A stretch of 18,217 bases of DNA from Candidatus Zixiibacteriota bacterium (GTDB lineage: Bacteria > Zixibacteria > MSB-5A5 > GN15 > FEB-12), in the NCBI GenBank assembly GCA_041742355.1, contig JBGSIV010000202.1, positions 1-18,217 on the forward strand, written 5' to 3'. Within the stretch, counting starts at the first letter, position 1. The number at the start of each line of letters is the position of its first letter. Below the pieces are notes generated by a model that saw only the letters and a program-made list of their open reading frames with translations, was not told where the DNA came from and did not search any database. Positions 1 through 18,217 of the stretch are shown one piece after another. The position numbers were made by a program, and so were the translations under genes.

Positions 1-272
1 TGCTTCACCCGGAGGTTGCCCACGAGGATGTCGACCAATCCGCCGGCGCGAAGCACGCCGCCCACCATCGGCACCAGCCCCATCGCCACCGCCAGCATGA
101 GAATCGATGGGTCGGTAACGGTCGCGATCGCGCGCTCAACGAGAATGGGAAACGGCAGGGTGATCAATCCAAGGACGAGCGCGCCGCTCAAGAGCGCCGC
201 GGGCATGTTGCGGCCGGCGACGAAGAGAATCACCGCCAGCGACACCGCAAAGCCGAGCCACGTGATCCACAT
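1..272 (-). CDS. DUF401-like multi-pass membrane protein (5' part only; runs off the left edge)
   Basis: Not in the ORF track; read by hand. ATG at 272, open to the edge: MWITWLGFAVSLAVILFVAGRNMPAALLSGALVLGLITLPFPILVERAIATVTDPSILMLAVAMGLVPMVGGVLRAGGLVDILVGNLRVK. Three hydrophobic segments, starting 23 nt after the stop of the co-oriented flavin reductase. The DUF401 assignment is from remembered family pattern. Confidence 0.75.
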   Translation of the reverse strand, partial: MWITWLGFAVSLAVILFVAGRNMPAALLSGALVLGLITLPFPILVERAIATVTDPSILMLAVAMGLVPMVGGVLRAGGLVDILVGNLRVK

Positions 273-295
273 CTGCTACTGCCTGTTCCTGTCGA

Positions 296-805
296 TCATC
301 GCATCAGGCATGTCAGGATCTGACCGATGTACATGCGGTGGTAGTCCTTTTTCGGGTATTCCCGTTCGATTGACGGGTCGAGGAACAGCCGCGGGTCGAG
401 ATCGTGAGTATAAATCTTGTGACATTCGAGCACCAGCCGTGCTTCGGCGAAATACACCGCGCCGCGCTCCGTCTCAACCGGCGTCAGGCCGATTCCCGAC
501 ATCTTGTCGAAATCCCGGCCCGATTTCGATCCGCACAGGTTGAGCACGTCGCGGTGGCGCTCGTCGAAAAAGCTCAAGGTAAACAGCCCGTTGGCTTCGG
601 TGAACCTGAAGGTGTGCCGGGTCGGGCGAATGAAGCACACGGCGATTTTGCGGTGCCACAGCTCGCCGAGACACCCCCAGGAGGCGGTCATGGTATTGAA
701 CGCGCCCGGGACACCGGCGGTGATCAACATCCAGTCGTCGGCAATCAGTTTAAACGGATTGTCGCATACATCGTAGAGAGAAACCGGTCGGAGTACATCA
801 GCCAT
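296..805 (-). CDS. Flavin reductase family protein (flavoredoxin-like, FMN-binding split barrel)
   Basis: Family motifs NPFKLIADDWMLITAG, FNTMTASWG, FIRPTRHT, CGSKSGRDFDK, LVLEC and YHRMYIGQI; 169 aa. Confidence 0.92.
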   Translation of the reverse strand: MADVLRPVSLYDVCDNPFKLIADDWMLITAGVPGAFNTMTASWGCLGELWHRKIAVCFIRPTRHTFRFTEANGLFTLSFFDERHRDVLNLCGSKSGRDFDKMSGIGLTPVETERGAVYFAEARLVLECHKIYTHDLDPRLFLDPSIEREYPKKDYHRMYIGQILTCLMR

Positions 806-1126
806 GACTTTCCCGAACCTTACCAGAGGTGTGACAGTCCTTCGGACGTTGCATCGGCACGGCAGAGAAAGTATACATCTTCACACCGCAGTTCAAGCGG
901 TTTCTGCACTCATGAAGCGACTTGTGCCGGTCGCGGATCATCCCACCGTAATGCACGACAAGGAGATTCCGGTACAGATGTTTGCCCGGCCGGGCCGGTA
1001 GACCGATAGCCCAAGCACAGCCGGACTGCCGCGCCACGGATGGCGGCGGGCAGATGAATTTCAACATTGGTTCGCCCCCGATTTCACCTGGGGTTGGTTT
1101 GCTACATCTTTGTTGGAGGACGACCC

Positions 1127-2794
1127 GTGAAAGCCCTTCGCACCCTTGTTTTCATCATCGCGACCGCCGCCGCAGCCGCCGGAGCGCTGGCTGCCCCCGG
1201 CGAGGTTCTGCTTAACATACCCAGCCCCGAATCCAATCCTCTCGGGATGACATATGATGGCAGCAGCCTCTGGGTTATCGACCGCCTCACCGATCGGATT
1301 TACCGTGTGAATCCGGTGGACGGCGCCGTTACCGATTCCCTCCCCACCCCCCGTTTCGATCCTACCGGCCTGGCCTGGGATGGCCGGCTGCTGTGGTGCG
1401 TCGACGGAGACGAGCGGGCGACGTATGCGATCAATCCGGCCACCAAAAAGCTCGAGCGGAGTATTGCCCTGGATATGGCCCGCCCCTCGGGCGTGGCGTG
1501 GGACGGCAAAAGCCTTTGGGTGGCCGATGAAGGCCGCCGCAAGCTTCACCAGGTGGATGTCAAGAAGGGCACTATCGCCCGATCGATCCCGGCCCCCTCG
1601 CAGACCATGTGTGGGATGACGTTCGACGGCAAGTACCTGTGGGTGGCTGATCGACACCGGGATCAGATCTACATGGTGTCCCCCGATCGCGGCGATGTCG
1701 TGATCACCCTGCGGTCACCCGGCCCGCACCCATGGGGACTCGCGTGGGACGGAAATAGCCTGTGGAATGTCGATTATCAGACCGATCGCATCTACAAACT
1801 GGTGGTTGATGACGGCACACTTTTCTCCCGCTACGACGGCAAGGCCGAGCAGGTCGAACTGGTCCACCAGGTGCGCAACTTCGGTCCCGAGAAATTGTCC
1901 TCGCTCCAGGTGACGATGGCCATCCCGGAAAATCGCGACACGCAGGAGCTGCTGGATACCGTTTCGTTCGGCCTTGCGCCAGCCCGTATCGCTAAAGACC
2001 GTTGGGGACAGCAAGTTGCAATCTGGCAGTTCAAGGACGTTCCGGCTGAGTCGTTCACCGATATCCGGATGAGCGTCCCGGCACGCATTTTCAGCACCCG
2101 CTACTTCGTCTACCCGGAGAAAGTCGGCACGTTGAGCCAGATCCCGCGGGACATTCGCATCAACTACCTGGCCGATGAATCCTGGTATGCCACATCCGAT
2201 CCGGTCATCCTGAACGCCCTGAAGCAGGTGGTCGGAAACGAGAAGAATCCGTACTGGATGGCCCGAAAGATTTACAACTACGTGATTGACCGCCTCACTT
2301 ATGAACTGGCCGGCGGCTGGAGCAAAGCGCCTGAGGTTCTCAAGCGCGGCACCGGATCCTGCTCCGAGTACAGCTTCGTGTTCGTGTCGATGTGCCGCGC
2401 GGCCGGTATCCCCGCCCGCCTGGCCGGTTCAGTCGTCATACGTGACGATGACGCCAGCTACGATAATGTCTTCCACCGCTGGGCCGAGATCTACCTGCCC
2501 AACTACGGCTGGATTCCGGTCGACCCGTCCGGCGGGGATTCCCCCCGCCCTTCCGACCGTGCCGACAATTTCGGCTACCTCGACAACCGGTACCTGATCA
2601 CGACGGTCGGCGGCGGCGCCTCTGATCTGCTGGCCTGGTCGTACAACGCCGGGGAGCGGTGGACGGCAAAGGGTACGCCCCAAGTGGCGGTGGAAAGCTT
2701 TGCGGAGTGGTCGCCCCTGTCGATCGAGACCCTGGCCTCGGATGTCGAGACCCCGGTCGGAGCAACCGCACAACCAGTCAATACCGCCCAGTAG
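1127..2794 (+). CDS. Secreted transglutaminase-like protein with an N-terminal five-repeat beta-propeller
   Basis: GTG at 1127 after GGAGGA, then a signal peptide (MKALRTLVFIIATAAAAAGALA). Five 41-aa G(L/M/V)x(W/Y/F)DGxxLW repeats. Transglutaminase Cys-His-Asp core: GSCSEYS...AAGIPAR...FHRWAEIYLPNYGWIPVDPS. 555 aa. Confidence 0.88.
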   Translation: MKALRTLVFIIATAAAAAGALAAPGEVLLNIPSPESNPLGMTYDGSSLWVIDRLTDRIYRVNPVDGAVTDSLPTPRFDPTGLAWDGRLLWCVDGDERATYAINPATKKLERSIALDMARPSGVAWDGKSLWVADEGRRKLHQVDVKKGTIARSIPAPSQTMCGMTFDGKYLWVADRHRDQIYMVSPDRGDVVITLRSPGPHPWGLAWDGNSLWNVDYQTDRIYKLVVDDGTLFSRYDGKAEQVELVHQVRNFGPEKLSSLQVTMAIPENRDTQELLDTVSFGLAPARIAKDRWGQQVAIWQFKDVPAESFTDIRMSVPARIFSTRYFVYPEKVGTLSQIPRDIRINYLADESWYATSDPVILNALKQVVGNEKNPYWMARKIYNYVIDRLTYELAGGWSKAPEVLKRGTGSCSEYSFVFVSMCRAAGIPARLAGSVVIRDDDASYDNVFHRWAEIYLPNYGWIPVDPSGGDSPRPSDRADNFGYLDNRYLITTVGGGASDLLAWSYNAGERWTAKGTPQVAVESFAEWSPLSIETLASDVETPVGATAQPVNTAQ

Positions 2795-2821
2795 TCTGCT
2801 AGCAACAACACTTTCCCGCAG

Positions 2822-2862
2822 AGCCCGGCTGTACTCAGTGCAGCCGGGCTTCTTCGTATTTT
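2822..2862. terminator. Intrinsic terminator hairpin between convergent genes
   Basis: AGCCCGGCTG(2822-2831)...CAGCCGGGCT(2841-2850) perfect 10-bp stem followed by TCTTCGTATTTT. Lies between the convergent stops at 2794 and 2867. Confidence 0.7.
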
Positions 2863-2866
2863 GCCG

Positions 2867-3214
2867 TCAGGGAGTTAGGACTCGGCCGTACGTGAGCATC
2901 GCCTGCACGGTGTCTCTCATATTGCCCACCGTCCCCACTATGAGCTTCTCCCTGCGGCCGTAGTAGTCGAGGCAGGTTCCACAGGAACTCACCTCCGTAC
3001 CGTTCTCCGCGAAGCGATCCAGCTGTTCTTTGGCCGGACTTCCTTCGGTCGCCAGGAAGATCCCCGAGTTGAGGCAGAGTATCCGGGCCGGGAGTCGCCC
3101 GGATTCGAGGAGCATACACAGGAACGAGCCCATGAGGGCCTCTCCCAGGTCCGGCTCACCGTCGCCGATGCCATTTGATTTGAGAATCAGCAGCAGGTCC
3201 TTGTCAACGGTCAT
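2867..3214 (-). CDS. DsrE-family sulfurtransferase-like protein (YedF C-terminal domain-like, stand-alone)
   Basis: ATG at 3214 after GGAAAGGA; 115 aa. Motifs GIGDGEPDLGEALMGSFL, LNSGIFLATEGSP, SCGTCLDYYG and VGTVGNMRDTV match the DsrE domain of selenium-metabolism YedF proteins. Confidence 0.85.
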   Translation of the reverse strand: MTVDKDLLLILKSNGIGDGEPDLGEALMGSFLCMLLESGRLPARILCLNSGIFLATEGSPAKEQLDRFAENGTEVSSCGTCLDYYGRREKLIVGTVGNMRDTVQAMLTYGRVLTP

Positions 3215-3323
3215 GCTTGTCCTTTCCCTGGCGCCGGCTTCCGGTTCCGGTGCTTCCGGTGTCAGTTGTCGCGATATCCCGAGAGCCTTCGCCTGTTCCG
3301 ACCGGATAGATCCGGTTTTTTGG

Positions 3324-3351
3324 TAGACAAACAGTACTATTTCGCTATATT
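3324..3351 (+). promoter_or_regulatory. Putative sigma70-type promoter for the C1 protease gene
   Basis: TAGACA(3324-3329)-N16-TATATT(3346-3351) in an AT-rich patch about 120 nt upstream of the ATG at 3469. Confidence 0.4.
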
Positions 3352-3468
3352 GAAAGCAATAGAATAGGGCCTGACGGCTGTCAGAAGCGTTCCGCGCGAA
3401 GGCACGAATGCCGAGTGCCGCTGCTATCGCCGGCGGTCTGACGGACCATTGTGAAAGGACGATGCGCA

Positions 3469-5292
3469 ATGTCTCAGGTTTCACGCTCCCCCATCCTGTG
3501 GAAGACTTCCTGCCTTTTCAGTGTTGCACTCTCCCTCATGCTCTCCATCGCGCTGCCTGCCGCCGCCCAGTTGACCGAGAAGGACATAGCGGTGATGCAA
3601 CAGCGGATTGCCGAGGAGGGCCTTGGCTTTGAGGTCGGCCTGAACGACGCGACGCAGTATCCCCTCGAGCAGCTTTGTGGTTTGAAGGAGCCCCCGAATT
3701 GGCGCGACTCCGCCCGCTTTGTCGAATTCAGCGCCAAGGGACCTATCCCGCCGAGCTTCGACTGGCGCACGCGGACAGCCGGAGGCATGCCGCCGATCCG
3801 CAACCAGGGCGGCTGCGGCAGCTGCTGGGCTTTCGCCGCGATGGGAGCCCTGGAATGCGCAATCAAGATTCAGGATGGCCATGACGTCGACCTGTCCGAG
3901 CAGTGGCTGGTCAGTTGCAATCGTCACGGCTGGGGATGCGACGGCGGCTGGTGGGCTCACGACTACCTCTGCTATATCGGCGACCAGTGCGACAGCATCG
4001 GTGCCGTCCTCGAGCAGGATTATCCGTACACCGCTACCGACGCCCCCTGTTCCTGCTCCGATCCGCACCCATACAGGATCGAGACCTGGGGATACATCGG
4101 AGCGGCTCAGGGCGTGCCGATTGTTCCGGCTATCAAGCTGGCGATCATGCAGCACGGTCCCGTTACCGTGTCGGTCGCGGTGGACAACTACTTCCAGGCC
4201 TACCGCGGCGGTGTTTTCACTATCTGCACGGCGGCAGAAATCAACCACGCGGTGGTGATCGTGGGCTGGGACGATAACCTCGGCGCCTCGGGCGCCTGGA
4301 TTATGCGCAACTCCTGGGGGCCGAATTGGGGCGATAGCGGTTACATGTACATCGCCTACGGCTGCGATATGATCGGCTATGCCGCCAGTTTCATGGAATA
4401 TGACGGCGGGGTTGCCCTGTCCGCCGACGTGCAGTCGGGCTGGGCCCCGCTGGATGTGAACTTCGACGCCCAGTCCGGACTTAATCTGATCAACTGGTCG
4501 TGGAATTTCGGCGACGGCGCCACGGCCTCGGGCCAGGCTGCCACCCACACGTACACGCAGGCCGGCACCTACACGGTTGTCGCTTCCGGCATCGATTCGC
4601 TCGGGCAGGTTCGCTCACGTGAGAAGATCAACTACATCAGCGCCCTGGCCGACACCGTTCGAACGGTGCACACTGGCGCGGTTTGCGGCACCCGCCTTGA
4701 AGTCCCTGTCAGTGTTCGCAACAGCGCGCCGGTGCGCTACATGCGGCTGCCAATCGACTACAACGGGCCGGTGGACCTGCTGCTTGACTCGTTCTCGACC
4801 GCCGGCTGCCGCACCGATTATTTCCAGAAGGTTAGCGCTGTCCACGCCGACCTGATCGGCAAACGGCTCACCCTGCAGCTCATATCGTCGGAGTTGCAGA
4901 CCGCGCCGTACCTTGAACCGGGCGAGGGTCCGGTTGTGAGGCTGTTTTTCACCGTTCCCGATCAGGATCACCACGGCGAGGTGACCACAATTGACGTCGA
5001 CGGTTATTTGTCGTACACACCCCTGCTGAGTTGGCCGCTCCTGGAGTGGACGCCAAAGACTCTCAACGGCAGCGTCACGCTGGCAATCAACCGGGGTGAT
5101 TGCGACGGATCCAGCGGAATCACCGTCTCCGATCTGACCTTCCTCGTCAACTATCTCTTCCGCGGAGGCGCATCCCCGGTTCCGGCTCTGTCAGCCGACA
5201 GCGACTGCAGCATGTCAGTCAACATTAATGACGTGACCTACCTGGTGAACTACATGTTCAAAGGCGGTCCGGATCCGGCCTCCTGTTTCTGA
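3469..5292 (+). CDS. Secreted papain-family (C1A) cysteine peptidase with PKD, cohesin-like and C-terminal dockerin domains
   Basis: ATG at 3469 after GAAAGGA, then a signal peptide ending PAAA. Catalytic motifs NQGGCGSCWAF, INHAVVIVGW and MRNSWG. PKD motif WSWNFGDG...HTYTQAGTYTV. Duplicated dockerin GDCDGSSGITVSDLTFLVNYLFRGG / ADSDCSMSVNINDVTYLVNYMFKGG. 607 aa. Confidence 0.93.
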   Translation: MSQVSRSPILWKTSCLFSVALSLMLSIALPAAAQLTEKDIAVMQQRIAEEGLGFEVGLNDATQYPLEQLCGLKEPPNWRDSARFVEFSAKGPIPPSFDWRTRTAGGMPPIRNQGGCGSCWAFAAMGALECAIKIQDGHDVDLSEQWLVSCNRHGWGCDGGWWAHDYLCYIGDQCDSIGAVLEQDYPYTATDAPCSCSDPHPYRIETWGYIGAAQGVPIVPAIKLAIMQHGPVTVSVAVDNYFQAYRGGVFTICTAAEINHAVVIVGWDDNLGASGAWIMRNSWGPNWGDSGYMYIAYGCDMIGYAASFMEYDGGVALSADVQSGWAPLDVNFDAQSGLNLINWSWNFGDGATASGQAATHTYTQAGTYTVVASGIDSLGQVRSREKINYISALADTVRTVHTGAVCGTRLEVPVSVRNSAPVRYMRLPIDYNGPVDLLLDSFSTAGCRTDYFQKVSAVHADLIGKRLTLQLISSELQTAPYLEPGEGPVVRLFFTVPDQDHHGEVTTIDVDGYLSYTPLLSWPLLEWTPKTLNGSVTLAINRGDCDGSSGITVSDLTFLVNYLFRGGASPVPALSADSDCSMSVNINDVTYLVNYMFKGGPDPASCF

Positions 5293-5317
5293 TTCTGATT
5301 GCCCGTCAAATGAATGG

Positions 5318-5349
5318 AAAGCGGAGTGCTTCGGCGCTCCGTTTTTTTT
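5318..5349 (+). terminator. Rho-independent terminator (probably bidirectional)
   Basis: AAA-GCGGAGTGC-TTCG-GCGCTCCGT-TTTTTTT: GC stem with a UUCG loop and a T run, between convergent genes. Confidence 0.88.
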
Positions 5350-5353
5350 GTGA

Positions 5354-6454
5354 TCAGTCCGGCAGGAAGAACCGGGCTGCGTACGGCTTCATCAACTCCG
5401 GGAGATCGAGCCGCTCGATCTCCCCGCGTGAGGATACCGAGGTCCTGATTTCCTCTGCGCGACCCTCGCGGACTTTGTTCCCCCATCCCGCGTCTATCAA
5501 CAACACCCGCCCGAGGGCAACAAGGTCGACCCCGTCCTCCCGAACCCGCAACGCCTGATCGGGGTGCAAGACCCCTCCCACACCAATCACCGGCACCGTG
5601 CCCGGGAGAGCGTCGCGGATCATCTTCGTGGGATGACTCCCCGGCGGGTAATCGTTGCGCACACCCGCTCCATACTCCCAGCTGGAGACATGAACGATGT
5701 CGATACCGATCGCGATAAGCTCTTTCAGCAAGGCGATCGCTTCATCGGTGCTGTATCCATCGGGATCCGGTTCCTCCGGCGATATGCGGTAGGCCAGCGG
5801 ATAATCGTCGCCGACTTCCCGGCGGATCGCCCGGACCACCTCGGAACTGAATCTTATCCGGTTCGCCCATTCGCCGGCACTCCACCGGTCCGTCCTACGG
5901 TTCGTGTACGGCGAGAAGAACTGCTGGAAGAGGTAGGTGTTGGCGCCGTGGATTTCTACCCCGGAGAAGCCGGCTGCTCTGGCTCGGCTCGCTGCCTTCG
6001 CAAAGGCCTCAATCGCCTGAGCAATTTCAGCCTCCGACATCGGCTGCGGCATTTCCGAAGTCCCGCGGCGATTCAGCACGGCCGAGGGCGCCAAGGGGGG
6101 TTGTCCAGAGTGTTCTTGCCGAGCGGCGTTACCGCCGTGATGAATCTGGAGAAATGAAACCGAGCCGGTTGCATTGATAGCCCGGGCGCATTCCTCCAGC
6201 CGGGGCAGCATGGTGTCCGAGTCGCAGCCGACCTGCCGATCGAAAGCGTGGCCGGACTTATGGACATAGCAGGCTGGAGTGATTATAAGGCCGATCCCTC
6301 CGTGCGCCCGCCGCGCGAGGTAGGCAATCTCCTCCGGCGAGAAACGGCCATCCGGCTCGCCGGCCGTGGTTGTCATCGGGGCCATTACCAGCCGGTTCGG
6401 CAGCGTCAGTTTGCGGCCGATCTGGAGGGGCGCGAAGAGGGGCGAGTAGTCCAT
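5354..6454 (-). CDS. NADH:flavin oxidoreductase, Old Yellow Enzyme family
   Basis: Motifs LPNRLVMAPMT, QIHHGG, AGFSGVEIHGANTYLFQQFFSPYTNRRTDRW, YRISPEE and DLVALGR; 366 aa FMN TIM barrel. Confidence 0.93.
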   Translation of the reverse strand: MDYSPLFAPLQIGRKLTLPNRLVMAPMTTTAGEPDGRFSPEEIAYLARRAHGGIGLIITPACYVHKSGHAFDRQVGCDSDTMLPRLEECARAINATGSVSFLQIHHGGNAARQEHSGQPPLAPSAVLNRRGTSEMPQPMSEAEIAQAIEAFAKAASRARAAGFSGVEIHGANTYLFQQFFSPYTNRRTDRWSAGEWANRIRFSSEVVRAIRREVGDDYPLAYRISPEEPDPDGYSTDEAIALLKELIAIGIDIVHVSSWEYGAGVRNDYPPGSHPTKMIRDALPGTVPVIGVGGVLHPDQALRVREDGVDLVALGRVLLIDAGWGNKVREGRAEEIRTSVSSRGEIERLDLPELMKPYAARFFLPD

Positions 6455-6567
6455 CGTGGCCCAAGGTACTGCTTCGCTATGAGAAAGGCAACCGTCGTCC
6501 GGGAAATCGCTGAAAACTCGCGCACGGAGGAAACGGATCCCCCGGTTCGAGCGTTTGAATCAGGAGT

Positions 6568-7557
6568 ATGACACCACGGAACGCACCATCTCACGCCGGC
6601 TTCTGGGCCGCTCTCCCCCGCCCGATCTACGCCCTGGCCCCGATGGCCGATGTCACCGACGCCGCCTACCGGCGGCTGATCGCCCGGCTCGGCAAACCCC
6701 ATGTCATGTTCACCGAATTTGTCTCCGCCGACGGACTCTGCTCGGCCGGCAGGGACAACCTCCTCATCAACCTGATGTACCATCCGAGCGAGCGACCGAT
6801 TGTGGCTCAGATCTTCTCGGCGACACCCGAACATGTTGCGAAAGCCAGTATACTCCTTCGCGAACTCGGGTTTGACGGCATCGACATCAACATGGGCTGC
6901 CCTGATAAAAACGTGTGCAAGCAGGGGGCCGGCTCCTCCCTGATCCGGACGCCGGATCTGGCCAAAGAACTGATTCTGGCCGCCCGGGAAGGGGGGCACG
7001 GCCTGCCGGTCTCGGTAAAGACCAGGGTCGGCTACAACTCGGTCGCCACTGATGAGTGGGTAGGACATCTCCTGGAGGTTTCGCCTGCCGTCATCACTCT
7101 TCACTTACGCACCCGCAAAGAAATGTCCAAGGTCCCGGCACGCTGGGAACGTGTGCACGAGGCAGTAGCCCTTGCCCGCGGCAGTGGGACCTTGATTCTT
7201 GGCAACGGAGATGTCCGGGACCTGGACCACGCCGATGAACTGGCCGCAGCGACCGGAGTCGATGGTATCATGCTGGGCCGGGCGGTTCTCGGCAACCCCT
7301 GGCTCTTCGATCGGTCGCGAAAGGGGACGGGCGTTCCCTTCAGCGAACGTCTCGCTGTTGCCCGGGAACACGCCCTGCTGTTTGAGGACCTGTTCGGCGT
7401 CCGAAAGAACTTCGCCATCATGCGGAAGTACCTCCGAGCCTATTTTGCTGGCTTCCCCGGAGCCAAGGACCTTCGAATCCGTCTGGAGCACATCAGTAGT
7501 GCCGACGATGTGTGTAATCTGCTCGGCCACATAGGCTTCGAGCACGCCGTGGAGTAG
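6568..7557 (+). CDS. dus: tRNA-dihydrouridine synthase (Dus family)
   Basis: Motifs LAPMADVTD, FTEFVS, GFDGIDINMGCP (catalytic Cys), PVSVKTRVG, HLRTRKEMSK, GNGDV and DGIMLGRAVLGNPWLF; 329 aa. Exact start uncertain. Confidence 0.93.
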   Translation: MTPRNAPSHAGFWAALPRPIYALAPMADVTDAAYRRLIARLGKPHVMFTEFVSADGLCSAGRDNLLINLMYHPSERPIVAQIFSATPEHVAKASILLRELGFDGIDINMGCPDKNVCKQGAGSSLIRTPDLAKELILAAREGGHGLPVSVKTRVGYNSVATDEWVGHLLEVSPAVITLHLRTRKEMSKVPARWERVHEAVALARGSGTLILGNGDVRDLDHADELAAATGVDGIMLGRAVLGNPWLFDRSRKGTGVPFSERLAVAREHALLFEDLFGVRKNFAIMRKYLRAYFAGFPGAKDLRIRLEHISSADDVCNLLGHIGFEHAVE

Positions 7558-7861
7558 CCACCGACTCCCTTTTGATAGTTCGCCCACCCCTTTCCCCGGC
7601 CCCCCGGCTGAGATAGAACTTCCTAACGGCAGAGAGGGAGGGTGCTCCTTCTATATACGACGATAGCCACAAATTTCACAATCTTCCGCGCGACTTCTGA
7701 CGTAGGATCTTCATGCTGAGAACATCTAACTCGTTAGCGCCAATGCGGAAGGTGGTCGCTACCCCTCTTTCACAAGTTACCGGCAGATTCTGTCAAAAGA
7801 GGATAATTCGTATGGTTTTAACTTGTTTTCTGCACCCGAAAGCCGATAGATATGGTAGAAA

Positions 7862-7879
7862 ATGACAGTAACATGACAG
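7862..7879 (-). promoter_or_regulatory. Pho-box-like / OmpR-PhoB family direct-repeat operator
   Basis: The minus strand reads CTGTCAT-GTTA-CTGTCAT: two perfect heptamers with 11-bp period, 26 nt upstream of the decaheme ATG. Confidence 0.5.
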
Positions 7880-7905
7880 AAATTCGCAACAGTGCGAGGT
7901 GCACA

Positions 7906-8850
7906 ATGACAGGAGTCTCCAGACACATGGCACGTTTCTCGGCGCCGTTGATCCTCGCGGTGCTCGTTCTGCTGGCGGGAGTACCGTCGGGGACGAGTCA
8001 GCCGGCCGAGGTCGACGACGAGACGTGCCTGACGTGTCACGAGGGATACAATGATCACCTGGCCAGCACGGCGCATCGCCTGAGTTCGGCGACAAAGAAC
8101 CCCTCAGTGCAGATCGCGTGTGTGAGTTGCCATCCGGGCGGCGCGGTACACATCGAAGACCCGTCGACGGAGAATATCTTCGACCCCGGCACGGCGACGG
8201 TCGAAGGACAGCTTGAGGTCTGCAGCCAGTGCCATCAGCCCCACACGGAACTGCGCCAGGTCGGTTTTGATCCGCATGTCGATCAAAACGTAGCCTGTGC
8301 CGACTGCCACAGCGTTCACAGCGGCACCACCGCCCTCCTCATCGATGATCAGGCCGCTTTCTGCGGCAAGTGCCACGTGGCCATCGTCAATGACTTCCGC
8401 CTTCGGTCCGCCCATCCGCTGACCGACGGTGCGGTGACCTGTGTCAGCTGCCACAACTTCTCCCGCGAAACCGAAGCGCGCTTCGGGCACGGTGAAGGGG
8501 CCAACTGCTTCCGGTGCCATCCGGAACAGAGCGGGCCGCATATGTTCGAGCACGAGGCGACCAGCTCGTTCACGACCGAAGGTAAGGGCTGTGTTTCCTG
8601 CCACAGTCCCCACGGGAGTCGAAACGAGCGGCTGCTCATCCAGACCGGCAACAGCCTCTGCCGTCAGTGCCACGGCCTACCGCCCGGACATCGGACCGCC
8701 CACGACGGTATCGGCGCGCAATTCGAGTGCATGGACTGCCACACGCAGGTCCACGGCTCGTTCGATAATCAGTTCCTGCTCGACCCGAACCTCGGCGCGG
8801 AACTTGGCGACGGTCCCGGCTCGTGCTGGTGCCATGGCGTGGATAACTAG
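7906..8850 (+). CDS. Periplasmic decaheme c-type cytochrome, MtrA/DmsE/PioA family
   Basis: Signal peptide and ten CxxCH motifs (CLTCH, CVSCH, CSQCH, CADCH, CGKCH, CVSCH, CFRCH, CVSCH, CRQCH, CMDCH). Family motifs SAHP, GPHMFEH, CHSPHGS and CHTQVHGS. Extra terminal CWCH. Start at ATG 7906 (GAGGTG) or 7927 (AGGAG). Confidence 0.92.
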   Translation: MTGVSRHMARFSAPLILAVLVLLAGVPSGTSQPAEVDDETCLTCHEGYNDHLASTAHRLSSATKNPSVQIACVSCHPGGAVHIEDPSTENIFDPGTATVEGQLEVCSQCHQPHTELRQVGFDPHVDQNVACADCHSVHSGTTALLIDDQAAFCGKCHVAIVNDFRLRSAHPLTDGAVTCVSCHNFSRETEARFGHGEGANCFRCHPEQSGPHMFEHEATSSFTTEGKGCVSCHSPHGSRNERLLIQTGNSLCRQCHGLPPGHRTAHDGIGAQFECMDCHTQVHGSFDNQFLLDPNLGAELGDGPGSCWCHGVDN

Positions 8851-8861
8851 GGAGAACGGAC

Positions 8862-10451
8862 ATGAAGCTGAAAACACAGATACTACTCCTGCTTGCCTGT
8901 GCCGGGCTCCTTCTGCCGGCGGCGCTCGCTGCCGCCGAATTCGCCGGAACCGCCCGGGTCGGGTACATTTATGTTGATGAAGAAGGCAATGAGGGCGTCT
9001 TCCAGCCGACGTACAACCTGTACGATGGCGTGGCCCTCTCCCTCGACGACTTCTACTACACGTTCGACAACGGCGTGCGGCTGTTCGGCGATCTGCATAA
9101 CATCACGCTGAACAACCGCAACCTCGCGCTGGGCGTGACCAAGTCGGGCCTCTTCGGCGTCGACATCCGGCACAACCAGTACCGGCGGGTCTTCAACTTC
9201 GAAGGCAGCCAGTTTACGAAACGATACAATACGCGCGGCAACGCCTGGTTCCAGCCCCACCGGCTGGTCAAGCTGTTCGGCGGGCTCGGCGTGACTCAGC
9301 GTCGCGGCGACCTTCTCGAGATCTTCACCGAACCGCCGCTGGGCAACCCGCTGCGCAACCTCGATTACACGAACACGTTCTATAACGGCGGCGTGACCGT
9401 CGGCGACCGCGGCCGCTTCGCGACCCTCGAATACCGAGGCTCGGAATTCAGCGACGATGGCCGTTCTCTGACTGGAGACCAGGAGGGGATCAGCGCCGAC
9501 CGGCAATCACATCGGTTCAGGTTGAGCGGCTTTGCTTCGGTCCCCGGCCTTGATGACCTCGTCGTAAATGCCGGCGCCCAGCGGTTCCAGTATACGGTCC
9601 AGACGCGAGAGGACACGCTGACCGCTAATACGTTCTGGGGTGGCGTCCGCTACTACTTCGGTGACGGCCTGAGTCTCCGCTACAGCGCTATCTGGGATCG
9701 TGCCCGCCGCACCGGCGACCTCGCGGCAACCGACAACATCAGCCATGCCGTGTACGGCGACAAGGTTTTCCGCGGCATCGGCGGCCTCACGGTCGGCTAC
9801 CAGTACCATATCAATGACGATGTCCGCGACGAGTTGGAAGGGCACGGCTACGTAATCTCCGGCCATGTTCGCCCGGTGACCGGTGTGACGCTCCGGGCCG
9901 GCTACGGCGCCGACATGCTTGAGGTTAAGGCCGGTCGCACCCTGACCGGCGACGAGGATCGGACGCGCGCGTGGGGTTCCGCCTCGTGGCGATACGGCCA
10001 CGGCCAGATTCGGGTCAAGGTCGAGGATCGCACACTTGAAAACGACGAGATCGGCACCAGCGTGGATTTCCTTCGCGCCAGCTCCGACCTCTCCGCGACC
10101 TACGAACGAATCGGCGAGTTTTCGGTCGGCTACGCTTACTATAATGGAGACTACGACAACCGGGATGACGCCTCCCGCTTTGAAGAACACGTCGTCTCCG
10201 GCGACTTCCTCTCCGCCGCATACCGGAACATCCAGGCTGGCTTCGGCGGCATGTACATGCGCAGCCGGCTCGATACCGATGTCGAGAGTTTCACCGTCAG
10301 CCTGCGGGGCATCTACTCCTTCATGCCCAGGCATAAGCTTGAGGTCATCTACTCGGCGCACAACTTCGACAACTTCGGCGACCTGTCCCCGCTCTACCGG
10401 GAGTACTACACGGCCAATGTGGTCGAGGTTAATCTCCTGCATGAGTTCTAA
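8862..10451 (+). CDS. Outer-membrane beta-barrel, MtrB/PioB-like porin partner of the decaheme
   Basis: RBS GGGAG; starts 11 nt after the decaheme stop. Signal peptide, alternating amphipathic strands rich in Y/F/G, and a BAM-type C-terminal strand ending in Phe (VVEVNLLHEF); 529 aa. The MtrB role is inferred from context. Confidence 0.85.
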   Translation: MKLKTQILLLLACAGLLLPAALAAAEFAGTARVGYIYVDEEGNEGVFQPTYNLYDGVALSLDDFYYTFDNGVRLFGDLHNITLNNRNLALGVTKSGLFGVDIRHNQYRRVFNFEGSQFTKRYNTRGNAWFQPHRLVKLFGGLGVTQRRGDLLEIFTEPPLGNPLRNLDYTNTFYNGGVTVGDRGRFATLEYRGSEFSDDGRSLTGDQEGISADRQSHRFRLSGFASVPGLDDLVVNAGAQRFQYTVQTREDTLTANTFWGGVRYYFGDGLSLRYSAIWDRARRTGDLAATDNISHAVYGDKVFRGIGGLTVGYQYHINDDVRDELEGHGYVISGHVRPVTGVTLRAGYGADMLEVKAGRTLTGDEDRTRAWGSASWRYGHGQIRVKVEDRTLENDEIGTSVDFLRASSDLSATYERIGEFSVGYAYYNGDYDNRDDASRFEEHVVSGDFLSAAYRNIQAGFGGMYMRSRLDTDVESFTVSLRGIYSFMPRHKLEVIYSAHNFDNFGDLSPLYREYYTANVVEVNLLHEF

Positions 10452-10531
10452 GACCGGTGAATCTGACGATGGCAAGAATAAACGCACATAAGAACACTTG
10501 CGATACGCAACAACTCCCGATGGAGGATGCA

Positions 10532-11626
10532 ATGAGACACATGAGATTTGTGATGATCGCCCTGGCTGCGCTGGCGCTGGTGATTGCCGGCTGCGACCGA
10601 GAGATCACCGGTGACGTGGAACTGGCCGATCAGAGCGCGTCCAACTGCTTTGACTGCCACAGCGACCAGGATTGGGACATTCTGCACGCCCAGACCCAGC
10701 ATGCCGTATCCGTTCACGGTACCGGACATACGTTCGCTGAGAACGAGATCAACGACGCAGCTTCCTGTCAGCGTTGCCACACCCACGAGGGATTTGTGGC
10801 CAATCTGAATCCGGAAATCGAAACCGGCAGCGATTTCACCCGGATCGACTGCTTCACCTGCCACGCGCCTCACTCCAGCGGTAATCTCTCCCTGCGGGTC
10901 GAGAATGCGGTTACCCTGATGAACGGCGTGACGTTTGATCGGCAGGACGCGAACCTCTGCGCTTCGTGCCACATGAGCCGCCGCAACGTGGACACCTACG
11001 TTATCGAAGGCGCAACTATGGGTTCACGTTTCGGTCCGCACCACAGCAACCATGCCGACATGCTCATTGGCACCAACGCCTACGAGTACGAGGGCTACAG
11101 CTACACGACATCGTGGCACGGCCAGAATATCGAGGACGGTTGCATCTCCTGCCACATGGCCGACAAGAGCGTCTGGGCCAATGTCGGCGGGCATACCTGG
11201 AACATGGCCGCCGAGAGTGAAGAGGAAGAAGAAGAGCTCGAAAACATCGGGGCCTGCACCCAGTGCCACGAGTCGTTCGAGTCCTTTAACGCCGACTTCC
11301 CGACCGGCGCAGACTATGACGGCGACGGTGAAGCCGAAGGCGTGCAGGCCGAAGTTGCCAGCCTTCTCGACAGCCTCCACACCGTCCTGTTCACCGCCGG
11401 TCTGGTCGATGAGGAAGGCACACCGCGGTCCGGTACCGCCGGCGTCGATTCATTGGGCGCTGTGTTCAACTTCAAGTTTGTCGAAGAAGAGCGCTCCCTC
11501 GGTATTCACAACACGAACTACGCCGTCGGGCTGCTGCTGTCCTCGATCAACTACATCGTGTACGGCGATCCGAACGGCTCCGAGCCGACCGTTGCCGGCC
11601 GTCCGGCTACGTTTTCGGCGCACTGA
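10532..11626 (+). CDS. Hexaheme c-type cytochrome lipoprotein (NrfA/OcwA/OmhA-like fold)
   Basis: ATG at 10532 after GGAGG; lipobox VIAG-C. Six CxxCH motifs (CFDCH, CQRCH, CFTCH, CASCH, CISCH, CTQCH). C-terminal helices and an ERSLGIHN motif; 364 aa, very acidic. Confidence 0.88.
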   Translation: MRHMRFVMIALAALALVIAGCDREITGDVELADQSASNCFDCHSDQDWDILHAQTQHAVSVHGTGHTFAENEINDAASCQRCHTHEGFVANLNPEIETGSDFTRIDCFTCHAPHSSGNLSLRVENAVTLMNGVTFDRQDANLCASCHMSRRNVDTYVIEGATMGSRFGPHHSNHADMLIGTNAYEYEGYSYTTSWHGQNIEDGCISCHMADKSVWANVGGHTWNMAAESEEEEEELENIGACTQCHESFESFNADFPTGADYDGDGEAEGVQAEVASLLDSLHTVLFTAGLVDEEGTPRSGTAGVDSLGAVFNFKFVEEERSLGIHNTNYAVGLLLSSINYIVYGDPNGSEPTVAGRPATFSAH

Positions 11627-11648
11627 TTCCTGATTTCCAAAAGTGCTC

Positions 11649-11679
11649 AAAAGCCCCTTCTCCGGAAGGGGCTTTTTTT
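11649..11679 (+). terminator. Rho-independent terminator closing the cytochrome operon
   Basis: AAAAGCCCCTTC-TCCG-GAAGGGGCTTTTTTT: perfect 12-bp stem with a T tail, 22 nt after the stop. Confidence 0.9.
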
Positions 11680-11722
11680 GCATCGAATGGTTCTTCCGAC
11701 TCCAAAACAGGATAAAATCCCC

Positions 11723-11751
11723 TTGTAATTTCGGTAAATCTACCTTATTTT
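11723..11751 (+). promoter_or_regulatory. Putative sigma70-type promoter for the 11834-14908 cluster
   Basis: TTGTAA(11723-11728)-N17-TATTTT(11746-11751) in an AT-rich stretch right after the terminator. Confidence 0.4.
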
Positions 11752-11833
11752 CCATGTATTGAATGTGCACCTTTTGCCGCGGCCGGTCACAGCCACCGCG
11801 AAGTCCTCACCGTTGCGACTGAAGGAGCCGGTT

Positions 11834-12274
11834 GTGAGAATGCCTCTCTTGGTCCTGGCCGCGCTGCTGACAACCTGGAGCAGCGCACTCTCGGAAAACA
11901 CCTCCCTCGATATCGACATCGATACCCCGCCGACGGCAAAGGCGTTTGTCGACCTTGACGGCGACGGTATCGACGACAATTTCACCGATACCGACCGTGA
12001 CGGCATCCCCGACAAGTATGTACACGGCTCGGTTTCCGCGTTCGGCGTCGAGATTTCCGCCACCTCGGGGATATTCGCCGCCGGACAATCGGGCAAGTTC
12101 GCGGCCACGTTGACCACAGGCAATCGGGACGTCTTCGGCAGCCGCATGGGCCGTACGCACTGCCTTTCCCTGAACCGGGGTGGATTCGGCTCGGAGAGTG
12201 ATTTCGGGCCGGGCAACGGCATCGGCCTCGGCGCGGTCAAAGGCACCGGCTGCGTGGGAGGGGTTTGCTTTTGA
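11834..12274 (+). CDS. Small secreted protein with tandem DxDxDG Ca-binding-like motifs and a Gly-rich tail ending CVGGVCF
   Basis: GTG at 11834 (or ATG 11840) after GAAGGAG; signal peptide. FVDLDGDGIDDNFTDTDRDGIPD. The stop overlaps the next start (TTGA). 146 aa. Confidence 0.75.
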   Translation: MRMPLLVLAALLTTWSSALSENTSLDIDIDTPPTAKAFVDLDGDGIDDNFTDTDRDGIPDKYVHGSVSAFGVEISATSGIFAAGQSGKFAATLTTGNRDVFGSRMGRTHCLSLNRGGFGSESDFGPGNGIGLGAVKGTGCVGGVCF

Positions 12275-13461
12275 AACGAACAGCATTGGCCATCTGCGCT
12301 CTCGCAGCGATTGCGCTCGCGGCATTCTACGCCGTTCCGGTTCTCGCGGAGGGTAACGTCTCGTGGGAAGCCGGCCTTGGAGGCAATTACACCAACAACC
12401 TCCTTAGTGAAGCCAGCGGGATCGACGATTCCTACAGCAATTCCCGCGCCGCCCTCTACTGGTATCCGTTCTCGACCCTCCGCACGAGTATCTCTGGCGA
12501 TTACACGTACTACGGCAATACCTGGGATCTGAGCAACGCTTCGGGTGCGGTCGGGATCTCCTGGATTCCCACGCCCGCCCAGGCGCGGTTCTCTATGTAT
12601 ACCGAGGGTTCGTACGACACCCGGGCGTACCGTGAGCGCTTCAAGGAGTTCGACAACCGTAACGCGAAAGTGAAAGCTGGCGCAGGATACGAACTCACGC
12701 CATGGATCCGAGTGCGGAGCGGCCTGTCCGGACGAATCACCACCTACCCCAATGCCGACACCACGACCGACAGCGACTACCGGCAGACCGAGCTATTCGC
12801 CGGGATCAACGCCTCCTTCCCGCTGGCCCTGAGCCTCGATATCGAAGGAGGGATGGGCGTCACCGGCTACTCCTACATCAATGCTTCGAAGGATTCGGTT
12901 CTCCCCCAGTTCGCCAATCCGGCCGACTACCTGACCGACGGCGACTTCAATTCGCTCTACATCTCTCCCCGCCTCTCGCGGTCGATCGGTCAGAAGACCG
13001 GCCTGAGCCTGACTTACACCTACCGGGAGTTCCGTGAGGTTGACGCCGCCGTGGTGCCCGGTTACACGACCGACTTCCTCTCCCCCTGGGCCGCCTTCTT
13101 TGAAGGTTCGTCGGTTGCGCTACAGGTCAAAACTTTCGTTGTTCCGCACTTCGTTATCACGGCCGGTGTCGGTTACTGGGACAAGACCTACCTGCGCACG
13201 CTGGAACTGATCACGGAAATGATCGAGCCGTATCCGGGGGCGCCGCTGACAGAGATGACACGCTACGAGGACCCGAAAGACGCCGGGTCACGGCAGGATG
13301 ACCTCTCCCGCGTCTATCTGGCCATCCAGCGACCCATTCGCATCGTCGGCATCTTCTGTGAACCAAGCCTCAGCATTGACTACTCCGACAACGATTCCAG
13401 TAACGAGGATTACGATTACTCCAGCACGGCGGTCGGATTGTCCCTGACTTTCCGACCCTGA
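12271..13461 (+). CDS. Putative outer-membrane beta-barrel protein of unknown function
   Basis: TTG at 12271 after GGGAGGGG, overlapping the upstream stop. Signal peptide ending VLA, amphipathic Tyr/Ser/Gly-rich strands, C-terminal DYSDNDSSNEDYDYSSTAVGLSLTFRP; 396 aa. Confidence 0.8.
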   Translation: MKRTALAICALAAIALAAFYAVPVLAEGNVSWEAGLGGNYTNNLLSEASGIDDSYSNSRAALYWYPFSTLRTSISGDYTYYGNTWDLSNASGAVGISWIPTPAQARFSMYTEGSYDTRAYRERFKEFDNRNAKVKAGAGYELTPWIRVRSGLSGRITTYPNADTTTDSDYRQTELFAGINASFPLALSLDIEGGMGVTGYSYINASKDSVLPQFANPADYLTDGDFNSLYISPRLSRSIGQKTGLSLTYTYREFREVDAAVVPGYTTDFLSPWAAFFEGSSVALQVKTFVVPHFVITAGVGYWDKTYLRTLELITEMIEPYPGAPLTEMTRYEDPKDAGSRQDDLSRVYLAIQRPIRIVGIFCEPSLSIDYSDNDSSNEDYDYSSTAVGLSLTFRP

Positions 13462-13528
13462 TGCTACCGATTCCGAGCCAGAGAGAGTCTTTCACGCGAT
13501 AGACAGGTAATTCCAGAGAGGACGTCCG

Positions 13529-14908
13529 ATGAAACACTGCTGCCGGTTCACCAAAATTCTCGTAGCGAGTCTACTCGTTGCATCGTGTCTGGCGCCGCTC
13601 GCCGCGGCCGAAAACTTCACGCGGGTAGAGTCGCCGGCGGTGCCGCCGATGCCCACTGTGGTTCCCGTGGCCGACGCATCCCTGGCCGCGTTTGGCGGCA
13701 CGCTCCGGCTGTTCGTAGTCGAGCCCAACTCCCGGTGGGTCGATAACAACGGCCAGCCATTTCGCTACGCATACATGGACATGGCGCTTGACTCAGCCGT
13801 GACGATCAACGATGGCCAGCGCATCGTTCTCAGCCGTACGTGGCTGGCCAGCTCGTCGGGGTTCAGTGGTTATCAGCAGAACAATATCAAGGTCATTGCT
13901 GTCCTGTTCGAGGACGACGTACATGCCGGATATTCGGATCCGCCGACCGGGGCTCCCTTCAGCGCCTACTACGTTGCGGCCACCGCGGCGGCCATGCCCG
14001 GCACCTGCGACAGCAACAACACGTCGGCCAACTCGACGCACTCGGCCTTTATCGAAGAGGCGAGCGCCAATTACTGCCCGTACTGCCCGACGACCAACTA
14101 CTACGTCAACTACATCTACAACGGCGGTGTCTACAATTTCCACTACGTGACGCATGTCCGCGACCGGAACTCGGAGTCCTATACGGTGCTCGCCCGCTAC
14201 AATGTCGCCGCTATCCCCTGCTGCTACTTCGATGGCGGTGACGAAGTGGTACTGGGTGGTTACGGCGCAACCTCGTACTACACGACTCCCCTTCTGGCCG
14301 CCTGCCAGCGCGCGGTGGAAGGTGCGAACGTCGCCGTAAAGGTCGAGTGGCTGAACGCGAACGGCGATCTGGCTATCGACGTCATCCTTACCAAGGGGGT
14401 TGCAGTCGATAATGCGCCGTCAGCCGACGTGCCCGCCGGGGAGATCAAACCTCTCATCGGGCAGTCATACGAGTACAGCACCTCGGGGACCGACTCCGAC
14501 GGCGACAACCTCTACTTCAAGTTCAATTGGGGAGACAGCCAGGAGTCGGATTGGCTTGGCCCCTATGCCCCCGGTGAGACGTGCACGGCCAGCCACAGCT
14601 GGGCGAATCTGGGGCCATACAACGTCACGGTCAAGTGCCGCGACAACTGGTATGCCGAGACCGCTTGGTCCGCTCCGCTGGCCGTTCAGGCCGGTTGCTG
14701 CGTGATGCGCGGCGACGTCTCGGGTGACAACAAGGTGATTGTGAGCGACCTGACGTTCCTGGTCAACTTCCTCTTCAAGAGCGGACCGGCCGCCCCGTGC
14801 AGTGACCACGGCGACGTCAACAACGACAACAAGGTTATCGTGTCCGACCTGACCTATCTGGTCAACTTCCTCTTCAAAGCGGGAGCGGCGCCGATAGCCT
14901 GCGACTGA
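13529..14908 (+). CDS. Secreted Omp28/thioredoxin-like (CPYC) protein with PKD-like and C-terminal dockerin domains
   Basis: RBS GAGAGGA; signal peptide. Thioredoxin motif FIEEASANYCPYCP and cis-Pro loop AAIPCCYFDGG. PKD-like TDSDGDNLYFKFNWGD...WLGPY...ASHSW. Duplicated dockerin GDVxxDNKVIVSDLT(F/Y)LVNFLFK. 459 aa. Confidence 0.85.
   Translation: MKHCCRFTKILVASLLVASCLAPLAAAENFTRVESPAVPPMPTVVPVADASLAAFGGTLRLFVVEPNSRWVDNNGQPFRYAYMDMALDSAVTINDGQRIVLSRTWLASSSGFSGYQQNNIKVIAVLFEDDVHAGYSDPPTGAPFSAYYVAATAAAMPGTCDSNNTSANSTHSAFIEEASANYCPYCPTTNYYVNYIYNGGVYNFHYVTHVRDRNSESYTVLARYNVAAIPCCYFDGGDEVVLGGYGATSYYTTPLLAACQRAVEGANVAVKVEWLNANGDLAIDVILTKGVAVDNAPSADVPAGEIKPLIGQSYEYSTSGTDSDGDNLYFKFNWGDSQESDWLGPYAPGETCTASHSWANLGPYNVTVKCRDNWYAETAWSAPLAVQAGCCVMRGDVSGDNKVIVSDLTFLVNFLFKSGPAAPCSDHGDVNNDNKVIVSDLTYLVNFLFKAGAAPIACD
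14711..14884 (+). repeat. Intragenic duplication: two 75-nt dockerin half-repeats with 99-nt period
   Basis: 14711-14785 and 14810-14884 encode 25-aa segments that are 21/25 identical. Confidence 0.9.
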
Positions 14909-14931
14909 TTTGGTTCGATCCACTACGGTAT

Positions 14932-14977
14932 GCCGGGCCTGCTGCCAATCGGATGGCGACAGGCCCGGTTCTTTGTT
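14932..14977 (+). terminator. Probable intrinsic terminator
   Basis: GCCGGGCCTG(14932-14941)...CAGGCCCGGT(14960-14969) stem with an inner GCCA/TGGC pair, followed by TCTTTGTT. Confidence 0.6.
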
Positions 14978-15113
14978 GGGACGGATCTCCATACGGAGCC
15001 TCCGACGTGCGGGTGGGCCGTCGAATTTCATCCTTGATTGTAGAATCTATACCTGTTTATTGGGATTGATCTGTGGAGACCGTGCTTTTCGACCGAAACA
15101 TCCGAGGGATTCG

Positions 15114-16070
15114 ATGCCATACAACTTCGCTCTGACCGGCGCTTCCGGATTTGTGGCGCCGCGACATCTGAAAGCCATCAAAGACACCGGCAATACGCTC
15201 GTGGCGGCTGTCGATCCGCACGACAGCGTGGGCGTGCTCGACGGCTACTTTGACAAGGTGGCTTTTTTCACCGAGTTCGAGCGTTTTGACCGCCACATCG
15301 AGAAGCTCCGGCGGCTGGGACCGGAACGGGCCATCGACTACGTGTCGATCTGCTCCCCGAACTATCTCCACGACGCCCACTGCCGCTTTGCCCTGCGGGT
15401 TGGCGCCAACGCAGTCTGCGAGAAGCCCCTCGTCCTGAATCCCTGGAATTGCGACGCCCTCGAGGAACTTGAGATCGAAAGCGGCAGGAAGATCTACACC
15501 ATCCTCCAACTCCGGGTTCATCCCGCCCTCATCGCGCTCCGCGACCGCCTCCAGAATCTCCCCGCTGGCGCCAAACGGGATGTCCGGCTGACCTACATCA
15601 CCTCCCGCGGCCAATGGTATCTCGTGTCGTGGAAAGGGCAGATCGAGCGGTCGGGCGGCCTTGCGACCAATATCGGGATCCACTTTTTCGATCTGCTCAT
15701 GTGGTTTTTCGGCAGCGTCCAGCATTCAGAGGTTCACCTCGCCCAGCCGCTGCACACCGCCGGATTCCTCGAACTCGAGCGCGCCCGGGTTCAGTGGTTT
15801 CTCTCGATCGATCAGAATGACCTGCCCGACGAAGCTCGGGCGAAGGGTCAGCGAACGTATCGTTCGATTACGATCGATGGCGAGGAGATCGAGTTCTCGG
15901 AGGGTTTCACCGACCTGCACACGGTGGTCTACCGCGAAACGCTGGCCGGCCGGGGTTTCGGCCTGCAACACGCCCGACCGTCCATCGAACTGGTGCATGA
16001 CCTTCGCGTGGCCACCGCCGTCGGGATCAACGACAATGCCCATCCGCTGGTGAAGAAGCTCCGCAGCTGA
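15114..16070 (+). CDS. wbpB: UDP-N-acetyl-2-amino-2-deoxyglucuronate dehydrogenase (WbpB/WlbA; Gfo/Idh/MocA family)
   Basis: ATG at 15114 after GAGGGA. Motifs FALTGASGFVAPRHLKAIKDTG, DPHDSVGVLD, FFTEFERFDRH, SICSPNYLHDAH, CEKPLVLNPWN, SWKG...SGGLATNIGIHFFD and EFSEGFTDLH; 318 aa. Confidence 0.93.
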   Translation: MPYNFALTGASGFVAPRHLKAIKDTGNTLVAAVDPHDSVGVLDGYFDKVAFFTEFERFDRHIEKLRRLGPERAIDYVSICSPNYLHDAHCRFALRVGANAVCEKPLVLNPWNCDALEELEIESGRKIYTILQLRVHPALIALRDRLQNLPAGAKRDVRLTYITSRGQWYLVSWKGQIERSGGLATNIGIHFFDLLMWFFGSVQHSEVHLAQPLHTAGFLELERARVQWFLSIDQNDLPDEARAKGQRTYRSITIDGEEIEFSEGFTDLHTVVYRETLAGRGFGLQHARPSIELVHDLRVATAVGINDNAHPLVKKLRS

Positions 16071-16092
16071 TTCAAGAAGCACTTGAAAATAC

Positions 16093-16128
16093 GAAAGCCG
16101 CCGATCGGTAGGATCGGCGGCTTCTTTC
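16093..16128. terminator. Bidirectional intrinsic terminator between wbpB and gatD
   Basis: AAGCCGCCGATC(16095-16106)-GGTAG-GATCGGCGGCTT(16112-16123): perfect 12-bp stem flanked by A-rich and T-rich tracts. Confidence 0.85.
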
Positions 16129-16153
16129 ATTCAATCGGAATGCTGCGCCCGAC

Positions 16154-17539
16154 CTACTTGTGGATCTTCCGCAGGAACTCCTCGACCTCGGGAACCCCCC
16201 CCTGGAAGATCAGGTAACCGTTGTAGGGCTCGCGGGCCGTAGTCTCGTCCCCCACTGGAGTCAGCATGAGCCGCTTCACTTCGGCCGGATCATCGGTCTG
16301 CCCGAGCGCCCACGCCAGCTTGATGTAGGCCACTTCCGGCAGCATGTTCTCGGTCGGGATGATCCCGAGGCTCATCAGATCGCGGCCGGTGTCGTACACG
16401 AACATGTGCACGTAACCCCACAGCGTCTGCACGGTCATGTAGATGTGGATCCCGGCTTTGGCCGCTCGTTCGATGGCCGGGTACACCGGCTTGTTGATGT
16501 GCCCCAGCCCGGTGCCGGCGATCACGATCCCGCGGTAATGGTTCTCCCTCAGGGAATCGATGATGTCCGGCATCATGTTCGGGTAGTAGTAGACCATCGC
16601 CACTTTCTCTTCGAAGTACGGCAGGATCGTGACCTCGCGATCCTTGCGGCGGCGGTTGTAGTTCTCCCGCAGCGGCGTGATCTTCTCCCGGTTTACCATC
16701 GCCAGCGGCGTCTCGCCGATAGTCCGGAAGGTCGAACGGTACGACGAGTGCATCTTCCGCACGCGCGTACCGCTGTGGAGCAGGCCATACTCGTCCGAGG
16801 TTGGCCCGAACATGCAGACCATCACTTCGGCAATATCGGATTCGGCCGCAGTCTTGGTGGCGTGAATGAGATTGAGCGCGGCGTCCGATGACGGACGGTC
16901 GCTTGAACGCTGCGACCCGACCATCACAATCGGGATCGGCGATCCCTGCACCATGAACACCAGGGCCGCGGCCGTGTGGTGCATCGTGTCGGTGCCGTGA
17001 CCTATAATGATACCGTCGGTGCCGTTCTCGATTTCACGCCCGATCGCTTTGGCCAGTTCCATGTACTGGTACGGCCCCATGTTTTCGCTGAAGACCGCAA
17101 ACAGCTTCTCGGTGCTCAAGTTGCAGATATCGGCCAGTTCCGGAACCGCGCCATACAGTTCCCCCGGCGAAAAAGCGGGAATCACCGCGCCGGTGCGGTA
17201 GTCGAGGCGCGAGGCAATCGTCCCACCGGTGCCGAGCAGTTTCACGGCGGGCTTGCCCGGCGACACCGGGAACTGCTTCTCCGGGATCTTGTAGTGGGCC
17301 TCTTTGTAGCCGTGCTCCTTCATGTCGAGAATGGTCGCGACATCGATCCCGATGTTGTAGCCGGTGATCAGCTTGAGCACGAGGTGGCGGTCGTCGTCGT
17401 TGATCGACCGCGGCAGGAGAATGCCGCTGAACACACCCCGCGTAGTGCTGATCTCGGTTTCGCACCAGACCCTGATATTGTGCTTCTCGAGCACTCCGCG
17501 CGCCGCCCCCCGGTATCCCTTCATGACATCCTCGGTCAT
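16154..17539 (-). CDS. gatD: Glutamyl-tRNA(Gln) amidotransferase subunit D (archaeal-type GatD)
   Basis: ATG at 17539 after GAAGGAGG, overlapping the gatE stop (ATGA). GatD N-terminal domain (GILLP...LVLKLITGYNIGI) plus an asparaginase-fold core: TGGTIASRLDYRTGAV, HGTDT, GSQRSSDRPSSDA, VRKMHSSYRSTF, NMLPEVAYIKLAWALG. 461 aa. Confidence 0.95.
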   Translation of the reverse strand: MTEDVMKGYRGAARGVLEKHNIRVWCETEISTTRGVFSGILLPRSINDDDRHLVLKLITGYNIGIDVATILDMKEHGYKEAHYKIPEKQFPVSPGKPAVKLLGTGGTIASRLDYRTGAVIPAFSPGELYGAVPELADICNLSTEKLFAVFSENMGPYQYMELAKAIGREIENGTDGIIIGHGTDTMHHTAAALVFMVQGSPIPIVMVGSQRSSDRPSSDAALNLIHATKTAAESDIAEVMVCMFGPTSDEYGLLHSGTRVRKMHSSYRSTFRTIGETPLAMVNREKITPLRENYNRRRKDREVTILPYFEEKVAMVYYYPNMMPDIIDSLRENHYRGIVIAGTGLGHINKPVYPAIERAAKAGIHIYMTVQTLWGYVHMFVYDTGRDLMSLGIIPTENMLPEVAYIKLAWALGQTDDPAEVKRLMLTPVGDETTAREPYNGYLIFQGGVPEVEEFLRKIHK

Positions 17540-18081
17540 CGCGACACCTCCTTCTCGACTTTGGCGCGGAGGGTGTCGAACGGCACATTCCCGAGCGCGG
17601 ACGGTCGAAGCTGGCCCATGATCCACTGTATTGCAGCATCCGGCGCCTTGGATCGTTTGTGTCTCCTGAACCGGCCGAACAGCGCCGGAATCGACGCCAG
17701 CACCTCATCGACAGTCCGCGGGCGGTAGCCGATTCGCCCGAGCGCGGCTTCCGGATTCACCGCCGGGCTGGCGATCATCATGGGCAACAGCTCCTTGAGT
17801 ATCTCCCGGTCGAGCTTCCGTTCGTGCACAAAGGCGAAGAGTTGATACAGCCGTTCGCGGTCAATCTTCGTCCGTCGACCGAGAGTCCCCTCGATGTTCT
17901 TCAGCAGATGGCCAAACAGTTTGCCGACCCACGACGGGCTGCAGTCGAACTCGGCGATCACCCGCTCCATCAGCGGCACCAGGTTCTTCCGCAAGATGTA
18001 GCTGTGGGCATCCGGTGGGACATTCCACGTCCGCAACTGCTGACGGCGCTCGGAGAGGTCTTTCGGAAGGCTCCGCCGCAT
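17536..18081 (-). CDS. gatE: Glutamyl-tRNA(Gln) amidotransferase subunit E (GatE), C-terminal ~180 aa only; 5' part replaced at a junction near 18070-18082
   Basis: Helical protein ending in a GatB/Yqey-like tail ([16 protein letters not shown]), translationally coupled to gatD. The catalytic cradle is absent, and the frame hits TAG/TGA at 18136-18141 inside unrelated sequence. The call rests on the tail motif plus adjacency to gatD. Confidence 0.75.
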
Positions 18082-18217
18082 TTGTCGTACTTCATCCCTT
18101 GAATATTGGTGGTGTCTTTCAGCGAATAACCGCCGCTATCAAAAGTCAGGGCTTTTCCTACCAGGACCACAGGTTTCTCCGTCGTCAATCCGGGATTGCC
18201 TGGATATTCAAGTATGA
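18069..18217 (-). other. pepA: Internal fragment of an M17 leucyl aminopeptidase gene, joined out of frame to gatE
   Basis: Frame open from the right edge: [49 protein letters not shown], the M17 metal-binding motif GKxxTFDxGGxxLK...MKxD. Similarity stops abruptly afterwards. Confidence 0.88.

What the first reader, a model, noticed from the sequence alone, without database searches (positions are those of the whole stretch)
16154..18081. Archaeal-type GatDE tRNA(Gln) amidotransferase in a bacterial genome
Seen: a full GatD with its N-terminal domain and catalytic motifs, coupled by an ATGA overlap to an upstream GatE-like C-terminus. It sits in the same GC and codon context as clearly diderm genes (outer-membrane barrels, lipoprotein). 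Established: GatDE is classically archaea-specific and acts on archaeal tRNA(Gln) with an A1-U72 pair, whereas bacteria use GatCAB (U1-A72) or GlnRS. Inference: an ameliorated inter-domain acquisition that gives a third bacterial route to Gln-tRNA, possibly with altered tRNA recognition. Homologues may already be annotated in other uncultured bacteria, but I know of no functional characterisation.
Basis: partly seen in the sequence, partly recalled or inferred. Interest (0 to 1): 0.7.

Follow-up and report, generated by a model that had tools for sequence, protein, structure and literature searches.

The report
Accessory GatDE amidotransferase in a bacterium
This bacterium carries an intact copy of GatDE, an enzyme pair that reviews call archaea-only; it is common in its phylum but sits on top of the normal ways of making glutaminyl-tRNA rather than replacing them, and most likely serves as a back-up that runs on asparagine when glutamine is short.

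Summary
gatD (16154-17539, minus) passes both curated GatD cut-offs and overlaps a gatE 3' part. The rest of gatE ends contig C201, public contigs continue gatE across the break, and the window's last 139 bases are a misjoined aminopeptidase fragment. The genome is bacterial (Zixibacteria, inferred), has GlnRS and AsnRS, no GatCAB was found, and both tRNA-Gln genes have U1-A72. The 'third route' reading is not supported: of 239 phylum genomes, 163 carry GatE; 152 of these have GlnRS, 10 more have GatB, and one fragmented genome has neither. The bacterial GatE branch (100/100) also holds Thermoplasmata archaea, where gatD/gatE sit beside an A1-U72 tRNA-Gln gene and glnA. That ties the branch to Gln-tRNA, but the direction of transfer is unresolved. 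Best reading (0.45): an accessory Glu-tRNA(Gln) amidotransferase using asparagine as amide donor. An Asp-tRNA(Asn) role or a new substrate stay open. Eight paper searches showed no report of bacterial GatDE; NCBI already names the proteins. This scan noted the same system before in at least seven other genomes.

The parts
16154..17539 (-). gatD, 461 aa: asparaginase-fold amidase subunit with the GatD N-terminal domain and the Thr (GGTIA), Thr-Asp (HGTD) and Lys (RKMH) catalytic motifs
   Evidence: best solved relatives of a same-genus orthologue are the two archaeal GatD chains
17536..18078 (-). 3' part of gatE (helical and YqeY-like tail region, about 180 codons). The first 477 codons lie at the end of contig C201 (13944-15376, +); the gene is split by an assembly gap
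17536..17539 (-). ATGA stop/start overlap coupling gatE to gatD, with an SD-like motif 6 nt upstream of the gatD start
   Evidence: read from the sequence
18079..18217 (-). foreign leucyl-aminopeptidase (M17) fragment misjoined at the contig end; an assembly artefact, not part of the locus
   Evidence: family; GC 0.47, GC3 0.51; no cover at 18132-18217; contigs leave at 18075-18078; not found elsewhere in the genome
16094..16124 (.). terminator-like hairpin on both strands, between gatD and the convergent Gfo/Idh/MocA oxidoreductase gene
   Evidence: consensus match only

Best explanation
An intact gatE-gatD operon of a large, mostly bacterial branch of the GatDE family. Sequence and fold show that GatD keeps the asparaginase active site and that GatE keeps the kinase site, the insertion domain and the tRNA-binding tail. 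The inferred mechanism is that of archaeal GatDE: GluRS puts Glu on tRNA-Gln; GatE binds the tRNA and phosphorylates the Glu; GatD releases ammonia from an amide donor; the product is Gln-tRNA(Gln). Here it is not the main route, because GlnRS is present. Its most likely value is that GatD can use asparagine, whereas GlnRS needs free glutamine and bacterial GatCAB strongly prefers glutamine. GatDE would then keep Gln codons readable, and clear Glu-tRNA(Gln), when glutamine is short. This explains why it is kept whether or not GlnRS or GatCAB is present and why it replaces neither. My odds: tRNA-linked amidotransferase chemistry about 0.8; Glu-tRNA(Gln) as substrate about 0.55; the asparagine-fuelled back-up role about 0.45.
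For: GatD motifs are kept in 79-80 of 80 related loci. The three GatE Mg-site motifs are found in 65, 65 and 61 of 65 subclade sequences and in this genome (the residues are named in PMC2330236, passages). A model of a close GatE (pLDDT 92.5) matches archaeal GatE best (E 5e-48, against 8e-25 for GatB). The same GatE branch (100/100) holds proteins named Thermoplasmata. Their loci carry divergent gatD/gatE; 7 of 80 metagenome loci have a tRNA-Gln gene right after gatE, 6 of them A1-U72. Scanned neighbours include glnA, asparagine synthetase A, ORC1 and a PriL-like gene (50 of 93 ORFs). This genome's GatD is 67-72% identical to theirs. Donor preference (PMC2330236, passages): H. pylori GatCAB is 130-fold better with Gln than with Asn, while M. 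thermautotrophicus GatDE uses Asn at least as well as Gln. GatE is independent of GatB among GlnRS-bearing genomes: GatB in 76 of 152 with GatE and 21 of 52 without. Orthologues of this GluRS (52-63% identical, same Arg) are the only GluRS found in six GlnRS-less relatives, so they must charge tRNA-Gln there (inference).
Against: No activity or expression was measured. Archaeal GatDE reads A1-U72 (PMC2330236), while all tRNA-Gln seen here are U1-A72. This GluRS has Arg where discriminating T. thermophilus GluRS has Arg and non-discriminating T. elongatus GluRS has Gly. Three GlnRS-less GatE+ genomes (G127, G130, G275) use a foreign GluRS only 34-35% identical, which hints that the resident enzyme may discriminate. 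Thirty-one genomes have GlnRS and neither amidotransferase, so clearing Glu-tRNA(Gln) is not generally needed. No glutamine-independent asparagine synthetase goes with GatE: 0 of 5 GatE+ and 0 of 5 GatE- genomes pass the AS-AR cut-off. Glutamine-synthetase-family genes are in 79 of 80 genomes. No conserved neighbours point to nitrogen metabolism in bacterial loci.
Confidence: 0.45

Rival explanations
1. Repurposed enzyme: GatD and GatE still work together, but on another acceptor (a glutamyl group on a protein, peptide or metabolite), or as a tRNA-gated asparaginase/glutaminase for amino-acid catabolism or nitrogen sensing.
For: Its presence does not follow GlnRS or GatB as a Gln-tRNA supplier's should. 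GatD is strongly conserved across related loci (70-82%), while the tRNA-binding C-terminal part of GatE drifts (25-49%) and scores under the GatB_Yqey cut-off. The acceptor-stem loop is changed in this subclade. gatD and gatE lie apart in some relatives (G027, G033, G036, G039).
Against: The full GatE architecture, tail included, aligns with archaeal GatE from end to end and is confidently modelled. The sister archaeal members sit next to tRNA-Gln. No recurring partner gene for another pathway was seen in 117 bacterial loci.
Confidence: 0.25
3. Stand-alone third bacterial route to Gln-tRNA(Gln) that can replace GlnRS and GatCAB.
For: One genome (G263, 94% complete, 130 contigs) has GatE but no GlnRS, GatB or amidase found. 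The Thermoplasmata members probably work this way in archaea (inference; their whole genomes were not searched).
Against: 162 of 163 GatE+ phylum genomes have GlnRS or GatB. Four genomes show none of the three, which sets the level of loss from incomplete assembly. Three of five genomes of G263's family have GlnRS. This genome has GlnRS.
Confidence: 0.07
4. Archaeal contamination or misbinning.
For: The contig end is chimeric and the genome is a 310-contig assembly.
Against: GatD passes its cut-off in 26 of 40 relatives, three of them single-contig genomes. The 80 best public loci all carry bacterial record titles. One identical contig runs from 15000 to 16544, from the bacterial neighbour into gatD. 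Codon use matches the host synthetase genes.
Confidence: 0.01

Closest known systems
Archaeal GatDE Glu-tRNA(Gln) amidotransferase (M. thermautotrophicus, PDB 2D6F; P. abyssi, PDB 1ZQ1)
   Same: Both subunits, catalytic residues, GatD N-terminal domain, GatE insertion domain and tail; best sequence and fold matches.
   Different: Bacterial host with GlnRS; U1-A72 rather than A1-U72 tRNA-Gln; a separate GatE branch (100/100); the loop beside the 1-72 pair lacks its basic residue in this subclade; not essential, judging by distribution (76 of 239 phylum genomes show no GatE).
GatDE of Thermoplasmata (ex4572_165-like; MBG-D/Thermoprofundales by my recall)
   Same: Same GatE branch; GatD 67-72% identical.
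   Different: Archaeal context, divergent gene layout, an adjacent A1-U72 tRNA-Gln gene, glnA and asparagine synthetase A nearby, and the archaeal-type loop in 27 of 27.
GatCAB kept beside GlnRS and AsnRS (Thermus, Deinococcus, Bdellovibrio)
   Same: A seemingly redundant amidotransferase kept for a metabolic reason (PMC2330236, passages; PMC4206432, abstract start).
   Different: Different amidase subunit (asparaginase fold, not amidase). Those cells use it to make Asn with a non-discriminating AspRS and lack AsnA/AsnB; here AspRS looks mostly discriminating and AsnB-family genes are common.
Type I L-asparaginases
   Same: Shared fold and Thr-Lys-Asp active site (asnASE_I, 371 bits).
   Different: GatD_N domain, much higher GatD scores (407 bits against at most 133 in the PDB) and coupling to gatE.

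Membership tests
GatDE (archaeal-type Glu-AdT) | GatD: asparaginase-fold subunit with GatD N-terminal domain and Thr/Thr-Lys-Asp active site | tested here: met
GatDE (archaeal-type Glu-AdT) | GatE: GatB-paralogous cradle domain with the His/Glu/Glu Mg ligands | tested here: met
GatDE (archaeal-type Glu-AdT) | GatE-specific AspRS-like (GAD) insertion domain | tested here: met
   Continuous alignment with 2D6F/1ZQ1 across the insertion; modelled alpha/beta domain and weak AspRS fold hits. The Pfam GAD model itself does not hit this subclade.
GatDE (archaeal-type Glu-AdT) | Helical and YqeY-like tail for D-loop binding | tested here: met
   Present but diverged: GatB_Yqey below cut-off; helices modelled to the end of a close relative.
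GatDE (archaeal-type Glu-AdT) | Cognate tRNA-Gln with an A1-U72 first pair | tested here: not met
   Both tRNA-Gln genes are U1-A72. 29 tRNA-Gln(CUG) of relatives are U1-A72 (28 by script, 1 by eye; they were found by likeness to this genome's tRNA, so the sample is biased). An archaeal-type tRNA-Gln query found nothing in 5 closed genomes, without a positive control.
GatDE (archaeal-type Glu-AdT) | Conserved basic short loop beside the first base pair | tested here: not met
   Basic residue in 73 of 74 outgroup and 27 of 27 Thermoplasmata-type sequences, 0 of 64 in this subclade. The loop was located by alignment from the description in PMC2811023.
GatDE (archaeal-type Glu-AdT) | Sole route to Gln-tRNA(Gln) in a host without GlnRS | tested here: not met
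   GlnRS is present here; 162 of 163 GatE+ genomes have GlnRS or GatB.
GatDE (archaeal-type Glu-AdT) | A non-discriminating GluRS supplies Glu-tRNA(Gln) | tested here: inconclusive
   Bacterial-type GluRS with Arg at the anticodon position; the same Arg is in GlnRS-less relatives, but three other GlnRS-less genomes replaced their GluRS.
GatDE (archaeal-type Glu-AdT) | ATP- and tRNA-dependent transamidation by an alpha2beta2 complex | not testable with these tools
   needs a biochemical assay
GatCAB | Amidase-family GatA, GatC, and a GatB without the insertion domain | tested here: not met
   No amidase and no GatB found in this 94% complete genome; the C201 protein scores 118 bits on gatB (cut-off 314.8) against 357.7 on gatE_arch.
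Stand-alone type I L-asparaginase | Catalytic domains only, with no GatD_N domain and no GatE partner | tested here: not met
   GatD_N is present; gatE lies beside gatD in 76 of 79 related loci with room upstream.

The most novel reading that the evidence does not exclude
GatDE is not an archaeal signature but has an old, deep bacterial branch, possibly native to Bacteria rather than imported. About two thirds of Zixibacteria and many other anaerobes keep it for a job neither GlnRS nor GatCAB can do: glutamine-independent, asparagine-fuelled Gln-tRNA synthesis on a U1-A72 tRNA, or a new substrate. One Thermoplasmata lineage took this bacterial enzyme as its essential amidotransferase. The trees do not reject a root between the bacterial branch and the archaea (p-AU 0.13 and 0.37).
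Probability: 0.25. Interest if true: 0.8.

Novelty: new variant of a known kind. Interest (0 to 1): 0.58.

Why it matters
Reviews up to 2022 call GatDE exclusively archaeal (PMC8762117, PMC2811023, PMC9499178; passages). They also use its A1-U72 specificity to explain why archaea never gained GlnRS. A widespread bacterial branch that lives with U1-A72 tRNA and GlnRS breaks that rule. It makes two open questions testable: why indirect aminoacylation routes are kept beside direct ones, and whether both amidotransferases go back to LUCA. It also gives a natural pair of near-identical enzymes, one beside archaeal A1-U72 tRNA-Gln and one in a U1-A72 host, for mapping first-base-pair recognition. 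In practice, gatD/gatE should not be used as archaeal markers or as contamination flags.

Tried and rejected
1) 'GatDE depends on GlnRS', suggested by 40 relatives (27 of 28 GatDE+ had GlnRS). Weakened phylum-wide: 11 of 163 GatE+ genomes lack GlnRS, and 10 of them have GatB. GlnRS is still more frequent with GatE (152 of 163 against 52 of 76), but kin are not independent, so the Fisher p is not evidence. 2) 'GatDE replaces GatCAB': rejected; GatB is no rarer with GatE. 3) 'GatDE covers for a missing glutamine synthetase': rejected; GS-family genes are in 79 of 80 genomes. 4) Coupling to an ammonia-dependent asparagine synthetase: not seen in 5 + 5 genomes. 5) GluRS anticodon Arg as a marker of discrimination: uninformative, Arg in 49 of 51 rows including GlnRS-less genomes. 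6) GxxAxGx tail motif as a specificity marker: not usable. 7) Loop change as co-evolution with U1-A72: not clean; G033 and G036 keep the archaeal-type loop with a U1-A72 tRNA-Gln. 8) FastTree trees nested the branch inside archaea next to a Heimdallarchaeota protein; the careful tree leaves that node open, and none of three clade tests rejects. 9) Conserved neighbours: none beyond gatE/gatD, apart from family-level synteny. 10) No RNA holder listed, which says nothing on expression. 11) The foreign tail had no match among plasmids; a GatE query found one partial haloarchaeal plasmid match. 12) No complex prediction was sent, as GatD-GatE is a solved pair. 13) The 40 genomes reached through loci are not an independent other-phylum sample: several share contig coordinates with phylum members, so phylum names from record titles are used with caution. 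14) Sheppard and Soll 2008 (J Mol Biol) is not held, so its species survey was not seen; no supplements were read.
Full report
1. Observation. The window is the whole of contig C202 of a 4.37-Mb, 310-contig genome, 94% complete. On the minus strand, 16154-17539 encodes a 461-aa protein that passes both curated GatD cut-offs (494.5 against 310; 484 against 324) and has the GatD N-terminal domain. For a same-genus orthologue, the best solved relatives are the two archaeal GatD chains (407 and 389 bits), far above any asparaginase (at most 133). The frame upstream matches the last 180 positions of GatE and ends in an ATGA overlap with the gatD start.

2. The upstream end is an assembly artefact, and gatE is whole. 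Bases 18079-18217 encode part of a leucyl aminopeptidase, with GC 0.47 and GC3 0.51 against GC3 0.76-0.86 for gatD, gatE and four host synthetase genes. None of the four runs laid covers 18132-18217. Contigs of three runs end at 18075-18078, and two have loose ends in another sequence. Read by hand, the longer loose end continues the GatE frame and has the length needed to reach contig C201. The first 477 codons of gatE end C201 and pass the gatE_arch cut-off. Of 80 related loci, 73 hold both halves, 72 of them 36 nt apart.

3. Host inventory. The named close hits are mostly Zixibacteria, and a protein named Zixibacteria is 100% identical to a gene in a genome of the same class, so I infer that phylum. 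The genome has GlnRS, one bacterial GluRS, a bacterial AspRS and AsnRS, all above cut-off, plus two proteins with only the AsnRS catalytic domain. It has two glutamine-synthetase-family genes and one AsnB-family gene. No amidase and no GatB were found. Both tRNA-Gln genes and tRNA-Asn have U1-A72.

4. Distribution. GatD passes its cut-off in 26 of 40 relatives. In one genome per species, 598 stretches encode a relative; the 80 best (70-82% identical) all carry bacterial titles, including Bacteroidales, Cloacimonadota, Aminicenantes, Acidobacteria, Clostridia and Chloroflexia (titles not checked against GTDB). In 239 phylum genomes at least 85% complete, I searched GatE (one protein query), GlnRS and GatB. 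The GatE/GlnRS/GatB table is +++ 76, ++- 76, +-+ 10, +-- 1, -++ 21, -+- 31, --+ 20, none 4. GatE is thus in 163 of 239 and never clearly stands alone: the one exception is 94% complete in 130 contigs, and four genomes lack all three. GatE does not exclude GatB, and 31 genomes manage with GlnRS alone. At least one GatE-negative call is a miss (G010 has gatD and part of gatE).

5. Phylogeny. Among proteins clustered at 50% identity, this GatE falls in a distinct branch with about 30 deep clusters. Named members are Deltaproteobacteria, CSSED10-310, Zixibacteria and Bacteroidetes, but also 'Thermoplasmata archaeon' and 'Thermoplasmatales archaeon ex4572_165'; that these are MBG-D is my recall. 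One partial protein inside the Thermoplasmata group is labelled Bacteroidetes. Named proteins outside the branch are Heimdall-, Thor- and Thermoprotei archaea; most rows have no name. In a 46-row IQ-TREE tree rooted on four GatB (LG+G4, no mixture model), the branch has 100/100 support and the base of GatE is open. Holding all archaea together, all bacteria together, or the non-Thermoplasmata archaea together is not rejected (p-AU 0.127, 0.245, 0.367). A GatD identity of 67-72% to the Thermoplasmata-type loci makes a transfer between the domains likely; its direction is open.

6. A functional anchor. The Thermoplasmata-type loci have gatD and gatE divergent. Seven of 80 metagenome loci have a tRNA-Gln gene right behind gatE: six A1-U72, one A1-A72. 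Among 50 of 93 neighbouring ORFs scanned are glnA, asparagine synthetase A, ORC1 and a PriL-like primase. So members of this branch sit in a glutamine cluster in archaea and probably act there as the ordinary Glu-tRNA(Gln) amidotransferase (inference; their genomes were not searched for a second gatE).

7. Protein features. GatD motifs are kept in 79-80 of 80 loci. The GatE His/Glu/Glu Mg ligands (PMC2330236, passages) are kept. A close full-length GatE aligns with 2D6F and 1ZQ1 over its whole length, models at pLDDT 92.5 and matches those structures best. The short loop next to the 1-72 pair (PMC2811023, passages) has a basic residue in 73 of 74 outgroup, 27 of 27 Thermoplasmata-type, 13 of 13 of a second group around Zixibacteria-named proteins, 15 of 24 deep and 0 of 64 of this subclade's sequences. 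That fits changed recognition but is not tied to U1-A72, since G033 and G036 keep the archaeal-type loop.

8. Partner synthetases. The GluRS has Arg where the discriminating T. thermophilus enzyme has Arg and the non-discriminating T. elongatus enzyme has Gly. The same Arg is in orthologues from six GlnRS-less relatives, which must charge tRNA-Gln, while three other GlnRS-less genomes use a foreign GluRS: inconclusive. The AspRS has Leu at the His position in 48 of 51 genomes read; Gly is kept at the second position in most relatives, and Lys stands there in seven GatE+ genomes. This weighs against an Asp-tRNA(Asn) role. The meaning of these positions is recalled; the alignments are from the calls.

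9. Mechanism. Shown: an intact GatDE with full catalytic equipment, in a host whose tRNA-Gln is U1-A72 and which has GlnRS. Inferred: it amidates Glu-tRNA(Gln) as an accessory route. It is kept regardless of GlnRS and GatCAB and replaces neither, so it should offer something both lack. [quoted passage not shown] I give the asparagine-fuelled back-up 0.45, a repurposed substrate 0.25, an Asp-tRNA(Asn) role 0.13 and a stand-alone route 0.07. Against the best reading: no linked ammonia-dependent Asn synthetase, near-universal GS-family genes and the unsettled GluRS.

10. Literature. Passages of PMC8762117, PMC2330236 and PMC9499178, and the abstract listing of PMC2811023, state that GatDE is archaeal only; PMC9976931 (passages) adds nothing on bacteria. 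Eight searches listed no paper whose title or abstract start reports bacterial GatDE. I read only listings for the rest, most subscription papers are not held, Sheppard and Soll 2008 was not available, and no supplements were seen, so a mention elsewhere is possible. NCBI and JGI already name these proteins GatD and GatE in bacterial genomes. Earlier notes of this scan describe the same system in other genomes.

11. Verdict. A real feature and a new variant of a known kind. By its proteins it is a GatDE; it fails the archaeal criteria of an A1-U72 tRNA, the basic loop and being the sole route. Interest 0.58.

Noticed in passing
window 7852-11626 (+): A multiheme cytochrome (DmsE/GSU2203-like, below cut-offs), a 529-aa protein with no family hit that may be an outer-membrane barrel, and a multiheme protein with an MtrC/MtrF-like Pfam hit: a porin-cytochrome-type cluster for possible extracellular electron transfer.
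   Followed up: no
window 18079-18217: Misjoined leucyl-aminopeptidase fragment at the contig end; it differs from the genome's own aminopeptidase on C21 (52% identical).
   Followed up: yes
G000 C39:1143-2144 and C127:484-1959: Two proteins with only the AsnRS catalytic domain and weak, sub-threshold hits to archaeal-type asparagine synthetase A. Similar 330-380-aa frames occur in relatives with and without GatDE.
   Followed up: partly
L214 about 2230-2560 (G011:C5) and G032:C7:22764-23237: Short gatB remnants in genomes that have GlnRS and GatDE: recent decay of gatCAB.
   Followed up: partly
L392, L393, L394 (G127, G130, G275): GlnRS-less genomes of two families share a foreign GluRS (34-35% identical to this genome's), suggesting a transferred non-discriminating GluRS that came with loss of GlnRS.
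   Followed up: partly
G277:C28, G278:C39, G282:C34: glnS lies within about 1-4 kb of gatE in three genomes of one family.
   Followed up: no
L223, L224, L234, L238, L246, L247, L251: A tRNA-Gln gene directly behind gatE in Thermoplasmata-type loci; one copy has an A1-A72 mismatch.
   Followed up: yes
window 2867-3484 (-) and G000 contig C4: A YedF-like selenium-metabolism gene in the window, and a tRNA-Sec gene elsewhere in the genome.
   Followed up: no
window 1067-2794, 3451-5292, 13529-14908 (+): Probably secreted proteins: a Vgb-lyase-like repeat region fused to a transglutaminase-like domain; a papain-like protease with a PKD domain; a PKD/dockerin-like protein.
   Followed up: no
G027, G033, G036, G039: gatD and gatE lie far apart in this family, and its GatE keeps the archaeal-type acceptor-stem loop.
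   Followed up: partly
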